From: an uncultured virus (IMG/VR IMGVR_UViG_3300044732_003010) | Taxonomy: Duplodnaviria; Heunggongvirae; Uroviricota; Caudoviricetes | Virus record (IMG/VR): IMGVR_UViG_3300044732_003010 | Coordinates: 1 to 64,000 of that record | DNA length: 64,000 nucleotides | Direction: 5' to 3' (one strand) | Part shown: positions 1 to 64,000 of the stretch, one piece after another | Layout: every line of letters starts with the position of its first letter | Position numbering within the stretch: position 1 is the stretch's first letter | The notes under the pieces: model-generated | What the model was told of the DNA's origin: nothing | Seen by the model: only the letters and a program-made list of their open reading frames with translations | Database searches by the model: none | Position numbers and translations under genes: made by a program

Positions 1-62
1 GAGTTTCCTTCCTCTTATAGATTTAGCGACCCTAGCAACCTTCCTTTTTAGGAGTAAAAACA

Positions 63-1070
63 ATGCCTATAAAATCTTTGACAACAAGACAAGCCCGGTT
101 CCTTAGACTGGGTATAATTCGCAAAGGGGGAGAAAAAAAAGAAAACCCTAAAAGACCTGGCACTCTAATAAGCGGAGATGATTTAGAATATTTTCGCATT
201 GATTCTGATATTCAAGGAATCAACGAAAAATTTACCGCTATTTACGGGAAAGAGCCTAAGCAATTAGATTGCTTGTTACCTTTTCCTTATACAGACCAAG
301 TATTTCCTTGTTGGATGGAACAGTGGAATGATAAAGATTTAAAAACCTCTGGGTTAATGATTCGGTGCGACGAGGAAAAGCAACATATCTACCAACAAGC
401 TGGCAAAATGATTGCCACTAATCCTATCCCGTGCAAACGACAACAAAATCCTGACGGAAGTTATTCAGGGTGTAAATGCAAGCAAGTTGGGCGATTGCAG
501 ATTGTTTTACCTAAATTAGGTGAACTAGGATACTTTGAAGTCGAAACCCATTCAAAGTGGGATATTATCGGACTAACAGAGCAACTACTAGCTATTGAAA
601 CATCGGCTGGTAGTTTGATTGGTATCCCTTTTCTATTAGAACGCGGGTCAAGAGAGCTATCTTATCCCTTACCAGACGGAAAAAGGGGACGAAAGACTTT
701 TAGTCTTTTATCAATCCGTGTTCACCCTAATAGTGCTTCTCAAGTATTGCAAATAATCGAAACAAAAGCTTTTCAGCGATTTACGGGAAATGTAGAACCT
801 GTCAGAACTCTAACTCCTGCGTCAACGGGAAACGTAAAAATGTTCAACCCTTCGCAATCACTATCGGAAGATCGCAAGCAGGCTGGAATTACTTGGGCTG
901 TAAATCAAGGATTACCTCAACCAGAAGCTTTGCAAATCGCCCAACAAGCAACCTCTGAAAAAGAATTGGCCGACCTCCTGAAAAAAGCTATAGACGCAAG
1001 GCAAAAGCCAGTAATAGAAGTTCGCAGTGAAAATATTGATCCTGGTGAACTTCTCAGTGAAGATTTTTAA
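63..1070 (+). CDS. Phage Gp3-like (recombination directionality factor-like) protein
   Basis: N-terminal MPIKxL...RLGIIRKG, central Cys motifs (RCD, CKCKQVGRL) and FEVETHS resemble this phage family; AGGAG RBS upstream. Confidence 0.6.
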   Translation: MPIKSLTTRQARFLRLGIIRKGGEKKENPKRPGTLISGDDLEYFRIDSDIQGINEKFTAIYGKEPKQLDCLLPFPYTDQVFPCWMEQWNDKDLKTSGLMIRCDEEKQHIYQQAGKMIATNPIPCKRQQNPDGSYSGCKCKQVGRLQIVLPKLGELGYFEVETHSKWDIIGLTEQLLAIETSAGSLIGIPFLLERGSRELSYPLPDGKRGRKTFSLLSIRVHPNSASQVLQIIETKAFQRFTGNVEPVRTLTPASTGNVKMFNPSQSLSEDRKQAGITWAVNQGLPQPEALQIAQQATSEKELADLLKKAIDARQKPVIEVRSENIDPGELLSEDF

Positions 1071-1160
1071 TTAGTTGCCAGTTGTCAGTCGTCAGTTATC
1101 AGCAACCTATAAAAACTTGAAAAGCTAAAAAATCCAAAAATGGAAATTAAGGAGTATTAA

Positions 1161-1580
1161 ATGAATCTGAATCTCTTAAGTCGTGATTGGTGGGATGAAC
1201 TGACTTTCCAGCAAATACAAGAAATCTTGGTTGAAAGCAGCAAAAACCAATGGAAAGTTTTAAGTACAGGGCAAGTCGAAAGTATTTGCTTACATGGATT
1301 GGTAGCTAACCTAGTTTTTAGTGTAGGTATTGATCAAGTACAGCAATTAAGGGCAGATTTTGAGATTACTTGCGATTCTGGCAAGACTAAAAAAGTAATC
1401 AAAATTAATTTAACATTTGTAGAATTGAAATCTACAAACTTGCTATTTGAAACATTAACAAGTTTATCGGAATCAAATAATCCGTATATATGGATTAAAG
1501 GTAAGGCGATTAATTCTCCAGAAATTACGATTCTTGTTAACGAATGGGGAAAACGCTATGAAGACCTAAAAATGTCTTAA
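1161..1580 (+). CDS. Hypothetical protein
   Basis: 139-aa ORF with AAGGAG RBS in a co-directional gene run. Confidence 0.6.
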   Translation: MNLNLLSRDWWDELTFQQIQEILVESSKNQWKVLSTGQVESICLHGLVANLVFSVGIDQVQQLRADFEITCDSGKTKKVIKINLTFVELKSTNLLFETLTSLSESNNPYIWIKGKAINSPEITILVNEWGKRYEDLKMS

Positions 1581-1598
1581 AAGTAAAAACTAGCACAA

Positions 1599-2015
1599 TT
1601 GGGGAGTAAAACAGTGAACATCAACTCGCATCTCAAAGAGCAGCTGTATAAGCTTATGATTAGAAATAAATATCTCGAATTACCTCTTGACTCAAAAAAT
1701 TGGATTGATAATTTATTAAAAAAATCTCAAACTAGCCAAATAACTAACAAGATATTAATCTGGTGGTGGGAAGGGGATATACAAAAAGGATACATCTATC
1801 TGTACTTATTCGATGGTAAATGGAATCTCTCTTTTATTAATCGGTTTAAATTTTGGGTTATAACTATTCTTATGCCTATATGTACAGGAGTTACTATTCC
1901 TTCTCCTCTTAAAAAAGATTTTGATCTTTTCAGAGAAGCTTTAACACTAGCGTCGATTTTTCTAGCAGAAAAAAGCTGGTATAAAGAAATAACCGACAAT
2001 ACAACTAAGGAGTAA
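1599..2015 (+). CDS. Hypothetical protein, paralogue family A
   Basis: TGVTIPSPLKKDFDLF..AL.LAS.FL motif shared with 2020..2436 and 53578..53961; true start probably the GTG at 1614. Confidence 0.65.
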   Translation: MGSKTVNINSHLKEQLYKLMIRNKYLELPLDSKNWIDNLLKKSQTSQITNKILIWWWEGDIQKGYIYLYLFDGKWNLSFINRFKFWVITILMPICTGVTIPSPLKKDFDLFREALTLASIFLAEKSWYKEITDNTTKE

Positions 2016-2019
2016 AAAA

Positions 2020-2436
2020 ATGAAAAACCTGACCTATCGAGTGCTAATCAACTTAAGCTACGCTGAGTTGCCAACAGAAGCCAAGCAATATGTCGATCGC
2101 TTAGTTCTTAAAACATCAAAAAACCCCTTTACATCAAAACTACTAGAAGGAGTTTATGAAAGCGTAATCAAAGCAGATGACAATGATATAGAATGTCTTT
2201 TAAGCAGTGCATTTATTGACGCTGATTCAGATAGGAAAGTAGGATGTTTTTGGCGTTTTAAAGCTGCTATATTCCAGTTTATCTTTTCGATTTTAACAGG
2301 TGTAGCAATACCTAATCTTTTCAAGAAAAACTATTGTCTTTTTCTACAATCTCTTGTTATAGCTAGTTACCTTGTAGAGGAGGGTTATGTCATTCTCCCA
2401 TTGTTTGGGACTACGAATAAAGCAAGAAACAACTAA
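2020..2436 (+). CDS. Hypothetical protein, paralogue family A
   Basis: LPTEAKQYVDRLV and TGVAIPNLFKKNYCLF motifs shared with 53578..53961; AAGGAG RBS. Confidence 0.7.
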   Translation: MKNLTYRVLINLSYAELPTEAKQYVDRLVLKTSKNPFTSKLLEGVYESVIKADDNDIECLLSSAFIDADSDRKVGCFWRFKAAIFQFIFSILTGVAIPNLFKKNYCLFLQSLVIASYLVEEGYVILPLFGTTNKARNN

Positions 2437-2463
2437 AAATAATCACAACTGAGGAGTAACAAA

Positions 2464-3525
2464 ATGAGCACAAAATCAAGAGACAAAATCAGAACTTATG
2501 GGTCTGCAAGAGGAGAGTTAATAGTAGTCGATCCCCAGCTAATTTCTTTTAGATTAGCTAACGGCGACTTTATCGGACCAAGAATAGGTCTTTATGACGA
2601 CGGCAAAATGCACGTCTTGCCTGATGAAACTCTTTTAACCTTTAGCCTCGATTTAATCGAGGCTATCGCAGGGGAAAACGGATGGAATACCCGCGTTACC
2701 TACGACTTGGAGTTGATTAAAGAACTAGCCGATAAGATACTGGCATCGGGCGTAATCTATCAACCTTTACACTTGATTGCAGACGGTGATCGACTGTTTC
2801 CTATGGACGGGCATCGAAGGGTATTAGCTTGGTTGCTTTTAGCCTCTCAAGGAATAATAATTCCTAACGTTCTAGCAATTATTAAGCCTTTGTCAGGCGG
2901 GCTAACCGTCCGGGACTTAGAGTATCAAATGCTCTCTTACGGCACTGATAGCGAAAAACTATCGGTGTACGACAAAGCGAAACTGATCAGACGGCATTTA
3001 CACGAGGATAGATTAGCTGGTTTAACTGAAGAACAGTCCTACCAACAGTTTTGCGAAAAAACTGGATGGAAAAAATCAGAATATGATCGGACTCTAGAAA
3101 TTTCTTCGATGTCTAGTCCGACATTAAAAGCAATCGAAGGTAAAGTATCGGAGACGACTTTACACAATCTTGTAAGGAAAAATGAACTAACACTCTCGGA
3201 GAAAGAAAATGTTCTTTTAGAGACTGTAGCTATAGCGGAAGAAAAAGGGATAAAAGCCACTGGAGAATTAGTTCAATCTGTAGCAGCTAACCTTATAGAG
3301 TCTAAAAATCCAACCTTTTTGGACTCCAATGGAACCGTAAAACCCAGTGACGAATTAGAGCCAAAACCCATTAAACTTACTCCGAAAGCTAAAGAAGTTA
3401 AATATCTATTAATGACTTTAGCAACCGAAGGAAATGCAAAACAAACAGACGATGATACAATGACCGTAGATTTTCCTGTAACTCTTTGGGAAAAACTTAT
3501 TGATTTTGTAGAGAGATTAAGTTAG
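2464..3525 (+). CDS. ParB/Srx N-terminal domain protein
   Basis: LADKILASGVIYQPL...MDGHRR ParB box motif followed by a helical HTH-like region. Confidence 0.75.
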   Translation: MSTKSRDKIRTYGSARGELIVVDPQLISFRLANGDFIGPRIGLYDDGKMHVLPDETLLTFSLDLIEAIAGENGWNTRVTYDLELIKELADKILASGVIYQPLHLIADGDRLFPMDGHRRVLAWLLLASQGIIIPNVLAIIKPLSGGLTVRDLEYQMLSYGTDSEKLSVYDKAKLIRRHLHEDRLAGLTEEQSYQQFCEKTGWKKSEYDRTLEISSMSSPTLKAIEGKVSETTLHNLVRKNELTLSEKENVLLETVAIAEEKGIKATGELVQSVAANLIESKNPTFLDSNGTVKPSDELEPKPIKLTPKAKEVKYLLMTLATEGNAKQTDDDTMTVDFPVTLWEKLIDFVERLS

Positions 3526-3577
3526 GATTAGTTGTCAGTTATCAGTAAAAAATTGCTAAATAAATTAAAAGAACCCG

Positions 3578-3874
3578 ATGATCCAATATCACGAACGCAC
3601 ACAAACTCAAATTAGACTGCTATCCCAAAAATTAGCAGATACAGTTGGTAGAGAAATATTTGCTTCTTTAGAAAGAGGAGATCAAGAAGATATTTTTGAG
3701 CAAATGCTTACAAGCCTCTACTATTCCTATAAATTTAATAGGCACATGACAAGCTGGTGTGGAACTGCATTCCAAGCGATTGAAACCCTGCTATCTAAAC
3801 TGGAAAAAAACAATGAACCAAAAAAATGCACTCAACCCCGAAATTCTACTGATGGCCACAAAACTAGCAGATAA
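3578..3874 (+). CDS. Hypothetical protein, paralogue family B
   Basis: KLAD.V...FEQML...AIETLLSKL shared with the next two ORFs. Confidence 0.6.
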   Translation: MIQYHERTQTQIRLLSQKLADTVGREIFASLERGDQEDIFEQMLTSLYYSYKFNRHMTSWCGTAFQAIETLLSKLEKNNEPKKCTQPRNSTDGHKTSR

Positions 3875-4031
3875 AGTCCACGATATTTTTCCCTTTTCTA
3901 GCAAAGAAGAAAAAACAGTCTTTTTTGAACTAATGCTTTTAGATTTGTCGCTTTTAGCTTCTCAAGACGGATGTGTAGCGGCAGGGAATGCGCTAAAGAC
4001 AATTGAAACTTTACTATCTAAGTTAGATTAG
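3813..4031 (+). CDS. Hypothetical protein, paralogue family B
   Basis: ATG at 3813; KLADKV...FELML...ALKTIETLLSKL. Confidence 0.6.
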   Translation: MNQKNALNPEILLMATKLADKVHDIFPFSSKEEKTVFFELMLLDLSLLASQDGCVAAGNALKTIETLLSKLD

Positions 4032-4086
4032 TTTAAAATTAGCTATCAGTTATCAACTAAAAATCAAAACAATTAGGAGTAAAACA

Positions 4087-4356
4087 ATGACAAAGCCACT
4101 AATATTAAATGAGCCAGCCTCTTTTCAGCTTCAAGAAATGATCGAAAAATTATTAGAGCTAGAAGATGCTAATGGCTTCAATAAAGGGGAACAAGCTATT
4201 CTCTATGAACAAATGCTCGATAAATTAGTGTCTTTAGACTGTGTAGAAGCAAGATGCGCATTAGAAACGATTAAAGTTTTATTAATTGAGATAGGGCGCA
4301 TTACAGTTGATATACAAATTCTTAGTTATCAGTTATCATATGTAAGTGATCAATAA
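4087..4356 (+). CDS. Hypothetical protein, paralogue family B
   Basis: YEQMLDKL...ALETIKVLL; AGGAG RBS. Confidence 0.6.
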   Translation: MTKPLILNEPASFQLQEMIEKLLELEDANGFNKGEQAILYEQMLDKLVSLDCVEARCALETIKVLLIEIGRITVDIQILSYQLSYVSDQ

Positions 4357-4388
4357 TTAGTTAAAAAATCAAAACAATTAGGAGTATT

Positions 4389-4748
4389 ATGTCTTTTTTC
4401 GTCTCTTCAGATTGTCCTGCTCGTGAAACAGAGTGGCCTTGCCCTGACCCTGTACAACTGAGTCCAGAAAAAATAGAACAAGAAAAAAAACAGGCAGAAA
4501 AAAAGATTTTTAGAAGTGTTCATTCAAAAAGAATACTTGGGAGTCTAGAAAAAATTGAAATAGTTTACGGATATACAGTTTATGTATTTTCTGATGGCAG
4601 CCGATGGAACTTAAAGGATTATTATAGACATTTAGAAAGTATTCCCCTTTACGGTCCGTACTTAAGTGACTATGGAATTAACCGAAAAGATAAAGAAGGA
4701 TTTACTCCAGTTAGAACATATCAAGCAACAAATGATATGTTTCAATAA
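4389..4748 (+). CDS. Hypothetical protein, similar to 53990..54250
   Basis: SLEKIE...IPLYGPYLSD versus SVEKIE...VPTYGPYVND; AGGAG RBS. Confidence 0.6.
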   Translation: MSFFVSSDCPARETEWPCPDPVQLSPEKIEQEKKQAEKKIFRSVHSKRILGSLEKIEIVYGYTVYVFSDGSRWNLKDYYRHLESIPLYGPYLSDYGINRKDKEGFTPVRTYQATNDMFQ

Positions 4749-4757
4749 ATCTCAAAT

Positions 4758-4787
4758 AAAGAACAGAGGGTTAACCCTCTGTTCTTT
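4758..4787. terminator. Bidirectional intrinsic terminator (30-bp perfect palindrome)
   Basis: AAAGAACAGAGGGTTAACCCTCTGTTCTTT between convergent genes, with A/T tails on both sides. Confidence 0.7.
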
Positions 4788-4792
4788 TTCTG

Positions 4793-5398
4793 TTATGCTC
4801 CGATTAGTTTCTCCTGTAAATATTGGTAAACCTCTTTCTGTAAATCTTTTGGGGCAGAACACAGAAAAGCTTTCACATCTTCTAGATCGATCTCTTTAAT
4901 CATCTTCTGTAACTCATCTAGCTTTGAGTAAAGAGACTTAACTTCTTCAATTACAAGCTTTGCTTTAACTTGAGTATCAGCTTCCTGAAAAAGTTCGGGA
5001 ACTAAATTAGGATTTTTAACACAATCCTTTTTTTGATTGATTGGATCTTTTAGAAAATCCTGAATTGTTGGCCAGTCGCCATTAAGATAATTCACAAAAG
5101 AATCTGTATCAAGACCAAATACAGCAGCTAGTAATCGCATATTCCCTAGATCAGGGCAACTAGCGATATTTTTTAGCTCCCAGTTTTGAACCGCTCCCCC
5201 AGAAAATTCTGTGCCAGGTAATCCCAATCGCCGGCCTTCTTTTAGTATCCACTCAGTAAATTCGGCTTGGGTCATGCCTAGCCCCATCCTTTTTGCCTTA
5301 ATAGTATCGGACATTTTGCTTATCCCTTTTTCTGTCAAAGCCGAGGCTTTTACTCGTTTGCGGGGCGTTCCGTCGCTATTGAATCGTGGTGTAGCCAT
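4793..5398 (-). CDS. XRE-family HTH repressor (CI-like)
   Basis: IKAKRMGLGMTQAEF...AVQNWE...PDLGNMRLLAAVFG XRE pattern; divergent from a small RHH gene and upstream of the primase. Confidence 0.8.
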   Translation of the reverse strand: MATPRFNSDGTPRKRVKASALTEKGISKMSDTIKAKRMGLGMTQAEFTEWILKEGRRLGLPGTEFSGGAVQNWELKNIASCPDLGNMRLLAAVFGLDTDSFVNYLNGDWPTIQDFLKDPINQKKDCVKNPNLVPELFQEADTQVKAKLVIEEVKSLYSKLDELQKMIKEIDLEDVKAFLCSAPKDLQKEVYQYLQEKLIGA

Positions 5399-5515
5399 AA
5401 AAGTGTATTTTGATAAGATACCCTTATCTTACACTACCTTGCAAAAAACTTACAAAAAACTTACAAGCAATCTCGACTTTTATGATACAATATAGAAAAT
5501 TCTGTAAATTAAGCC
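5399..5515. promoter_or_regulatory. Divergent promoter/operator region of a putative lysis-lysogeny switch
   Basis: Repeated CTTACA/CTTGCA units, TGnTACAAT extended -10; CTTACACTAC (~5428) is mirrored by GTAGTGTAAG (~5762). Confidence 0.5.
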
Positions 5516-5740
5516 ATGTCTGCCAATCAAGATGCTCCAATAAAAGTTGTGTCAATCCGGGTTAAAAAAGAGCTATGGGCTGAGATGTGTCAAAGGTCAG
5601 AAGCTTTAGGCTTAAAAACCCAAGAGGCAATTGAAATTGCACTAAAGTCCTACCTTTCTATCCCCATTGATGCCGAACTCAGTGCCAGAAAAGAGGGCGA
5701 AAATGCCTTTTACAACTCTTTGCATAAATCTAAAACCTAA
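5516..5740 (+). CDS. Ribbon-helix-helix DNA-binding protein (Cro-like position)
   Basis: VVSIRVKKELWAEM...GLKTQEAIEIALKSYL RHH pattern. Confidence 0.7.
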   Translation: MSANQDAPIKVVSIRVKKELWAEMCQRSEALGLKTQEAIEIALKSYLSIPIDAELSARKEGENAFYNSLHKSKT

Positions 5741-5913
5741 GCGTAGCAAGGATTTACAGGTGTAGTGTAAGTGTAGTATTTACCGATCAAGAAAATTCTG
5801 CTAGGATAGTAAATACCTTGATTTGTTCTAATCCACCTTATCCCCCCAACAAAAAACCCGCTCGGAGGCGGGTCGTGTAAACAACACACTTTTCTTTTAT
5901 TTCAATAACATTT

Positions 5914-8796
5914 ATGGTAACACAATCCTCGAACCGTGTCAAGATCGATAAAAACAATCCTTGCCCCCACTGTGGTAAGCCTGATTGGTGCTATATGTAC
6001 ACATCTGAAGACGGCAATTTACTCTCGGTCTGCAACCGAGATCACGAACCTGCACCGGGATGGGAAAAATCTTCTAAATTAGATGGTCAGGGCAAGCCAA
6101 TCTACTATTTTAAGAAAGAAGTCAAGTTTTCCGACTACAAAACAGAAAAAACTCAATACTTCGTTTATCCTCCTCTTGCCAACGGATTGAAAATCCGTGT
6201 GTACCGGAAAGACTATCAAGAAGATGGTATTTGGAAAAAGGATATTAAACAGCAGCACTCTACAGACAATGGCAAAAACTGGAAGTGGGGCATAGATGAT
6301 ATTGAGTACAAAGATATACCTCTTTATCGTCAAGACCGCCTAGAAAAGGCTATTAAAGAAGGGACTCAGATATTTGTAGTAGAAGGCGAGACTAAGGTAG
6401 AGAAACTAGAATCTCTAGGATTAGTTGCCACTTGTAATATAGGCGGATCAAAAAAATGGCAACCGTCCCACACAGAAGCTTTAAAGGGAGCAAATCTGAT
6501 TTTATGCCCTGATCGCGACAAAGGGGGAGTGGCTCACTGCCAGAAAATTTATCAAGATTTCCCCGATGCAAAATGGCTTTATGCCTATCCAGATTCCCCT
6601 TTGTGGAATCATTTACCAGATTCTCAAGGGGTAGATATTCTTAATTGGATTGAAGAAAAGAAGGTAACTCTCGATACATTGTTAACTTCGATAGTTGATA
6701 AACCAAAAGAAATAAAAGAGAGCAAAGAAAAAGAAGTCACAGTAACAGAAACGATGACTTTTCAAGACCTAATAACAGCTATTGACGGCTGTATTGGACA
6801 GGAAGAAATCACCCGAACTCAGTGGCAAGAAAAAGTCGATCTGTGGGCAAAAGCCACTGGTAGGAAACCATCAGACATACGACATTTAATTGAAATCCGT
6901 AAAACAGAAATAGCAGAAGGGGATGCTATCAAATCAGGATTAGAAGGGTTCCTGAAAGGTAAGCATTATCAGCAGAAAGAGATTGATCTTTTTGAGATAC
7001 TTCCGAAACCTTTAGCCGAAGCGATTATAAGCCGTGCCAAGACATTAAATCAACCCCCAATCAGATTACTGCATTCTTTATGGCCAATACTAGGAGCTAT
7101 TTTAGGAAGTCGGTTTGCAATTAACCTCCGAACTACTGTAAGAGAAAGGGAATGCTGGAAGGAATACCCGATATTCTATTGTGCAGATTTAGGCGGGGTT
7201 TCTACTGGAAAAACCCTCACTCAAAACGAAGTTTGTCGGGTTTTGAAAAGAAAAGATTTAGCCGAGCAGAAAAGAGTTACTAAGGAACAATCCACCCTAG
7301 ACGATCTAAAAGCTGCGTGGCAAGAGATGTCAGCATCAGATCGCAAGGCAAACAAAGCAAACGCTGAAATCAACCCTCGTCTTTATGAGAAAGAACATTG
7401 TCAGGCACGTCGGTGGTTTTACGACGAAGGCACTCTTGATGGCATCCTAAAAACGATGTCCTCGCAACCTTCTTGGCAAGGTGGGGTAGTCGTCTATGAC
7501 GAATTATCGGGATTTTTTGAGGGATTAAATCAGTACCGATCAGGTGGTAAAGGGAATGATCGGCAACGAGATTTAAGCAACTGGAATGGCCCTATTCGAA
7601 ATACTTTTGACCGTGTAAACAAAGACAATCGATACTATTTAGATGGGCAAACACTTAATAAATTAGGTGGGATACAAGTCGAGAAGCTCAGGAAATATCT
7701 TGATTTATCTAATGATGTCGATGGGGCAGTTTCTCGGTATCTTTTCTTGCTACACGAACCCCTTGATCCTCGTCCTGGTAAGCCGCCAGAAGACCCTAAT
7801 TCTATCGATGAGTGTATCGAAAATATTATCAATCAAATCAGTGGAATTAGCCTAGAAGCTGATGAAAATGGGATTATCGATCCTTATAATTGCTGGTTTA
7901 GCGAAATCGGAGAAAGTTATGCCTGGGGTATCAAGTACCATTACGAGATACTTATTAAGAAGTATCGAGCGATTAATCCATCGTTTGCTTCCTATCTAGG
8001 AAAGCAAATGAAGACCTTTTTAAGGCTTACATTAAGCATCCATCTTCTCAATTGGATATTTGATCCAGATAATACTAATCTTTACAGTATTCCTGTACAA
8101 ACAGCCATTAAAGCTGCTAAGATGACCGACTTCTATATCAGTCAATTCTTGACAATTCAAGGAGTTACATCTCACGACGAGAATCCAGTACAGGGAATTT
8201 TATCCGAAATCTGGGAGATCGTTAAAAGCGCAGGTCAAATCAAGCCCCGGGACGTTGCCCAAAAATTCGGCGGGCGTAAAATTAATGGGGAAAAAGTAAA
8301 TACATCTATCGCCCGTACCCTACTTACTCAGCTAGAGCAAGCTGGCTATGGACGACTAGAGGTCAAATCAAGGGGTATGATACTGCACTATCAAGAGCCA
8401 AAAGAATTAGAAACTTTTGAGATAGAAGATGAATCCCTAGAATACCAATCAGAGATAAAAGAAGAAATTGTCCAGGCTCCCACTCCCACACCAAAACCCG
8501 AACCAGTTTCTGACACTGAGATAGTAGAAGTTGAATCAGGGCCAGTCGATGAGTTATCGGCCGATGGTGTCCATATCGATAGCCTCCCTGATCTTGAAAA
8601 AGAAACCGTATTAATACGAACGGCTGCATCTGTAGAGATAGGGGAGCGAATTATCCCACCGAGAGCAGTCGGGAAAGTTACAGAAGTAACTTTTGATAAT
8701 CAATGGCTTTTGAGGGTAGAAACTGTTTTAAATGGGTCTGTAATTACTTTTACAATTCCATTTTCTGATTGCTATTTGCAGGATATAAGCACCTGA
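5914..8796 (+). CDS. Primase-helicase replication protein (Zn-binding + Toprim + DUF3987-like NTPase)
   Basis: CPHCGKPDWC zinc motif; VVEGE...PDRD Toprim; GGVSTGKT and VVYDELSG NTPase motifs. Confidence 0.85.
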   Translation: MVTQSSNRVKIDKNNPCPHCGKPDWCYMYTSEDGNLLSVCNRDHEPAPGWEKSSKLDGQGKPIYYFKKEVKFSDYKTEKTQYFVYPPLANGLKIRVYRKDYQEDGIWKKDIKQQHSTDNGKNWKWGIDDIEYKDIPLYRQDRLEKAIKEGTQIFVVEGETKVEKLESLGLVATCNIGGSKKWQPSHTEALKGANLILCPDRDKGGVAHCQKIYQDFPDAKWLYAYPDSPLWNHLPDSQGVDILNWIEEKKVTLDTLLTSIVDKPKEIKESKEKEVTVTETMTFQDLITAIDGCIGQEEITRTQWQEKVDLWAKATGRKPSDIRHLIEIRKTEIAEGDAIKSGLEGFLKGKHYQQKEIDLFEILPKPLAEAIISRAKTLNQPPIRLLHSLWPILGAILGSRFAINLRTTVRERECWKEYPIFYCADLGGVSTGKTLTQNEVCRVLKRKDLAEQKRVTKEQSTLDDLKAAWQEMSASDRKANKANAEINPRLYEKEHCQARRWFYDEGTLDGILKTMSSQPSWQGGVVVYDELSGFFEGLNQYRSGGKGNDRQRDLSNWNGPIRNTFDRVNKDNRYYLDGQTLNKLGGIQVEKLRKYLDLSNDVDGAVSRYLFLLHEPLDPRPGKPPEDPNSIDECIENIINQISGISLEADENGIIDPYNCWFSEIGESYAWGIKYHYEILIKKYRAINPSFASYLGKQMKTFLRLTLSIHLLNWIFDPDNTNLYSIPVQTAIKAAKMTDFYISQFLTIQGVTSHDENPVQGILSEIWEIVKSAGQIKPRDVAQKFGGRKINGEKVNTSIARTLLTQLEQAGYGRLEVKSRGMILHYQEPKELETFEIEDESLEYQSEIKEEIVQAPTPTPKPEPVSDTEIVEVESGPVDELSADGVHIDSLPDLEKETVLIRTAASVEIGERIIPPRAVGKVTEVTFDNQWLLRVETVLNGSVITFTIPFSDCYLQDIST

Positions 8797-8815
8797 TAGG
8801 ATTGACAATTTTAGG

Positions 8816-9035
8816 AGTCCCTGATAGGATTGAAGTGCTAGAGTAGCTTGGTAGCTAAAGGCTGAAACGGAGCCTTCAACCGAAAAGGGACTTAATGCAA
8901 AAAATAAAGTTATTTTTTGTTTTAAAACTGAAATTTGCGAATCCACCGAACTTGGCAAAGATTGAGTGAGGGAAGGGCGTTTCGTCAGGAGTAGATTTAA
9001 TTAAGTTTTGCGGGTTCGATTCCCGTCTGGGGACT
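8816..9035 (+). ncRNA. Candidate structured ncRNA with tRNA-like T-arm at its 3' end
   Basis: GCGGG-TTCGATT-CCCGT at 9010-9026 followed by CTGGGGAC; internal hairpins; no anticodon or D arm at normal tRNA distance. Confidence 0.35.
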
Positions 9036-9239
9036 ATGATCGGACAATATATTCCTTCCCGATACCCTGAAAAGATTTATCGTGTTAATTCCTATGGTCA
9101 AATTTTCCCTCGGTGTAAACCATTGGGGATTATTAAGACTGCCATAGGAATCTACTATCACTTTGAATCAATTGATCGCCTCACAAAAGGAGAACATTTT
9201 TACTGTTTTAGAAAAGAAGATTTTCAAGAAATCTCTTGA
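9036..9239 (+). CDS. Hypothetical protein
   Basis: 67-aa ORF. Confidence 0.5.
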   Translation: MIGQYIPSRYPEKIYRVNSYGQIFPRCKPLGIIKTAIGIYYHFESIDRLTKGEHFYCFRKEDFQEIS

Positions 9240-9289
9240 CAATTCTAGCAGAATGATATAAGATTTAAGTAATCAATTAAGGGGGAATC

Positions 9290-9478
9290 ATGAAGCTTAT
9301 TGCAAATATGAGCACTGCTAAAATTAGTTATTACGCTAATTTTTATGCTGGACAATATCGAAGTTCTAAAAAAGAATCTGGAGAAAATATACAAATAAAA
9401 CGTGACGTTTTATACTCTAAAATTCGGGAGTACAACAAAGTTTTAGAACAGCGTGGACTTGAAAAAGTAAAGGTGTAA
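9290..9478 (+). CDS. Hypothetical protein
   Basis: AGGGGG RBS; TTGACA promoter-like element at ~9236. Confidence 0.55.
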   Translation: MKLIANMSTAKISYYANFYAGQYRSSKKESGENIQIKRDVLYSKIREYNKVLEQRGLEKVKV

Positions 9479-9991
9479 GTGTAAAATGACAACAAACTCA
9501 AAAAAGCGACTATATTGTGTAATTTTTTGGCTAACGATTTTGGCTTATTTAGTAATTATATCGGCTTTATCATTAGATGCGAACGAAGCCTATAAAGACT
9601 ACAAAGTTAATTTGAGCCTATTGTACGGTATTGTTTAAAAAGTAAAGGTGTGATTATGGAAAAAAAAACTAAAAAAGCATGGGCTAAATTATCAAGTCAG
9701 GATGACATTGATAAGAACAAAGGACTTATCAGAGGGACAGATGAGCAAGAGTCTGCCAAAAGATTTAAAGCGCACCTAGAAAATTGTAGAAAACACTTAA
9801 AGGATTGGAGACAATGAGATACACGATCAGGACAATAGATAGAGAAAATAAGCCTTGCAAGATTAAAGCTTCTATGCACGAAAGCCGATTAATGGCTTAT
9901 TTAGACGCTTTAAGCCGCAACGGTCATCATGGTATCGTAGTAGAGGAATCAGTAGGTATTTCTTAGTAAATTTACCCAACAGGAGTAACAC

Positions 9992-10393
9992 ATGAACACA
10001 TGGCAAATAGCGGAAAAGTTATTTAATTTCTGTAAAGAAAAATACCCGGATTTAGACTGGAATTTTGATTTTACAGATAATGGCTACGAAATCATTCAAT
10101 GCTTAACTTTTTCTAATGACAGCATAGAGATTAGATACGGTTTTTGTACGGGATTAGACAGACGACTTAAGTGTGTTCAGTGGCAAGATAACCAAATAGG
10201 AAGGTTTAAAATTTGGATAAATCCTCCTACTGAGTTCTGTCATGATCGGTATGAAGACATTATAGTTTTTGAGAATCTTGCCTATTATAGACATGAGCTA
10301 TGGAGTGCAGAAGATTGGAAATTAGTTAGTCAATACCGAAAAATAATGTTAAATATTTTCACTTTCATTCTTGATGAAGTTAAAAATATCTAG
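9992..10393 (+). CDS. Tandem paralogue array member 1 (family C)
   Basis: N-terminal IAEKLFNFCKEKYPDLDWNF and C-terminal RKIMLNIFTFILDE; AGGAGTAACA RBS. Confidence 0.8.
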   Translation: MNTWQIAEKLFNFCKEKYPDLDWNFDFTDNGYEIIQCLTFSNDSIEIRYGFCTGLDRRLKCVQWQDNQIGRFKIWINPPTEFCHDRYEDIIVFENLAYYRHELWSAEDWKLVSQYRKIMLNIFTFILDEVKNI

Positions 10394-10444
10394 CATTACT
10401 AGACAGAATATCTGTCTAGTAATTTTACCCAACAGGAGTAACAA

Positions 10445-10876
10445 GTGGACATAAAACAAGTAACAGGGAAAATATTAGAATTCTGTCACAGAAGTTATCC
10501 AAATTTAAGATGGAATTACTCTTATAGTGATATTGATAGTTGTAAGGATGTTTCACTTATTTTTGGCTCTTGCTCTTTGTTTAAACTAGAACTAGAAATT
10601 CGCTCATATGAAAAACAAGAGCGTTATTCTTACGAAAAAGAAGCTACTTACGATTATATACTAGGGTCGCTTCTAATATCTCAATCAGAAGAAAAATCCT
10701 TACTTCCCTGGTCAGGTAGTTTTCAAGTGAGTCTAAACCATAATAAGAATAGCGAGTTAGAGTTTATGATTGCAACCCATGACGAGTGGAATGATGATAG
10801 CTGGAGTGTAGTAAAACAAGCCAGAAAAATAGTGAGAGAAATCTTTAATTTTATTGAAGACGAAATCCAAGAATAG
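10445..10876 (+). CDS. Tandem paralogue array member 2 (family C)
   Basis: Same conserved termini, different core; AGGAGTAACAA RBS with GTG start. Confidence 0.8.
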   Translation: MDIKQVTGKILEFCHRSYPNLRWNYSYSDIDSCKDVSLIFGSCSLFKLELEIRSYEKQERYSYEKEATYDYILGSLLISQSEEKSLLPWSGSFQVSLNHNKNSELEFMIATHDEWNDDSWSVVKQARKIVREIFNFIEDEIQE

Positions 10877-10889
10877 ACAGGAGTAACAA

Positions 10890-11249
10890 GTGGACATAAA
10901 ACAAGTAACAGAAAAAATATTCAATTTCTGTAAAGAAAAATACCCAGATTTAGACTGGAATTTTGACTCTGAAAATAATATAATTCAGTGTCCACTTTTT
11001 CCTGATGAATTAATAATAGAGGTTTTTCTGGATAGTCCGCTTAAGCGTATTTCATGCGAAGCATATCATGTAGGCACGTTTGAATTGTGGATAAACCCTG
11101 ACGATAGCAATAACTATCCTTATGAGAATCAAATAGCATTTGATTATATTAGAAAGTCAAAATCTGATTATTTTGACAACAAATACAGAGAAACTCGAAA
11201 AGTAATGCTAGGCATTTTTAATTTCATTCTCGATGAGATTCAAGAGTAA
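10890..11249 (+). CDS. Tandem paralogue array member 3 (family C)
   Basis: Same conserved termini, different core. Confidence 0.8.
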   Translation: MDIKQVTEKIFNFCKEKYPDLDWNFDSENNIIQCPLFPDELIIEVFLDSPLKRISCEAYHVGTFELWINPDDSNNYPYENQIAFDYIRKSKSDYFDNKYRETRKVMLGIFNFILDEIQE

Positions 11250-11262
11250 ATAGGAGTAACAA

Positions 11263-11637
11263 ATGGACACATGGCAAATAGCTTGGAAAATATTCAAATT
11301 TTGCAGGGAACAACACCCAAATCTAAGATGGGACATCAAATCTGTAAGAAAAGACTCAACATATATTTATGGATCAGATTCTTTTATTGAATTAACATTA
11401 AGGGTTCACAAAGAATGTGAATTTGAATATATTTTAGGTTCTTCTAAAATATCACCTCCTATGCTCTGGCTAGGCACGTTTCACGTTTGGATAAATTTTG
11501 AAAAAAATAGTGACATAGATTTTACTCTTTATGAGACAGACAAAATATGGGACGAAAAAGATTGGCTATTATCCAAACAATCTCGAAAAATAATGTTAAA
11601 TATTTTTAACTTTATTCTCGATGAAATCCAAGAGTAA
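11263..11637 (+). CDS. Tandem paralogue array member 4 (family C)
   Basis: Same conserved termini, different core. Confidence 0.8.
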   Translation: MDTWQIAWKIFKFCREQHPNLRWDIKSVRKDSTYIYGSDSFIELTLRVHKECEFEYILGSSKISPPMLWLGTFHVWINFEKNSDIDFTLYETDKIWDEKDWLLSKQSRKIMLNIFNFILDEIQE

Positions 11638-11660
11638 AAACATTACTAAGAGTTAAAATA

Positions 11661-11993
11661 ATGGCGACAAACAAAGAGTTAGGACTTCCGCCTAAAGGAA
11701 CGTATCCAGCTAAGGTAATTGAAGTTATCGATAATTTTAAAGTAGTAATAAACCGTGGTAAATTAAATTGTATCCGAATAGATACTTCTCATCTAGTTTA
11801 TTCGATTACAAACAAGCCAATATACGACCCGATAACTAGCGACTTCATTGGTCATCGTATTCTTTATAAAGGGTCAGGAATGATTATTTCTGTTGAAGAA
11901 AATACCTCTATTATTCAAGCTTGCAATAATTCTCGATACGACTGCAAGGAATTTGTCAATGTTTGTGTCGGCGATTTAGTTATTTGTATTTGA
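11661..11993 (+). CDS. Hypothetical small beta-rich protein
   Basis: 110-aa ORF in operon; AKVIEVIDNFKVVINRG. Confidence 0.6.
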   Translation: MATNKELGLPPKGTYPAKVIEVIDNFKVVINRGKLNCIRIDTSHLVYSITNKPIYDPITSDFIGHRILYKGSGMIISVEENTSIIQACNNSRYDCKEFVNVCVGDLVICI

Positions 11994-12003
11994 GGTAATA
12001 ACA

Positions 12004-12480
12004 ATGGAACTATTAAAAAAAGCGTCACTTAAAGAAATCTCTGATTTCTTTAAAAAAACTTTTGAGCAGATGAGTATCTCCGGATACGATACAGTGGACA
12101 TCTCAGAGTGGGATACAGTCGCAGACGACAAATGTATTCGTTTAATAGGAACTTTGGTAATTAAAGAAGATTATCTTTACAAAACTTATGGTAAGTTAAT
12201 AAAAAACAAAAAGTATGAAGTTTTGATTGAATGTCGAGAAATTTCGACTGAATATCAATTGATAAACAAATGCTTTGAAAAAATCACAATAGAAGGTACG
12301 TTAGGCGGGTCTTTGGTTGTCCTGCATTGGAACTACAGTCTTGACAGAAACAATGAAACCTCAAGATATAATCTTTATCCAAGCGGAAACAAAGAAGAGT
12401 TCGATATTTTGATTCCAGAAGCAACAAAAATAATGGAAACTATTTTAGGTTTTATCAAAACAATTAAAGCTGAGGATTAA
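12004..12480 (+). CDS. Hypothetical protein, possible distant family C member
   Basis: C-terminal LIPEATKIMETILGFI resembles the family C terminal helix. Confidence 0.6.
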   Translation: MELLKKASLKEISDFFKKTFEQMSISGYDTVDISEWDTVADDKCIRLIGTLVIKEDYLYKTYGKLIKNKKYEVLIECREISTEYQLINKCFEKITIEGTLGGSLVVLHWNYSLDRNNETSRYNLYPSGNKEEFDILIPEATKIMETILGFIKTIKAED

Positions 12481-12485
12481 CGCTA

Positions 12486-12947
12486 ATGAACAAAACAGAA
12501 GCATTAAAACAAATTGAGGTTTTTTGTAGAGAAACTTTTAGTCAGTCTAATTACTCAGAATGGCAAATAAAGACGGAAGACGGATTTTCCTATCTACAGG
12601 GAACACTGGAAATTTTTTGTCAAAGTCTAACTCAATGTCAATACGGGGTATGGATTGAATATCAAAATAAATATTCTAAAAAATTAATAGTTACAGTAGA
12701 AGCTTGTTTAGCTTTAGAGTATAATTCTGTACCTTATCTTAGTTGGGTTGAAATAAAATCAAACAGGAAAAAAATACAGGGAGATGGTAAACATTTGTAT
12801 ATTTTACTACCAGAAACAAAAAAAATAATAAAACCTATCTTAGACTTTATCGAAAATGAAATACAAATCAAAATAGATTTGTCTAAAAAGGTTGAAAAAG
12901 GTAGTTGCTTACAATTGACTATGGATTTTATTAAAACCAAAATATAA
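12486..12947 (+). CDS. Hypothetical protein, possible distant family C member
   Basis: IEVFCRETF near the N-terminus and KKIIKPILDFIENEIQ near the C-terminus. Confidence 0.6.
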   Translation: MNKTEALKQIEVFCRETFSQSNYSEWQIKTEDGFSYLQGTLEIFCQSLTQCQYGVWIEYQNKYSKKLIVTVEACLALEYNSVPYLSWVEIKSNRKKIQGDGKHLYILLPETKKIIKPILDFIENEIQIKIDLSKKVEKGSCLQLTMDFIKTKI

Positions 12948-12961
12948 TCTGAAATAAAAAC

Positions 12962-14785
12962 ATGACACTAGCACTACAAGCACAAACACTTTTCGTACCG
13001 ACTAAACCACAAATTCAATTAAGAGATGACCAAAAAGCTCTTAAAAGAGAACTGTATGACGCTCTAAAAATCTACAAAAGAGCCTTAGTCGTTGCCCCTT
13101 GCGGATGGGGAAAAACAGTATTTTTTTGTCAAATAATCTACGACGCTACTGTAAAAAGGCAGCGTCGGACTTTAATCGTAGTACCTTTTACGGTACTTAT
13201 TGAGCAAACCCTAGAAACTTTGGGGAAATTTGGACTATCTGCTGGGGTAATTGCTGGTAACTACAAAGAAGATAGAAACCAATTAGTACAAATTGCAACG
13301 ACTCAAACCTTATCTAGAGGACGAGATATTACTTGGTTTAATCCCGAAGTAATACTAGCCGATGAAGTTCATCTATCAGCTTACTGCCAATGGTTTAAAG
13401 ATAGCTTTCCCAATCTTAAAAACGGTAAGCAAACAACCTCAATTAAAGACATTCGTGACGAATTAGCAGTATTAGGTATCGCTGTAGAAAGAGAGGACAT
13501 AGAACCTTACAAAATTACTTTTGAGGAAGCTAAAGAAAAATGCAAACACCTTAGTCTAGTTCACGCTGAGTCAAAAGAGATATTACAAGAAATAAACTCA
13601 GCATGGGAAGTAATTCGGAAACAACAGCACCTTTTTTCGGGGAAAACCCTACCAGTAGATAATCGTCTCGTAATTGGTCTAACAGCAACCCCGTGGCGGT
13701 TATCGAAACGTGAAGAGCTAGGAGATATATTTGAGGTTCAGGTAACTGGGCCTACTCCAAAAGAAATGATTGAACGGGGCGCGCTTGTCGGTTGCGTTTA
13801 CTTTGGGACTAAAAATAAAATAAACACTAAAGGGGTAAAAATTAATGGCGGTGACTTTGATGCTAGTCAGTTAGAGATTCGTTGTCTTGAGGCGGTAAAA
13901 TCAACAGTTTCCGAGTATCGCAGGCTCGGTCAAGGGAGACAGTTCGTTTGTTTTGCTGCGGGTGTAGAACACGCTAAAAGCCTCTGTACAGAATTTAACG
14001 AGAGGGGTGTTCCCACGGCCATTATCACAGCCGAAACACCAGAGCAGGAAAGAAGAGAAATATTTAGAAAAGTAGCTGAATTAAGATTGCGGGGGATTGT
14101 AAATATTAATACCTGCGGAATAGGATTTAATTTGCCCGCAATTTCTTGTATAATTCATGCCAGACCAACTAAGAGCAGAACTCTTTATATTCAGATGACT
14201 GGTCGCGGTCAACGGCTTTGTAGCTGGCTAGGCAAGATTGATTGTCTGATTTTGGATCAAGCGGGGAACGTAACCGAGCATGGATTTATCGAGGATGTAA
14301 AGTATCCTCAACTTTCTACGTCCTCTGATACCCCAAAAGGGCAAGCTCCGACTAAAGAGTGCGAAAATTGCAATAAAATAACCTACGCTTCCGCTCGTAT
14401 TTGTCCTCACTGTGGCCACGAATTTCCGACAAAAGAAAAAAAACAAATCGCCAACGAAAGACTAGAGATTATAATTCACGATAAAGATAGAGAATTATAC
14501 CTAGCCTACAAGTACGCTCTCAGACAAGCTTACAAAAAAGGTGAGCATATTGAAAGTGTCCGGGGATGGATGATCAAAACATTTAAAAATCCTAGACTAA
14601 GCAAAGACTGGATGCCCCCTAAATCTTGGAAGTTACACGCAATCTTCAAAAAAGACTATACTGTAAATGACTTGAATAATTACGAGGCTTACTTGAAAAG
14701 TCTTTGCAAAATTGAAAACAATAACTGGGTAAAAGCCAAAATGGCAGAGGAATTTGGAGATGGCTGGGACAATATTCGGCTCTAA
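12962..14785 (+). CDS. SF2 DEAD/DEAH-box helicase with C-terminal zinc ribbon
   Basis: APCGWGKT, DEVH, TAT, QMTGRGQR, CENC...CPHCG. Confidence 0.9.
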   Translation: MTLALQAQTLFVPTKPQIQLRDDQKALKRELYDALKIYKRALVVAPCGWGKTVFFCQIIYDATVKRQRRTLIVVPFTVLIEQTLETLGKFGLSAGVIAGNYKEDRNQLVQIATTQTLSRGRDITWFNPEVILADEVHLSAYCQWFKDSFPNLKNGKQTTSIKDIRDELAVLGIAVEREDIEPYKITFEEAKEKCKHLSLVHAESKEILQEINSAWEVIRKQQHLFSGKTLPVDNRLVIGLTATPWRLSKREELGDIFEVQVTGPTPKEMIERGALVGCVYFGTKNKINTKGVKINGGDFDASQLEIRCLEAVKSTVSEYRRLGQGRQFVCFAAGVEHAKSLCTEFNERGVPTAIITAETPEQERREIFRKVAELRLRGIVNINTCGIGFNLPAISCIIHARPTKSRTLYIQMTGRGQRLCSWLGKIDCLILDQAGNVTEHGFIEDVKYPQLSTSSDTPKGQAPTKECENCNKITYASARICPHCGHEFPTKEKKQIANERLEIIIHDKDRELYLAYKYALRQAYKKGEHIESVRGWMIKTFKNPRLSKDWMPPKSWKLHAIFKKDYTVNDLNNYEAYLKSLCKIENNNWVKAKMAEEFGDGWDNIRL

Positions 14786-15425
14786 TGGATTATTACTGGC
14801 ATCTTCCCAGGAATACAAAGAACAAATAGCGAACGAGCTATTTAGACTTATTTCTATAGGCTCTGCGCCTATTCTTTCCCGTACCCTTGCCACACCCCCA
14901 AGTCCTCAAAATATAGATAGCTACTATATTGTCCCCGCAGGAGCTACTGGGGCATGGGTGGGGAAGACTAATCAGATAGCTTATCCCGTAATTGGCTTGA
15001 ATGGATTGCCTACAGGAACTTGGAAATTCTGGCAGCCTTTTGTCGGACTAACAGTTTTTCTTGTTTCTGGAGAAGCAATATTTTTTAATGGAACAAACTG
15101 GGTACTTGTTTCTAGTTTTGATCAATACTCTGGGGATATAGAAGCTCCTGCTGCTCAAATCTACCCTCTTGATTTCGCTTTATTAAGAGGTTATAATATC
15201 CTAAGTTTTAGTGCGGTAACTCAATCTGGTACAGCTACTATATCGGTTAAAATCAATGGAATAGATGTCCCTGAGTTAACCGATTTATCTATTACTTCTA
15301 CTCGATTAACCGTTTCTGTGACAACAGAAAATTTTGTTAACATAGGAAACAGAGTAGAACTTGCTGTTTCTGCTGTTAATAGCCCGAAACATTTATTTTT
15401 TACTATAGGGAGAAAATATGTCTAG
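14754..15425 (+). CDS. DUF2793-like virion fibre/spike protein
   Basis: TPPSP...YYIVPAGATGAWVGKTNQIA...W.F..P..G motif. Confidence 0.75.
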   Translation: MEMAGTIFGSNGLLLASSQEYKEQIANELFRLISIGSAPILSRTLATPPSPQNIDSYYIVPAGATGAWVGKTNQIAYPVIGLNGLPTGTWKFWQPFVGLTVFLVSGEAIFFNGTNWVLVSSFDQYSGDIEAPAAQIYPLDFALLRGYNILSFSAVTQSGTATISVKINGIDVPELTDLSITSTRLTVSVTTENFVNIGNRVELAVSAVNSPKHLFFTIGRKYV

Positions 15426-15594
15426 ATGGTTGTTTTTTCCTTTTCTTAATCCTTTTATTCCTGACGGCGAATTTAAAAGTTGCCAACTAAGCAATGCTAT
15501 TGTTAATAGTATGCGTCCTGTGGATACCGTAAATGGTACTTTTCTCTATTGCTCTTTTGATATAATTAATTCAGGATTTGATAGAACACCATGA
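15418..15594 (+). CDS. Small 58-aa ORF not in the ORF track; duplicate of the C-terminus of 16513..17292
   Basis: MSRWLFF...RPVDTVNGTFLYCSFDIINSGFDRTP; overlaps both neighbours; ~110-bp near-identical copy at ~17180-17292. Confidence 0.6.
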   Translation: MSRWLFFPFLNPFIPDGEFKSCQLSNAIVNSMRPVDTVNGTFLYCSFDIINSGFDRTP

Positions 15595-16511
15595 CTAACT
15601 TAACTAATCAAGATAACGTTGGTAATTACTATTTTGGTTATAGAGCCAATAATTTGCCCTTTGACAATGCCCAAATAGCATTAAATGCACCAACTCTTGT
15701 GAATTGGATTAATGCTTGTTTTGGAGACACTTATGCCGTAGTAAGTTCCGGTACGAATAGTTTTAATCTTATACTGCCTCATCCTAACGAAGTTCTTACT
15801 CCACCAGCGACATCTGTTACGCCGTGGCCAGATAGTAAACGCAGATTTACAGAGAGTGATATAAACGGCATAGCTTCAGGAAGCTCTAATAATCCGGTTT
15901 CCTATTTAATACCAGGCGGCGGACAAAGAAGTATTGATTTAAACTCTAATCCAAATTATGTCTATTACGCAGTATTAAATAATTTTTCTTTAAATATCTT
16001 TTATTGTCGATATAATTCATCTGGGTTAATTCCTGATGTGGCTAGTGTATTTACAAGCATAGGATTTTTAAAAAATCCTTTATATCCATCATCTAGTTTT
16101 GTCCGAAATGCCTATTATTATAGTTTAGGTTGTTCTGAGAATAACTGGACGAATGGTGGAGGCCACCCTGAAGTCTTGGGAGTTCAAGCCCCATCACTCA
16201 AATATTTAAGAGTTCCGAATGTGTCAACTCCTGTTACCGCCGATCCAATTGCAAACTATGCTATTTCTTGTCAGACGGCTACCCCCGGAGCCAACACCAC
16301 AGATTTGGTGCTTCGAGACGATGAGGCTCCAAACAAAGCCATCGGAATTGTTTCTAATGTACTCAAAACAACCCTAAATATTCCCGTGGGACAAATCTAT
16401 AGAAATACAGGGGTTGATCCTGATGGTTCCGATAATCCGAGTTGGATGTGTGTCGGAAAAATGGGGAACGAATCTATATTAATGCGAGCATGGGCTACAG
16501 GGTTAGTTTAG
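15591..16511 (+). CDS. Putative virion tail/baseplate protein
   Basis: N/S/G/P-rich 306-aa ORF between DUF2793 and DUF2460 genes; assignment by context only. Confidence 0.5.
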   Translation: MTNLTNQDNVGNYYFGYRANNLPFDNAQIALNAPTLVNWINACFGDTYAVVSSGTNSFNLILPHPNEVLTPPATSVTPWPDSKRRFTESDINGIASGSSNNPVSYLIPGGGQRSIDLNSNPNYVYYAVLNNFSLNIFYCRYNSSGLIPDVASVFTSIGFLKNPLYPSSSFVRNAYYYSLGCSENNWTNGGGHPEVLGVQAPSLKYLRVPNVSTPVTADPIANYAISCQTATPGANTTDLVLRDDEAPNKAIGIVSNVLKTTLNIPVGQIYRNTGVDPDGSDNPSWMCVGKMGNESILMRAWATGLV

Positions 16512-16512
16512 C

Positions 16513-17292
16513 ATGATCTATTATCACGTTTTTGGAACTGCTAGAGAAAAAAGCTTAAATGGAAGTCAAGATAATCCTATATTTTGGCGTACTGGCATAC
16601 CGATTTCGTGGGACAAAGAACCGACATTAAAGCCTGTTGGTGGAATTAATCTATTTGGTCAATTTTGGAAAATAACCAGCAAATACGGGCAACAAGTAAG
16701 TATTTTCTTTATTCCTTCTAATCAGTATAACTCTCGCTATACTGGTTCAATTGCTGACACAATCCCCTTAGAGAGAACCAGTAAAAACTACACTTATTCT
16801 GGTACTGTAAGCGAGCCCAAGAAACTTGCTTACAATGTTATAATAATTGACATCATTCGTGTCACTGATCCAGTTGATTTTCCTGATGATCCTTACCCAG
16901 TAAATATTCCTCAATTTCCTATTATTCCAGATAAAGACTATCAAACAGAAATTCAGTTTTCTAATTCTTTACTAGAAAATACAAATGGGGCAGAACAACG
17001 AATAGTGGAATGGTCTAGTCCTGTTAGAGTGTTTAATCTTGCTCGAACTACGTTACAACCTGATGATTTAAATGCTATTCTTGACTTTCATGAAGAAATG
17101 AAAGGATCGAAAAAAGACTTTCTTTATCGTGACCTTTCTGATTATCAAGTAAAAGGAATTTATGAGTGGCTAATTTATTGTCGATTAAGCAATGATAATG
17201 TTAATAGTTTCCGTCCTGTAGATACGGAAGATGGTACTTTTCTTTATTGCTCTTTTGATATAATTAATTCAGGATTCGATAGAACACCATAA
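16513..17292 (+). CDS. Distal-tail-like protein carrying the N-half of a DUF2460 domain
   Basis: NGAEQRIVEWSSPVRVFNL...LDFHEEMKG...FLYRDLSDY. Confidence 0.7.
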   Translation: MIYYHVFGTAREKSLNGSQDNPIFWRTGIPISWDKEPTLKPVGGINLFGQFWKITSKYGQQVSIFFIPSNQYNSRYTGSIADTIPLERTSKNYTYSGTVSEPKKLAYNVIIIDIIRVTDPVDFPDDPYPVNIPQFPIIPDKDYQTEIQFSNSLLENTNGAEQRIVEWSSPVRVFNLARTTLQPDDLNAILDFHEEMKGSKKDFLYRDLSDYQVKGIYEWLIYCRLSNDNVNSFRPVDTEDGTFLYCSFDIINSGFDRTP

Positions 17293-17306
17293 ACAGCGAT
17301 TTTAAC

Positions 17307-19043
17307 ATGACTTCTTTTATCCCAAATGGTAATTTTGTTTATTGTCGTTTCGATATAGATAATTCAGAGTTTAGTAGAAATGCTACCGAGCTTGTTACCG
17401 AATTCTACACAGAAGGAGTATTTTCCCCGGAACACGATGGGGTGAAAACAGAATTTATTTTGATTAAAAAATATTCCTGCGGCAATAACGTTCATCACAG
17501 GCCTATTCTTTATCCAGATATTGATAGCCTAAAAATCTATCAAGGAACTACAGAAATACCACCGTCAGAATATATAGTAGCTCCTGGTAAAATAGTTTTT
17601 AATAATCCGCCTCCTAGCACCCCCAAATTAACTTGGGAAGGCACTTTTAAAGTATTATGTCATTTTGAAGAAGATAAATTAGATTATCAGCCTATCACAA
17701 AAAATAGAAATAACGCTATTTTTTCTATCCCTAAATTAATTTTACGAGAATCAAGAATTGAACCTGAAATTGCATTGCTACCTGGTGATGTTTTTTATCC
17801 AAATTTAAATCACGATTTTAATTTAAATCTGACTAAAAGGTGTACAATTTCTCCTAAATTTGAGACAAATATTATTAGCTTATCTAGTGGAGAAAGAAAA
17901 AGATTTTCTCGGAGAAATATTCCCTCTGATATTAGCTCTTTACAACAAAGAAAAACTTTATCTCAAAAAGATATTGATTATTTGATTGCCCTATGGTTGT
18001 GTGCTAAGGGGGCAGGAGCGAGATTTCGTTATCCTGATTTAGTTAACGATTTATCAATTTTGTCCCGATTTAACTCTGTTTCTTTGAGCTACCAAAACCA
18101 AACCTCTTTACAAATTTATTCACTTGGAGAATTACAGATTAGGAGATTTACCGAAGAAATACAACAAGATTCAGGGTTAGAAGATTCTTTTGCAAATCCT
18201 GTTTTAACGCTTTGTTATTGCGTTTTAATTGAACTTACAAACGGAGAAAAGCTCGGTTATACAAATTTTTCCCAAGACTTAAAAATTGGTGGGGTAGTAT
18301 TTCGGGCAAAGCAAGCTCTTGATCCGACTGCAATAGAAAAGCAATTAGGAATACAATCGGATAATCAAGAATATAGAGGTGCTTTTAGTGATAATATTGA
18401 CGAAAATTTACTTTTTTCTGATAGATTTAGAGAAGCTAGAATTATCACAGCAATTGTTGATTGGCAATATCCTCCTAATTCACTCTTGGATCTTCCAGAC
18501 GAGCAAATACAAATAGGTTATGTGGGGGAGATTAAATCACTTGGTGGCGAAAGCTATACGCTTGAAAATCTTACTGCCTCTAGTATTAATTTAAGGCAAA
18601 GTAGAGATGAAAAAACATCACTTTTTTGCCAATGGGCTTTTGGACAGGATAACGGTGATAACTCAGGATGCCGTAAACAAGTACCATTTTACGAGACTCA
18701 GGTTGCTGGTGTTAATAGTCGGAGAGACTTTGAGGTGTGGGGAGAATATCAAAATCTTGCTTGGGGAAAATGCACATTTACAGACGGAGCAAATAAATCA
18801 GCTACTTACGCAATTTACCGAACTGTTTCAATATTTGGAGGTAAAACTAATATTCAGTTATTTACTGAAGCATCTGGCCCCGTAGCTACCCACGATGGCG
18901 TAATCCTTACTGCTGGCTGTGACAAAACTTACAATACTTGTAAAAACACTTGGAATAATGCTATAAATTTTGGAAATATCCCCAGTTTTGGCAACTTTAT
19001 GCCTGGGAATGACTTTTTGTTAAGCTCTCCAAAGCAAAGCTAA
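17307..19043 (+). CDS. Baseplate hub fusion (DUF2460 C-half + second DUF2460-like segment + DUF2163/BR0599)
   Basis: DGVKTEFILIKKY; SGERKRF...AKGAGARFRYPD; GYTNFSQDL; C-terminal AGCDKTYNTCK.....INFG BR0599 motif. Confidence 0.8.
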   Translation: MTSFIPNGNFVYCRFDIDNSEFSRNATELVTEFYTEGVFSPEHDGVKTEFILIKKYSCGNNVHHRPILYPDIDSLKIYQGTTEIPPSEYIVAPGKIVFNNPPPSTPKLTWEGTFKVLCHFEEDKLDYQPITKNRNNAIFSIPKLILRESRIEPEIALLPGDVFYPNLNHDFNLNLTKRCTISPKFETNIISLSSGERKRFSRRNIPSDISSLQQRKTLSQKDIDYLIALWLCAKGAGARFRYPDLVNDLSILSRFNSVSLSYQNQTSLQIYSLGELQIRRFTEEIQQDSGLEDSFANPVLTLCYCVLIELTNGEKLGYTNFSQDLKIGGVVFRAKQALDPTAIEKQLGIQSDNQEYRGAFSDNIDENLLFSDRFREARIITAIVDWQYPPNSLLDLPDEQIQIGYVGEIKSLGGESYTLENLTASSINLRQSRDEKTSLFCQWAFGQDNGDNSGCRKQVPFYETQVAGVNSRRDFEVWGEYQNLAWGKCTFTDGANKSATYAIYRTVSIFGGKTNIQLFTEASGPVATHDGVILTAGCDKTYNTCKNTWNNAINFGNIPSFGNFMPGNDFLLSSPKQS

Positions 19044-19122
19044 GTTTTTCTAAAAAATTAATTTCAATGCATAAATAACAGTAAAAGCTCTAGAATAGTT
19101 TTATTGATGTTTCCCTTCTGCC

Positions 19123-19527
19123 ATGTATTATATTTCTGTTGCCAACCAAAGCCATCCCCCTTATGTCGAGAATCACGATTTAAAAATAAATTTTGACGAT
19201 CTTGGGACTGTCGTGGCTATCGCGATAGCATTACTTAGTATGTTTTCAAAAAATACTAAATCACAAGCCAAAGAACTTGATCACGAAACCTTCGAGAAAA
19301 CATCAAGGAAGATGGAAACTCTTGAACAAAAACTAGAGAAAATGGTTGAAAAACTATCAACAGGAATAGAAAAATTGACTACATTAACAGCGCAACTTGA
19401 CAAAGAGATAAGTCTTATTAAAGCCAAACAAGAAACTTTCTCTTCTATTTCTGATCAAATAGAAGGACTTCGCAAAAGACAGGAAGAACTTGATATACGA
19501 ATCGGAATACTTGAGCATAAACCTTAA
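19123..19527 (+). CDS. Single-TM coiled-coil protein (lysis accessory/holin-like)
   Basis: Hydrophobic VVAIAIALLSMF followed by coiled coil; directly upstream of the endolysin. Confidence 0.5.
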   Translation: MYYISVANQSHPPYVENHDLKINFDDLGTVVAIAIALLSMFSKNTKSQAKELDHETFEKTSRKMETLEQKLEKMVEKLSTGIEKLTTLTAQLDKEISLIKAKQETFSSISDQIEGLRKRQEELDIRIGILEHKP

Positions 19528-19558
19528 CAGAATTGTCAACTTTACTAACTAAATTACC

Positions 19559-20317
19559 ATGAAATTTCTAGAAGCGAATCGCAACACTATTTTAAAATCG
19601 CACCTAACAGACTCCAGTTCCGAAAGTCTTCCCCAAGACTTTAGAACAATCCAAATTAAAGCTGGACAAAAAGTGATTTATAATCAGATTGTCAAAAGAG
19701 AAAAAAATCACTATTTGCTAGAAATAAAGCCCCCGATTGAGGGTAAATTTAATTGGTACGCTTTTGCTAGTCACTTTGACGACCCTAATCCCCCTGTAGT
19801 CCGCAAGGATCAAGTTGAGGGTGTGTTTAATAGGCTTAACGATAAAATTACTGATTTTCAGTTTCAAAAACTAGATGAGTGCCTTAAGAGATTTGACATT
19901 ACCACAGTACAAAGAATTCGACATTTTTTAAGCCAAATAGCCCATGAATCAGCTGGCTTAAGGTTTATGGTAGAAATCCACGACGGCTCAAATTATGAAG
20001 GACGAAAAGACTTAGGGAATACCAGACCTGGTGACGGCAAAAAGTTCAGAGGTGTAGATGCTATTCAAATGACTGGCAGAGCCAATTATCTGGCATTTGC
20101 TAACTATATAGGCGATCAGCGTGTTATGGAAGGTTGGCAATATGTCAGCGAAAGATATTTATTTTTACCATCTGGACTTTGGTGGATGAACAATAAAATG
20201 AACGAGTTGTGTGACTGTGGGGCAACCGTTGAACGAATTACCCGTCGTGTCAACGGTGGTACAAATGGACTAGCCGAAAGAAAACGATATTATGAGAGGG
20301 CGTTAAGATTTATCTAA
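19559..20317 (+). CDS. Glycoside hydrolase family 19 endolysin
   Basis: HFLSQIAHESAG, DLGN...GDG, IQMTGRANY, ITRRVNGGTNGLAER. Confidence 0.9.
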   Translation: MKFLEANRNTILKSHLTDSSSESLPQDFRTIQIKAGQKVIYNQIVKREKNHYLLEIKPPIEGKFNWYAFASHFDDPNPPVVRKDQVEGVFNRLNDKITDFQFQKLDECLKRFDITTVQRIRHFLSQIAHESAGLRFMVEIHDGSNYEGRKDLGNTRPGDGKKFRGVDAIQMTGRANYLAFANYIGDQRVMEGWQYVSERYLFLPSGLWWMNNKMNELCDCGATVERITRRVNGGTNGLAERKRYYERALRFI

Positions 20318-20372
20318 AATCTTGACAATTCAAAAAGTAATCTGTATTATTTAGTTAGGTTAAGAGGTCATC

Positions 20373-20633
20373 ATGAAAAAAGAATTTCGTCCGTTAATTC
20401 TAGAGACAGTAGAAGGTTATAGAGAATTTATTAACTGTTACGAAATTGTTACAGTCACTCACTGTCCCGTAGGGGATAATTATGTAGTTGATGCGACCTC
20501 AAAAGTAGGGATAGCAATATCTAAAGAAGCTGGAAATATCTTGATGCAACTACTTGTCGATCCCCTTTTCTTTTCTTCTGATTCCATTGACCAAATAAAA
20601 TTCATTAAAACCAATGGTGATTTTCTTCATTAA
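20373..20633 (+). CDS. Hypothetical protein
   Basis: TTGACA promoter-like element at ~20322 and AGAGG RBS. Confidence 0.55.
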   Translation: MKKEFRPLILETVEGYREFINCYEIVTVTHCPVGDNYVVDATSKVGIAISKEAGNILMQLLVDPLFFSSDSIDQIKFIKTNGDFLH

Positions 20634-20719
20634 AATAAATTTTTTCAGTGTTCTCCTTGGGTGATTTAAAACAGACCATCAACAAAATGGTCTGTTTTCT
20701 TATATCATAGACATAGTGC

Positions 20720-22003
20720 ATGGCAGTTCTAATGGCAAAAAAGAAGAAAAAGGATGACAAATTAAGAGGCTCTCAGCGATCCCTTACTTCACCTAGTATC
20801 GTGTCGGTATCACGTCGCTACGATTTGGAGATTACGGAAAATCCTATCCGTGATCCGAGAATATCAAGAGAATTAATCGAACTTAATCAATGGTGCTATG
20901 AAGTGATCCACGCCCTTGACATGGCCGCTTCTGATACCTTTGCATCTGACGATGGAGACGATCAGGGATGGATAGTGGCAAAAACCCTTGATGATGAAGA
21001 AACTCCTATTAACCCAGAAGTATTTGCCATTGCAGAAGATATTAGGTTAAGAAAACAGAATTTTTCAACCTACATGATTGGTGGGGATAGACTCAAGAAA
21101 GCCCTAAGATGGGCATTAGGGAAGGGAGAATGTTTTCTAGAGTTAGGCATTGAACGAGAAGGGTTATCTGCCAACAAGTCTAAAGATTTTGGTGTAGCAA
21201 AGACTCTTTATTTGCCTACCTTTGAGATGTTTAGGAAAGAAACAGATCAAGGGGAACTAATTGGGTTTGAGCAAAGGAAATACGTTTCGGAATCTGATCC
21301 TGATTATTTTTTTGAACCCTATAAAATCTGTCATATTCGCCATGAACCTGATTTTCTTTATGGTCGCTCTCTTTGGTTAGCTTCTTTAGATGCTTGGGCT
21401 GATGTTAAACAAGCTTTCGATAATTTGATTAGGGCATCCAATGACTTAGGAGTTTCCCCGACTCTTCATATTATGCCAGGAGTATCTAGAGAACAGTCTG
21501 AGAGTTACGAACGAGACTTAGGAATCCGTAGGAAAAGTGGTATTATAACCGACCATATTCTCAGCTATCCTGGGCAAGATATTCGTAAAATGGCTAATTT
21601 TAACCCTGATTTAACAGGGCTAATTGATACTCTTTTGCAATGCCGGTACAAGCTAATTATCCCTGGATTTCCGACCTATTTCTTCCCAGGATTAGAATCA
21701 AAAGGGGGAACTAAAGAGTTATCCCGGTCGCCTGATCGTCGCTATTCTAGGATGAGATACGGATGGTGTCAGCTTCTTAGCGGTGCTATCAAACAGGTAA
21801 TTGACACAGAAATCATTCTCAGAAAAGGATTAGATTTTTATGCCGAAAATGCTAGAAATAAATATCGGATACTGTGGCCAGAATGGAGTGAATCTATTGA
21901 TGGTATGTCTGGGGGAGAAGTTGAAGACACTGACTCTGATTTAACCGATGAAGAAACTAATAAACAACCTGTTAAAAAAATAAATATAAATCAAAATGAT
22001 TAA
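20720..22003 (+). CDS. Phage portal protein
   Basis: 427 aa; GECFLEL, ICHIRH....YGRS portal-like motifs; upstream of head genes. Confidence 0.75.
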   Translation: MAVLMAKKKKKDDKLRGSQRSLTSPSIVSVSRRYDLEITENPIRDPRISRELIELNQWCYEVIHALDMAASDTFASDDGDDQGWIVAKTLDDEETPINPEVFAIAEDIRLRKQNFSTYMIGGDRLKKALRWALGKGECFLELGIEREGLSANKSKDFGVAKTLYLPTFEMFRKETDQGELIGFEQRKYVSESDPDYFFEPYKICHIRHEPDFLYGRSLWLASLDAWADVKQAFDNLIRASNDLGVSPTLHIMPGVSREQSESYERDLGIRRKSGIITDHILSYPGQDIRKMANFNPDLTGLIDTLLQCRYKLIIPGFPTYFFPGLESKGGTKELSRSPDRRYSRMRYGWCQLLSGAIKQVIDTEIILRKGLDFYAENARNKYRILWPEWSESIDGMSGGEVEDTDSDLTDEETNKQPVKKININQND

Positions 22004-23390
22004 TCAAATTATTCACGGTGATTGTTTTGATGTTTTAAAAAATATTCCTGATAATTCCATTGATTTAATCCTTACCGATCCTCCCTATGGACTTTCGTTC
22101 ATGGGTAAAGATTGGGATCATGGTGTACCCGGTGTACAGTTTTGGATTGAAGCTTTACGAGTCGCTAAACCAGGAGCGCACCTATTTGCTTTTGGTGGGA
22201 CTCGTACTTTTCACCGATTGGCAGTAGCGATCGAGGACGCTGGTTGGGAAATCAGAGATACAATTATGTGGGTCTATGGGTCGGGGTTCCCTAAGTCACA
22301 CGATGTAAGCAAGGCGATTGATAAGTGCAATGGCGAAACGGGCCGACTGCACAAGTTCACGGACTGGATGAGAACCACGGGGCTTACTGCGCGGCAGCTT
22401 GATCAGATTACCGATACCAACATGGGCGGACATTATTTGACAGCGGCCAGCCAACCTGCGATCCCCACTGCTGCCCTGTGGGATATGGTTCGGCCGCACT
22501 GTGGCGAGGTTCCGGCATGGGTTGATGAGATAGTGCAGCGGATTGAAGCCGAGCGTGAGGTTGTGGGTAAGAGCATAAGTGGTAAGACCGCAATATGGCA
22601 AGAACAGGGAGGCATGGGCGACTTTAACATCACCGCCCCCGCCACCCCCGAAGCGAAGCAATGGCAAGGCTGGGGGACTGCTCTAAAGCCGGCATGGGAA
22701 CCAATCATTGTGGCTCGTAAACCTCTCGCTGGCACGGTAGCTGAAAATGTCCTACAGTGGGGAACTGGGGGGATTAATATCGATGGGTGTCGGGTGGGGA
22801 CGAATGACGGACTTGAGCGCCCTTATGGCGGCGAGAACAAGGTTTATGGCAGCTATGGTATGGAACGCGGAACCAGGACCGGCGATGCGCTCACCGGCCG
22901 CTGGCCTGCCAACTTCATCCACGACGGCAGTGAGGAGGTGGTGGGGTTGTTTCCGCAGACGGCAGCCAGCAAAAGCGGGGGCAAAGCTGGCTGGCAAGAC
23001 CAGTACGTAGGCGGGCCGTATAAGTTGATTGAACGCACCGGATACGACGAGGCCCCCGGCAGCGCCGCACGTTTCTTCTACTGCGCTAAGGCCAGTAAAT
23101 CCGAACGCGGTGAGGGCAATATTCATCCTACGGTAAAACCACTAGCATTAATGAAATATCTCACAACTCTAGGGTTGCCTCCCAGTGGGACAGTCTTAGA
23201 CCCTTTTTGTGGTTCTGGCACTACTGCATTAGCCTGTAAGGAATTAGGTAGAAATTATATCTGTATCGAGAAAGAGTTAGAATATTATCGAATAGCTTGT
23301 AACAGATTAGACCAACCTATAGAACTTATTCCAGATGAACCGATAGAGGAAATAATAGATAATTCTCCATTACAGTTAAAACTGTTTTAA
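21996..23390 (+). CDS. DNA N6-adenine/N4-cytosine methyltransferase
   Basis: DPPY, HPTVKP, VLDPFCGSGTT motifs; GC-rich internal segment. Confidence 0.9.
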   Translation: MINQIIHGDCFDVLKNIPDNSIDLILTDPPYGLSFMGKDWDHGVPGVQFWIEALRVAKPGAHLFAFGGTRTFHRLAVAIEDAGWEIRDTIMWVYGSGFPKSHDVSKAIDKCNGETGRLHKFTDWMRTTGLTARQLDQITDTNMGGHYLTAASQPAIPTAALWDMVRPHCGEVPAWVDEIVQRIEAEREVVGKSISGKTAIWQEQGGMGDFNITAPATPEAKQWQGWGTALKPAWEPIIVARKPLAGTVAENVLQWGTGGINIDGCRVGTNDGLERPYGGENKVYGSYGMERGTRTGDALTGRWPANFIHDGSEEVVGLFPQTAASKSGGKAGWQDQYVGGPYKLIERTGYDEAPGSAARFFYCAKASKSERGEGNIHPTVKPLALMKYLTTLGLPPSGTVLDPFCGSGTTALACKELGRNYICIEKELEYYRIACNRLDQPIELIPDEPIEEIIDNSPLQLKLF

Positions 23391-23650
23391 ATTTGATAAA
23401 ATACAGTAAAGCCAAGAGATAATTATGACAAATCTAAAAGCTTATGTTGTTTCCGATTCTAATAATCATGTTCTAGTCGCCAATATGACCGAACTGGAGG
23501 TTATTGAAGCTTTAAAAGATGAGGTGTCTAAGCTAAAAGCTCAGTCGGTGAACTTAACAAAGCAGAAACAGAAGCGTAAGTGGATTAGGGAACTGTCAAG
23601 AGTTATTTCTTGTCAGTCAAGAGTTATTATTTAATTTAAAGAGAAAATCC

Positions 23651-23875
23651 ATGAATAACAATAACTTTGACGCTATTATCGAAGATTTGAGTATCGAAGA
23701 CTTGAGAGCCGAATACGCCGAATTAACCGACTCATACGATAGCCTGATGTTTGATTATGAAACATTAAAATTAAAGATAAAAATGTTAGAAATTAAAAAC
23801 CGTAACCTAAAAGCTAAACTCAATAAATCAGAAAAAACCCAAGAATTAGTTTATGACGGATTAGGAGATAAATAA
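23651..23875 (+). CDS. Small coiled-coil protein
   Basis: Heptad pattern over 74 aa. Confidence 0.55.
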   Translation: MNNNNFDAIIEDLSIEDLRAEYAELTDSYDSLMFDYETLKLKIKMLEIKNRNLKAKLNKSEKTQELVYDGLGDK

Positions 23876-23876
23876 T

Positions 23877-24047
23877 ATGACAGATAAATTTAACCCAGAA
23901 GATAAAAACTTACAGCCAATTAGTCAGTTGCTAGGGAGAGCCGAAGTAACAGCTAATGACATCCAAAAAGCTATCGATGACTGGAAAAAGAAACCTCCGG
24001 ATGATGAATTTAAAAACCTATTAGAACCTGAAATAAGTTATGAGTGA
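23877..24047 (+). CDS. Small hypothetical protein (not in the ORF track)
   Basis: MTDKFNPEDK...LLEPEISYE, 56 aa, AGGAG RBS, overlaps the next start. Confidence 0.5.
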   Translation: MTDKFNPEDKNLQPISQLLGRAEVTANDIQKAIDDWKKKPPDDEFKNLLEPEISYE

Positions 24048-24684
24048 TTTTTCTTTTAACCCTGCAACTCGACGCTATCGAGACAATCGAACGGGGAGAT
24101 TTGTCTCTACTGAAAAAGTTAGACAAATCTCCCAACAAACTATTAATGCCCGTACTCAAAAAACAGATAAACTTACCCGTGACCTTTTACAGGAAAAAAT
24201 AACTGTCAGCGAGTGGGAAGAGAAAATGTCGTTTGAGATTAAAGACTTGACTATTCAGCTTTATCGAGTTGGCAAGCCTGATATGAACGCTTCTGACTAT
24301 GGCAGAATTGGTCAGATGCTTAGAACACAATACGCACGATTAAGAAAGTTTTCCCGTGATATTATTCTTGGTACTCAATCAGAGGCTCAAATAATCAACC
24401 GCTCTAAACAGTACGTTGCCAAGTCTAGGGAAGCTTTTGAGGAGGGAAGCCGGAGAGGACACGCTCTAGTCAACAAGTGGGAAAAGAGAATAATTACCAA
24501 AAAAGAATCTTGCCAAGAGTGTCTTTTTTATGAAAGTGCCGGCTGGCAGCCTATTGGAACACTCCCCCGACCGACTGAAAGATGCACTTGTCGGGCTAAT
24601 TGCGGTTGTTACTTTATTTTTTCTAACTCTAGGACACGACCTACTCAGAATATGCTTTCGTTAAACTTTGGATGGACCCAATAA
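24040..24684 (+). CDS. Head morphogenesis/minor capsid protein (MuF-like)
   Basis: RYRDNRTGRFVS; C-terminal CQEC...GWQPIGTLP.P...C..NCGC. Confidence 0.7.
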   Translation: MSDFSFNPATRRYRDNRTGRFVSTEKVRQISQQTINARTQKTDKLTRDLLQEKITVSEWEEKMSFEIKDLTIQLYRVGKPDMNASDYGRIGQMLRTQYARLRKFSRDIILGTQSEAQIINRSKQYVAKSREAFEEGSRRGHALVNKWEKRIITKKESCQECLFYESAGWQPIGTLPRPTERCTCRANCGCYFIFSNSRTRPTQNMLSLNFGWTQ

Positions 24685-24685
24685 A

Positions 24686-24715
24686 AAACGCAGGGTATCA
24701 ATCCTGCGTTGTTTC
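24686..24715 (+). terminator. Intrinsic terminator-like hairpin
   Basis: AACGCAGG-GTATCAAT-CCTGCGTT followed by GTTT. Confidence 0.45.
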
Positions 24716-24866
24716 CTCAGCTATACACTTTCTATGGAGACAAATATTTTGTATTGAAATTTTATATTTATAGGTTGGGCTGGAGACGACACTATTAATA
24801 TAGATCAACCAACCATAAACGTCAAGTCTTTAGATAGAATTATTTATATAAGTATTTTTTATTGAC

Positions 24867-25586
24867 ATGGAACTAAAACTAACCCGCGCTGAATTAGAGA
24901 TATTGCTACAGACCCGTCATCCTACCGACGACGAGATGCAATTAATCAATCAATTCAAACCCTACGGACTCGATCCGTGGGAATCATCGGAACTGATGCG
25001 ATTTGCTTTAATTGCTTCAAATAACTTAATTCACAGTTCTGGCCAGGTATGGGATAAAAATGTTTTAGAAACTATGGTAGCTAGTTACCCTGGATGCGCT
25101 TTGATGATCGATCATGAATGGAAAGATCAGACCAAAACTTTTGGGATGATCTATGATTCTTTTATTTATTCCTTGCCTCGTGTAAGCAAAGAAGGGATAG
25201 CACGAATCCTCGAAAAATCTCCTAATCCAAACGAAGATTATCGAATAATTCAAAAAGACGGCTATCATCAGGTCTTGGTTTTCGGTTTTGTAGAAGCGAC
25301 TCACCCGATTATTTCAGAAATTTCCTATGGCAGAAAAGCCGATGTTTCAATGGGGGGAATTTTTTATGGCGAGTCGATTTGTCCTATCTGCGATATTCCT
25401 TACAGTGATCCTAAATGTCCTCACTACCCCCCGTATATGGCAGGGCTAGTAGATGAAGAAACCCTAACCCCTTACTATCGCCGTTCCGGAAAAATGGATT
25501 CTATCGAATGCAGTTTTGTTGCCAGTGGCAGTTGTCGCCAAGCAAGATTAATAGATTCCCGTCTCAATACTTTTGTTTTTACCTAA
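24867..25586 (+). CDS. Putative prohead protease
   Basis: LMIDH, ADVSMG, CPIC...C.H, ECSFV motifs; immediately upstream of the capsid gene. Confidence 0.65.
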   Translation: MELKLTRAELEILLQTRHPTDDEMQLINQFKPYGLDPWESSELMRFALIASNNLIHSSGQVWDKNVLETMVASYPGCALMIDHEWKDQTKTFGMIYDSFIYSLPRVSKEGIARILEKSPNPNEDYRIIQKDGYHQVLVFGFVEATHPIISEISYGRKADVSMGGIFYGESICPICDIPYSDPKCPHYPPYMAGLVDEETLTPYYRRSGKMDSIECSFVASGSCRQARLIDSRLNTFVFT

Positions 25587-25641
25587 AACAGAAAGTTCTG
25601 TAGTACAATTATATCTAATAGTTAGTGATCAGCAATCAGTA

Positions 25642-27516
25642 ATGAATACCCTAAAAGAAATCAAACGGGTTACTCCCGTAGTTATTAAAGATTCAGCAGA
25701 AGGAAGTGATACTCCTTCTCAAGAAGAAATCTACACTCTGACTCGAAAAGCCACTTTTCGAGGTGATTTAAAGTCTTCTGAGGGTGGTGTACCAGTTAAA
25801 AATTCCGACCCTGATCCCACTCCCGCCCCAGTCTTTGATCCCAAAATGATTCAAGAGATTGTACAAAACACCGTAGCAGAAACCGTAGCTTCGGTAAAAC
25901 AAGCGATGGAATTGGAAAAACAATCGGCACTAGAATCCCAAAAGCAACAGTTTGAAACTACGAAAGCTACCCTAGAAGCTTCTCTCAATTCTGCCACGGA
26001 AGCTATCCAAGAATCCCACAAAAAAATCGCTCAACTAGAAACTAAAGTCACTGAGTCGGAAAAAACGATTAATAACTTTGCTGACTTAGGAAAGCTTTAC
26101 GGTTCTCAAACACCCGAAAAAATGCAGTTGCCTAACTTCAATAAAACCGTCGCTCATGATGCTGATAAAATTACAGGTGCGCTTGACGAAACCTTTGATT
26201 TGATTGAAGACATTCAGAAAAATTCTGGTGTAATCTATTCGGCTCCTGTAATGGGCGGTAATCAGACAGTAAACCTGTACGATAAAGTACGATTAGATCG
26301 CCATGTTAAAAATAACCGGCAACAGATTGTCAACTCTTTAGATGATTGGGGTCGCAAACAAGGCTGGTTCAGAGGGACTCGTTCGGCTCCTGTAATGGGC
26401 GGTCAAGTTTCAAAAAATGCCCCAACGACTGCGGCGGATTTGCCTCCGTTTTTTCTTGACACTTTGTCAGCAATTCTCCGTACAACTCAAATCCCTGGGT
26501 TTGCCTTTTGGCAGATTCCTAATTACGCATTAGACTTTACGGCTCGTAATGGAACTGTTATCCGAATTCCTCGATTAAATTACCTAACAAGTTCCCCGTC
26601 GGTAAGCGATTATCAACTATCAGGAAAGGGTGAGTATGCTGATCTGACTTCTGAATCAGATAATAATAGTGCGTCTAGCGTATCGGCAGAAATCTTTGAA
26701 TATGGGCGCGGTAAAGTAGGTGCTACTACTGCAATCCGACCTGTTTCTATCCCAACTTTCACTGAATATTTTAGTGCGATGGGAATGATTGATTGGATGC
26801 AGAATACGCTGTATTACGACTATGCAAGTTTTGATAATACCATGATCAAAACGATGCTTGATAGCACGTCACTGCATTTGTATAACAAAAAAGGCAGTCT
26901 TGTTACTTCTCCTACTGGATTATCAGCAACAGGAGATGATGGAACTTTTACCAAAGGATTCTTGCGGCGATTATATCAATACGCCCACGATAACAAGTTC
27001 CAGATGTATCCCGACCAGACGTATTTGCTATTCTTAAATTCGACTCAAATTCTGCAATTAAAAGAGAGTTATAATGACGATTGGCAAGCAAATACGACTC
27101 GCGATCTTGACGCTTTACTAAATATTCTCAATCCATCCTATATTCCCCCTGGGGATACTGGAAGGGTTAACTCGTATTTAGGGTTGGTAGAAAAATTCCA
27201 TATTTTTGAAACTGGGCAAAGCGTCGGTGTCGGAGCGGCTGGTCAACCCGGTGTTCAAAGTGAAACATTGGGCGGTTCTTTAGGTGCTAGAACTACCCGT
27301 ACTGGTTATTTAATTGGAGCCGGTGCGTTAGGTGTTGGTGTAGGGATGCCGTTTCAAATCACTTTTGATAATGTCACTCAATTTGATCGTCGGATTCGCG
27401 CAACTTGGTTAGCGTGGCTCGGCTACAAAACTCTTGACGTTGATCCCGTAGGTACTGGGGAAGCCTCTCAGCAGTTACGAGTAGCTGAATTACGCACCCT
27501 AGATGTAGCGGTATAA
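25642..27516 (+). CDS. Major capsid protein with N-terminal coiled-coil scaffold-like region
   Basis: Long coiled coil then HK97-like core (GTVIRIPRL, YLLFLN..Q..QL); ATG at 25642 preferred over 25573. Confidence 0.75.
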   Translation: MNTLKEIKRVTPVVIKDSAEGSDTPSQEEIYTLTRKATFRGDLKSSEGGVPVKNSDPDPTPAPVFDPKMIQEIVQNTVAETVASVKQAMELEKQSALESQKQQFETTKATLEASLNSATEAIQESHKKIAQLETKVTESEKTINNFADLGKLYGSQTPEKMQLPNFNKTVAHDADKITGALDETFDLIEDIQKNSGVIYSAPVMGGNQTVNLYDKVRLDRHVKNNRQQIVNSLDDWGRKQGWFRGTRSAPVMGGQVSKNAPTTAADLPPFFLDTLSAILRTTQIPGFAFWQIPNYALDFTARNGTVIRIPRLNYLTSSPSVSDYQLSGKGEYADLTSESDNNSASSVSAEIFEYGRGKVGATTAIRPVSIPTFTEYFSAMGMIDWMQNTLYYDYASFDNTMIKTMLDSTSLHLYNKKGSLVTSPTGLSATGDDGTFTKGFLRRLYQYAHDNKFQMYPDQTYLLFLNSTQILQLKESYNDDWQANTTRDLDALLNILNPSYIPPGDTGRVNSYLGLVEKFHIFETGQSVGVGAAGQPGVQSETLGGSLGARTTRTGYLIGAGALGVGVGMPFQITFDNVTQFDRRIRATWLAWLGYKTLDVDPVGTGEASQQLRVAELRTLDVAV

Positions 27517-27536
27517 ACTTTATCTTTCTAACAATT

Positions 27537-27761
27537 ATGGCAAGCAAAGAAACCCTCGAAGAAACTTTACCCACTGTGACAGGTGGAACTAAAAACCTTC
27601 CCCTGACAAATGGAACCAATGAAGTTACTTATAACAATCTGAAAGCGCTAGGTTATCCAGTCTGTAACCGGTGTAAAGGTCAACTCAGAACTGATCTCGA
27701 TCATCGTCCATTTTGTCCAGTTAACGACACCAGTTGTCCTCTATTGAGCAAAATTTCCTAA
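27537..27761 (+). CDS. Small Cys-rich protein
   Basis: CNRC...FCP...SCP. Confidence 0.55.
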   Translation: MASKETLEETLPTVTGGTKNLPLTNGTNEVTYNNLKALGYPVCNRCKGQLRTDLDHRPFCPVNDTSCPLLSKIS

Positions 27762-28432
27762 TGATTTTTAGCATCGATGACCTCTCTATTTTCGCACCAT
27801 CAGTATCTTTACCAGAAGATGCCGTCACTGGTGCGATTTACTTTGTCCAGTCAATTATCGAAGGCGATAGAGGAGCGGATCGACCTTTAGAAATTACCCG
27901 CCATAGAGAAAAACTAAAAGTTAATCTAAAATTCCAAAATTTTAGATTAACTTATGTCAGCATAAATACTCCAATTATCAGCAATCCTGCTCCGATAATT
28001 AAAGCTAGATTAGGCAATATTACCGATGGATTTAATCGGGCTATCGCTCCTGATAGTTGGCAAGTTTTAGGTTCTAACGACTACATAATCGATATAGACG
28101 GGCAAATTCACCTATCTACTGCGATTGGTAGATCGTGGGGGTATGGCGGCTATCACGGCTATAGTCGTGAACCATATCCTGAGTTTTCCGAGGCTGATGT
28201 GGAGTACTCCAGTGGCATTGATTTCTCTCAAGATACCCGACAAACAAAAGAGATAAAAGCAGCTTTTGGCCGTATTTTAGATTGGGTATGTAATACTGGT
28301 TCTTTTAGAGGTGTTTCGTCAGTTGAATTACCTTTTGAAGAGGCAAAAATCAATTATGGGACTGGTCAACTTGGTACAATTCCTGATGATTTGCTAATGA
28401 TATTTAAAAAGTATCGCCCAATAAGATTATGA
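27761..28432 (+). CDS. Head-tail connector/adaptor-like protein
   Basis: DYIID.DG.I, VEYSSG, IPDDLL...KKYR; downstream of the capsid gene. Confidence 0.6.
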   Translation: MIFSIDDLSIFAPSVSLPEDAVTGAIYFVQSIIEGDRGADRPLEITRHREKLKVNLKFQNFRLTYVSINTPIISNPAPIIKARLGNITDGFNRAIAPDSWQVLGSNDYIIDIDGQIHLSTAIGRSWGYGGYHGYSREPYPEFSEADVEYSSGIDFSQDTRQTKEIKAAFGRILDWVCNTGSFRGVSSVELPFEEAKINYGTGQLGTIPDDLLMIFKKYRPIRL

Positions 28433-28839
28433 AAGCAATTTTTATCTGTCCACTTCCGCCGACTCTTAATGAACAAATAAGATACGCTCGTGCAAATAAA
28501 TTTAAAAGCGCAACTACTAAAAAAGAATGGGACTTTGATATACAAAAACTTATTATAGAACAAAAAATTCCACGTTTTCCTGACAAAGTATGGATGCTTT
28601 ACGAATGGCGAATTAAAAACTTTGGACGTGACCCTGATAATGTTTGTGGCAGCGCAAAATATGTTAATGACGCACTGAAAAAGACAGGAGTTATTGTTGA
28701 CGATAATTTAAAATATATCTATGGATACGATTCAATATTCACAAAATGGACGAAAGACGAATTAAAGTTAACAATTAGTGATAAACCAATTCTAAACAAA
28801 ATTTTTATAGAGGATGATAATAGCAATGTTATATCTTAA
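28429..28839 (+). CDS. rusA: RusA-like Holliday junction resolvase
   Basis: PPTLN...RDPDN...K...DALKKTGVIVDDN. Confidence 0.8.
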   Translation: MKAIFICPLPPTLNEQIRYARANKFKSATTKKEWDFDIQKLIIEQKIPRFPDKVWMLYEWRIKNFGRDPDNVCGSAKYVNDALKKTGVIVDDNLKYIYGYDSIFTKWTKDELKLTISDKPILNKIFIEDDNSNVIS

Positions 28840-28987
28840 ATTAGACCCGTCTATTGTCTGTGTTTTGATTGTTTTCGCCTGCTTGATTCATTCTTTCTTT
28901 ACTCCTGAAACTACTGACACCTACGGCAATGTTATCGTAGCAATTGTTTCAGGATACCTCGGCTACTTAAAGGGTTCCGACACTTAA
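28826..28987 (+). CDS. Small two-TM protein, holin-like (not in the ORF track)
   Basis: MLYLKLDPSIVCVLIVFACLIH...VIVAIVSGYLGYLKG, 53 aa. Confidence 0.5.
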   Translation: MLYLKLDPSIVCVLIVFACLIHSFFTPETTDTYGNVIVAIVSGYLGYLKGSDT

Positions 28988-29418
28988 CTACCCTGATCAA
29001 ATCTTGCATAAAGTTTAATTCTCCGTCCTAGTTTTGCGGCAATTCCTAGCTGCTGGCTTGTCGGAGACTCAAACACATTTAACTGTCTGACAAGACCGAT
29101 TCTGTTATTAATTGTTACTTGTAATTCCCCTGTAGCCTGAATTGGGAACGGGTAATCTTTAGGCTTTACCAATCTTCCCTCAAAATATTCACAATCGAGA
29201 TAACTACCTTCTTCTACTTCTGCCACAGGCGGTTTTGACTGTTGCAACCAACAAGCAATTACTACAGACTCTATAGAAGATGCTCGCATAATAGGATTAC
29301 CAACGGCATCGGTAGTCATGGTAGAGCCTGCAGCTACAGAAAAGGATAGAGAAGCATTAGCCTTAATTGTGGGATTTTCTAGAAACTTTCCCGCAACTCC
29401 AATAGCACTGTCGAACAT
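28984..29418 (-). CDS. Hypothetical protein, possibly head-closure-like
   Basis: TTDAVGNP motif typical of head-completion proteins; ATG at 29418. Confidence 0.45.
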   Translation of the reverse strand: MFDSAIGVAGKFLENPTIKANASLSFSVAAGSTMTTDAVGNPIMRASSIESVVIACWLQQSKPPVAEVEEGSYLDCEYFEGRLVKPKDYPFPIQATGELQVTINNRIGLVRQLNVFESPTSQQLGIAAKLGRRIKLYARFDQGS

Positions 29419-29661
29419 TTGTATTGATATAAATTTTTCTAATTTTAGTGTATCAAAATTATCTTGACAATTCAAGTAAGAAGGCGTATAGTTGAGTTAT
29501 GGTAAATTTGTAGAAACAAGATAAAATTATGTCAAAACAATTACTGATAGATTTAACATTTTTCATGTTAAATATTGCGATAGTAGTTCTATGGGTTTCT
29601 TGGCTTTTCTTAGAAAGAAGTTAACTTATAAAGCCAAATAGTTGTCTAAAGGAGGTACATC

Positions 29662-30300
29662 ATGGACAAATCCAAGCTTCATAAAACCTCGTTATCTCTT
29701 GGAGTAAAAATGGGAACCACATTAAGTTATGTAGTTTTTTGTAACTACTGTGGTTTTGAAATTCAAGAATGTCCAGACATTAAAAGCATTGAACTGCTAA
29801 AAAATGTTATACAGGAAATTGTCGAGGTTAATCCGATAAAAAAGTACACGCAAGCAAACTGGAAAAATTGGATAAAAACCAGTCAATTAATTATTCCAAA
29901 TTTTAATGGCGTATGGGAGGAATTAAAGAAAATTAGGCAAAACTATTTCAGAAAAACAATACAAGAAATGTGGCAAAAAATGAACGACTTTGACTACAGT
30001 CAATACGAATATGATATATACGAAAAACGATGGGACGAGAAAGCGTGGGATGAATTTCAGAAATCATGGGAAAAAGATTGCAGAGAAAGACAAAGAAAAC
30101 TGGCTAGAGAGCTAGCCCACACTAACGACCTGTGGGAAGTTTTAGTAAAGACAAAGCAAAAAATCACCTACTCTCATTCCCTAACAGATAATTTAAGCGA
30201 TCTTGATCCTTGGACAAGAAACTTAGTGGGAGTTGTTGATTTAGGCTCAGAAGACTCAAAAGAATCGTATATTGATTATTTAGTGGAGAAGTATCAGTGA
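29662..30300 (+). CDS. Hypothetical protein ending in an antitoxin-like C-terminal segment
   Basis: AAGGAGG RBS; terminal WTRNLVGVV...KESYIDYLVEKYQ resembles antitoxin partners of PIN toxins. Confidence 0.6.
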   Translation: MDKSKLHKTSLSLGVKMGTTLSYVVFCNYCGFEIQECPDIKSIELLKNVIQEIVEVNPIKKYTQANWKNWIKTSQLIIPNFNGVWEELKKIRQNYFRKTIQEMWQKMNDFDYSQYEYDIYEKRWDEKAWDEFQKSWEKDCRERQRKLARELAHTNDLWEVLVKTKQKITYSHSLTDNLSDLDPWTRNLVGVVDLGSEDSKESYIDYLVEKYQ

Positions 30301-30420
30301 AGCAAGTCTTATTCGATAGTGATGTATTGCTAGATGTTTTGGGTAAGCGTAAACCACGTTTTCGAGCAAAGAGCATCTGTACAAGCATTAAATACAGTTA
30401 AGACAGGTAAAACTCAAGCA
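30297..30420 (+). pseudogene. Truncated, frameshifted PIN (VapC-like) toxin remnant
   Basis: GTG-KQVLFDSDVLLDVLGKRKPRF; a 7-nt duplication (GAGCAAAGAGCA) shifts the frame from ...RASVQALNTVKTGKTQ. Confidence 0.6.
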
Positions 30421-30458
30421 GAAAAAGATATTAATTGATAATCGAAAAGAGCTAAAAC

Positions 30459-30661
30459 ATGAGTATCAAACAATTTCAAATAGAGTTTAGTGGGAAAAGC
30501 TCAGAACGTCTCGAAGAAATATCTCAGCAGTTGAATTTATCGGGGCTGAAATTATTCGCAAAGGATTAAAGTTTATGGCTTTATACGCTAAATCTCAGGT
30601 AAAAAAAGATACTCGGTTAATACTCGAAAAAAATGGCGATCAAAAAGAGATAATCATCTAA
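30459..30661 (+). pseudogene. RHH/CopG regulator with a 1-nt frameshift
   Basis: MSIKQFQIEFS...ERLEEISQQLNLS, then frame change at TCGGGGCT to AEIIRKGLKFM...KEIII. Confidence 0.6.
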
Positions 30662-30676
30662 AAGAGGTGTTATGGT

Positions 30677-30955
30677 ATGGATGCGAATCTAATAAAAAAC
30701 CTTAAAAAAGACTTAATAGAATTAAGAAGTCAAATTTGGGATAAAATGTCGGATGCTCAAAAAGAACAATATTATCAAGATGAAGCTAACAATGCTATCA
30801 GCCTTGAAAACATTATTTCTTTTGTACATGAATACTCTGATAGAATAAAAAAAGAAATTGATAATCCTAATTTTCAGAATTTATTTGACAGAAGATTAGA
30901 GATGAAAATCACTTGTTTTGACAATTTTTGGGAGGAATTAGACAATGGAAGATAA
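30677..30955 (+). CDS. Hypothetical protein
   Basis: GAGG RBS, 92 aa. Confidence 0.55.
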   Translation: MDANLIKNLKKDLIELRSQIWDKMSDAQKEQYYQDEANNAISLENIISFVHEYSDRIKKEIDNPNFQNLFDRRLEMKITCFDNFWEELDNGR

Positions 30956-31139
30956 ATTCACGCTAGAAGATTACATCTATGTTCCCATTGAACCAGAAAT
31001 GGCAAGAAAGCTACTCAAACATCACGGAAAAGACTGGGAACCCTTTGACGAATTTAACGGTTTTTATCATTGTCTAAAACAAACATTGGAAGACTTTGAT
31101 AATAGATTTGAGCCTCAAAAAGAAGAGTCTGAATTTTAA
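30945..31139 (+). CDS. Hypothetical protein
   Basis: GGAGG RBS, 64 aa. Confidence 0.55.
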   Translation: MEDKFTLEDYIYVPIEPEMARKLLKHHGKDWEPFDEFNGFYHCLKQTLEDFDNRFEPQKEESEF

Positions 31140-31152
31140 CTTAGGAGTAATC

Positions 31153-31356
31153 ATGTCTCAACCTATCGAACTTTCTTTAGAACAGCAGTTCAATATTCGT
31201 TCTTTTCAGATTCAGGTAGAACAAATGAGCCAAGAGCAAGCGCAGGATTTCCTGATCAAGCTTTACGAACAAATGATGGTCAGAGAAAATATGTACAAAG
31301 CTTTTCTTAAACATCAATGGGGATTAAGTGATAATCCGTGGCAAAAAACAAAGTAA
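31153..31356 (+). CDS. nblA: Phycobilisome degradation protein NblA
   Basis: MSQPIELSLEQQFNIRSFQIQVEQMSQEQAQDFLIKLYEQMMVRENMYK; AGGAG RBS before ATG 31153. Confidence 0.95.
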   Translation: MSQPIELSLEQQFNIRSFQIQVEQMSQEQAQDFLIKLYEQMMVRENMYKAFLKHQWGLSDNPWQKTK

Positions 31357-31411
31357 TACTACAGTGCCAGTTGTCGGTTATCGGATCAATGTACACTAAC
31401 CCAAAAAACCA

Positions 31412-31708
31412 ATGAGAACCATCTGGAAGTACCCTATAGATACAACTCCTTGTTGCGAGATTGAAATGCCTTTAAACGCAAAGATATTATGCGTTCAGTT
31501 GCAGAATAATATTCCTACACTTTGGGCATTACTAGAAACAGAAGAACCTAAGAGGATTTTTGATATTTTGACTTACTATACTGGTAGCTATTGGATAGAT
31601 AAAAAAGGACAATACATTGGAACTTATCAACTAGCTGGATTGGTATATCATGTATTTGTTAGACCTCATCCTGTATCTCCTCGGCTAAACCTTTCGTATA
31701 TTTGTTAA
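31412..31708 (+). CDS. Conserved phage hypothetical protein
   Basis: TIWKY...MP..AKIL.VQ.Q...LWA...YIGTYQ...VYHVF motif. Confidence 0.65.
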   Translation: MRTIWKYPIDTTPCCEIEMPLNAKILCVQLQNNIPTLWALLETEEPKRIFDILTYYTGSYWIDKKGQYIGTYQLAGLVYHVFVRPHPVSPRLNLSYIC

Positions 31709-32045
31709 AGTTTCTGATCGCATCCCTAATATTTGCCTTTCGTAAAAAATTCTCAAATAAAGAGGGACTTATAACTATCGCAGAAATTGACAAAAGAATA
31801 TTGATTCTTTTTCAAAAAGTAAGAGAATTGCTTGCCAATGAAAAAGAATCAATCAAAAAAACATTAGCAGAAATAAAATCTTTTGAACAAAGTAGAGGTA
31901 AAATCAATTATGACTCTTGAAGAAATCAACGCAAAACTGGACTTGCTTCTAGAAGAAATAGAAAACTGGAAACCTAAATCTGATTTATTTCCGAAAGAAA
32001 TAGAAACTTGGAAGCAACCCAATATTAAAGAAAAGGGAAAAGCCA

Positions 32046-33590
32046 ATGTTTAATGCAATCTACAAGCCCAATCAGTTGATTTTAGGCAGTGGCTATATTG
32101 CTATCTGTACAGGATGGACTCCTGCTAAGTCAGTAGCCGCAAAACTCGATCCCTCTGATTATGCTGTGATTGGCAATCTTTATAGTGCATCAAGGGGAAT
32201 TAACTTTTTAGTTCGCAATTTGTTAGCCAATCCTCACGTTCGCGATCTTGTTGTAATGGATTCAACCCAAGAAGACAAAAATTCTGGTAGTGTTCAATGC
32301 TTGAAAGATTTCTTTGAGAATGGAGTTTATAAAGGGAAAAATGATGTAGGGAAAGAGTGTTGGGTAATTGATTCTTTAGTGAAAGGATATATTGATATAG
32401 ATATTCCTTTAGAAGTTTTAAATCAATTACGGTCTTCTGTTACTTTAAGAGATAGTCTCACAACTTACGCAATTCTGATGTTGAGGCTATCAGTTTATGG
32501 TGCTAATAAACCGTGGGCAGAACCAATGGTTTTTCCCTACAATGAACCTACATCAGAGGTAAAACCTGGACCGCTCTATGGTCATCGGATCGAAGGTAAA
32601 ACCATTGCTGAAACTTGGATAAAAATACTGCAAAGAATCAAAACTACTGGCACTATCAGACCTACTGGCTATGACGGTAAATGGCAAGAATTAATTGATT
32701 TAATGGCGATAGTTACCGATGAACCAGAAGACTTTTATTTTCCAGAACCTAATTACTTACCTTTAGATAAAAAATATCTAAAGAACTATATCCCACAAAT
32801 ACTTGATGATGCCAATTATCGGGAAGGAGTTAAATATACCTACGGTCAAAGATTACGCTCTTGGTTTGGTCAGGATCAGATTAAAGCAGTTATCACAAAA
32901 TTAATCAAAGAAATCGACTCTGCCAGTGCCGTTATGTCCCTTTGGGATAGCGGGAGTGGAAACTATCAAATACTTGCCGAACATGATAGTTGGCGTGGAC
33001 ACGATCATAATACAATCGCGCGAGGAGAAAGAAAAGGGGGTGACTCAGATCATAATCACGGCGGTTCACCTTGCCTTAATCATACCTGGGTAAGAGTAGT
33101 AGATAATGAACTGTCTTTAACAGCTACCTTTAGAAGTAATGATATGTTTTCCGCTTGGCCGGCTAATGCAATGGGATTACGGGCTTTACAGCGTCATATC
33201 AGAGATGAAATTGCTAGTGAATCTGAGTACGATTTAACAATGGGTCCACTGATTACTATTAGTCAATCAGCCCATATTTACGATGACTGTTGGGAAACCG
33301 TAGAACAATTACTTGCTAATCAATACCAATCAATTATTAGTCAAGAGTTTCGAGGCTACAGTGACCCTGCTGGTAACTTCTTAGTAGAAACAGATGGCAA
33401 TAATATCACAGTCAGCCAGCTAACTCCTAGTGGTGAATTTGTGGGAAAATGGGAAGGTAAGAATCCTTTGAAGCTAATCCGTCAAATAATTGCCGATTGT
33501 CCCAGTATTCAATCTTTTCATATCGGCTACCTAGCTAGAGAAATTGAACGGGCATCTCAACTAAAAACAAATTACACTCAGGATAAATAA
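32046..33590 (+). CDS. thyA: Thymidylate synthase-family protein with extra N-terminal (MtrA-like) and C-terminal (DUF4346-like) domains
   Basis: YTYGQR, SPC catalytic Cys, FRSND...WPAN, SAHIY; N-terminal IGNLYS..RGI..LVRNLLANP; C-terminal DPAGNF...HIGYLAREI. Confidence 0.85.
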   Translation: MFNAIYKPNQLILGSGYIAICTGWTPAKSVAAKLDPSDYAVIGNLYSASRGINFLVRNLLANPHVRDLVVMDSTQEDKNSGSVQCLKDFFENGVYKGKNDVGKECWVIDSLVKGYIDIDIPLEVLNQLRSSVTLRDSLTTYAILMLRLSVYGANKPWAEPMVFPYNEPTSEVKPGPLYGHRIEGKTIAETWIKILQRIKTTGTIRPTGYDGKWQELIDLMAIVTDEPEDFYFPEPNYLPLDKKYLKNYIPQILDDANYREGVKYTYGQRLRSWFGQDQIKAVITKLIKEIDSASAVMSLWDSGSGNYQILAEHDSWRGHDHNTIARGERKGGDSDHNHGGSPCLNHTWVRVVDNELSLTATFRSNDMFSAWPANAMGLRALQRHIRDEIASESEYDLTMGPLITISQSAHIYDDCWETVEQLLANQYQSIISQEFRGYSDPAGNFLVETDGNNITVSQLTPSGEFVGKWEGKNPLKLIRQIIADCPSIQSFHIGYLAREIERASQLKTNYTQDK

Positions 33591-33989
33591 ATGCCAACAC
33601 AAATCATCCCAAAAGGACAATCCTTTCCCGACGGCACTTATCTGTATAAATGCCCTTGCTATGTTAATCCTTGCAACCTGTGTTTTAACGGCAATGAGAC
33701 TGCTATAATTAACTCTTTAAAGACAGCAAAAGGACAACAATATTATGGCAACTTAAAAGCTTATTTGGCTATAAAAGGACAGATCATTATATCTACTGCA
33801 AAGTCAATAAAAGAAAAAAATAACGGCAAATTTACAATGATTAATATTACAGAATTAGCTGATACTCTAGGGTTTCCTAGAACACGAATTAAACCTTTAA
33901 TAGAATATTTAGAAGAGTGTGGCTTTATAAAAGCTGGAACTTATGATAGACTGAGAATATCAATCAATTGGCAACCGACAAAGATGTAA
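33591..33989 (+). CDS. Winged-HTH protein
   Basis: ITELADTLGFP...IEYLEECGFI. Confidence 0.6.
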   Translation: MPTQIIPKGQSFPDGTYLYKCPCYVNPCNLCFNGNETAIINSLKTAKGQQYYGNLKAYLAIKGQIIISTAKSIKEKNNGKFTMINITELADTLGFPRTRIKPLIEYLEECGFIKAGTYDRLRISINWQPTKM

Positions 33990-34058
33990 TTACTTCAAAT
34001 TAAATTACATGGTAAACGAGAAAGAACCGAATGGAAAGGAGTGTTTAATTAAAATAAA

Positions 34059-34655
34059 ATGGAATTAAAGGAATTAAGGCAATTTTGCTGTGATAGAATT
34101 GCTAACGGACATAAAACTATCACTCTAGAAACAGAATCAACTCGATTGCTAGTAAGTCACGGTCCTATCGGAGAACTCTGCTGTATTAATAAACGAGGCA
34201 AGCACGTTGTTTTGTATGATGCTTTAAAAGTTTTACAGTTTCTAGATAAGCTTGAAAATCAAGAAATAAAATCAAAAATTAGGAGTAAAGAAATGACTAA
34301 AAAAGATTTCCCAACACTAGCAGTTCTAAGTATTACTAGCGGGCGATTACTGACACAACCAAAAGACGCAAGCGAAGGTAACGGCTTTGATCAGATATAC
34401 GAAGTATTAGAATGGATGACTGACGATTTGCTAAATCGTCCCAATTGGTGCGATTTGGCAGAAGAGTGTAAGCAGTGGATTTATCAATGGCATCCTGAGA
34501 TTATCGAGGCAGACAAATGGATAGAAAACAAATTGATAGAAAAATGCGAAGCTGAGGACGTGAAAGCTTGCCAAACTGCAATGCTTGCAAAGTTTGGTGA
34601 GACGATCACGTTACAGAAAATTCCACAAGGCTATCACAATTTTAAAAATCTGTAG
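34059..34655 (+). CDS. Hypothetical protein, probably a fusion with an internal start at 34293
   Basis: Internal AGGAG-N7-ATG precedes MTKKDFPTLAVLSITSGRLL. Confidence 0.55.
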   Translation: MELKELRQFCCDRIANGHKTITLETESTRLLVSHGPIGELCCINKRGKHVVLYDALKVLQFLDKLENQEIKSKIRSKEMTKKDFPTLAVLSITSGRLLTQPKDASEGNGFDQIYEVLEWMTDDLLNRPNWCDLAEECKQWIYQWHPEIIEADKWIENKLIEKCEAEDVKACQTAMLAKFGETITLQKIPQGYHNFKNL

Positions 34656-34665
34656 GAGTAAATAA

Positions 34666-36930
34666 ATGATTAACGTAATTCAAAGAAGTGGAGAAACTCG
34701 TCCTTTAGACATCACTAAAATTCGACGAGTAGTTGAATGGGCGTGTGAAGGGTTAGAAGTAAATTCCCTCGCTTTAGAATCAGGATTAACTTCTCGATTA
34801 CGAGATGGCATTACTACGCGAGAAATTCAAGAAAATTTAATCAATGTTGCCACACAATTGTTTTGTGTAGAAGAAACCGATTGGAAGTATGTAGCCGGAA
34901 GACTTCACATCTGGGGATTATGGAAAGATACAAGGATTAAAAGAGAATTTGGCGGCTATTTATCTCGTACGGTTTTTAGAAGATTAGAAGGAACCGACTA
35001 CGCTAAATATGTTCAGTGGCAAGTGGGTAGAGGTATTTATGATCCAAAAATCACAGAAATCTATGACGAAAACGATTTAAAGATTGCGGGGGAGTGGATA
35101 TACCCAGAATACGATAAAGATTTTGACTACGCTGGTGCGATCATGCTGTCAGAAAGGTATTTACTTGATTGTGAATTACCTCAAGAGGCTTTCCTGACTT
35201 GCGCTTTATTGCTTGCGAGTGTAGAGGAAAACCCAGAGAATAGATTAAGAATTGCGTTTCAAATTTACTTAGCTATAGCTCAAAGAAAAATCTCTTTAGC
35301 TACTCCAATTTTAGGCAATCTAAGAACCCCTAATGGTTCTTTAAGTAGTTGCTTCATCGTAGCAATGGAAGACAATCTAGAGAGTATTTTTAGCGAGATT
35401 ACTAATACTGCTCGCATCTCTAAGAATGGTGGCGGTGTTGGGGTAAATGTAAGTAGAATCCGTGCCACTGGTAGCTGGGTAATGGGGAAAGCTAACGCTT
35501 CTGGTGGGATTATACCCTGGATTAAATTACTCAACGATACAGCTATTGCAGTCAATCAAGGGGGAAGACGCGCCGGGGCTGTCACTGTTGGGGTTGATAT
35601 TTGGCATCTAGACGTGCCAGAATTTCTGGAAATGCAGACAGAAAACGGTGATCAAAGACGTAAAGCTTATGATGTTTTCCCCCAATTAGTTATTCCCGAC
35701 GAATTTATGCGTCGGGTAGTAGATAAATCTGAGTGGACATTAGTTGATCCTTATGAAATTCGGGCAAAACTAGGGATAGAATTAGCAGAATTATGGGGCG
35801 AAAAATTTGAAGATGCTTACAAATTAATTGAAGATAATCTAGGGACAGAAATTACTCTCTACAGAAAAGTTAACGCTAGGGAGTTATTTAAAGATGTTAT
35901 GCGCTCTCAAGTCGAGACAGGTATGCCCTATCTTGCCTTTAAAGATACCATTAATCGGGCTAATCCTAATAAACACGACGGGTACATCCCTCAAGTTAAT
36001 TTGTGCTGTGAAAGCTTTTCTAATGTCACACCGGGTAAAACAGCCCATTGCTGTAATTTAGTTAGTCTTAATCTTGCTAACATTGACACTCCTACTAATT
36101 TATCAGAAATGTGTCATCTTGCTGTCAGGATGCTTGACAATACTATCGACCTCACTTGTCCCCCAATTGGCGAGGCTAAAGAACATAATGATAAATATCG
36201 AACGATTGGAGTTGGGGTTATGGGATTAGCTGATTGGTTAGCTAAACGTAAATTATCGTATAAATCTTTTGTATTTATCAACAATTTGTTTGAAAATATT
36301 AGCTATTTTTGTACTCAAGCTTCAATAGAATTAGCTAAAGAACGCGGACATTATCAAGCCTTTTCTAGCAGTGAATGGGATCAAGGTAAATTATTAGGGA
36401 CTAAACCATTAGATTGGTTTAAGTCAAATTTTTACCATAAATCTCACCATTTTTATAAATGGCAACGACTAGCTTCCGATGTACAACGCTACGGGATTAG
36501 AAACTCCCATATTACCGCTATAGCCCCCAATACCACATCATCTTTAATTCAGGGTTGTACTGCCAGTGTTTTACCTGTCTTTAAGCGGGTATTTACAGAA
36601 AAGAACTCAAAGGGTGCTATCCCTAATTGCCCTCCTTTTATTAAGAAATTTTTTTGGTATTATCAAGAGAATCAAAATCTTGATCAAAAGATTGTCGTTC
36701 AGGCAGTTGCTGAAATGCAAAAATGGATTGATACAGGGATTTCTATGGAATTACTATTTAACCTTAATCAGGGTGTTTATTTTCCTGACGAACCTAACCG
36801 CGTATTAACAGTTAAAGAAATTTACGAGACTCTAGTTTTAGCGTGGGAATCAGAATGTAAAGCAGTCTATTATGTACGGACTGTTCAAAAGGATAATTTT
36901 AAAGATAGCTGTTCTAGTTGTGCTAATTAA
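34666..36930 (+). CDS. nrdA: Ribonucleotide reductase class I alpha subunit with ATP cone
   Basis: VIQRSG ATP cone; ATP.L.N, LSSCF, NLCCE, IAPNTTSS, YY, terminal CSSC. Confidence 0.95.
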   Translation: MINVIQRSGETRPLDITKIRRVVEWACEGLEVNSLALESGLTSRLRDGITTREIQENLINVATQLFCVEETDWKYVAGRLHIWGLWKDTRIKREFGGYLSRTVFRRLEGTDYAKYVQWQVGRGIYDPKITEIYDENDLKIAGEWIYPEYDKDFDYAGAIMLSERYLLDCELPQEAFLTCALLLASVEENPENRLRIAFQIYLAIAQRKISLATPILGNLRTPNGSLSSCFIVAMEDNLESIFSEITNTARISKNGGGVGVNVSRIRATGSWVMGKANASGGIIPWIKLLNDTAIAVNQGGRRAGAVTVGVDIWHLDVPEFLEMQTENGDQRRKAYDVFPQLVIPDEFMRRVVDKSEWTLVDPYEIRAKLGIELAELWGEKFEDAYKLIEDNLGTEITLYRKVNARELFKDVMRSQVETGMPYLAFKDTINRANPNKHDGYIPQVNLCCESFSNVTPGKTAHCCNLVSLNLANIDTPTNLSEMCHLAVRMLDNTIDLTCPPIGEAKEHNDKYRTIGVGVMGLADWLAKRKLSYKSFVFINNLFENISYFCTQASIELAKERGHYQAFSSSEWDQGKLLGTKPLDWFKSNFYHKSHHFYKWQRLASDVQRYGIRNSHITAIAPNTTSSLIQGCTASVLPVFKRVFTEKNSKGAIPNCPPFIKKFFWYYQENQNLDQKIVVQAVAEMQKWIDTGISMELLFNLNQGVYFPDEPNRVLTVKEIYETLVLAWESECKAVYYVRTVQKDNFKDSCSSCAN

Positions 36931-36987
36931 CCATGAATATCATTTTTTTTGTTATTTTATCAATACTCGAAAAAATAAATAATCATT

Positions 36988-37269
36988 ATGGCAATAATAA
37001 TTATTAACTTTCTAGCAACTATTGTATTAAGTATATTTTTACTTTATACTGCTTTAATTTTTGCTGTTGTCTTGTGTAGAGTGTTTTTTAGATTTAAGAC
37101 TAATTTAATCTACACAGTTAAACAATTCAAATACTATTTAACAGATGAATATAATCGGATTAGTTCTTGTAAATATTATAATCCTGAAACCCATAAAGAC
37201 TTTAATCTAAAATGTAGCGTAAATCCTTCTATTTCTTGTGTACAATGTAAAAACTGGGAGCTAAAGTAA
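36988..37269 (+). CDS. Membrane-anchored Cys-rich protein (DUF6464-like)
   Basis: N-terminal TM helix; SCKYY...LKCSVNP..CVQC..WE. Confidence 0.6.
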   Translation: MAIIIINFLATIVLSIFLLYTALIFAVVLCRVFFRFKTNLIYTVKQFKYYLTDEYNRISSCKYYNPETHKDFNLKCSVNPSISCVQCKNWELK

Positions 37270-37278
37270 AGTAAAACT

Positions 37279-38346
37279 ATGTCATTGATCAGTCTTAGCA
37301 ATAAAATGCCCATTTCCCCGATCTTCAATCTGTCGGGAGATGATGCAATCGAAAACCGTTCGATCTGGTTTGGTAACACCACCAACTTGATGCAATTAAA
37401 TGATGTTCGCTATACTTGGGCGGTAGGTTTATATCAACAAATGCGCGAAAATTTCTGGATTCCGCAAAAAATAGATATTACTCAAGATATAACTGACTAT
37501 AACAATTTAACTCTTGACGAAAGACGTGCCTATGATGGTATTTTGTCTTACCTAACTTTTCTTGATTCTGTACAAACCTGTAACATTCCTCACTTAAAAG
37601 GTAGCGTCACTGCACCAGAAATTAGTCTTTGTATGGCAGAACAAATCTCTCAAGAGGCTATGCACAATCAAAGTTATCAATACTTGATTGAAACTATTAT
37701 TCCCTCAAACAAAAGGGCTGAAATTTATGATTTATGGCGCACTGATAAAGTTCTTAAGGATCGCTGTGAATTTATTGCTAGTTCTTATCAACAATATATT
37801 GACAGCCCAACACAGAGTAATTATTTTGGTTCTCTGTGTTCTAATTATATTCTAGAAGGACTGTATTTCTATAATGGGTTCCAGTATTTTTATAATTTAG
37901 CTTCTAGACATCTAATGGCTGGAAGTGCCGATATTTTTAGGATGATTAATCGAGATGAATTGAGTCATGTTCGTTTGTATCAAAAATTAATTATAGAAGC
38001 ATTGCATCTATTTCCAAAAGAGTCAATTAAAGAAGGTATAGCAAGTTCTTTCTTGGAGGCTGTTAATCAAGAAATTAATTGGTCCAACCATATTATCGGT
38101 AATCGAATACTGGGCATTACTGAAGAAAGTATAGATCACTATACCAAATACCTTGCCAATATTCGACTAAAAGCCATCGGCTTAAATCCAATTTTTACCG
38201 AGGACAAATACAAAAAATCTCCTTATTCTCATTTAGAAAAATTCTCTGATACTCAAGGGGAAGGTCATACCAAATCAAACTTTTTTGAAGCTACTGTTAC
38301 CAGCTATGTTATGTCTTCTGGATTGAGTGGATGGGATGATATTTAA
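37279..38346 (+). CDS. nrdB: Ribonucleotide reductase class I beta subunit
   Basis: NFWIP, FLDSVQ, EAMHNQSY, LEGLYF, RDELSH, NFFE...Y. Confidence 0.95.
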   Translation: MSLISLSNKMPISPIFNLSGDDAIENRSIWFGNTTNLMQLNDVRYTWAVGLYQQMRENFWIPQKIDITQDITDYNNLTLDERRAYDGILSYLTFLDSVQTCNIPHLKGSVTAPEISLCMAEQISQEAMHNQSYQYLIETIIPSNKRAEIYDLWRTDKVLKDRCEFIASSYQQYIDSPTQSNYFGSLCSNYILEGLYFYNGFQYFYNLASRHLMAGSADIFRMINRDELSHVRLYQKLIIEALHLFPKESIKEGIASSFLEAVNQEINWSNHIIGNRILGITEESIDHYTKYLANIRLKAIGLNPIFTEDKYKKSPYSHLEKFSDTQGEGHTKSNFFEATVTSYVMSSGLSGWDDI

Positions 38347-38471
38347 GCATCAGAGACAAGCGGCGCTCGATTTTTAAAAGGGTGGTTTGTTGGCACAAGA
38401 GACTGCAAATCACGTAGATGCTTCCAAGCAAAATAGCCTTTAATGGCATCAAGTGCGCTGTAGGCAATCCA
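38343..38471 (-). pseudogene. Orphan C-terminal remnant of a phage tail/LamG-type protein
   Basis: Minus frame reads IKGYFAWKHLRDLQSLVPTNHPFKNRAP (compare the GYLAWKW...LP..HP.K..AP terminal motif) with in-frame stops upstream. Confidence 0.5.
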
Positions 38472-38601
38472 TCAATCTTTGAAATTTTTGGCATCCGATT
38501 ACTGTTCTTGATTTCCTTGATGGTGAGGGATAGAGTCGGGAAATCAGTGGCAAAATGTGGCACGCAACCCTGTCAATCAATCTTGCAAAAGCCTAAATAA
38601 T

Positions 38602-38799
38602 TTAGCCGTATTGATAAATTCCATTATTTTTTATTGCCGGATCCGACTGCTGATAAATTCCATTGATTTTAATGAAAGGTACTGCAAGTTGATAAGCTCC
38701 ATTGACCTTAACGTAACTTTGGGTAAATTGAATTAAATCAATAATGGGAATTTGTCCAATTTCTATTGTTGCGGGATCAAATAAACGCCGTGAAGCCAT
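38602..38799 (-). CDS. Small tail-associated protein with K(V/I/N)NGxYQ repeats
   Basis: VKVNGAYQ, IKINGIYQ, IKNNGIYQ. Confidence 0.55.
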   Translation of the reverse strand: MASRRLFDPATIEIGQIPIIDLIQFTQSYVKVNGAYQLAVPFIKINGIYQQSDPAIKNNGIYQYG

Positions 38800-38803
38800 A
38801 CGA

Positions 38804-39601
38804 TTACTCCCCAAAAAAAAGAGAACCTGAAACAGAATGAGCGCCTGTCCCTGGATATAAAAAAATAGACAAACAAGCGTTTGGGAAGGTTTTGCAAAGG
38901 CTTCCAATAAATCCCCCAGTACTTACAGCGTCAATCGGCTGACTGAATGACACCGACATCATAGCCAAAGGCTTAAATAATGCCACCCCAAAATTACCAG
39001 CCGTGCCAGTGCTGGCTGATAAAGTTACTGACCTCACTTCCCGCACACCAGTATCTCCAGGAGCAAGAGGTATCAAATGTATTCTACCCGCTGCTCGATC
39101 AGGTGTCGAGCCAGAGAAAGACATCGGAGGGCTAATTCGCTCCGATATCCCATTTTGATTGATATAATTAATCGAAGATGTAGAAATTGTTTGTCCTATA
39201 GTTGCCCAAGTAATTAAGCCAGCAAATACCCCTTCCCCATTTACATATCTTGTTAGGGGTGCTGATGGCAAATTTGTGGTTTGCTCTGTGGTCAAAATAG
39301 CATTTAGCCCGCCAGAAATATTAAGCAAATCTACCAGGATCAAAGTGTGTGTTCCTAGAGAATTAAATTCGCCTCCCAGCAACAACAACTCACTTGTGCC
39401 TAATAAATTATTATTTATCCCATGCAGGCTGGTATTATCTAGCGCAATACTTGAAGAAGGAATAGAAGCCGTAGTAGGAAAAAATCTGGAGATTAATATT
39501 AATTTAGCAGCCATTGTCTGCGTTGTTATATTAGCTTGAAAATTTTCTGCATTTTGCAAAGAGATTTGGCTAAGATAATCTTGATAATTATTAATAGGCA
39601 T
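38804..39601 (-). CDS. Putative virion protein, paralogue of 39604..40443
   Basis: Shared LTR...G, YINQNG, IPLAPGDTGVR...LSASTGTAGNFG; ATG at 39601. Confidence 0.65.
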   Translation of the reverse strand: MPINNYQDYLSQISLQNAENFQANITTQTMAAKLILISRFFPTTASIPSSSIALDNTSLHGINNNLLGTSELLLLGGEFNSLGTHTLILVDLLNISGGLNAILTTEQTTNLPSAPLTRYVNGEGVFAGLITWATIGQTISTSSINYINQNGISERISPPMSFSGSTPDRAAGRIHLIPLAPGDTGVREVRSVTLSASTGTAGNFGVALFKPLAMMSVSFSQPIDAVSTGGFIGSLCKTFPNACLSIFLYPGTGAHSVSGSLFFGE

Positions 39602-39603
39602 TT

Positions 39604-40443
39604 TTATTTCTCCACAAAAGCCAAGCATCCAAAAATTTCTGGGGCAGTTGCCACTCCCGCTCGAAACATATAAGAAAGACAAGCATTCGGGTGGATCGCC
39701 GGGATGCCTGGCAACCCTGTCGTGTAATCGCGCCAACCCATCACCCCTGCCGAAGTCACAGGCTGCCAAGATATCGGCATCGCAAGGATGATGCCAAAAT
39801 TACCAGCCGTACCAGTGCTGGCTGATAAAGCAATTTTTTCGATTGCTCTGATTCCGGTATCCCCTAAAGCTAAAGGAATTCTTTGTGTGCGAGTCGCTTC
39901 TCGAAATCCAGTTCCTCCGATATTAATGGATGATACTCTTCCTGGTACACCTGCTTGATTGGTGTAGGTCATAGTCAAGTTGGCACTGGTTGTGCCAACT
40001 TGACTATAGATTTCGTAAAAAGCAATATTTCCAAGTCCATTCGTATTTCGCGTCAGAGCGGTAGAACCTTGAATCGGCTGATCCGTGGTTATTGCAGCGC
40101 TCAATCCTCCTATATGAAACAAGCGATCATACAGAAGATAAATTCCAGCAACAGTAGAGGTAATTCCAGCCTGAATTAAAAATTTTTCCTGCGAATTGCT
40201 AGGAGCAAGAAAAGGCATCGATCCAATCATCGATCGGACTGGAATTTCGGCAATTGTGGGAATAGCCCCACCACTCGGAAGGCCGTCGTATTGCCACAAA
40301 GAATGATCTCTCCCGGCGACTGGTACTGCGGCACTGGCTCCCCCGATTCGTGGAACTTTATGAAAAAAAAGATTATCGGGATTGCCATTGTTGCCCCCCG
40401 ATTGCCTATTAATTAAATCTGATAATCCACTTAAAGCGGCCAT
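39604..40443 (-). CDS. Putative virion protein, paralogue of 38804..39601
   Basis: YTNQAG, IPLALGDTGIR...LSASTGTAGNFG. Confidence 0.65.
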   Translation of the reverse strand: MAALSGLSDLINRQSGGNNGNPDNLFFHKVPRIGGASAAVPVAGRDHSLWQYDGLPSGGAIPTIAEIPVRSMIGSMPFLAPSNSQEKFLIQAGITSTVAGIYLLYDRLFHIGGLSAAITTDQPIQGSTALTRNTNGLGNIAFYEIYSQVGTTSANLTMTYTNQAGVPGRVSSINIGGTGFREATRTQRIPLALGDTGIRAIEKIALSASTGTAGNFGIILAMPISWQPVTSAGVMGWRDYTTGLPGIPAIHPNACLSYMFRAGVATAPEIFGCLAFVEK

Positions 40444-40646
40444 AATTCTCTCGCAGATACAAACGCGTGAACTTCGACTATAAAAGTTGATAAATTCAAG
40501 AAATTAACTGGACTGGCTACGATTAGCCTTGAATCTGGTAAAAATTGAGGCAAAATCTCAACACCTTCATCTTTATACCATTTGCAATGCCAGTCGCCCG
40601 CATCGGATTGAAAAGTGTAAGATTCTACTGTTTCTATGATTTTCAT
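40431..40646 (-). CDS. Hypothetical protein
   Basis: ATG at 40646 within the minus-strand operon. Confidence 0.5.
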   Translation of the reverse strand: MKIIETVESYTFQSDAGDWHCKWYKDEGVEILPQFLPDSRLIVASPVNFLNLSTFIVEVHAFVSARELWPL

Positions 40647-40668
40647 AATTTTTATCGAAGGGATTAAG

Positions 40669-40857
40669 TTAGGTGGAAATTTGAAAATACAGGGATCCGT
40701 CCGGATATCCATCGCTATTATTAGGAGCCGCAGTTCCGTAGGTAATAATTGGAATGGTTGGTTTCCCGGAAATATTAGCCCAAGTCATGTAATTTGATAC
40801 CCATCGGGATGTAGCAATGCTATCTAAGGTGTCAATTGGTCCGAGATACTCTTTCAT
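40669..40857 (-). CDS. Small tail-fibre-related protein
   Basis: TWANISGKP and ITYGTAAP...DGSLYFQ motifs common in fibre proteins. Confidence 0.55.
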   Translation of the reverse strand: MKEYLGPIDTLDSIATSRWVSNYMTWANISGKPTIPIITYGTAAPNNSDGYPDGSLYFQIST

Positions 40858-40860
40858 GCA

Positions 40861-41670
40861 CTAAGCTAATAATTTGGCTACAAAACCATTTACGGAGGGT
40901 ACTGCTGTAGAAGCAAAAGTTAAACGAATTGAAGTATTACTTAATCGTTCCGTAAAAACTCCTACAGTATCCCTATTACCGCTATTGCGAATTACTTCTA
41001 CGCTGGGATTAGTATCAGTCAAGGTGTGCGTGATCACAAACACCGTATTAGTGCCATCTCCAAAAGGATTAGTAGTTACTGATCGCCGCTTGCCAGACCA
41101 ACTGGCAAGCAAGGAAGGTGTGACATATTTGGCTGTGTCTGTTCCCGCTTCTAGTTCGGCTAAAGTAGCTCGCTGTACTTTTCCCGACGTGGTTTCACTT
41201 GCGTCAGGAACTCCGGCCCCATGAACTTGCCAGATTATAGGAGAAGTTCCCAAAGTCACGGATTGAGTAATCTGCCTGTAAGTCACTCCGTCATCAGTAT
41301 TTCCAGTACCAGAAGCTACGGTAACAATAGCGTTTCTCAGTTCGGCTCCTGTACTAGCGTCAGCAGTGCGGGTAGCCGGAACAGAAGCTCCGTTCCAATT
41401 GTATAACCCGTTCTCTGTATTATTAGTTTGATTTGCGGCAATAAAGCGAGAGTTGGCTAGAGTCATCGTGACCCCACCAATTACTGACCCAGGGGCATTT
41501 AAATTGATATTTGATGGGGCAGAAGCGAATACTGCATCTTTGTAGTCAAATCCTTCCAGGAGAGCATTTAAAGTGCCAAAATTGACCAAATCGCTAGGAT
41601 TTTCTGGGGCAACAGAAGCCCGAATTTTTCCTTTAAATTCAGTGTCAGACCAAAATTCGATGAATGTCAT
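40861..41670 (-). CDS. Tail-fibre-like protein
   Basis: NQTNNTENGLY..., DASETTSGKVQRATLAELEAGTD...VTP, GDG....ITH.L. Confidence 0.7.
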   Translation of the reverse strand: MTFIEFWSDTEFKGKIRASVAPENPSDLVNFGTLNALLEGFDYKDAVFASAPSNINLNAPGSVIGGVTMTLANSRFIAANQTNNTENGLYNWNGASVPATRTADASTGAELRNAIVTVASGTGNTDDGVTYRQITQSVTLGTSPIIWQVHGAGVPDASETTSGKVQRATLAELEAGTDTAKYVTPSLLASWSGKRRSVTTNPFGDGTNTVFVITHTLTDTNPSVEVIRNSGNRDTVGVFTERLSNTSIRLTFASTAVPSVNGFVAKLLA

Positions 41671-41675
41671 GATTT

Positions 41676-42122
41676 TTACCTCGATAAAATTGCATAACCA
41701 CTAAAGGGACTACTAAAAATAATTTGAGTAGTATTTAAAGAAAGGTTTTGTACAAAAGCTTCTATTTTTACTCCTCCTGAACTAAAAACTTGAGTTTGTG
41801 GCTCAAAGTTCAAGCTGTGAACGATTGTCCAGATTGCAGAAGGAGTAGCTTGGGTGTGCTTATAAAAAGCACTTCCTTCTCCCGGACTACCGGGAGAACC
41901 CCGAACATCAACAGCAGAGCTAATTGAAGAAACTAATCCAGATATTCCAATATACCCACCCGTTGCAGGGGGAGTGCCCGAACCTCCTATCCAATTAACT
42001 ACCTGAAAAACCCGGCGATTACCATCAGTAACTAGGGACAAAACAGGCGACCATCCAGCACCTCCAAGAGTAGCTGAAACAATTACTTGCCTAGAACTTC
42101 CAGTTATTTCAATTGGCATCAA
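41676..42122 (-). CDS. Tail-fibre-associated protein
   Basis: Short collagen-like GSPGSPG; HTQATPSAIWTIVHSL...P...SGYAIL. Confidence 0.65.
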   Translation of the reverse strand: MMPIEITGSSRQVIVSATLGGAGWSPVLSLVTDGNRRVFQVVNWIGGSGTPPATGGYIGISGLVSSISSAVDVRGSPGSPGEGSAFYKHTQATPSAIWTIVHSLNFEPQTQVFSSGGVKIEAFVQNLSLNTTQIIFSSPFSGYAILSR

Positions 42123-42598
42123 ACTTCCCCCCTAACGACTACGGGAATTAAATCTAGTCCTAAAGGTTCAACAACGAGCCGATTAGCAATAGTTTTAGAT
42201 GCCTCTAAGTCAGCTTGCCAGTAATCTCTTCCTGCTTTTGGTTGTGCAATTTCCTTAAAAGCAATAGGAGTAACTTCCATTCCATCCGTAACGTTGCTGT
42301 CAACGATTAGACGAAAATAAGTATAATCTTGATATTCAATTGGATTTTCTCCATCTTCATTAGAAGGTAAAATAAAATCCCCAAACTGCAATTCATCAAC
42401 TCGCCCAACTGCCATGCGATCTTCTCCAAATTGCTTTGCTACATAAAAATTAATGTTCCATGTAGTAAAATCTCCCTGAATAAAAAACTCCTCATCCCAA
42501 GTCGATCCCTTTTTAATCTCAACAACAATTTCACTGGCAATCGTAGGATACGATTGCCCTTTAAGAAAATAGTTACCAGTAAGGACTTTTTGAGCCAT
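42119..42598 (-). CDS. Putative virion/baseplate protein
   Basis: IKKGSTW...DFT.W.I; first gene of the minus-strand structural block; ATG at 42598. Confidence 0.5.
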   Translation of the reverse strand: MAQKVLTGNYFLKGQSYPTIASEIVVEIKKGSTWDEEFFIQGDFTTWNINFYVAKQFGEDRMAVGRVDELQFGDFILPSNEDGENPIEYQDYTYFRLIVDSNVTDGMEVTPIAFKEIAQPKAGRDYWQADLEASKTIANRLVVEPLGLDLIPVVVRGEV

Positions 42599-42849
42599 CG
42601 ATGAGGTGCGTACTGTTTCTTGTATTATATCTTGAATTTTGTTTTTTGAGATATAATAAAAAGTAATCATATTTATACCTTATACTACTGCGCTTTTTAT
42701 ACCACCCGGGAGCGCGGTTATTTTTTGTCTTGACAATTCTATTAAGACTATGAGAAAATTTTTTTAAAGATTGACTTGGATTACCGCCCTACGAGGGAGC
42801 GGTATTTTTTTATCTATCCGTATTACATATACTACAAATACTACAGAGC

Positions 42850-43530
42850 GATTGTTAGATTGTAAATAGATTGTAGATAAGGTTATCTACAATCGAAAGC
42901 TTTACAGGGTATAGGTTTTAGACTTTGTAGATATTGTCGATGCCTTATAGAGGAAAAGAGAGAAAAGAAGATATACAGCAAAGTCAGCAATAAAAGTGAT
43001 TAAACGCAAAACTGACTCTATTGACAAAATGCTGTATTTTTGGCTAATTAGAGGATTTTAGAGGCGAGAAGTGCTTTATCTCTAATTTGTTCTTTTTGTG
43101 ATTGATTGTAGATAAGGTTATCTACAATCAAAATCCTTACCCCGACTAGGTTTTAGGCTTTGTAGATATTGTTGATGCTCTATAGAGAAAAAAAAAGATA
43201 AAGAAAACAAACAAGGTCAGCAATAAAAAAACAGACTCAACAGTAAAACAAAAAAAATACACACGGGGTAATTATTAACAATATCTACAAAGAAGTACAG
43301 AAATAATGAAAGCTATATATATCAATACTTTTACCCTTTTTATCTTTGTTAATAAGGGTATTTACAACCTATTTACAAACTAACAATCTAATTAATCGAG
43401 GTCAGCAATAAAAACATAAAAAATCCTGACACGGGAATAAGGCTAACAATATAAACAAAGTCTGAAATCTATATATATCAAGGGTTTTATTGTTAATAAG
43501 AGTATCTACAATCTATCAACAATCTAACAA
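42850..43530. repeat. Cluster of four ~100-bp iterated palindromic modules (putative replication origin)
   Basis: GATTGTAGATAA-GG-TTATCTACAATC at 42869-42894 and 43104-43129, two reverse-oriented degenerate copies at ~43261-43530, GTCAGCAATAAA three times. Confidence 0.7.
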
Positions 43531-43578
43531 CCAGCCAATCTCTGAACATTACCCACTAATCTCCGAGCATTAGACAAC

Positions 43579-43607
43579 AAAAAACCCCTGTAGTCTCTAC
43601 AGGGGTT
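43579..43607 (-). terminator. Intrinsic terminator
   Basis: AACCCCTGTAG-TCT-CTACAGGGGTT with an A-run on the left; downstream of 43691..44215. Confidence 0.7.
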
Positions 43608-43690
43608 AGCTTTATCAGTTATGTACCAGTTATGGTGTCAATTTCTATTTTTTATTTTAGCAGTAAACAACCTTGTTTACTGATTTTCCC

Positions 43691-44215
43691 CTAATATCCC
43701 CCCATTAACTCGATTTGTTCCTCTAGAGTAGAGTTCTCGCTCTCAAGCTTTTTAATTCGGTCTTTTAAGCCGAGGATTTCATCGATATAGTCAACTTCTC
43801 GATAATCCAATTCGTCGATTTTGGCAGTCAATTCAGCGACTTGGCTCTCAAGTTGCTTGTTAGTCTCAATTGCCTCACTTTTGACCTGAAAACCGGCTAA
43901 GGTGTGAAGGAATAAGCGAACGCCCAACTGCATTACTTTTAGGGCTAGTTCGTGATTGTCTTTAATTAGCCACTGGCAGATTAAATTTTCTGGGATCAAT
44001 GCAACGGTTCGTAACCCACTTGCTGTCTCGATTTGAGCCTGTTCAAGACCCTTTTCACGCAAACCACTCATGGTCAAACGGCGAGAAATAGTCGAAGGTA
44101 TTTTCCCCGACATCCGGGCATATCCACTAATTGAGGCAAAGCTCTCACCGGTCTCGGTATTAATAATTAATTCAATACCATCGTGATCAAAACGCTGTAA
44201 ACTAGAATTAGTCAT
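43691..44215 (-). CDS. Antirepressor/KilA-N-like DNA-binding protein with coiled coil
   Basis: LQRFDHDGIELIINTETGESFASISGYARMSG; paralogue of 56531..57235. Confidence 0.55.
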   Translation of the reverse strand: MTNSSLQRFDHDGIELIINTETGESFASISGYARMSGKIPSTISRRLTMSGLREKGLEQAQIETASGLRTVALIPENLICQWLIKDNHELALKVMQLGVRLFLHTLAGFQVKSEAIETNKQLESQVAELTAKIDELDYREVDYIDEILGLKDRIKKLESENSTLEEQIELMGGY

Positions 44216-44292
44216 GATTTACTCTGTAGTAGTAATTGTGATGAGTCCCCCGTTAACGCGGGGGCATACCAATATTATACCGTATTTAAAAT

Positions 44293-44532
44293 ATGCCTGA
44301 CAAATTTGACGGGTGTGGTGGGTATTCAGCAAAAATTGACCGATTACCGGGTATTCCTCCTGATTTCAAGTCGAATGTCGTCAAACCACCACAATCTAGG
44401 GTTATTGTTTTACTGAAAACCAGAGAGATCAGAGAAATCTCCGATGATCAGCTAGAGTCTTTCCTTGAGGAAAACCAAGATTTAATTCAAGATCGACAAT
44501 CACCCAGAAAAAGACCGATTAGAAAACTTTAA
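44293..44532 (+). CDS. Hypothetical protein
   Basis: 79 aa, upstream of the PadR gene. Confidence 0.5.
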   Translation: MPDKFDGCGGYSAKIDRLPGIPPDFKSNVVKPPQSRVIVLLKTREIREISDDQLESFLEENQDLIQDRQSPRKRPIRKL

Positions 44533-44536
44533 AGCA

Positions 44537-44830
44537 ATGACAAACAAAGAAATCCTTGTTTTGCAGACTCTTTACAATAAAGAATTGTCGGGATTACAGA
44601 TAATTGAATCTATAGCCAATACTAAAGGTAGAAGCCTTGATATTGGCTCGTTTTACCCTGTATTTCAGAAATTAGAGGAAAAAGGACTCATTAAATCTCG
44701 ATGGGGAACCGAGCGATCTAACGATAGAGCCGGTGCTAGAAAAAGATACTATCGACTTACCCAATCAGGAGAAAAATCCCTTGCTGATATTCAAGGATTT
44801 GATAATTCTCTTAATTGGAATTTTACTTAA
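44537..44830 (+). CDS. PadR-family transcriptional regulator
   Basis: GSFYPVFQKLEEKGLIKSRW...RKRYYRLTQSG. Confidence 0.9.
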   Translation: MTNKEILVLQTLYNKELSGLQIIESIANTKGRSLDIGSFYPVFQKLEEKGLIKSRWGTERSNDRAGARKRYYRLTQSGEKSLADIQGFDNSLNWNFT

Positions 44831-44834
44831 TTAA

Positions 44835-44907
44835 TGTGGGGTCTAGGAGTCGAACCTAGTGTTTTAGGCTTATGAGGCCTATGTGGAAACCATTTCACTC
44901 ACCCCGC
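44835..44907 (-). tRNA. tRNA with CAT anticodon (Met or Ile2)
   Basis: GCGGGGT/ACCCCAC acceptor (one mismatch), TAGGC-CTCATAA-GCCTA anticodon arm, CTAGG-TTCGACT-CCTAG T arm; TTGACA promoter upstream; CCA not encoded. Confidence 0.85.
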
Positions 44908-44939
44908 TTTTATAAGCTAACATATCAAAAAACAAAATG

Positions 44940-45608
44940 TCAAGTGTATTGTACTGATAAGTTTACTGTTTTTTGTTCCTGGCTTAGACCAGCCAAATAA
45001 CCAACTATTTGGTTATTAAAGATTTGACTATTTCTAACTACAATACAGCCCGCGCTTCCAGGTACATTAGCGTCTCGATGTAATCCAATTTCTGATCGAG
45101 AAAACCCTGATCCTTTGTAAGGATCAGGCGTAATATGAAAAAACATCCCCTCAACACCTTTTGTATCTAACCAATACCCCCTAGTATTGATTTGCCAATG
45201 ATGTCCTTCTGGTATTTGTCCCTTGCCTACAATTTTTTCGGCACCTCGGTATTGATACCCAATTGCGCCACTGGTAGCCACTACTTCAATTGCGATATCA
45301 TCTCCTCGATAAAATTGCAAAATTCCTTCAATCAACCTAGGAGATCGACCTACAGGAAACTTAAAAACGGCTGTCACGGGTAAGGTGTTAGGTAAATCAG
45401 ATAAATCCCAATGTGGCTTAAATACCCACCAATCACCAGCGCCGTAGCTAAGTTTTACTTGAATGTGTAATCCATATTCAAGTAAAACTTTATCTACAGA
45501 ATAATTTCGATTTTTTTCTACAAAAATCAACTCATCTTTTTTCAAATCAGACACTTGCTCTGGAGTTTTTTTCAGATAAGTGTTAAATATTGCTGTAATT
45601 TGCTTCAT
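44940..45608 (-). CDS. Peptidoglycan-active protein with a YkuD/Tlde1(DUF2778)-like domain
   Basis: ATSG...IPEG...RSEIGLHRDANVPGSAGCI (H..S.GC); N-terminal module like that of the GH19 endolysin. Confidence 0.7.
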   Translation of the reverse strand: MKQITAIFNTYLKKTPEQVSDLKKDELIFVEKNRNYSVDKVLLEYGLHIQVKLSYGAGDWWVFKPHWDLSDLPNTLPVTAVFKFPVGRSPRLIEGILQFYRGDDIAIEVVATSGAIGYQYRGAEKIVGKGQIPEGHHWQINTRGYWLDTKGVEGMFFHITPDPYKGSGFSRSEIGLHRDANVPGSAGCIVVRNSQIFNNQIVGYLAGLSQEQKTVNLSVQYT

Positions 45609-45643
45609 TTATCCTAGCTCGCATTTTCCTTAATTCTAGCTTT

Positions 45644-45847
45644 TCAATCAATCCGATAGACAATTTCATTGGGCTGTATCTCGTACCTATCACAGATTGC
45701 CTGCAAAACTGTGATAGACGGCAAGTGATCAGGATTTTGGGATAGCTTGTATCCCGTGGACATCGCAATCCCTGTTTGCTGAACGAATTTATAGATTGTG
45801 ATGCCTCTAGATTCTGTAAATTCTTTGACTCTGTTTTTTAGTACCAT
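45644..45847 (-). CDS. XRE/Cro-family HTH regulator
   Basis: RGITIYKFVQQTGIAMSTGYKL...PSITVLQAICD. Confidence 0.85.
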   Translation of the reverse strand: MVLKNRVKEFTESRGITIYKFVQQTGIAMSTGYKLSQNPDHLPSITVLQAICDRYEIQPNEIVYRID

Positions 45848-46008
45848 TGTATTAGTTTTGTGTCTCTATAATTTATTATAACTTTTTTGGGAATATGCTT
45901 GACAATATTACTGCCTTTACGGTAATATACAGATATAGAGAAAAGCGACCACCGCCAATTCCACTTAGTGTGATCGCCTTTCCGTCAACCCTTATCAGGT
46001 CAAAAGCC

Positions 46009-46446
46009 ATGTTAGCATCCAATTCTCTTTCTGTCAAATCTAATTGCGTCCCCGTTATGTCTGGCAATTTCACTATGATTGCCAGAGGTCAAAAGCACCA
46101 GGTTTCTCTTAAAGTGTGGGGAGAAGGACAGATTACCACTCTCCGAGTTATTTGTCAGCAAACTGGTAAAGAATGGTTTTTCGATACCTTTAATGGCAAG
46201 TTAAGCCGTGGTTTCAGTCCTGACGGAAAACTCCCCAACTGCGAATTACCTGAGATTAAATTTCAACCCGTCAAAAAAGCTTTTGTTATTTCCCCTACGA
46301 TGGGATTCGTGGATTGTGGCGGACGCTACCATGAAATTCCTAGTAACGAACCTACAGACGATTTTATTGATGATGATACCGAGCCGTCGGATTTAAGTCG
46401 GTACAGCAAACCAATGACCGATCCGACGACATGGCAAGAGTTTTAA
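46009..46446 (+). CDS. Hypothetical protein divergent from the XRE gene
   Basis: ATG at 46009; TTGACA at 45899 with an overlapping ATATTAC...GTAATAT inverted repeat. Confidence 0.55.
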   Translation: MLASNSLSVKSNCVPVMSGNFTMIARGQKHQVSLKVWGEGQITTLRVICQQTGKEWFFDTFNGKLSRGFSPDGKLPNCELPEIKFQPVKKAFVISPTMGFVDCGGRYHEIPSNEPTDDFIDDDTEPSDLSRYSKPMTDPTTWQEF

Positions 46447-46500
46447 TTAGTTATCAGTTATCAGTTATCAGTAAACAGCAACCTATTAAGAGTAAAAACC

Positions 46501-46883
46501 ATGACTATTATCAACGCTACCCCCACAACATCACCATATTAAACAAAGCTGGCATCACCCAAGATGAAAAAAAACAGTTTCTGGGAAACAAAGAGGCGAT
46601 TGTGGTTCTCAAGGAAATCCCAGCATCCGGGATTCTCCCGCGGGTCAAAATGTCCAACGAACCCGCAGAACCCATTGACGGTATCCCAGTAGAAACCGTT
46701 ATCTACGGGGAGATCGAGGGACTCCCTAAGTATCAGGAGGAGGTGTACTATATTGTCTCAGGATTAGTGGCAGCGGCAGCCGCTAAGATAGGGCGCACAG
46801 ACTGCCTTGCCCCTGGTGCAATCGTCCGGGATGAGTCTAATCCCTCGAACGTTCTAGGGTGCTTGTTCTTACAAAAGCCCTAG
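46501..46883 (+). pseudogene. Conserved phage protein (MTIINATPHNITI type) with a 1-nt frameshift in a C5 run
   Basis: ATG at 46501 gives MTIINATP; HNITILN...IPASG...DGIPV..YGEIEGLP...YYIVS continues in another frame. Confidence 0.6.
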
Positions 46884-46946
46884 CCGATCCGAAACGGGAA
46901 CCTTTCCCGTATGCCTAGCGGCTCAATTCTAGGCACTGATGAGGAT
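46882..46946 (+). ncRNA. Hammerhead ribozyme, type II
   Basis: ATCC-GAAA-CGGGAA(CCT)TTCCCG-TA-TGCCTAG(CGGCTCAATT)CTAGGCA-CTGATGA-GGAT: full core, three stems, AGCCG/CGGCT pseudoknot. Confidence 0.9.
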
Positions 46947-47008
46947 AGAAGGAGTTACGGCTATCCTAAAATGGGAGGTGCAATTCCTCCCTCTACAAAT
47001 CGATATAT

Positions 47009-47287
47009 TTGAACATGAACATGAACGAGGAATCCAGAAAAATACTAGGAACAATTGCAAGGCTAGAGAACGCATCGTATCTTTTGATTGCTATCTTAAT
47101 CGGAATGGTAGTGTTTGGAGTAGGTCAAACACTACACAAAGCTAATCACTACCTTGCATCACAAGGACACGAAAACCCAAAAGTACTATTGCTTCCATCT
47201 TGGAGGTGTGGAACATTTACCGAATTGAATTTCCATCAGAACGACGGAAATAGAGGATATTTGTGTGCAAAACAGATAAGGAGGTAG
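47009..47287 (+). CDS. Small membrane protein
   Basis: Hydrophobic YLLIAILIGMVVFGV. Confidence 0.5.
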   Translation: MNMNMNEESRKILGTIARLENASYLLIAILIGMVVFGVGQTLHKANHYLASQGHENPKVLLLPSWRCGTFTELNFHQNDGNRGYLCAKQIRR

Positions 47288-47402
47288 GTTGTCCAATCAG
47301 TACTCAACGAAGTGAAACCTAATAAGATGATGCTGTAGCAAATGCAGATTGGCGCATAGAAGATTAAGGTTATCAGTAAACAAATTATTTAGGAGTAAAA
47401 CA

Positions 47403-47870
47403 ATGACAATGATGGATATAGGACAATTCCCTAAGATTGACTCAGAGCCACAAGAGTTCAAGTTAAACTGGTACGAAACAAAGTTAATTTATCCTTTTAA
47501 ATACTCAGAAGGAGTTCATTATTTTATTCAAAAGGATCAAGAATGGATAATCGACGAAATTGCTAAATGGGTAAAGGAAAGAGAACATTGCAAAGAAGAT
47601 TTTCCTTTAATTATTGACTGGAAACTAAAAATAAGTTCAAATTCAGATCATTTTGCTACACTAACCTGCGAAAATCGCCAAAATGCCGACTTTAAGTTTG
47701 CCTTTTTTGCATTTTTCCCAAATACTGATATTGAGTTATTCTACGATGGTAATCCCATAGACGAAGTTAACTTTTGTTTGTTTAATATAGCCGATTCTTC
47801 TAAAACGGAATTAATGCTTGAAGAAGAATGGATGTATTTACGTAGTATTACATCAAGACTATTTACTTAG
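47403..47870 (+). CDS. DUF6876-like hypothetical protein
   Basis: YSEGVHY...WIIDEIA...WKL...ATLTCEN...TD; AGGAG RBS before 47403. Confidence 0.55.
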   Translation: MTMMDIGQFPKIDSEPQEFKLNWYETKLIYPFKYSEGVHYFIQKDQEWIIDEIAKWVKEREHCKEDFPLIIDWKLKISSNSDHFATLTCENRQNADFKFAFFAFFPNTDIELFYDGNPIDEVNFCLFNIADSSKTELMLEEEWMYLRSITSRLFT

Positions 47871-47920
47871 TTTCGATCAGCTATTAGTTATCAGTCAACA
47901 ATCATCAACCAAACAAAAAA

Positions 47921-48472
47921 ATGAAACCTCTGTATAAATTAGGCAAATATCACAATCTAAAACGTCTAAACAAGATAGTAGAATTGAGCAGTTCTACTAC
48001 CTTTTCTGCGAGAGCAAAACACAATTGGGTTAACAATCCTTTTTCAGAGTTGTTTGATCCTTATTCTCTATGGTGGACATTGGGGGTGGAATGGCACGTT
48101 GACGACATTGATAAAGATAAAAAATATTCAATTATTTTAGTTGTTCAGAGTGACAACTACGAACTCTACTCTTCTACAGTAAACAATGATACTTTAGAAA
48201 AACTCTTGAAAGATTATACTCCCTTTAAAAGTATGGATGATCAAATAAACTCTTTATTAGTCCAAAGAAAAGATACTCAAAAATTAGTCTTAAAAGCGGG
48301 AGATATTTTGCTGCTGGACATATCCTGCTACCATAAGCTGGAAAACACAAAAAAAACAGAAGACCCCTTTATGTTTATTACCTTAGATATTGACCTTATT
48401 CCAAGAGTCAAGGAAGCGGTCAAGGTTGTCAATTATTTTGTTCACGATTTTTTTGTAATCAATGAGGAGTAA
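47921..48472 (+). CDS. Cupin / 2OG-Fe(II) oxygenase-like protein
   Basis: WHVD...LKAGDILLLD...YH, an HxD...H metal triad pattern. Confidence 0.6.
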   Translation: MKPLYKLGKYHNLKRLNKIVELSSSTTFSARAKHNWVNNPFSELFDPYSLWWTLGVEWHVDDIDKDKKYSIILVVQSDNYELYSSTVNNDTLEKLLKDYTPFKSMDDQINSLLVQRKDTQKLVLKAGDILLLDISCYHKLENTKKTEDPFMFITLDIDLIPRVKEAVKVVNYFVHDFFVINEE

Positions 48473-48476
48473 AGCA

Positions 48477-48827
48477 ATGGAAGAAGAAATTGAAGAATGT
48501 ATGTCTCCAAGCCATCGTCATTTTTGGCTTTGCTGGTATCAATTATCTCTCCTAGAGAAAAAGGTCTGCTTTTATTTTCTCTGTGGGTTTGATAACAAAG
48601 AAATTGCTAAAAAACTTTTACTAAAAACTGAAATAGTAAATGACTATACGACGGCAATTTTAAAAAAATTTAATATTTCAACTCAACCTAAGTTTATGTT
48701 CTTTTTTTATCAGCATACAGGATGGGATATAGCCAAAGACATGATTGACGATGACGAAAAAGAACAATGCGCTTTATGGGGTGTTCAAAAATGTCTAATT
48801 CCGCCTAGAATATGGAAAAATATGTAG
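48477..48827 (+). CDS. LuxR-type HTH protein
   Basis: LSLLEKKV...GFDNKEIAKKL..KTEIV..Y...ILKKF. Confidence 0.8.
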   Translation: MEEEIEECMSPSHRHFWLCWYQLSLLEKKVCFYFLCGFDNKEIAKKLLLKTEIVNDYTTAILKKFNISTQPKFMFFFYQHTGWDIAKDMIDDDEKEQCALWGVQKCLIPPRIWKNM

Positions 48828-48841
48828 TTTAACGAAAATCT

Positions 48842-49120
48842 ATGACTAATACCATTGAAAATAAATATACACCAGATTGGGTTTCTCTACCGGGAGAAAC
48901 CCTTAGTGACATCCTAAAAGAAAGAAAAATAACTAGAACTGAATTTGCTAGTCGCATAAAGTTGCCGAAAAAGACTATTAATCAACTCATAAAAGGTAAG
49001 GCAAAAATTACTGTTCGTATTGCTTATAAAATGGAATTAGCTTTAGGCGTACCTTCTGCTCGTTTCTGGATAGAGCGTGAAAGACTTTATCGAGAGTCTC
49101 TAGTAAATCAAATTGATTAG
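48842..49120 (+). CDS. HigA-like HTH antitoxin/regulator
   Basis: PGETLSDILKER.ITRTEFA...TINQLIKGKAKIT..IAYKMELALG..ARFW. Confidence 0.85.
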   Translation: MTNTIENKYTPDWVSLPGETLSDILKERKITRTEFASRIKLPKKTINQLIKGKAKITVRIAYKMELALGVPSARFWIERERLYRESLVNQID

Positions 49121-49149
49121 AATATTTTTACAACTGTTAACGAGGATTT

Positions 49150-49347
49150 ATGAATCTGTACCTAATTAGAGATTCAGTTACATCATTTGGTCTTTTTATT
49201 GCAGCAGAATCAGAAACAAAGGCTATCTGGCATTGGTGCAATTATTTTAATAGTGATAATGACAATCCAATCGAAATAGAAGAAATTAACATTAATACTT
49301 CTGGTATCGTTTGGGAATGTGGGTGGACTACTGATACTAACCCCTAA
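49150..49347 (+). CDS. Hypothetical protein
   Basis: GAGG RBS, 65 aa. Confidence 0.5.
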   Translation: MNLYLIRDSVTSFGLFIAAESETKAIWHWCNYFNSDNDNPIEIEEININTSGIVWECGWTTDTNP

Positions 49348-50992
49348 AACCGCTCCTAAACCGATTAACAGGAGCAGAAGTAACAATCGTGCTAATAACC
49401 TTTTCATGTCCCTGAAACTCATTTTCAAGGGAATAAAATGCTCCCGATAGGCTATCTACAATGTCATTAGTCGGGGGTGTTTTTTTGCTACCATCAAAAC
49501 CCTGGCAGGCATTTAAAAACCGAGTGTTCCATGTCCCATCTCTTAAGATAAAGATTTGTCCCCGACTAGCTGCCGTGGCTACTGGTAAAGCTCGTGTTAG
49601 CTTATCCCCTTGAGGTACGATCGCTTTAACATCATGGTTCGGATGATTTTCTCTAATTACATTAGTAATGGTATTTTCAACAAATTTACCGCTCGATCCC
49701 CCTTCCTGTTCCCATCTTACGGCTACAGTTTTCCCGTCCAATTCAGCAGTATTTTTAAGCATTAATTCAACTTCCCCTACCTTTTTCTGCTCACAGATAT
49801 TATCGGCAATCACATAAGCAAATTCCTTAATCTCAGTTGAATCTGACAATGTGTCCTTAATTCTTTGGTATTTGTAAATAAGAGTGCCACTGGTATAACA
49901 ATGATAGTTTTCGGCATTCTCTTTGGCAGTTGCCGCTAAATCCCAGAATCTTACTTTACCTATTAACTTCCAATCATCGGGTATTTTATCGAGAATCTCA
50001 AACCAAGTCCGATCAAATACTGTACCAGCTTCGTATTTAATCTTCCAGTTACCTCTAAGAAGTCTTTCTCGTTCAACTTGATGAAGTGAATAAAGGTTAG
50101 CTAAGTAGGTAGGGTTAACTTTTATCAGTTCTCTATTATCAAAAATTGTGGCAGGAATAAAAGTAAAACTCTTGATTAAGTCTTCTGGTTTAATGCTTAT
50201 TTCTTCATTTAATAAAAACTTTTTTTGAATATCATTAGGAATCATTTCAAAAAGCTTATCTTTAAGACTAAATTTATCAATTAATTCTTGTTTATTATCA
50301 GCCCAATAAACCGTATCTCCCTGCCTAATAAAGTATCGAACTATTCCCGACCTTTCTTCAATAGCATAACCGTCTTTTGGGTTGATCCACCAAGAGATAA
50401 AACTAGCTACCCATGAATCAGCGTCGGGGTTACAGGTTGCTCTAACAGCGGGTTTAATTCCTGATACAGACCGGTTTCTAGAGAGAAGATAGAAAAACTG
50501 TTCCTGCGTAAAATGGGTTAGTTCGTCAAAACCGATCCTAGTAATCTGAGAGCCTTGATAAATATGAACGGTTTTTTCATGCTGTAAATGCCTAAAAGAT
50601 ACCCTAGCACCACTAGGAAACCGCCATTCAAGACTAGGTTTTTCTATAAAAGTACCCTTGATAGGATAATAGATTTTACGACTTTCATCCACTAATCCCC
50701 CAGCTTGAGTAAATTCAGGATAAGTCCGGCGAAACATGACAGCCCGGTAATCAGGATTGTCGATATATTCTTGACGAACAAAATCAGTTAATAAGGCTCT
50801 GGTCTTTCCTGCTCCTGCGGCTCCACCGAATATAATTACATCAGCGTCAATTTTCCCAAATAAAGCTTGTTTTCCCTCTTGTAATTGAGGAAAAACAATT
50901 TCTTCTTTGGTGTTAACAAGTCGATATTTTTCGGTCGCTGTTTTTATCTTTGAGAGATTTTTTAATGATAATTTACTCGCTTTCATCGTCAT
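49337..50992 (-). CDS. terL: Terminase large subunit
   Basis: GGAAGAGKT Walker A, FDELTHF Walker B, ATCNP, RFWDLA and NDIVDSLS nuclease aspartates. Confidence 0.92.
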   Translation of the reverse strand: MTMKASKLSLKNLSKIKTATEKYRLVNTKEEIVFPQLQEGKQALFGKIDADVIIFGGAAGAGKTRALLTDFVRQEYIDNPDYRAVMFRRTYPEFTQAGGLVDESRKIYYPIKGTFIEKPSLEWRFPSGARVSFRHLQHEKTVHIYQGSQITRIGFDELTHFTQEQFFYLLSRNRSVSGIKPAVRATCNPDADSWVASFISWWINPKDGYAIEERSGIVRYFIRQGDTVYWADNKQELIDKFSLKDKLFEMIPNDIQKKFLLNEEISIKPEDLIKSFTFIPATIFDNRELIKVNPTYLANLYSLHQVERERLLRGNWKIKYEAGTVFDRTWFEILDKIPDDWKLIGKVRFWDLAATAKENAENYHCYTSGTLIYKYQRIKDTLSDSTEIKEFAYVIADNICEQKKVGEVELMLKNTAELDGKTVAVRWEQEGGSSGKFVENTITNVIRENHPNHDVKAIVPQGDKLTRALPVATAASRGQIFILRDGTWNTRFLNACQGFDGSKKTPPTNDIVDSLSGAFYSLENEFQGHEKVISTIVTSAPVNRFRSGFRG

Positions 50993-51737
50993 CGCTTATC
51001 CTAGTGGGAACCATTACATCATCATCAAATTCTGCACTATCACGAATAATCGAGGTCAGTCCGTCATCGAGTTTCTCTATACCAGAATGTCCTATAAGTT
51101 TTCCGTCAGGGTCAATAACAGCTAATCCGTGCTTTTGAACAATATTAATTGCGTACTCGATGGTGTCAAAACCTAAAACTTTTTCAAAGGTATCAGTCAA
51201 TGTTTTAGCCATAGTCACTGCGTCTCTATGATTCCAATTTCCGTTAGGTTCAATTGTTATGGCAATCGGTCGGCCCGATTCATCTACAGAATCTATCCGA
51301 CGGCGAGAAATCGGATAATTAGTCATCTGTTCAATCTTTTCGAGGTTTTTTAGAGTAATCTTTAGAGTCTTCTCTCGGATTTCTCGTAAAATGCTATCAG
51401 TGTAAGCTTGTTGCTCTTGAATTTTTAAAAGCCAATAGGCTTTTGCTCTTTCTTCCCACCGATAATTTTTGTGTGCTAACTGCCAGTCATCGGGGACAGT
51501 TTTAGCTCGTTTAAATTTAGTCTTCTCTATCTGTTCCCCAGAAGCTTCCCCACAGTTACTGTAAGCTCGGTTTAAAGTGCGATAGCCTGATGGAATAGGA
51601 AGGTAAAAAATCTGAAATCTTTCAAACCAATCAGGGGTTTCTAGTTCTTGCTGTTCCCAGATAGGATATTTGGTAAACTCGATTACCTCTTCATGAATAG
51701 AGTATGTACGCTTTCTGCCTCGATTAGTGACAACCAT
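50973..51737 (-). CDS. terS: Terminase small subunit (putative)
   Basis: WEQQ..ET...F..F..Y, W..RA.AY motif; directly upstream of terL. Confidence 0.65.
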   Translation of the reverse strand: MVVTNRGRKRTYSIHEEVIEFTKYPIWEQQELETPDWFERFQIFYLPIPSGYRTLNRAYSNCGEASGEQIEKTKFKRAKTVPDDWQLAHKNYRWEERAKAYWLLKIQEQQAYTDSILREIREKTLKITLKNLEKIEQMTNYPISRRRIDSVDESGRPIAITIEPNGNWNHRDAVTMAKTLTDTFEKVLGFDTIEYAINIVQKHGLAVIDPDGKLIGHSGIEKLDDGLTSIIRDSAEFDDDVMVPTRISDDDESE

Positions 51738-51778
51738 TGGTTATTATAGTAGTAGAGTTACTTAATCTTACATCAATC

Positions 51779-52483
51779 ATGACAGATAAATTAGAAATTG
51801 AGTATCGACGGCTTTGCGACCTAAAACAACTAAAGGGTAATTCCAAAAAACACGCCACTGAAAACACCATAGCTTCAATATTGGAGTTGGGATTTAAAGA
51901 CCCAATTGGCTACGATCCGAGCTTAAACGGCGGAAAAGGGGGGATTACTGAGGGTCATGATCGGTGTGCCGCACTATTAGCAATTAAAAAGCGCAAAATA
52001 GATCGACCTAGAGGTATAGATATTGACAATGATGGGGAGTGGATGGTTCCTATTTTAGTAGGAGTTCACGCTAAAAATGAGGCTCAAGCTATAAAATACT
52101 CGATTATTCACAACCATTCTACGATTCACGGGGCGGGGCTTGACCTTGCTACGGAATTAAAGCTTTTTGATACTGACTTACTAATTAGCCAAGCTGAATA
52201 CCTTGATGAAGAGGGGGAGAATTTAGGAGTAATCGGCGATTTAAATTCAATCCTAGAAGCTTTAAATACTTCAGATAATTTAGATAATTCTGATAATTTT
52301 GAATCGAATATAACAGATAATTTTTCGGGAAAAAACAAAGAAATTGACATCGAGGGTATGGATGGGCAAATGATAATTAAATTAAGTTATACCGAAAATG
52401 AATACTGGCAAGTAAAAGAACAATTAAGTAAAATAGCATCGACACCCGAACAAGCAGTATGGAAGCTTTTAGGTAATGACTAA
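51779..52483 (+). CDS. ParB-like nuclease-domain protein
   Basis: L....NSKKH...IASILELGFKDPI...EGHDR; precedes the methyltransferase. Confidence 0.7.
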   Translation: MTDKLEIEYRRLCDLKQLKGNSKKHATENTIASILELGFKDPIGYDPSLNGGKGGITEGHDRCAALLAIKKRKIDRPRGIDIDNDGEWMVPILVGVHAKNEAQAIKYSIIHNHSTIHGAGLDLATELKLFDTDLLISQAEYLDEEGENLGVIGDLNSILEALNTSDNLDNSDNFESNITDNFSGKNKEIDIEGMDGQMIIKLSYTENEYWQVKEQLSKIASTPEQAVWKLLGND

Positions 52484-53522
52484 ACATAAATTTGCATATA
52501 AGTGGAATTTGTCAGATGGATACCCAGCACCCGGAATTGAAAAACATGGGTTAAAAGTATTTGGTACTTTTATCTGTGGCGGTGGTTCGACTATGGGTTA
52601 CAAGTTAGCAGGTTTTGACCATTTAGGAGGTGTTGAAATAGACTCGCAGGTAGCTGATGTATATAAAGTTAACCACAATCCTAAATATTTATTTATTGAA
52701 GATATAAGAGATTTTGCTGATCGTACAATCTTTCCTAATGAACTTTATAACCTAGATATTTTAGATGGCTCACCTCCCTGCTCTTCATTTAGCATGGCAG
52801 GAAATAGAGAAAAAGACTGGGGGAAAGAAAAGGTATTTAGGGAAGGTCAGGCTAAACAGCGACTTGATGACCTTTTCTTTGATTACATACGATTAGCAAA
52901 AAAACTACAGCCAAAGGTCGTTATCGCTGAAAATGTTAAAGGAATTATTCAAGGTAATGCCAAAGCGTATGTAAAGCGAATAAAAGATGAATTTGAAAAA
53001 GCAGGATATAAAGTACAGTTATTTCTTTTGAACGCTGCGAGCATGGGAGTGCCTCAAAAACGTGAGCGAGTATTTTTTATTTGCCAAAGGAATGATTTAA
53101 ACTTTAAAAATCTAGAGTTAAGTTTTGATGAAAAATCAATTATTTATAGTGAATTTAAGTCAACAAAATTAGGAAAAGAATTAACCAATGAAACAAAAGC
53201 TGTATGGGATAAAAGAATAAAAACAGATCAAAATTTAGAGAGTATTCACGAAAGAATTGGAAACAAAAGAAAAAGATTTCAAGCTAAATTTATTCACGAT
53301 AACCAGATTTCTCCTACTATATTAGCAGGTGAAGATTCTGTCCCAATAAGATTTGATCATCCAAATAGAATAACAATGGATGAAGTTAAAATGATTGGTA
53401 GCTATCCGCTTGATTACAACTTTAAAAATATTAAACCAAATTATTTAACAGGAATGAGTGTGCCTCCTGTAATGACTGCACAGATAGCGCATCAGATTTA
53501 TTTACAGTGGTTTACAGAATAA
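52476..53522 (+). CDS. DNA (cytosine-5) methyltransferase
   Basis: FICGGG, GSPPC, ENV, PQKRERVF, GMSVPP. Confidence 0.92.
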   Translation: MTKHKFAYKWNLSDGYPAPGIEKHGLKVFGTFICGGGSTMGYKLAGFDHLGGVEIDSQVADVYKVNHNPKYLFIEDIRDFADRTIFPNELYNLDILDGSPPCSSFSMAGNREKDWGKEKVFREGQAKQRLDDLFFDYIRLAKKLQPKVVIAENVKGIIQGNAKAYVKRIKDEFEKAGYKVQLFLLNAASMGVPQKRERVFFICQRNDLNFKNLELSFDEKSIIYSEFKSTKLGKELTNETKAVWDKRIKTDQNLESIHERIGNKRKRFQAKFIHDNQISPTILAGEDSVPIRFDHPNRITMDEVKMIGSYPLDYNFKNIKPNYLTGMSVPPVMTAQIAHQIYLQWFTE

Positions 53523-53542
53523 TCAGTACAAAAGTATCCACA

Positions 53543-53564
53543 GTGACAGTTTATCAAGTGTCAC
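53543..53564 (-). repeat. 22-bp site, inverted copy 1
   Basis: GTGACAGTTTATCAAGTGTCAC is the exact reverse complement of 55613-55634. Confidence 0.85.
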
Positions 53565-53577
53565 TCTTTGGTAATTG

Positions 53578-53961
53578 TTACCAAAGAGTTCGAGTATTGT
53601 ATCTTTCATCGTAACTACTTTCCACTAAAAAGTTTGAAGCTATTGCCACGGACAACATAAAAAGATTATGGTTTTTTCGAAGACATTTAGGAATAGAAAT
53701 GCCTGTTGCTATTAAAAACATACTTGTTGCTATATTAAATTTAAACTGATCCAACCAATTACGTTTTTTAATTGGGTTTTGTATGTTACTTAACAATAAA
53801 TCCATTTTACCATTCTTGATAGTTTTATCATAAAAATTTTTCAATACCGTTGATTTAGGGTTTTGTCTTGCTTCGTTTACTAAGTCATTAACATATTTCT
53901 TGGCTTCATCAGGTAAATTAAAAAATTTGTCTTGAACTTTCATTGCGCGTTGAATATCCAT
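53578..53961 (-). CDS. Hypothetical protein, paralogue family A
   Basis: LPDEAKKYVNDLV...TGISIPKCLRKNHNLF. Confidence 0.7.
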   Translation of the reverse strand: MDIQRAMKVQDKFFNLPDEAKKYVNDLVNEARQNPKSTVLKNFYDKTIKNGKMDLLLSNIQNPIKKRNWLDQFKFNIATSMFLIATGISIPKCLRKNHNLFMLSVAIASNFLVESSYDERYNTRTLW

Positions 53962-53989
53962 AAATTTAGAACCTGTAAACTTAGGTTTA

Positions 53990-54250
53990 TTATATCAAAT
54001 TATTTCGTTTTAGATAATCTGTGTAAACGTCTGTTCCCATTATTTTCAAAAAATCAATGCAATCGTTTACATAAGGCCCGTAAGTGGGAACCGCGTCCCA
54101 ATAATGATAAAAATGATAAAGGTCAATAACTTTGCTGCCTAAAGTGTGCAAAGTCTCTCCTGTAATTTTACCATCAATCTCTTTTACAATTGCTTCGATT
54201 TTTTCAACCGATGCAATTTCGCCAGCAAAGATGTTTTTTATTAATCGCAT
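53990..54250 (-). CDS. Hypothetical protein, similar to 4389..4748
   Basis: EKIE and P.YGPY motifs. Confidence 0.6.
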   Translation of the reverse strand: MRLIKNIFAGEIASVEKIEAIVKEIDGKITGETLHTLGSKVIDLYHFYHYWDAVPTYGPYVNDCIDFLKIMGTDVYTDYLKRNNLI

Positions 54251-54586
54251 TTATTTAAACCAGACAAACTTGTGATGGCAGTCCTGGCAATAAAATTGCC
54301 TATTTCCTGCTTTAGTATCGGGTAATTGGTGAAGATTGTGGCTGTGGCACCTGGGACAATGCTCTTCCTCTGGGGGGAGCAATTCTCCCAATTCCAGGCA
54401 CCGATAAACTTTATAAACGGCGCGGCGGACGTGTTCTTGTTGCACGCCTAACTTTTCGGCTAATTTTTTACTAGCTTTGTACCGATAAAACTTGTGCTTT
54501 TCGGTAAGGGGCAAAGGAAGAATTCCGTAGAAATCAGCCCATGCCCGATAAATGTTAGCTTGTCTTGGTGTGATCGGCATAATCAA
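54251..54586 (-). CDS. HTH + zinc-ribbon protein
   Basis: ITPRQA...LAEKLGV..EHVR (sigma region 4-like); CPRC...FYCQDC. Confidence 0.65.
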   Translation of the reverse strand: MIMPITPRQANIYRAWADFYGILPLPLTEKHKFYRYKASKKLAEKLGVQQEHVRRAVYKVYRCLELGELLPPEEEHCPRCHSHNLHQLPDTKAGNRQFYCQDCHHKFVWFK

Positions 54587-54917
54587 AACTGTAATACTTC
54601 CAATAATCCTCTCTCAATTGCTGAAAGTCAATCAAGCCTATTTTTAAATAAGATTTATTGGGATTAAACTGCTGAGGTATTGTATATTTTCCTCGTTTTT
54701 CTTGCGCCCAATTTATCAAATCGTTATTACTCGGCATAGTATCTGTCTGTCCAGCATCAATCCATTTAAGTCTTGCAATCTTTTCAAAAATTTTGCAATA
54801 CCGAGCCGCTTCATGAGAATCGTGAAGATACCCCATTTTGCTGTTTTCGTTCCAGTTTTCTTCAATTTCTTTAAGAAGAAGTTCGGATTCTTTAATTTTT
54901 TGCGAAATAGTAGTCAT
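54555..54917 (-). CDS. Hypothetical protein (candidate target of the antisense RNA)
   Basis: 120-aa ORF with a G8 RBS. Confidence 0.65.
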   Translation of the reverse strand: MTTISQKIKESELLLKEIEENWNENSKMGYLHDSHEAARYCKIFEKIARLKWIDAGQTDTMPSNNDLINWAQEKRGKYTIPQQFNPNKSYLKIGLIDFQQLREDYWKYYSFDYADHTKTS

Positions 54918-54942
54918 AATTTCCCCCCCCTACTTAAGCTTC

Positions 54943-55034
54943 GGGGTATCCCTAATAGGGATTATTAGATAAAGCGCACGCAACTACGACTATAGTTCAT
55001 AGTTTCAATTCCTAATAGGAGTTCTTTGTGCAAC
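54943..55034 (-). CRISPR. Degenerate type I-D-like repeat-spacer-repeat unit (mini-array/crRNA-like RNA), no cas genes
   Basis: Minus strand: GTTGCACAAAGAACTCCTATTAGGAATTGAAAC, short spacer, then ...TAATAATCCCTATTAGGGAT; matches the cyanobacterial CCCTATTAGGGATTGAAAC repeat end. Confidence 0.65.
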
Positions 55035-55086
55035 TACCTTAAGTAAATCACCTAATTCGTAAAAATAGGTGTTTTGCTGTGCCACT

Positions 55087-55548
55087 TTAGGCACTGGCAC
55101 GCTGAGAAAATCGGTAACATACCTCTTGATAGGAAATACACTGAATCTCTCCCTTAATATTTTCAAATACCCAATAATCGCCATCGCTATCTCGATAAAT
55201 AGCATTTAAATCAATAGGAATCTCAAAAGTTGCTGACACCTCTCCTTTTTTACCTTCAAATTTTCGGCTTACAGGTTCCATAAATTGCTTTTTGTAGCCA
55301 CCATATTTAATATCTTTTTCGCTAGATATTTTAGCGATCCACGCTTTCCAAGCTCGTTTGGGAGTTTCGAGGGTAAGAGTGCGAGTTTTAGGCAATCTTT
55401 TAAAGCTTACGATAGTATTTTTTTGAAGCTGTTCAATTGCGGCTTCTACTGCTAAGATTTTAATCACTAATTTGGCTTTATTACGATTGCCATGAGTCGC
55501 TCGTAATTGAGCATTTAACTTGTTTAATTTTGTTTTTAGGGTATTCAT
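55087..55548 (-). CDS. Early hypothetical protein with an N-terminus shared with 57861..58427
   Basis: MNTLKTKL..L..QL..T.GNR.KAK.VI.IL.VE.AIE.L. Confidence 0.7.
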   Translation of the reverse strand: MNTLKTKLNKLNAQLRATHGNRNKAKLVIKILAVEAAIEQLQKNTIVSFKRLPKTRTLTLETPKRAWKAWIAKISSEKDIKYGGYKKQFMEPVSRKFEGKKGEVSATFEIPIDLNAIYRDSDGDYWVFENIKGEIQCISYQEVCYRFSQRASA

Positions 55549-55612
55549 GTTTATTTCCTATTTATCCATACTTTAATCTAATCACCTATTCCCATATCGT
55601 GGGAGTTAGATT

Positions 55613-55634
55613 GTGACACTTGATAAACTGTCAC
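55613..55634 (+). repeat. 22-bp site, inverted copy 2
   Basis: GTGACACTTGATAAACTGTCAC. Confidence 0.85.
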
Positions 55635-55677
55635 ACTTTGCCAACTATCTGAAAATTATCATGATATATTTAAAATA

Positions 55678-55953
55678 TAAGCACTAAACCGAGTGCATCC
55701 ATTAATTAGAGCCTCCATAAGCTACTGGGCGGATCAGTAACCGATTTGAAATAGTAGTCGGCTGGTGAGACTGGTTAATGAAGTGCATCCATTAATTAGA
55801 GCCTCCATAAGCTACTGGGCGGATCAGTAACCGACTTGAAATAGTAGTCGGCTGGTGAGACTGGTTAATGAGTCGTTCTAAGCTTGCTGGTGTAAACCCA
55901 GTAACCGATTTGAAATAGTAGTCGGCTGACGCACGCACTTGGTTTAGTGCTTA
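55678..55953 (+). ncRNA. Candidate structured RNA with a 19-bp closing stem and three repeated two-hairpin modules
   Basis: TAAGCACTAAACCGAGTGC...GCACTTGGTTTAGTGCTTA; 90-bp tandem duplication plus a third partial module; TGnTATATT -10 just upstream. Confidence 0.65.
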
Positions 55954-56258
55954 TTACTTTAAATAGATTCTTAGTTACTCTAGCGATTTACTGTCACTGG
56001 ATTTGGGCAAAAGTGATAACACCTAGACAAGCCTACATCTATCTAGTGTGGGCAAAAAACAACAATCTTGACCCAGTGCCTGTTACTTCCCGGCATCGGA
56101 ACTATCGCTTTAGAGTGGCATCAACTACAGCAGAATTAGGAATAGGTAAAGAACGAGTTAGGCAAGTTTTGGCTAAAGTCCTTGAACTGCTATCAAAAGG
56201 AAACCAAATTGAGGAGGCAACCGACCTAATACTACAAGAGTACAAAAAATTTAATTAA
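55947..56258 (+). CDS. HTH protein, paralogue of the 54251..54586 N-domain
   Basis: ITPRQAYIY..WA...TAELGIGKERVRQ; start may be GTG 56013. Confidence 0.6.
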   Translation: MLITLNRFLVTLAIYCHWIWAKVITPRQAYIYLVWAKNNNLDPVPVTSRHRNYRFRVASTTAELGIGKERVRQVLAKVLELLSKGNQIEEATDLILQEYKKFN

Positions 56259-56260
56259 TC

Positions 56261-56289
56261 AAAACCCGTCAATCAATTGACGGGTTTTT
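56261..56289 (+). terminator. Intrinsic terminator
   Basis: AAAACCCGTCAAT-CA-ATTGACGGGTTTTT. Confidence 0.75.
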
Positions 56290-56530
56290 AGTTAGTATTG
56301 TTAACAATCTGTTAGCAGTGTATTAACAGTGAAAAGTATTGATATATATACGTTTTATTAGTTTGTTGTTTTTGTTAGCAGGTTCCCTAATTTTCGTTTT
56401 TTTTGTGTCCAGATTCCCTAATATAGAAAATTCTATATTAGGGAATAATTGATTATTTAATGTAGTACAATATTAATATGCCCTCGTTGACGCGAGGGAC
56501 TAACTAAGTCAACCTACTGTAGAGGCTAAC

Positions 56531-57235
56531 ATGGCTGATCTAATTTTACAACGTTTTGATCACGACGGCATCGAGCTAATTATCGACACTCAGACCGGTG
56601 AAAGCTTTGCCTCAATCAAAGGATATGCTCGTATGTCAGGGAAAAGCCACAACGCTATCACTATGCGATTAAACCGGCTACCTAAAGAAGATAGCAAGGG
56701 GGTAACTTCTGAATCTCCAAATCACCCTCAAATTCAAACAGGGAGCGGGTTACAAGGGGGTAACACAATGGGGTTAGGATTAGGATTGCTAAAACAGGCT
56801 CAAATTCAAACAGAGGGCGGGTTGCAAGGGGTTTATCTAATCCCAGAAGACCTAATCTGTAAGTGGTTGCCAAAGGATAATCCTGAGTTAGCCTCTCAAG
56901 TGCTTAAGCTAGGAGTCCGATTATTCCTTCACACATTAGCTGGTTTTCGCGTCAAGAGCGAGGCAATTACAGAGGTAAGGCAACTTGAGAGCCAAATCGT
57001 CAAACTAAGCGAAGAGAAGCAAATACTAGAGGAGTTGATCAAAACTCAAAAGACTATGATCGCTGACTTTAGCAGTAAAAACTCGATGCTTGACTATAAG
57101 CGGCTAGTGATCGAAGAATTACACGCTGAAAAAGAGCGCGATATAGCTAAATTTAACCTACTCGAAACCGAACGAGAAAAAGCACGGGGATGGCGAGGCG
57201 GTCGAATGCTCATGAGAAACGATAAAAAACAGTAA
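56531..57235 (+). CDS. Antirepressor/KilA-N-like protein with coiled coil
   Basis: LQRFDHDGIELIIDTQTGESFASIKGYARMSG; internal duplication of QIQT..GLQG. Confidence 0.55.
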   Translation: MADLILQRFDHDGIELIIDTQTGESFASIKGYARMSGKSHNAITMRLNRLPKEDSKGVTSESPNHPQIQTGSGLQGGNTMGLGLGLLKQAQIQTEGGLQGVYLIPEDLICKWLPKDNPELASQVLKLGVRLFLHTLAGFRVKSEAITEVRQLESQIVKLSEEKQILEELIKTQKTMIADFSSKNSMLDYKRLVIEELHAEKERDIAKFNLLETEREKARGWRGGRMLMRNDKKQ

Positions 57236-57251
57236 AAATACCTAAACCCAT

Positions 57252-57283
57252 ATAAACCCCCTATGGACTCATAGGGGGTTTAT
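57252..57283 (+). terminator. Intrinsic terminator
   Basis: ATAAACCCCCTATG-GACT-CATAGGGGGTTTAT. Confidence 0.7.
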
Positions 57284-57289
57284 AGTTTG

Positions 57290-57756
57290 TTGGTTTGTAA
57301 ATAGATTGTAGATAAGGTGATCAACAATAAAAAGCATTGATATATATAGGTTCTAGACTTTGTTAGTATTGTTACTCTATTTCCCCGTGTCAGGATTTTT
57401 TATCCTTTTCTTATTGTCCAGTTCGTTTATCTCTCCCTATTTTTTCTCTCTCTGTATAGAGTGTCGACAAGATAAACAAACCTCGAAATCTATACTCTGC
57501 AAGGATTTCGATTGTAGATAACCTTATCTACAATCTATCTACAGACTAACAGACTTATTGCTGACTTTGGTTTTTTCTTTCTATTGCTAAACTTAGTTAT
57601 CTCTCGCAGTCTTTTTATTGTCCAGCCTGGTATATTTTCTTATCTTTTCTTTTTCCCTATAAACCATTGACAACGTTAACAAAGCCTAAAACCTTTACTC
57701 TGCAAAGGTTTCGATTGTCGATCACTTTATTAACAATCTATCTACAATGATAACGA
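57290..57756. repeat. Second cluster of iterated palindromic modules, inverted relative to 42850-43530
   Basis: GATTGTAGATAA-CC-TTATCTACAATC at 57510-57535; CCCGTGTCAGGATTTT mirrors AAAATCCTGACACGGG at ~43420. Confidence 0.7.
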
Positions 57757-57768
57757 GTAAATATACTT

Positions 57769-57831
57769 AGTACATCTGCTCAGAAAAGATTCTCCCATCT
57801 ACTTGACTTTGTTGGGAGAATGATCCACAAT
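57769..57831 (+). promoter_or_regulatory. Early promoter cassette type 1 (LexA-like box + TTCTCCCA-N15-TGGGAGAA operator)
   Basis: AGTAC-ATC-TGCTC; TTGACT-17-CACAAT. Confidence 0.7.
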
Positions 57832-57860
57832 AGAAAAGCAAGAATACACACAACGACGAC

Positions 57861-58427
57861 ATGAACACTTTACAAACTAAATTAGCTCGATTGGAATCTC
57901 AACTTAAAATTACAAAAGGCAATCGTGCCAAAGCTAAGATTGTTATAGAAATTCTAAAAGTAGAATCAGCTATTGAGCGGTTAAAGCCCAAAAAAGAAAT
58001 AAAAGTAAAAAATATAACTGTTAAAATCCCTGTTAGTGTTTCTACCCTTAAAAAACACTGCTGCAACGTGCCATCTCCTAAACTGACAGACAAAGAAATT
58101 ATTGACGGATGGAAGTATTCTTTGGCTGCCCAATCAATGCAAAGAGACCTTAGAACACAAAAAGATATTCAATGGGGAGATCGCCATCTCCTTCTACAGG
58201 TAGTTTATTGGGTTAATCAATACCAGCAAGAAATGGATAAAAGGGGATTAACAGAAAAATACTGTCTATGGATCGAGAAAAAACAAGCATTTAAAGACGA
58301 ATTTCATCGGAAACCAGAAAAGGCAATTAATGAATCTAAGCCTCAAATTAATATAACCGAAACTCAAGTAATTGACCCCAAAACCAAGCAATTAGAATTA
58401 AATCTCTTTTGTGAGATGCCTGCGTAA
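57861..58427 (+). CDS. Early hypothetical protein
   Basis: N-terminal ~40 aa shared with 55087..55548; different C-terminus. Confidence 0.7.
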   Translation: MNTLQTKLARLESQLKITKGNRAKAKIVIEILKVESAIERLKPKKEIKVKNITVKIPVSVSTLKKHCCNVPSPKLTDKEIIDGWKYSLAAQSMQRDLRTQKDIQWGDRHLLLQVVYWVNQYQQEMDKRGLTEKYCLWIEKKQAFKDEFHRKPEKAINESKPQINITETQVIDPKTKQLELNLFCEMPA

Positions 58428-58601
58428 ATAAGCCTCAAGAAGTAATTGATAACACAAAATTTACCAAACAGACCGTATCTATTCTAAACAGAGAAGGTGA
58501 ACCAAAAAAGTCCGAAAGCTTGTTTATATTGTCTAAAATTCAGTGACCTAAGCAAGTCAGTAAACTGCTTAATTTAAGTACCTCACTTAGGAAAATAAAT
58601 C

Positions 58602-58985
58602 ATGAACACAGAACAAACTATTAAAAAGTTTAAAGCCAGCAAACTTCGTATTTACGAAGATGGTTACATCGGGCCTCACGGATGGTACTGGGGAAGTCAC
58701 ACAATTGCTAGTTTTATAGCAAAAGCTATTCAGACAAAACACGGTCATAATATGACTGACGTTCTAAATTATACCACTATCTATGTCTCAGAGCTAGTTA
58801 AGGTTCCTGCGGGGGGTTTAGCTTGCGGATGTCATGACACACTCTACAGCGTGACGGCTTTAGTTGATTTGCCCCTAGAGTTGCCGACGGAAAAAGAGAT
58901 ATACGCCGCTTACAAACACAATAACGCCCATTTCAACGGCGTAGAGGCTATAAAAGGCGGTTATCACTTTTATAGCATTTGGTAA
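58602..58985 (+). CDS. Hypothetical protein
   Basis: 127 aa, AGGA RBS. Confidence 0.6.
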   Translation: MNTEQTIKKFKASKLRIYEDGYIGPHGWYWGSHTIASFIAKAIQTKHGHNMTDVLNYTTIYVSELVKVPAGGLACGCHDTLYSVTALVDLPLELPTEKEIYAAYKHNNAHFNGVEAIKGGYHFYSIW

Positions 58986-59047
58986 TAAGCAACTAAGTCA
59001 AAACGGGGATAATTCCCCGTTTCGTATTAACACTAACAAAAACCACT

Positions 59048-59428
59048 ATGATCTTAATCTTATCTCTTGAATTGGAAGATTTTGAAGTTTTAAAATCTTC
59101 TATTCAGAAAATCGACAACATTGACACTAACTTAAGTCTTGTTAAGCTACAAGATTACTCTTTATCGGGCATAGCCTTGACAAGAGTAGCTTTAATCTGT
59201 GATAAGCCTCCTCAGATAATCGCAAAAAAAGGAATCAACTTTTCTACAGAAGCAGTTATCCCTGAAACCAAATACTGCGTTGCTTGCTTAGTTTTAGGTA
59301 AGTTTACGCCACTCAATACCCGTAACAATTCTGGATACTGCTTGGAACACCGAGAACTCGATCCTAAACGAAAACAGGATCAACACCAACGTTACAAACA
59401 AAGACGTAGTACAAACGTTCAGAAATAA
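59048..59428 (+). CDS. Hypothetical protein with a C-terminal Zn motif
   Basis: CVAC...N.SGYCLEH. Confidence 0.6.
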   Translation: MILILSLELEDFEVLKSSIQKIDNIDTNLSLVKLQDYSLSGIALTRVALICDKPPQIIAKKGINFSTEAVIPETKYCVACLVLGKFTPLNTRNNSGYCLEHRELDPKRKQDQHQRYKQRRSTNVQK

Positions 59429-59470
59429 TTCTCCCATCTACTTGATTTTATTGGGAGAATTTTGTAAGAT
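59408..59470 (+). promoter_or_regulatory. Early promoter cassette type 1
   Basis: AGTAC-AAA-CGTTC; TTCTCCCA-N15-TGGGAGAA; TTGATT-17-TAAGAT. Confidence 0.7.
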
Positions 59471-59504
59471 AAGACTAGGCAAACAAACACAAGAGGACAA
59501 AGTT

Positions 59505-60887
59505 ATGACTTCCATTAATGATGATTGGTTACTTTACGAGTATGAAACATTGGTACTTATCAAGCATATCGAAAAAAATCTCAATCAAATTAACCAAAGA
59601 TACTTTGAGGGAAACCACGGAATACTAAGCGTCACCGATAACGGCAATTATGTTACAGTCAAAAGACAGGGTTTATCTGTTGCTGACTATGACACTCAAA
59701 AGCTTTTTGACGCACTAGAAAATTTTAGTCAAGAAGAGTACGAGCTTTCCTGTTACGATCTTTGGGATTATTTCGATCATTGTAAATACACCCCACAAGA
59801 GGACAAAAAAATGACTTCAAATATCGAACTTTACGAAAAAGCCACAATTATCAGGTTTTTCCAAAGCACCCTCAATCAAATTAACCAAGAGTGTTTCGGA
59901 GAAAAATTGTCAGTCACTGATAACGGTGATTATGTTACGGTCAAAACGCAAGGGTTATTTGTTGCAAATTATGACATCCAAAAGCTTTGGAACGCACTAG
60001 AAAACTATGATCAAGAGGACTGTGTTAAATTTGATAATTTGTGGGATTATCTTGATAATTGTAAATACATCCTTCCAGAAAATCAGGAAACTGAAAATGA
60101 GTTAAAGACTGATGACGAGTTATCTTTTTCTGAAAAAACACAGGTTGCCCTCGTTGATTTGTTGTTAAGTGAACCTGACTTAGAATACCAAGAGTTCAAT
60201 AAAGCATGGATTGAAAAGGAAACCTTAAAATGGGAAAATATTGAATTGACTCAATCTATTCAAGAGATGCACAATCTCAGACGGCGTGAACTTAAAGAAG
60301 GATCTGAGATTATTAACCACTTGACGGCCCGTATTCATGAATTAAAACAGGACAAAGAGTCTAGTGGAGCATGGATTGAAAACTTAAAGCAACGAATACA
60401 TGATCTTGAATGTACAGTTTCTCTACTGCAAAAAGAAACAAATCAAATAACAGTTCTAAACGAATCTGTTACTCAATTACAAATTCGTATTTATCAACTG
60501 GAACAGGAAAACAAGCAACTAAAAACCAATCAACTAGAAACCAAACTAGAACCTAAACTGACGGATAACAAGGCTAAAAAACCTAAATTTAAATTACCAG
60601 AAAACTTTGCTGACTACCAACAAGAGTGCGACGACTTAATTGACGCATTGTCTTGCTTTTACAATATCAAAAAAGGTAAATGGGGAAAAGACATTCTCCA
60701 GTTTATTCTTACTCCCAACGATACCGAAAAAGCAAAGCATCCATATCCTGACAAGTGGAAAGCAGGGCTATATTTACATGGACAGTGGACAGTCGATAAA
60801 GTCAATCTATCCGACCCTGATGAATGGAAAGACTGGTTTATGGATGTCAACGACTTTGCTGACGCTAACGACATAGAGATTAGTTAG
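59505..60887 (+). CDS. Protein with a duplicated ~100-aa N-terminal domain and long coiled coil
   Basis: Two LNQINQ..F...LSVTDNG.YVTVK.QGL.VA.YD.QKL..ALEN repeats; ATG at 59505. Confidence 0.75.
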   Translation: MTSINDDWLLYEYETLVLIKHIEKNLNQINQRYFEGNHGILSVTDNGNYVTVKRQGLSVADYDTQKLFDALENFSQEEYELSCYDLWDYFDHCKYTPQEDKKMTSNIELYEKATIIRFFQSTLNQINQECFGEKLSVTDNGDYVTVKTQGLFVANYDIQKLWNALENYDQEDCVKFDNLWDYLDNCKYILPENQETENELKTDDELSFSEKTQVALVDLLLSEPDLEYQEFNKAWIEKETLKWENIELTQSIQEMHNLRRRELKEGSEIINHLTARIHELKQDKESSGAWIENLKQRIHDLECTVSLLQKETNQITVLNESVTQLQIRIYQLEQENKQLKTNQLETKLEPKLTDNKAKKPKFKLPENFADYQQECDDLIDALSCFYNIKKGKWGKDILQFILTPNDTEKAKHPYPDKWKAGLYLHGQWTVDKVNLSDPDEWKDWFMDVNDFADANDIEIS

Positions 60888-60909
60888 TTTCTAGTTATCA
60901 GTTATCAGT

Positions 60910-60972
60910 AGTACACTTGTTCAGAAAAGATTCTCCCAGATAGTTGACATTACTGGGAGAACGATCCATAAT
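60910..60972 (+). promoter_or_regulatory. Early promoter cassette type 1
   Basis: AGTAC-ACT-TGTTC; TTCTCCCA-N15-TGGGAGAA; TTGACA-17-CATAAT. Confidence 0.75.
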
Positions 60973-61004
60973 AGAAAGTAACCAAAACACAGAAAAACAA
61001 GATT

Positions 61005-61148
61005 ATGGATAACGCTAAACAACCAATCGAAACAACACAAATTTCTGAAATTAAAAAAGCTCGAATTTTCTGCAAAGAGATTGAGCAAATAACTCAATCT
61101 CTAAATCAGGAAGCACAAACAGTGCTAGGCAAATATCCGACGCTGTAA
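61005..61148 (+). CDS. Small 47-aa early protein (not in the ORF track)
   Basis: MDNAKQPIETT...GKYPTL directly downstream of the promoter cassette. Confidence 0.5.
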   Translation: MDNAKQPIETTQISEIKKARIFCKEIEQITQSLNQEAQTVLGKYPTL

Positions 61149-61292
61149 TCAGTTATTAGTTATCAGTTGTCATCCGTCAAAAAGTGTGTGATTGCTTTAT
61201 TAGCTTGATTTTCCGAGATTTTTGGCAGTCCTGCGATCAGTGTAACTATAGGTAAATCTACAAACTACAAAAAGATAATAAAAAAGTTTGAC

Positions 61293-61362
61293 AAAACACT
61301 TGACATACAAACATATACCTGTCATTATAGGTATATACCAAAAAACCAAAGGAGTTCACGAT
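61293..61362 (+). repeat. 70-bp promoter+RBS cassette type 2, copy 1
   Basis: Identical to 62367-62436; TTGACA, ATATACCT...AGGTATAT inverted repeat, AAGGAG. Confidence 0.9.
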
Positions 61363-61363
61363 T

Positions 61364-61828
61364 ATGACTACTGCTACCATCGACAAAATTGATTCTCAAG
61401 TCGCTGACATTCAAAATGAGATTGATTATCTCAAATCTCAAATTGAGATTTTCCAAGCCAAGCTATCTGATTTAGAAAATTTAAAAGCGCAAAAAGAAGC
61501 GCAAAAAGAAAGAGTTCAAAAGTTTGAAGACAAAACCTCAAAAGTATTGACAGAAGCAGAGTCCCTAAATGTAGAGATTCCTTCAAAAGAAGAATTTGAA
61601 AAAGTCTATGATATTCCTTATTATCAGGGCGGACTGACCGATCAAGAACGAAAAATCCTTTGGAAGCTTCCCTATCATTTGGAAGAGGTCATTGCTGAGG
61701 ATCAATGTGTAACAAAATCTCGGTTATCTGGGATTAAAAGCAGTCTTTACAAAAAATTTGAATTGCAAGGTACACCTTGTCAAAAAACCATCGCACTTAA
61801 AGCTATGTCTGTTATGTATCTTAGCTAG
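61364..61828 (+). CDS. Coiled-coil + LuxR-like HTH protein
   Basis: LTDQERKIL...EVIAE..CVTKS...IKSSLYKKF. Confidence 0.6.
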   Translation: MTTATIDKIDSQVADIQNEIDYLKSQIEIFQAKLSDLENLKAQKEAQKERVQKFEDKTSKVLTEAESLNVEIPSKEEFEKVYDIPYYQGGLTDQERKILWKLPYHLEEVIAEDQCVTKSRLSGIKSSLYKKFELQGTPCQKTIALKAMSVMYLS

Positions 61829-61929
61829 TCTAATCGGGGTTTAAAAATATTTCTTAAACCCCTTGACAACATACAAACATATCCCCTACAATGGGGATAT
61901 AGAAAAACAAACACAAAAGAGTTAAACAG

Positions 61930-62193
61930 ATGAACGGGTTAAACACATTAAAGGAATTTGCTCAAAAATTCAAAAATGTCACTATTGGTTCTCACGAACA
62001 CGGGCAACTATTTGTTAAAACAGAAAGAAGTCTTACAAGGCTAAAATCTACCGAATTAGTAGCACTTGCAAGCAAAATAGGACTAATTACTTCAACCATT
62101 AACGGGAAAACGTTAGGTTACACCAAAGATCAATGGATTGATCTACTGTTACAGTATTCTCATCTATCATTAAATGACAATGCAATGTCCTAA
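61930..62193 (+). CDS. Hypothetical protein
   Basis: Downstream of a variant type 2 promoter at ~61863-61901. Confidence 0.55.
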   Translation: MNGLNTLKEFAQKFKNVTIGSHEHGQLFVKTERSLTRLKSTELVALASKIGLITSTINGKTLGYTKDQWIDLLLQYSHLSLNDNAMS

Positions 62194-62377
62194 ATGTCAA
62201 TCACAGAAAATCTCTAAAAAAGGGTTCTCTGTGTCAGGAAAACAGAGATACCGATGCAAGGATTGCAATCATCATTTTACTGGTAATCCGGCAGGAAAAC
62301 CCCCCCACACTGATTCAATGACTAACGCCGAAAGATGTCGTCGTTATCGGTTGAAAAAAAAACAAAAAAACACTTGA
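62174..62377 (+). CDS. Stand-alone InsA-like zinc-ribbon protein
   Basis: CPKCQS..I.K.G...SGKQRYRCKDC...F; MTNAERCRRYR; no transposase catalytic domain. Confidence 0.65.
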   Translation: MTMQCPKCQSQKISKKGFSVSGKQRYRCKDCNHHFTGNPAGKPPHTDSMTNAERCRRYRLKKKQKNT

Positions 62378-62436
62378 CATACAAACATATACCTGTCATT
62401 ATAGGTATATACCAAAAAACCAAAGGAGTTCACGAT
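62367..62436 (+). repeat. 70-bp promoter+RBS cassette type 2, copy 2
   Basis: Identical to 61293-61362. Confidence 0.9.
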
Positions 62437-63070
62437 GACCGAAAAACTACCCAATCAAGTCGCATTAGAAATGGTGAACTTACCAGCAGGTGAGTTTCTC
62501 ATAGGCTCTCCTGATAGTGATCCCGATGTTCAAAATCATCAAAAGCCTTCACACCAAGTTAAAGTCAACAGTTTTGCGATTGGCAAATATCCGGTGACTC
62601 AGGAACAATATCAAGCAGTAATGGGAACCAATCCCTCTCACTTTAAAAATAATCCCCAAAATCCGGTAGAACAGGTTAGTTGGGACGATGCTAGAGCTTT
62701 TTGTCAGAAATTGAGTCGAATAACCGGTAAAACCTATCGCCTACCCACAGAAGCGGAATGGGAATATGCTTGTCGAGCAGGTACAACTACTACATATTAT
62801 TTTGGTGATGATGCTAATCAGTTAAGAGATTATGCTTGGTATAGCGAAAATTCTAATGACACAACTCATCCCGTAGGACAGAAAAAGCCCAATGGTTGGG
62901 GACTGTATGACATGAGTGGTAATGTTTGGGAGTGGTGCGAAGATAGTTGTCTGCGCGGCGGTTCTTGGTTCATCAATCCGAGGTACTGTCGCAGTGCGGT
63001 TCGTTTCTGGCTCTTCCCCGGCTTCCGCTTCAACTTCAGCCTCGGTTTTCGAGTTGTCTGCGACAATTAG
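62435..63070 (+). CDS. FGE-sulfatase (C-type lectin fold) domain protein with a DGR-type variable C-terminus
   Basis: PAGEF.IGS, YPVTQ, RLPTEAEWEYACRAG, DMSGNVWEW, LRGGSW...GFRV. Confidence 0.9.
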   Translation: MTEKLPNQVALEMVNLPAGEFLIGSPDSDPDVQNHQKPSHQVKVNSFAIGKYPVTQEQYQAVMGTNPSHFKNNPQNPVEQVSWDDARAFCQKLSRITGKTYRLPTEAEWEYACRAGTTTTYYFGDDANQLRDYAWYSENSNDTTHPVGQKKPNGWGLYDMSGNVWEWCEDSCLRGGSWFINPRYCRSAVRFWLFPGFRFNFSLGFRVVCDN

Positions 63071-63117
63071 TCAGTTATCAGTTATCAGTTGTCAGCAACG
63101 AATCAACGGGAGTAATT

Positions 63118-63486
63118 ATGCTATCATTTCAAGAGTTTCAAGAACAAGTTTTGAACGTTCTTAGTCCAAGTGAAAGAGAATGTAAGTTTTGGAAAAGTTG
63201 CTCAAGTTTCTCGGCAGATATTAATTATCATGGCGTAGAATATGTATCTTTTCAGGTAAGATACATAATAGACGAGAAAAACTGCAATTGCGGGCAGTGG
63301 TTTATTCAAAAAACTTACACGCAAGAATGTAACACTTTTTCGGATTCTTTAACTCAAGGCATAGAAACTATTGGTAAACAAACCACAGAATGTATTAACG
63401 GTGAGTTACAAGTTTTTTTTAAAATTCAAAAAGGATGGAGAAACGTTAAATTTAAAGAATTGTTTGAGTCTTTAATGATAAATTAA
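63118..63486 (+). CDS. Hypothetical protein
   Basis: GGGAG RBS before ATG 63118. Confidence 0.55.
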   Translation: MLSFQEFQEQVLNVLSPSERECKFWKSCSSFSADINYHGVEYVSFQVRYIIDEKNCNCGQWFIQKTYTQECNTFSDSLTQGIETIGKQTTECINGELQVFFKIQKGWRNVKFKELFESLMIN

Positions 63487-63579
63487 TATCTCACCACGAG
63501 ACATAAGAGTTGACTATCCGTAATCGGTTAGTCTAAAGTTGCTATAATAGCTGTAAGTTATCCTTACAGCTATTTTTTA

Positions 63580-63978
63580 ATGATTAACTGGAATCTAGGA
63601 AGACAATTAGCCATTGAGTCTTTTAATGAAATGGTGGGCGAATTTGCCCAAGAGATTAACTTTCAGATAAAAGATACTAAATGGAACTGGCCACGGGAGA
63701 CTGTACGAAAAAATGGCGGTGTAGTTGGCTCACCCCGGGACATTGTAGATACAGGTGAGCTAAAAAATAGCCAATTTATTGAAGATGTATCAGATACCTA
63801 TAAAGTAATCGGGTACACGGCTGATCATGCCGCTCTTGTCCATGAAGGGTATCAAATAGAGCGTAACGATGGGACGGTGACAGATGTTCCCGCCCGCCCA
63901 TTTATCGACACGGCTATAGAAGACTATAATCCAATTGAGGCTTATAGTGAAATCTTAAAGGAAAAATTAAATGAGTGA
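63580..63978 (+). CDS. HK97 gp10-like neck/tail-completion protein
   Basis: PRDIVDTGELKNS...HA..VHEG...PARPFI. Confidence 0.75.
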   Translation: MINWNLGRQLAIESFNEMVGEFAQEINFQIKDTKWNWPRETVRKNGGVVGSPRDIVDTGELKNSQFIEDVSDTYKVIGYTADHAALVHEGYQIERNDGTVTDVPARPFIDTAIEDYNPIEAYSEILKEKLNE

Positions 63979-64000
63979 ATCAGAATTAAGAGATATTTTA

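Follow-up and report, generated by a model that had tools for sequence, protein, structure and literature searches.

Type II hammerhead ribozymes that adjoin phage genes have already been described in PMC3088659, where Perreault et al. (2011) accept a candidate as a hammerhead when the core-adjacent pairs of its three helices are intact. In the canonical type II architecture outlined there, loop I forms a pseudoknot with the 3' tail located just after stem II. Type II hammerheads near phage-like genes of Desulfovibrio vulgaris are reported to cleave both in vivo and in vitro in a study that used cyPhyRNA-seq (PMC8782182). Phage hammerheads are frequent, and their biological role in phages is still unproven. 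A full-text literature search, judged by titles and abstracts, brought up no paper that describes a hammerhead in cyanophages of the Microcystis type.

The locus analyzed here lies in a 64,000-nt stretch of DNA (the window), which is part of the 88,081-bp IMG/VR virus record IMGVR_UViG_3300044732_003010, rated complete by CheckV. A complete type II hammerhead is found at 46887-46946 on the + strand, as judged from the sequence, the consensus elements and an Infernal alignment. The best explanation, and one that we consider likely, is that of a genuine self-cleaving ribozyme that travels with a small gene and would be transcribed as part of an early-type gene cluster in a cyanophage of the Microcystis type.

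Results and Discussion

Genomic Context

The window encodes a large terminase, a primase/helicase, a ribonucleotide reductase, a thymidylate synthase, methyltransferases and a tail assembly protein. The initial annotation had placed the hammerhead in a phage, and the genes for the terminase, primase/helicase, ribonucleotide reductase and tail assembly protein bear this out. Among deposited phages, relatedness at the nucleotide level is confined to the Ma-LMM01/MaMV-DC group of Microcystis phages, where a few genes are 68-76% identical. The hammerhead sits on the coding strand inside a run of small + strand ORFs extending from 45895 to 49120, which ends with genes for a LuxR-type and an XRE-type regulator. 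Directly upstream lies an ORF of 150 aa (46431..46883, + strand, stop codon TAG at 46881-46883), which is assigned to PHROG 21731 of unknown function and is a homologue of Ma-LMM01 gp061, with 68% amino acid identity over 120 aa.

According to PMC5780444, gp054-gp063 make up the early expression class of Ma-LMM01. From the gp061 homology, it can reasonably be inferred that the gene cluster of the window would be an early operon. The annotation had spoken of an early phage operon outright. The operon part agrees with the same-strand ORFs on both sides of the ribozyme and with a + strand scan from 45928 to 48099, in which neither a sigma-70-like promoter nor an intrinsic-terminator pattern appears, but the word "early" stands by homology only. 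In Ma-LMM01 itself, gp061 is followed by unrelated AT-rich DNA with no ribozyme behind the gene, and 16.4 kb of Ma-LMM01 and MaMV-DC gave no Rfam match at E<=1. Hence, the ribozyme is not a feature of cultured Fukuivirus genomes.

The surrounding DNA holds some further elements. A tRNA-Met gene (anticodon CAT) is located at 44835-44907 on the - strand, with 52 bits in Rfam, and is also called by ARAGORN. Runs of the heptamers TTATCAG/AGTTATC occur at 46443-46473, 47873-47903, 60880-60910, 61145-61175 and 63067-63097, at or near the 5' ends of ORFs or between ORFs. Very many short contigs from four RNA libraries pile up on the copy at 46443-46479, to a depth of up to about 690, indicating that the heptamer repeat is common to other abundant genomes, possibly that of the host. 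Two near-identical 90-nt units stand in tandem in an intergenic region at 55692-55871, followed by a third, partial copy of 30 nt at 55899-55928.

Architecture of the Hammerhead

Read along the + strand from 46882 to 46946, the element is composed of AGCCG, AUCC, GAAA, CGGGAA-CCU-UUCCCG, UA^, UGCCUAG-CGGCUCAAUU-CUAGGCA, CUGAUGA and GGAU. The 5' strand of stem II, AUCC (positions 11.4-11.1), occupies 46887..46890 and is supported by sequence, descriptor and fold alike. It is followed at 46891..46894 by the core bases G12, A13 and A14 together with A15.1 (GAAA), which are invariant across all relatives. The stem III hairpin, placed by sequence and fold, spans 46895..46910, with CGGGAA at 46895-900, the loop CCU, and UUCCCG at 46904-09; the adjoining U16.1 (U46910) pairs with A15.1 (A46894). 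The GTA triplet falls at 46909-11, so that H17 is A46911 and not G. By the hammerhead consensus, cleavage is predicted between A46911 (H17) and U46912 (1.1).

Stem I is a hairpin of 7 bp at 46912..46935, formed by TGCCTAG (46912-18) and CTAGGCA (46929-35) around a 10-nt loop (46919-46928), and is again seen in the sequence, the descriptor match and the fold. The second core segment, C3 U4 G5 A6 U7 G8 A9 (CTGATGA, 46936..46942), is assigned by sequence and by Infernal and is invariant in the relatives. It leads into the 3' strand of stem II, GGAU (10.1-10.4), at 46943..46946, which is supported by the sequence and by the relatives. G46941 and A46942, together with the start of this strand, read GAGG, a Shine-Dalgarno-like motif.

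Stems I, II and III thus comprise 7, 4 and 6 bp, respectively, and every invariant core base is present. The pairs G46943-C46890 (10.1-11.1), U46912-A46935 (1.1-2.1) and A46894-U46910 (15.1-16.1), which adjoin the core and on which the acceptance rule of Perreault et al. rests, are all intact. The order GAAA, hairpin, GUA, hairpin, CUGAUGA, with stems I and III closed by loops and stem II open, is that of the type II permutation. When the 65-nt RNA is folded alone, its minimum-free-energy structure is that of a hammerhead with three stems. The initial annotation had proposed an intact type II hammerhead at 46882..46946, and each of the elements that it listed is found where it was placed. Its second statement, that the element matches the hammerhead consensus, is likewise upheld by the sequence, a descriptor scan, a full-length alignment to RF02276 and the minimum-free-energy fold. 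Taken together, 46887-46946 is a genuine hammerhead of type II, and probably an active one.

Significance of the Motif

The lowest-ranking alternative is that the motif merely resembles the hammerhead consensus by accident. We wrote a type II descriptor of our own (GAAA, hairpin, U-H, hairpin, CUGAUGA and pairing flanks) and scanned both strands with it. In the 64-kb window, it returns one match only, the hammerhead at 46887-46946. Among 400 random 64-kb sequences generated with a first-order Markov model, the loose setting (stems of at least 4/2/3 bp) gave 1 match and the strict setting (at least 6/4/5) gave 0.

Infernal aligns the element over the full length of the Rfam model RF02276, Hammerhead_II (model positions 1-66), with 30.0 bits, which corresponds to an E-value of 2.1e-4 on 271 nt and of 1.6e-5 for the 88-kb genome. 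The Rfam gathering score for this model is 37 bits, and the hammerhead of the window lies 7 bits below it; the ribozymes of the relatives score between 27.7 and 30.9 bits. The outcome of the Infernal scan, which the annotation had named as a check, is therefore divided: the full-length match and its per-genome E-value speak for the hammerhead, but the score remains below the gathering threshold. Because 30.0 bits are below the curated 37, the hammerhead is missing from both the default Rfam scan and the whole-window E-value scan, which list the tRNA alone. The whole-window E-value scan likewise gives no second ribozyme in the window, and the pattern CTGATGA-N(4-34)-GAAAC has 0 matches there. 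At its curated threshold, the Rfam type II model misses variants with a pseudoknot on the 5' tail.

The subthreshold score and the absence from the whole-window scans are the observations that could be held to favor accidental likeness. They stand against the near-empty random sequences, the low per-genome E-value, the presence of a 5-bp pseudoknot on top of three stems, and a conservation of the ribozyme that is strong relative to its flanks. Chance resemblance is effectively refuted by the genome E-value, the random-sequence scan and the conservation relative to the flanks, and we regard it as hardly credible.

A Predicted Pseudoknot on the 5' Side

The five nucleotides directly 5' of stem II, AGCCG (46882..46886, + strand), are complementary to the first five bases of loop I, CGGCU (46919-46923). 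A46882 and G46883 also serve as the second and third bases of the TAG that ends the upstream ORF, so that the pseudoknot strand and the stop codon overlap. Both the complementarity and the overlap had been pointed out in the initial annotation and are confirmed by the sequence. The longest Watson-Crick run with loop I is 5 bp for the 5' tail versus 3 bp for the 3' tail; a canonical pseudoknot with the tail directly after stem II is accordingly lacking, its best run being these 3 bp. The active shape is probably locked by the 5-bp pairing between the 5' tail and loop I. The resulting mirror-image topology appears self-consistent by reasoning, as the 5' tail would pair with the 5' end of the loop and leave 5 nt to cross back.

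For comparison, we parsed at least 113 distinct type II hammerheads among the viral-contig matches listed by two pattern scans (248 loci). Among these matches, a 3'-tail run of at least 4 bp occurs in 71/113, versus about 18 expected from shuffled loops. A 5'-tail run of at least 4 bp in any register occurs in 14/113 of the matches listed, versus about 10 expected, which amounts to no general enrichment. The exact register of the window, in which the base adjoining stem II on its 5' side pairs with the first base of loop I, was also tested. With runs of at least 4 bp, it recurs in three other families (L120, L201 and L266; 3/113 among the matches listed), versus 0.55 expected by permutation. 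The three tandem copies of L120 keep this register with different base pairs (A-U versus C-G). Such recurrence is suggestive and thin. When the register test was repeated on bacterial genomes, only 6/120 pattern matches could be parsed as hammerheads.

The 5-bp complementarity of AGCCG and CGGCU is conserved in the relatives and never covaries. A pattern with a free loop, used to look for covariation in loop I, retrieved 22 viral and 4 metagenome records, and the loop is identical in 26/26 of them. One of these records, L417, differs only at the stem-closing base 46918.

Conservation Among Relatives

An exact 34-nt search finds the element in 20 viral contigs. A less biased sample was obtained via the upstream protein, which gave 24 loci, one of them cut off before the gene end; among the 23 informative loci, the ribozyme is present in 19 and absent in 4. 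Three related near-complete phage records carry exactly one hammerhead each, in the same place.

Across 12 distinct sequences, derived from the 19 loci and the window, 6/65 columns of the ribozyme are variable (pi 0.020), none of them in the core, and the 16 consensus core positions show no change in any of the 26 records. The adjacent 181 bases of upstream coding sequence have 83/181 variable columns and a pi of 0.165; second codon positions reach 0.079 and third positions 0.309. For the small gene that shares a cassette with the ribozyme, the figures are 66/264 variable columns and a pi of 0.065.

All six variable sites lie outside the core. The outermost pseudoknot pair is affected by 46886 G>A in 2/12 distinct relatives, while the rest of the 5' tail is invariant. 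G46896>A, seen once, leaves the second pair of stem III mismatched; C46902>T lies in loop III, and with C46907>T pairing is retained as G.U. Single changes also affect the closing pair of stem I (46918) and, in one relative (T46946>C, L041), the outermost pair of stem II. Overall, one single change preserves pairing as G.U and four cost one pair each, at the ends of stem I, stem II and the pseudoknot and at the second pair of stem III. No compensatory double change is seen in any helix or in the pseudoknot among the relatives; the family is too uniform for covariation to speak for or against them. This pattern of conservation fits selection acting on the RNA.

The same data bear on the possibility that the ribozyme is an inactive or neutral passenger, which arrived with the small-gene cassette and persists through recent spread rather than through selection. 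The cassette is accessory and, with a pi of 0.065 against 0.165, less diverse than the flanking gene, so part of the uniformity of the ribozyme could reflect recent spread. The score below the Rfam threshold and a competing hairpin with a higher predicted stability than stem II (see below) point in the same direction. Against this, the diversity of the ribozyme is about one third of that found in its partner gene and also falls below that of the neighboring second codon positions. Moreover, the core is unchanged throughout the 26 records, and the variants fall in loops, at G.U-tolerant positions or at helix ends. A neutral passenger is improbable in our view.

An Accessory Cassette and a Promoter-like Repeat

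In four relatives (L026, L035, L043 and L044), the ribozyme is missing, and so is the small gene. L026 aligns to the window at 44949-46882 and 47369-48534, with 345 unrelated bases between the two blocks. This alignment, together with the joint absence, indicates that 46884..47368 (~485 bp, + strand) is one insertion/deletion unit that starts right after the stop codon and consists of the ribozyme, a spacer, the small gene and trailing intergenic DNA. In one ribozyme-less relative, an 82.8-kb genome that is 91% complete, a whole-record search finds no hammerhead. Given the absence from 4/23 relatives, the ribozyme is accessory and dispensable.

Assembled contigs of four freshwater RNA-library runs were compared over 46000-48000, and none of them spans 46880-47018, the ribozyme included. 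Two RNA-library runs carry the ribozyme-less allele, with a join 46879>47369 and 348 other letters in between, and in a further run the small gene has shallow coverage.

The small gene (47021..47287, + strand) is an orphan of 88 aa, or 90 aa if the start is at 47015, with one hydrophobic segment, and it always occurs together with the ribozyme. It is open in 21/21 complete copies. Its homologues form 17 clusters, all at least 78% identical, all annotated as "hypothetical" and all confined to this phage group; searches gave no Pfam match, no PHROG match and no Atlas match above 0.78. In the window, no Shine-Dalgarno sequence precedes its start.

In the ribozyme-less alleles, the slot of the ribozyme is taken by a copy of a 95-nt intergenic repeat, of which the window has three copies of its own (57768-57862, 59407-59501 and 60909-61003). 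The repeat contains an inverted repeat, TTCTCCCA/TGGGAGAA, around a -35-like hexamer, in the arrangement TTGACx-17-yAyAAT. A consensus scan flags it as promoter-like in 2/3 of the window copies and in L043. From its sequence, the 95-nt repeat probably serves as a promoter of the phage, with a hairpin that resembles an operator. The sister phages thus offer a clean natural comparison, with a 485-bp cassette of ribozyme and orphan gene in the one group and a promoter-like repeat in the other, both in the same slot.

An 83-nt repeat, at 61280-61362 and 62354-62436 with a partial copy at 61869-61912, carries TTGACA and a palindrome (ATATACCTGTCATTATAGGTATAT). It is located just upstream of AAGGAG and gene starts and resembles a second promoter/operator family.

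Spacer Hairpins and Two Natural Forms

The ribozyme-bearing phages exist in two natural forms, with and without a competing downstream hairpin. In the window and in 16/22 ribozyme-bearing viral contigs, a 73-nt spacer separates stem II from the start codon of the small gene. In the short form (6/22 contigs), this spacer is absent and the gene starts 0-3 nt after GGAU (or GGAC), in the context GAGGAU[AGC]AUG. GAGG is then located 2-5 nt before the AUG, and only 2 nt before it in two variants.

In the minimum-free-energy fold of a 166-nt context, the spacer forms two hairpins. Hairpin A (46942-46967, + strand), with the 7-bp stem AGGAUAG / CUAUCCU, uses the GGAU of stem II as well as A9 and hence competes with stem II, which it replaces in this fold. 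Hairpin B, GGGAGG / CCUCCC at 46973..46991 (+ strand), is predicted in the same fold, and the variant C46990>T keeps a G.U pair. Nested energies amount to -25.0 kcal/mol with hairpin A versus -19.7 kcal/mol with stem II. As the pseudoknot duplex would contribute about -6.6, the two states appear roughly balanced. As the nested values favor hairpin A over the 4-bp stem II, the ribozyme could be largely misfolded. As modeled, hairpin A could serve for attenuation, act as a switch, or form upon refolding of the 3' product and so release the 5' fragment. The initial annotation had mentioned neither hairpin A nor the unusual side of the pseudoknot, nor the score below the Rfam threshold.

A resemblance of the 73-nt spacer to a degenerate copy of the 5' half of the ribozyme (AUCC-UAAA-hairpin) was considered and rejected, as its alignment score is reached by 482/2000 shuffles. 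The spacer also contains a mini-ORF of 13 codons (ATG...TGA, 46971-47012), which starts 16 nt after an AAGGAG in the loop of hairpin A and spans hairpin B. This AAGGAG is mutated in several relatives, which makes a leader peptide from 46971-47012 doubtful.

The placement of these elements raises the question of whether control of the small gene, through a translational or conformational switch, is the main role of the ribozyme in place of simple processing. The GAGG that abuts the start-codon region would then be hidden in stem II or in hairpin A. Two events could decide on translation: cleavage with release of the 5' fragment, for which a 4-bp stem II and a 5-bp pseudoknot are the only hold, or termination of ribosomes on the pseudoknot strand. 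Such a role would suit the short form, where the start codon follows stem II within 0-3 nt, the overlap of the pseudoknot strand with the upstream stop codon, and ON and OFF folds that are near in energy once the pseudoknot is counted. An ATG also lies close behind the core in other 5'-tail hammerheads (8-10 nt in the three L120 copies, 9 nt in L266), and ribozyme-dependent translation initiation is reported for eukaryotic RNA viruses in PMC13725137.

The short form invites a model with a Shine-Dalgarno sequence inside the ribozyme, but its spacing from the start codon is inconsistent. In the window and most contigs, the start codon lies behind the 73-nt spacer with no Shine-Dalgarno before it, and the long form has no such arrangement at all, whereas in two short variants GAGG is too close to the ATG. 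The AAGGAG of the spacer is mutated in several relatives, and among the matches listed, most viral type II hammerheads have a separate Shine-Dalgarno 20-45 nt past the core. A predominantly switch-like role is thus a tentative possibility that we rate as unlikely.

A more elaborate proposal would combine these features into a compact "stop-to-start" subclass of type II hammerheads. Its 5'-tail pseudoknot would include stop-codon bases and the GAGG of its stem II would abut or supply the ribosome-binding region of the next gene. Folding and cleavage would be coupled to termination and initiation, replacing the promoter of the sister phages. We consider this proposal doubtful and prefer processing of the cluster transcript as the main role.

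Proposed Processing of the Cluster Transcript

The initial annotation had inferred that the ribozyme processes a polycistronic early mRNA. According to the preferred explanation, the cluster would be transcribed through the ribozyme site. Stems I, II and III would fold around the core with the help of the 5'-tail pseudoknot, and the RNA would cut itself after A46911. Cleavage would leave the gp061-like cistron on one RNA and the small membrane-protein gene, with the genes that follow it, on another. The former would keep its stop codon and carry the stem III hairpin and a 2',3'-cyclic phosphate at its 3' end, while the latter would start with a 5'-OH and the stem I hairpin. In bacterial mRNA decay, hairpin 3' ends and 5'-OH ends resist 3' exonucleases and 5'-monophosphate-dependent RNases, respectively, and both products might be affected in their stability or translation. 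The downstream message would obtain its own 5' end by processing rather than from a promoter; this idea follows from the promoter-like repeat that ribozyme-less relatives carry in the same slot.

Terminating ribosomes had been suggested to modulate folding of the ribozyme. A ribosome positioned at the TAG has an estimated footprint that covers the pseudoknot strand, the 5' strand of stem II and part of GAAA, so folding should need an unoccupied stop codon. It is therefore plausible, from the overlap of stop codon and pseudoknot, that terminating ribosomes modulate the folding.

Relation to Known Hammerheads

Comparison with the hammerheads of RF02276 and of Perreault et al. (2011) reveals an identical catalytic core, capped stems I and III and a short, open stem II. 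The window ribozyme also shares with them a pseudoknot of loop I, here a predicted one, and a position between small phage genes on the coding strand. In contrast to the canonical 3'-tail pseudoknot, the 5' end of its loop I pairs with the 5' tail that immediately precedes stem II. Its score is 7 bits under the Rfam threshold.

The closest structural parallels are the L120 (three tandem copies), L201 and L266 families, which have a stem I of 6-7 bp, a stem II of 3-4 bp and the same 5'-tail register (in runs of 4 bp) and lack a pseudoknot with the 3' tail. The L120 tails are likewise overlapped or adjoined by the stop codon of the preceding gene, and an ATG is located 8-10 nt past the core. The sequences and the phages of these three families are unrelated to those of the window. 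L120 is an IMG/VR contig of 4.8 kb, with its three tandem type II hammerheads within 940 nt. A count of stop codons abutting ribozymes among the at least 113 hammerheads listed was biased by the method and was discarded.

With the Desulfovibrio vulgaris hammerheads, as described in PMC8782182, the ribozyme of the window has in common its type and the kind of gene neighborhood. They differ in that cleavage of the former is shown by experiment, whereas for the latter it is predicted from the sequence. Its specialist interest lies in the 5'-tail pseudoknot, the exact stop-to-start placement and the polymorphism between ribozyme cassette and promoter-like repeat. Set beside these systems, the window ribozyme is a known kind of phage element with a minor structural twist, namely the side on which its pseudoknot forms.

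Follow-up and report, generated by a model that had tools for sequence, protein, structure and literature searches.

A type I-D crRNA look-alike among the small genes of a Microcystis phage, a probable RNA anti-CRISPR

Introduction

Microcystis, which causes toxic blooms in fresh water, is noted for CRISPR arrays of very large size, and it is poorly understood how its phages survive such pressure. Why should such a phage carry two degenerate copies of a CRISPR repeat, separated by a short spacer-like stretch, among its small genes? We addressed this question in the first 64 kb (the window) of an 88,081-base virus record. A preliminary description of the window, made from its letters, had proposed a phage-borne mini-array that mimics the type I-D repeat of the host and works either as a decoy or as a CreA/CreR-like guide. 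That the unit is phage-borne stands, the record being that of an 88-kb virus. Judged from its sequence and from comparison with relatives and hosts, the element is most likely a phage-encoded type I-D crRNA look-alike, an RNA anti-CRISPR that would use host proteins.

Results

Anatomy of the element

The element lies on the minus strand in a 170-base gap between two ORFs (55548-55087 and 54917-54555), both of which are part of a run of six small minus-strand ORFs; none of the six, including the flanking genes that the preliminary description named as anti-CRISPR candidates, has a family match. It consists of two degenerate repeats, PsiR1 and PsiR2, with a pseudo-spacer, PsiS, between them (Table 1). 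Its minus-strand letters confirmed the anatomy put forward in the preliminary description, including an 8-base handle kept in PsiR1 and a PsiR2 hairpin without the full handle: after the first two handle-like bases of PsiR2, the rest of the handle is absent. The closing pair of the PsiR1 hairpin is altered on both sides with respect to the host repeat. The C-G to T-A stem change that had been called compensatory proved right when set against the host consensus, and it is fixed in 25 of 25 aligned versions of the element. The PsiR2 hairpin is expected to be a second Cas6 cut site.

Table 1. Features of the element and its flanking genes in the window, with the host mini-arrays compared with them (for the latter, positions are those of the named locus).
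Feature	Position	Strand	Characteristics
PsiR1 (degenerate repeat 1), whole	55034-55002	-	hairpin and 8-base handle intact
PsiR1 5' part	55021..55034	-	4 bases shorter than the 37-base family consensus
PsiR1 hairpin	55010..55020	-	4-pair stem, 3-base loop
5' handle, 8 bases	55002..55009	-	identical to the host type I-D repeat handle
Pseudo-spacer PsiS, variant A	54985..55001	-	17 bases here (15-17 as a block); replaced wholesale in variants B and C
PsiR2 (degenerate repeat 2), whole	54984-54948	-	hairpin kept, handle lost
PsiR2 5' part	54961..54984	-	3-base length difference among relatives
PsiR2 hairpin and first two handle bases	54948..54960	-	hairpin proper 54960-54950, same as host repeat hairpin
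Third stem-loop	54923..54947	-	4 G-C pairs, 12-base loop; stem-loop proper 54946-54927
Upstream gene, 153 aa	55087..55548	-	no family; anchor for fetching relatives
Downstream gene, 120 aa	54555..54917	-	no family; gene at this position varies among relatives
Host mini-array, Microcystis G015	L278 3436-3660		
Host mini-array, Microcystis G001	L280 about 6640-6850		
Host mini-array, Microcystis G011	L276 2226-2480		

The third stem-loop adjoins PsiR2, and its 3' arm overlaps the G-rich ribosome-binding stretch of the next gene (start codon at 54917). Such an overlap is what one would find in an mRNA leader or processing cassette that has no anti-CRISPR role, the hairpins being cut sites (for host Cas6d or another RNase) or end stabilisers and the third stem-loop controlling translation of the next gene. 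A consensus scan found no promoter-like site or terminator in the 170-base gap, and read-through transcription is therefore likely, which would also suit a leader. By contrast, the whole region does not fold more stably than its shuffles (z = -1.23), and a leader gives no reason to keep the exact 8-base handle together with the host hairpin. Contigs of four freshwater metatranscriptome sets match only parts of the flanking genes (54554-54901, 55028-55178 and 55388-55538) and do not span the element. A leader peptide was also considered and rejected: an 11-codon frame starts in the pseudo-spacer found in the window (variant A, below), and the two other variants, B and C, lack a start codon at that place. 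Reading the codons by eye, 4 of the 5 changes within variant A alter a residue of this frame.

Mimicry of a cyanobacterial repeat

An 18-base pattern made up of hairpin and handle occurs once in the 64-kb window at no more than 2 mismatches, with 0.01 occurrences expected, and it was matched in 1 of 100 shuffles. One further copy is located elsewhere in the 88-kb genome, beyond the window. PsiR1 agrees at 18 of 18 bases with the hairpin core and handle of cyanobacterial arrays, the same hairpin and handle being present in at least 122 stretches of species-representative genomes. Nearly all of these are arrays of 37-base repeats, and among the titled matches listed all but 4 of 80 are cyanobacterial.

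When 54850-55150 was compared with 4227 Rfam families, the best two matches were both CRISPR-DR5 (RF01318), on the minus strand and exactly on PsiR1 and PsiR2. Their scores of 19.7 and 18.8 bits are both under the gathering score of 40, indicating that the units are degenerate repeats and not members of an array. PsiR1 aligns to model positions 1-37 with a 4-base gap, and PsiR2 agrees at 15 of 15 bases with model positions 17-31. No cas I-D genes were found in the 88-kb record, and the element is made of two units only, with no regular array. The one Rfam match at gathering score in the window is a tRNA gene at 44835-44907 (minus strand).

The host and its type I-D system

The host is Microcystis, whose I-D system uses this repeat family and targets the phage heavily. 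This assignment follows from I-D array repeats of the same family and from 36 spacer matches. In a set of 17 species-representative Microcystis genomes, 14 have the repeat, in up to 175 copies, and 7 have cas10d. One genome (G002) carries an array of this family directly behind cas10d, csc2, csc1, cas3', cas6, cas4 and cas1d, so that the mimicry of a host type I-D repeat, as first proposed, holds. An M. aeruginosa I-D locus is described in PMC8216271.

Among 1827 spacers from all fetched arrays of the repeat family, 36 match the phage over at least 28 bases, 20 of them within the window, and all 36 are from 7 Microcystis genomes; from the arrays of other cyanobacteria there were only short matches, attributable to chance. 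A 5' GTN flank is present at 27 of the 36 protospacers (GTT at 17, GTC at 9 and GTA at 1). The spacers of the host arrays are 34-39 bases long. Protospacer positions include 442, 2799, 7350, 43002, 49739 and 55208, and one Microcystis spacer matches the upstream 153-aa gene at 55208-55236. Nine of the 36 protospacers are without GTN, and five of these nine carry ATC or ATT, flanks that could be read as escape mutations of the first PAM base.

Elsewhere in the window, the 158 bases at 58543-58700 are 84% identical to unannotated DNA of MaMV-group Microcystis phages, with a run of 35 bases (58543-58577) identical in Ma-LMM01. These were the only matches obtained for a 10-kb query.

Conservation in relatives

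The repeat pattern, used as an anchor, retrieved 34 viral loci, 21 of which hold the element. A spacer-region anchor (the second half of the inter-hairpin region) found it in 26 of 26 loci, six of them with a different unit 1, in which either a stem pair has become G-U or the loop is altered. With the upstream 153-aa protein alone as anchor, it was present in 20 of 21 loci (19 whole and one cut after the pseudo-spacer) and absent from one. A further scan, with the PsiR2 hairpin and the third stem-loop together, brought in 31 viral loci and another 11 from metagenomes. In total, 26 distinct versions of the element were collected from contigs of uncultured viruses and of metagenomes. The GenBank phage set gave no match to it, and a search for cultured relatives through a 514-aa protein returned remote matches only.

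Conservation of handle and hairpin in relatives, named at the outset as decisive for the proposal, was borne out by an alignment of 25 versions. Pairing holds in 100% of cells for hairpins 1 and 2, including all 6 pairs of the PsiR2 hairpin, and in 95% for hairpin 3; RNAalifold recovered the same three hairpins unaided. The handle is unchanged in all versions with variant A or C, and its last base differs in variant B. Within this phage set, no two-sided pair change was found, and hairpin 1 shows a one-sided change to G-U. The structure is thus supported by conservation, not by covariation. An extra long-range helix proposed by RNAalifold showed one-sided changes only and was rejected.

Flanking genes change among the relatives, with three kinds upstream and at least five kinds downstream. 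This bears on whether the element could be an inert remnant of a host array end that was acquired by recombination. Degenerate repeats and a missing handle are indeed typical of array ends (L161 and L166 are host examples). However, the 26 distinct versions keep every hairpin pair while neighbours and pseudo-spacers change, and loci fetched by the neighbouring protein alone nearly always contain the element, which makes a remnant highly improbable.

The PsiR2 hairpin, with the third stem-loop and the ribosome-binding stretch, also forms a cassette that precedes several different genes. It stands without unit 1 in L248/L265, L250 and L267, and second copies are found in L243, L259, L264, L273 and L274. 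In some contigs the cassette comes directly after a consensus-like promoter, and in others it occurs twice, about 336 bases apart. The hairpin cassette alone, without handle or pseudo-spacer, accounts for 7 of the 23 contexts in relatives. Placement before different genes, right after a clear promoter or in doubled form, is consistent with the leader explanation given above; the occurrence of the hairpin by itself fits a Cas6 sponge.

Viral contigs hold other units of the same repeat family, solitary or paired (L007, L012, L020, L021, L034, L035; L008, L031; L025; L029; L033; L006), and 13 of the 34 loci belong to other families. As these units are unrelated and each is conserved within its own group, I-D repeat mimicry seems to have arisen several times.

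Pseudo-spacers are exchanged as blocks

Three unrelated pseudo-spacers of 15-17 bases, A, B and C, occur between the same two repeats. Divergence sets in at the base next to the handle and lasts for 15-17 bases, beyond which the sequences are again alike. The repeat-short spacer-repeat layout of the preliminary description is upheld by this exchange, which takes place exactly between the handle and the second unit; its confinement to 15-17 bases supports parsing the element with a 17-base guide over a 41-base guide. Variant A is that of the window and of most relatives. Variant B was found in five loci (L297, L326, L338, L345 and L358; four of the five contigs are also carried as L239, L246/L228, L254 and L261/L229), and variant C in L275. 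Among variant-A versions, the pseudo-spacer is as conserved as the repeats, and its variable positions (5, 13 and 15) do not show the 6-base periodicity that a type I guide would be expected to have, which is a point against a guide. The distance from handle to hairpin is 36-41 bases in the phage units, 62-68 in host mini-arrays and about 53 in normal repeats.

Swappable blocks of this kind are unneeded in an mRNA leader, and together with the retained handle they leave that explanation improbable. They bear as well on a pure RNA decoy of the Racr type, in which hairpins and handle would bind Cas6d, Cas5d and Cas7d into useless complexes, the spacer would be target-less and the pseudo-spacer variants would reflect drift or recombination. 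Such a decoy is in keeping with the heavy targeting of the phage by host spacers, with the sponge-like solitary hairpin cassettes, with the frequency of other solitary units of the repeat family in viral contigs (the 13 loci above) and with an existing catalogue that includes solitary I-D units from IMG/VR (PMC10651486). By contrast, a decoy could do without a second repeat and with a spacer of any length, and it does not lead one to expect a pseudo-spacer that is replaced as a precise block between constant repeats and that, in variant A, is conserved to the same degree as those repeats.

Host mini-arrays and the targets of the pseudo-spacers

In Microcystis G015 and G001 (type 1) and G011 (type 2), a degenerate mini-array is located between cas3' and cas10d. 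Each spacer of these host mini-arrays has a matching site some 80-150 bases off, with 15 of 15 and 14 of 15 counted positions in agreement. Positions 6 and 12 of a guide are not paired by a type I complex. In type 1, the first 17 spacer bases match a GTC-flanked site on the opposite strand, about 80 bases from the spacer, except at positions 6 and 12. In type 2, the site is GTT-flanked, and over the first 14 bases mismatches occur only at positions 6 and 12. Downstream of the target sites come a small ORF, nucleotidyltransferase/HepT toxin-antitoxin genes and cas10d. This layout matches the I-D cargo regulation outlined by Shmakov et al. (10.1101/2023.03.03.530964), in whose account I-D mini-array spacers and targets vary between loci.

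Compared in register with the type-1 host target, variant B agrees at 12 of 15 (G015) or 13 of 15 (G001) counted positions. Positions 1-3, 5 and 7-15 agree, seed position 4 is mismatched and the match ends at 15. Agreement at 12 or more of 15 positions was reached by 0.08% of 200,000 variant-B shuffles and by 13 of 176,128 17-mers of the phage genome, and every other pairing of a phage pseudo-spacer with a mini-array spacer or target scored 2-9. The type-1 site is the top match of variant B in 192 kb of I-D loci, a score reached by 3 of 30 shuffled guides. Variant-B contigs are also matched by Microcystis spacers. A second variant-B site (GTC-flanked, 11 PAM-proximal bases; in G001, G004, G010 and G012) was within chance, with 36 matches against 32 in the control. 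In viral contigs, mimics of the host type-2 mini-array spacer were considered and rejected, as none of 7 matches was in repeat context.

For variant A, a search with GTN PAM of host and phage DNA, as the preliminary description had suggested, gave no target above controls. None of the 17 Microcystis genomes matched it over 28 bases at no more than 3 mismatches. Requiring the PAM and 14 bases, there were 15 matches in these genomes against 23 for a reversed control, and leaving positions 6 and 12 free gave 69 against 221. In 11 stretches of I-D loci, the top score of 11 of 15 was reached by 24 of 30 shuffled guides, and every host mini-array spacer or target seen scored 3-6 of 15. No target was found in the phage's own genome, and viral contigs yielded a single PAM-flanked match, which is coding-like. 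Two candidate sites were rejected. The best site genus-wide (15 of 16 bases, GTA-flanked, at about 10001 of L184 from G004, and the same in G016) was judged to be chance because it falls within the part of a 922-aa metacaspase-like gene that codes for the caspase domain, and because G004 and G016 are without cas10d. A GTT-flanked 7-base seed match in L281/L282 is inside a cas3'-like gene and was likewise judged to be chance. Searches with variant C gave no target either.

Of the two functions first proposed, the guide is backed indirectly by variant B, which resembles the target of a host mini-array; no target was found for variant A. The missing targets of variants A and C in these searches fit a pure decoy, and the in-register resemblance of variant B to a host regulatory target argues against one. 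A pure decoy thus seems possible but rather unlikely. The cassette-like pseudo-spacer and the variant-B likeness lead us to favour a guide, and we tentatively give nearly an even chance to a pseudo-spacer that would steer a shortened Cascade to a host guard or cas promoter.

Other features of the phage genome

Beyond the window, at 81613-83316 of the genome (L004 3614-5317, plus strand), a gene encodes a 567-aa TnpB/Cas12f-like protein (Pfam OrfB_IS605 and Cas12f1-like TNB). Directly after it, at 83313-83563, is an array of four direct repeats, each of 36 bases, and three spacers 34-38 bases long, and a 12-base stretch near 83156, in the 3' end of the gene, is complementary to the repeat start. 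Gene and repeats together resemble a miniature type V system carried by the phage; none of the three spacers matched the 17 Microcystis genomes.

Right after this array, at about 83600-83710 (plus strand), there is a second type I-D-like mini-array, composed of a Microcystis repeat that is near-canonical and has its handle, a spacer of 37 bases with a 7-pair palindrome in it, and a degenerate repeat with a broken hairpin. Its spacer had no target in the 17 Microcystis genomes, and its two viral matches are the same locus in near-identical relatives. Within the window, a ParB-like/methylase-like ORF and a C-5 cytosine DNA methyltransferase at 51737-53522 (plus strand) converge on the small-gene operon and may form an anti-restriction neighbourhood.

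The full-length spacer of the second unit and the repeat-spacer-repeat layout on a phage are what would be seen if the element were a viral mini-array for competition between phages, arming host Cascade against a rival virus. There is a precedent in archaeal viruses, and the same has been proposed for cyanophage N-1, which carries a DR5-family array (PMC4916379). By contrast, 15-17 bases are far under the 34-39 bases of host spacers and the repeats are degenerate. Since, moreover, the GenBank phage set had no match and viral contigs had no PAM-flanked match save the coding-like one, competition has very little probability.

Discussion

How might the element work? It would be transcribed within the surrounding minus-strand operon of small early genes, and host Cas6d would cut at the 3' base of each hairpin to release an RNA of about 60 bases, consisting of the 8-base handle, 41 bases and a 3' hairpin. 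This RNA, 12 bases shorter than a normal crRNA body, could be taken up by host Cas5d, Cas7d and Cas6d to form a shortened Cascade, and Cas proteins would thereby be drawn off phage-targeting crRNAs. The short pseudo-spacer might then guide the complex, without cleavage, to the type of host promoter that I-D mini-arrays control, the proposed target being the one that drives the cargo/toxin-antitoxin-cas10d block, between cas3' and cas10d. The guide and decoy readings are compatible and not exclusive; either would amount to a hijack or a clogging of host CRISPR.

A broader reading, which we regard as unlikely, joins these functions with that of a leader, the host crRNA-processing signal having been turned into a modular part of Microcystis-phage early operons. 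At each cassette of a Cas6d-type hairpin and a 5' stem-loop, host Cas6d would cut the polycistronic phage RNA to give stable, translatable messages, and each cut would lock up one Cas6d molecule. The handle-bearing copy would also give a short guide, and phages would exchange its 15-17-base cassette so as to keep up with guard promoters that are polymorphic among host strains, here those of the toxin-antitoxin cargo upstream of cas10d.

The closest known counterparts are the viral crlRNAs termed 'Cracr' (Liu et al., 10.1101/2024.10.29.618823). As their report presents them, they have the same plan of a degenerate repeat, a short pseudo-spacer and a degenerate repeat outside a cas locus. Short pseudo-spacers are typical of them, shorter than those of the host as in the phage element, and variable small genes adjoin both. 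The action proposed for them is also the same, namely competition for Cas proteins and silencing of a cas or guard promoter that is under host mini-array control. The main text of that report covers V-A, I-F, I-E, I-C and I-B in Pseudomonadota, Bacillota and Actinomycetota; neither I-D nor any cyanobacterium is among them. It identifies a Cracr by at least 9 PAM-proximal bases shared with a host CreA/CreR spacer. In a comparison that covered the 17 species-representative Microcystis genomes, variant A shared no such stretch, and the 12-13 of 15 in-register positions of variant B are interrupted at position 4.

The Racr and solitary repeat units described by Camara-Wilpert et al. (2023, PMC10651486) are likewise intergenic phage repeat mimics near small genes, of a subtype that matches the host system and without cas linkage. 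Unlike these, the phage element is not solitary, as a second hairpin follows 41 bases after the handle and the SRUFinder rule given there allows no partial repeat within 100 bases; paired units of this sort are set aside by that pipeline as mini-arrays. The catalogue of that paper includes I-D units from IMG/VR viruses, and its available text describes no tested I-D Racr. The sequence of the element has no occurrence, on either strand, among the 2193 units catalogued.

Host I-D mini-arrays (Shmakov et al. 2023, 10.1101/2023.03.03.530964) use the same repeat family and the same degenerate repeat-spacer-repeat plan, but as described there they are chromosomal and within the cas locus, which the phage element is not. 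Nostoc cyanophage N-1 (Chenard et al. 2016, PMC4916379) also has DR5-family repeats without cas genes; it is reported to hold five full 37-base repeats and four spacers of 29-37 bases, whereas the phage element has two degenerate repeats and one pseudo-spacer. Our literature search found no description of the element. Its kind is already known, and the cyanobacterial type I-D example appears to be new, as do two points about it: the swappable 15-17-base cassette and the link of variant B to a host I-D mini-array target.

For the biology of Microcystis and its phages, the element is a concrete and widespread candidate for an RNA counter-measure against type I-D. That a variant found in phages pairs up with the target of a host mini-array offers a directly testable model of an arms race at the level of guides, and the compact unit of 60 bases might lend the Microcystis I-D editing system (PMC8216271) a short format for its guides.

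Follow-up and report, generated by a model that had tools for sequence, protein, structure and literature searches.

The locus examined here raises the question of whether a long inverted repeat around several two-hairpin modules, in the genome of an uncultured virus, is a genuine RNA gene and, if so, what such an RNA might do. The window, i.e., the whole stretch of DNA that was analysed, corresponds to the first 64 kb of an 88,081-bp IMG/VR virus record which CheckV rates as complete. Taken together, the results presented below indicate that the element is very probably a real, transcribed and structured RNA gene. It belongs to a known kind, the phage small-RNA gene with its own promoter, and to a family that is uncatalogued. 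What is new is the anatomy of the modules, the copy-number polymorphism with its duplication allele, the strand test, the counts of presence and absence, and the data from RNA libraries.

The phage and its host group

The phage encodes a large terminase, a ribonucleotide reductase, a helicase, a primase, several DNA methyltransferases and tail genes, as well as two ParB-like proteins. The product of the gene at 31096-31356 is NblA, the phycobilisome-degradation protein (PF04485; E value 6e-25), and a tblastn search with this protein against 50,697 phage records gave matches only in Microcystis phages, with 37% identity. Because it carries nblA, the phage is predicted to be an uncultured cyanophage. 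Its terminase has at most 44% identity to that of any phage among the same 50,697 records.

Family identity

The original prediction did not recognise the family, and the database searches agree with it. Rfam 15, used with permissive filters on positions 54500-57000 of the window, gave no match on the element at E values up to 10, and the two-module copies of three relatives (L003, L016 and L021) gave none at E values up to 5. A mir-3 match overlapping the 5' edge of the element scored 18 bits against a gathering score of 54 and was dismissed as chance. ARAGORN identified no tRNA or tmRNA at the element; the sole tRNA gene that it detected in the window is a tRNA-Met (CAT) at 44835-44907. Six strings representing the sequence motifs of the family were sought in 8.4 million papers and preprints and were not found, and of 83 papers on the wider topic the 12 that were listed include no title or abstract on this RNA.

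Anatomy of the element in the window

The features of the window copy and of its surroundings are collected in Table 1. A long closing stem with one G-U pair had been predicted, and the two arms of this stem, P1, are indeed 20 nt in length and 95% complementary, with one G.T as the sole exception. Between them, at 55692-55934, lie three modules. The two tandem 90-nt units are present as described, with a single difference (CCGATT in one, CCGACT in the other) and with AGTCGG pairing with both. The third module does have the altered first hairpin, TTGCTGG/CCAGTAA, so that TGCTGG/CCAGTA stands where the other modules have TACTGG/TCAGTA and pairing is preserved. This change had been offered as a sign of selection; it is present, but it compares paralogues inside one RNA. 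The repeated hairpin with a constant loop, AACCGAYTTGAAATAGTAGTCGG, was likewise recovered, with three matches in the window and none in any of 100 shuffles of the window.

Table 1. Coordinates of the element and of neighbouring features in the window.
Feature	Position	Strand	Remarks
Palindrome-like site GTGACA-N10-TGTCAC, left copy	53543..53564	.	22 bp; exact inverted copy of 55613-55634
Operator-like palindrome GTGACA-N10-TGTCAC	55613..55634	.	Directly upstream of the -35-like TTGCCA
Promoter-like region	55638..55670	+	TTGCCA at 55638-55643; TGATATATT (TG-n-TATATT) at 55662-55670; nearly invariant in relatives
Closing stem P1, 5' arm	55677..55696	+	Inverted repeat and consensus structure
Two tandem 90-nt units	55692..55871 (55692-55781, 55782-55871)	+	One difference; duplication adding the third stalk
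Stalk A, copy 1	55700..55780	+	10-bp stem, irregular helix and three-way junction; hairpin 1 at 55723-55739, hairpin 2 at 55741-55761 with loop TGAAATAGT
Stalk A, copy 2 (duplicate)	55790..55870	+	Hairpin 2 at 55831-55851
Stalk B, paralogous module	55872..55934	+	6-bp stem; hairpin 1; hairpin 2 at 55905-55925, loop as in stalk A
Closing stem P1, 3' arm, then U-rich tail	55935..55954	+	Terminator-like in the consensus scan
Fourth look-alike of the loop motif, single-stranded, in the 3' tail	55956..55966	+	ACTTTAAATAG, compared with ACTTGAAATAG
Weakened hairpin (CTAGCGA...TCACTGG)	55980..56000	+	Perfect 12-bp stem plus CTGCTTT in many relatives
First downstream gene, 81 aa, GTG start	56013..56258	+	No promoter module of its own in this phage

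The fold energy of the + strand between 55670 and 55960 corresponds to a z score of -4.6, and none of 200 shuffles was as low. For positions 55678-55956, a three-stalk fold modelled on the consensus gives -83.9 kcal/mol, as compared with an unconstrained minimum of -97.1, in which other pairing is formed inside stalk A and between the duplicates. Column 68 of the alignment is a C in 12 of the 20 sequences, which suits hairpin 2 (a C-G pair) and misfits the alternative pairing with A, and for this reason the Y-stalk structure predicted by comparison is preferred over the minimum-energy fold of the single sequence. The inner five bases of the P1 5' arm recur in the duplicated unit, and P1 could thus close around either three stalks or two.

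Relatives and the number of modules

An exact-pattern scan of IMG/VR revealed 24 further contigs, i.e., 25 copies in all with the window, and a degenerate hairpin pattern with free stem letters returned the same 24 viral contigs and no diverged members. The arrangement in three modules, correctly described for the window, does not hold as the norm of the family. The two-module form, which is 186-189 nt long, has its hairpin-2 units 74 nt apart and lacks the 90-nt duplication, accounts for 21 of the 25 copies. The duplication is present in the window, L005, L009 and L013, the last of which is cut by the contig end, and its junction is identical in these four; the three-module allele is thus predicted to be a derived state that arose once. 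It is found in two upstream contexts, next to a methyltransferase gene in L005 and to a divergent small gene in the others. The duplicates have since diverged, as the difference between the two copies in L005 sits at another position than in the window. A metagenome contig, L078, also has three units.

In the JGI metagenomes, a two-loop pattern located 29 loci, seven of which belong to the family (some are also in IMG/VR); the remainder were rejected as coding repeats, simple repeats and one CRISPR array (L094). Among 185,579 species genomes there were 20 pattern matches, 10 of them from Bacteroidota or Balneolaceae. All were set aside as chance or coding matches, since the arms were non-complementary in every case. 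A blastn search with positions 55560-56060 against the 50,697 phage records gave no match. Within the reach of these scans (IMG/VR, the JGI metagenomes and the 185,579 species genomes) the family therefore appears narrow and confined to phages, and the element is single-copy in each genome.

Consensus structure, covariation and strand

The alignment used for structure prediction (A1) consists of 20 two-module copies over 189 columns, with a mean column identity of 98% and only 12 distinct rows. RNAalifold predicts a P1 of 17 pairs, within which stalk A has a 10-bp stem followed by an irregular helix and a three-way junction with hairpins 1 and 2, and stalk B has hairpins 1 and 2 after a 6-bp stem. 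Stalk-to-stalk alignment identifies the two as paralogous, with a common core of TAAGCT, hairpin 1, CAGTAAC, hairpin 2 and GCTG.

Selection on RNA structure had been proposed on the strength of pairing-preserving changes, and the comparison of the 20 two-module homologues bears this out. Standard pairs are kept in 98.6% of 780 pair cells, counted on the same alignment that yielded the structure, and when the partners are slid by 1-3 columns pairing falls to 23-42%. Covariation is present: four pairs are changed on both sides, a count reached by none of 500 shuffles. Three of these changes are in hairpin 2 of stalk B of L021 (CUAUCU/AGAUAG for CCGAUU/AGUCGG) and one is in P1; there are in addition 18 extra pair types, nearly all of them G.U/A-U/G-C switches. 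All of the both-sided covariation comes from the two most divergent sequences, L021 and L016, and the statistical power is therefore low to modest.

The + strand is clearly favoured as the putative RNA strand. The consensus folds with -61.2 kcal/mol on the + strand as compared with -49.9 on the -, and for the mirrored structure the score is -51.8, as compared with -60.0. Of the 780 cells, 102 are G.U, so that the structure read on the - strand would pair in only 86.2% as against 98.6% on the +. The promoter-like sequence points in the same direction. Such asymmetry would not be expected of a palindrome acting purely at the level of DNA.

The 9-nt loop of hairpin 2 (motif UGAAAUAGU) is identical in 39 of the 40 copies contained in the 20 sequences, and in L021 the hairpin arms co-vary while this loop is unchanged. 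The hairpin-1 loops vary, being GCGGA (kept in 14 of 20) or GCAGA or GTAGA (6 of 20) in stalk A and TGTAATT, TGTAAGT or TGTAAGC in stalk B. Near-constancy of the one loop alongside variation of the other points to sequence-specific recognition of a loop that would be displayed by the RNA. The only open frame of note, 16 codons within stalk B, is without its ATG in L021 and varies freely in its residues, and the element is accordingly non-coding.

The cassette and its genomic setting

The promoter claimed for the element is partly substantiated. An extended -10 of the form TG-n-TATATT ends 7 nt before the stem and would direct a start near position 55677; the consensus scan, in contrast, paired TTGCCA with hexamers other than TATATT, and for this reason we infer the start site from its position only. 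The module formed by the operator-like palindrome and the promoter also heads neighbouring promoters in relatives. At the distal end of the cassette, a hairpin that is weakened in the window and in six others occurs in many relatives as a perfect 12-bp stem followed by CTGCTTT, and it is therefore likely to be the terminator of the cassette. The 81-aa gene of the window and of eight relatives begins 13-60 nt past this hairpin, with no promoter module between; in L005 and L014 the perfect hairpin and CTGCTTT directly precede the same gene. A second complete promoter module follows the hairpin in 11 other loci, and the downstream genes at those loci would therefore be independent of read-through.

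Over the 153 pairs formed by 18 two-module loci, the mean identity of the element is 96% (minimum 87%), while the 300-nt flanks are unrelated in 74 of the 153 pairs upstream and in 34 of 153 downstream. Flanks that are homologous match the element in their degree of conservation (98% versus 97%), and thus the element is not singled out by conservation alone. Orthologous loci were defined by the downstream 234-aa gene and at least 1.6 kb of upstream sequence. The element is present at 18 of the 23 loci that qualify and missing from five (L108, L111, L115, L119 and L127). In three of the latter (L111, L115 and L127) the palindrome was found upstream, and a single promoter module directly drives the next gene. 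In three related near-complete records the element was found nowhere in the sequence. From this distribution the cassette is judged to be a stand-alone and optional unit, resembling a 'moron'.

Several features of the surrounding region may be mentioned. The two 22-bp inverted repeats listed in Table 1 flank a 2,048-bp block of five small genes on the minus strand, and in relatives the 153-aa gene of this block is found on one or the other side of the RNA, upstream on the - strand or downstream on the + strand. Given this variable place and strand, the palindrome/promoter modules look like swap or inversion points between phages. The proteins encoded at 54251-54586 (-) and 56013-56258 (+) are paralogous, small and helix-turn-helix-like, share the motif ITPRQA and are about 44% identical; they are transcribed divergently on either side of the RNA, in a layout which resembles a genetic switch. 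Between the 81-aa and the 234-aa genes, a perfect 15-bp hairpin with a T-rich run (56413-56446) constitutes a strong terminator-like site.

Occurrence in RNA libraries

Transcription had been part of the original prediction, and pieces of the element do occur in contigs from RNA libraries. Fifteen metatranscriptome runs from lakes or freshwater, belonging to eight studies, hold 5-16% of the sampled words of positions 55000-56600, a stretch of which the element makes up 17%. Four runs from four studies were examined as Logan contigs, a format from which strand, ends and level are not readable. Pieces of the element were found in three of them, with depths of 3-21 in X1, 10-34 in X4 and 3 in X5, and in two of these runs the contigs on the element, with depths of 17-55, were deeper than the adjacent pieces (2-6). 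Run X1 has a further piece from 56497 onwards at a depth of 43. No contig of run X2 falls on the element, and some flanking portions are left uncovered by every run; no weight is placed on these gaps. With DNA carry-over being possible in RNA libraries, these pieces lend weak to moderate support to expression.

A proposed function and its alternatives

We tentatively propose that the RNA is a multivalent decoy for an RNA-binding protein, a reading that we hold to be possible and to fall short of an even chance. Of the readings considered, it is the one that best fits the combination of identical loops on repeated stalks, a variable and persisting number of modules, an optional cassette, and a depth in RNA libraries above that of the neighbours. 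The protein sponge, antisense RNA and processed multimer suggested in the original prediction are likewise guesses. The RNA would be transcribed rightwards from its own operator-linked promoter and would measure approximately 190 nt in most relatives and 280 nt here, both lengths being derived from predicted ends. Its long closing stem would hold two paralogous Y-shaped stalks, or three in this phage by way of the 90-nt internal duplication, each with a terminal three-way junction from which a variable hairpin and the hairpin with the 9-nt loop would extend. Accumulating during infection, the RNA would present two or three identical loops and the related single-stranded motif of the tail; these may bind an RNA-binding protein, whether encoded by the cyanobacterial host or by the phage itself, resulting in its titration, with the number of modules setting the dose. 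Both the partner and the effect are what we infer from this arrangement. The neighbouring genes encode no RNA-binding domain, and among 11 genes present only in cassette-bearing genomes (four genomes with the cassette compared with two without) none is RNA-related, in a comparison too small to carry much power.

RNAs of the CsrB/RsmZ class titrate proteins through repeated hairpin-loop motifs in one abundant RNA. Like the element, they have several copies of a short motif in hairpin loops, in a number that varies between genomes. The analogy is a working one, since the repeated GGA loop motif of that class is not conserved here, where the only GGA-bearing loop is the GCGGA of hairpin 1; the element differs also in being phage-encoded and in the sequence of its near-constant loop. 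The design is unusual in having paralogous Y-shaped stalks under one closing stem, a constant displayed loop and a natural polymorphism of two versus three modules. Its carriers are uncultured cyanophages of lakes, which form a group, and freshwater RNA libraries from eight studies hold pieces of it. If a host protein is titrated, the element would offer a handle on the takeover of bloom-forming cyanobacteria or on the evasion of their defences, and the natural alleles (no module, two or three) would provide a ready-made dose series. A bolder version, in which each Y-shaped module would mimic an RNA bound by a cyanobacterial defence protein and the element would be the first RNA-based counter-defence of a cyanophage, seems to us improbable. 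Candidate targets would then include a CRISPR repeat-binding protein, a type III toxin and an anticodon nuclease. Were it true, potency would be tuned by the number of modules and the three-module allele would be a recent step in an arms race.

Of the other functions considered, a trans-acting base-pairing RNA, in which the 9-nt loops serve as repeated seeds that kiss host or phage mRNAs and alter their translation or stability, is unlikely in our estimation. Many phage and cyanobacterial small RNAs do act by base-pairing, and near-constant loops on stable stems, the combination of a stand-alone promoter with a hairpin cassette, and the pieces in RNA libraries would all suit such a role. Against it, the complement of the loop occurs only once in the 88-kb phage genome (at 29942, in the middle of an ORF), where approximately 0.3 per strand is estimated by chance, its 12-nt complement is absent from that genome, and several identical seeds within a closed multi-stalk fold would be unusual for RNAs of this type. 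A leader-encoded immunity RNA of the P4 CI or P1 C4 type was rejected on similar grounds (12-nt complement absent, 9-nt complement once and 26 kb away) and for want of a match to C4 in Rfam. It is improbable, too, that the element acts in cis as the leader of the operon of small genes transcribed rightwards, with its fold controlling read-through into the helix-turn-helix gene by antitermination or attenuation. The 81-aa gene without a promoter module of its own in the window and eight relatives, the placement of the perfect hairpin directly before it in L005 and L014, and the weakening of this hairpin in the window and six others are what such a leader would predict. In HK022 put, which mediates processive antitermination, two adjacent stem-loops follow closely on an early promoter and precede a terminator. 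Two-hairpin modules just past an early-type promoter partly resemble this architecture; the element is unlike put in having two or three modules within a closing stem, in being an optional cassette and in being followed often by a second promoter. That second promoter module, present in 11 loci, counts against a leader, as do the cassette-less relatives, which use one promoter module for the same genes, and the fact that the gene behind the cassette differs from phage to phage.

In a narrower form of the decoy reading, with a named target, the RNA would imitate a CRISPR repeat of the host in the manner of a Racr, or some other RNA involved in defence (a type III antitoxin, for instance), and soak up Cas6, an effector or a toxin; we regard this as very unlikely. 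Cyanobacteria are rich in CRISPR arrays, and the host predicted from nblA is a cyanobacterium. The metagenome contig L094 (5,090 bp) holds an array of 28 identical 37-nt repeats, which we take to be of a cyanobacterial type, with spacers of 36-40 nt and a degenerate last repeat that sets the direction, and 14 nt of the repeat match the loop and 3' arm of hairpin 2 in the same orientation. This match, however, was selected by a 12-nt search pattern, beyond which anchor the similarity is not significant (270 of 5000 shuffles do as well), and none of 27 spacers of the array matches the phage or its relatives. A phage pseudo-antitoxin is known to gain potency by expansion of its repeats, and type III antitoxin repeats are tandem, 34-45 nt in length and located beside a ToxN-type toxin gene. 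The modules measure 74-90 nt, in excess of these and of the 28-37 nt of CRISPR repeats, and no toxin family was detected among the 99 phage ORFs scanned against Pfam. In PMC10651486, Racrs are described as small intergenic non-coding phage RNAs directly past a strong promoter that act as dose-dependent decoys of RNA-binding defence proteins, a description which speaks for the mimic. According to the same paper, the SRUFinder rule calls for a CRISPR-repeat match over at least 90% of the length and a blastn-short bit score of at least 41.1, whereas the present match covers 38% of the repeat (14/37 nt); Racrs are there solitary units matching the repeat over at least 90%, and the element consists of 74-90-nt units inside a larger fold. 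Five older contig ids and the motif were sought in nine supplement files of that paper and were not found. Nor is there much to recommend a DNA-level element whose palindromes bind a dimeric protein (as a ParB partition site, an origin or a recombination hot spot), with transcription being incidental, which is likewise highly improbable. The two ParB-like proteins, the likeness of tandem units that each have an inverted repeat to plasmid centromeres, and the surrounding promoter modules as swap points between phages would be in keeping with it. The G.U cells, which pair on the + strand only, represent an asymmetry foreign to a DNA palindrome; moreover, in L021 the arms co-vary around a fixed loop, optional presence is unfit for an origin or packaging site, and pieces of the element are enriched in RNA-library contigs. 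Finally, a MITE, or a gene-less cassette of the IS200/IS605 type with a guide RNA for the TnpB-like protein of this phage (567 aa), is largely refuted and can be given hardly any credence. The 20-nt terminal inverted repeats and the presence of that protein would suggest it, but the single copy per genome and the lack of a true copy among the 20 matches in species genomes show that the element is not a MITE; in addition, the inverted repeat varies at its outer ends (L016, L020, L021 and L025), TnpB and the RNA occur independently of each other, a TnpB orthologue (97.5%) being present in G006, which is without the RNA, and absent from G001, which has it, and the RNA is 26 kb from tnpB. A retron msr-msd RNA was also discarded, as no reverse-transcriptase family was detected among the ORFs scanned.

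Other features of the phage genome

The TnpB-like protein is encoded at 81613-83316 of the phage's own genome (L104:1414-3117) and comprises OrfB_IS605 and a Cas12f1-like TNB domain. Orthologues or paralogues of it are present in all six of the related near-complete records examined. As context for such an element in a cyanophage, a preprint (10.64898/2026.02.14.705889) deals with invertible segments and tnpB in Anabaena phages. The gene at 62435-63070 encodes a 211-aa protein with an FGE-sulfatase (formylglycine-generating enzyme-like) domain (E value 7e-48), the PHROGs family label of which is 'kinase'. A single open frame of 4,398 aa at 66637-79833 of the phage's own genome (L103:2738-15934) includes tape-measure, lysozyme or endopeptidase-like, and beta-lactamase-family domains, and has an unusual length for a tape-measure protein.
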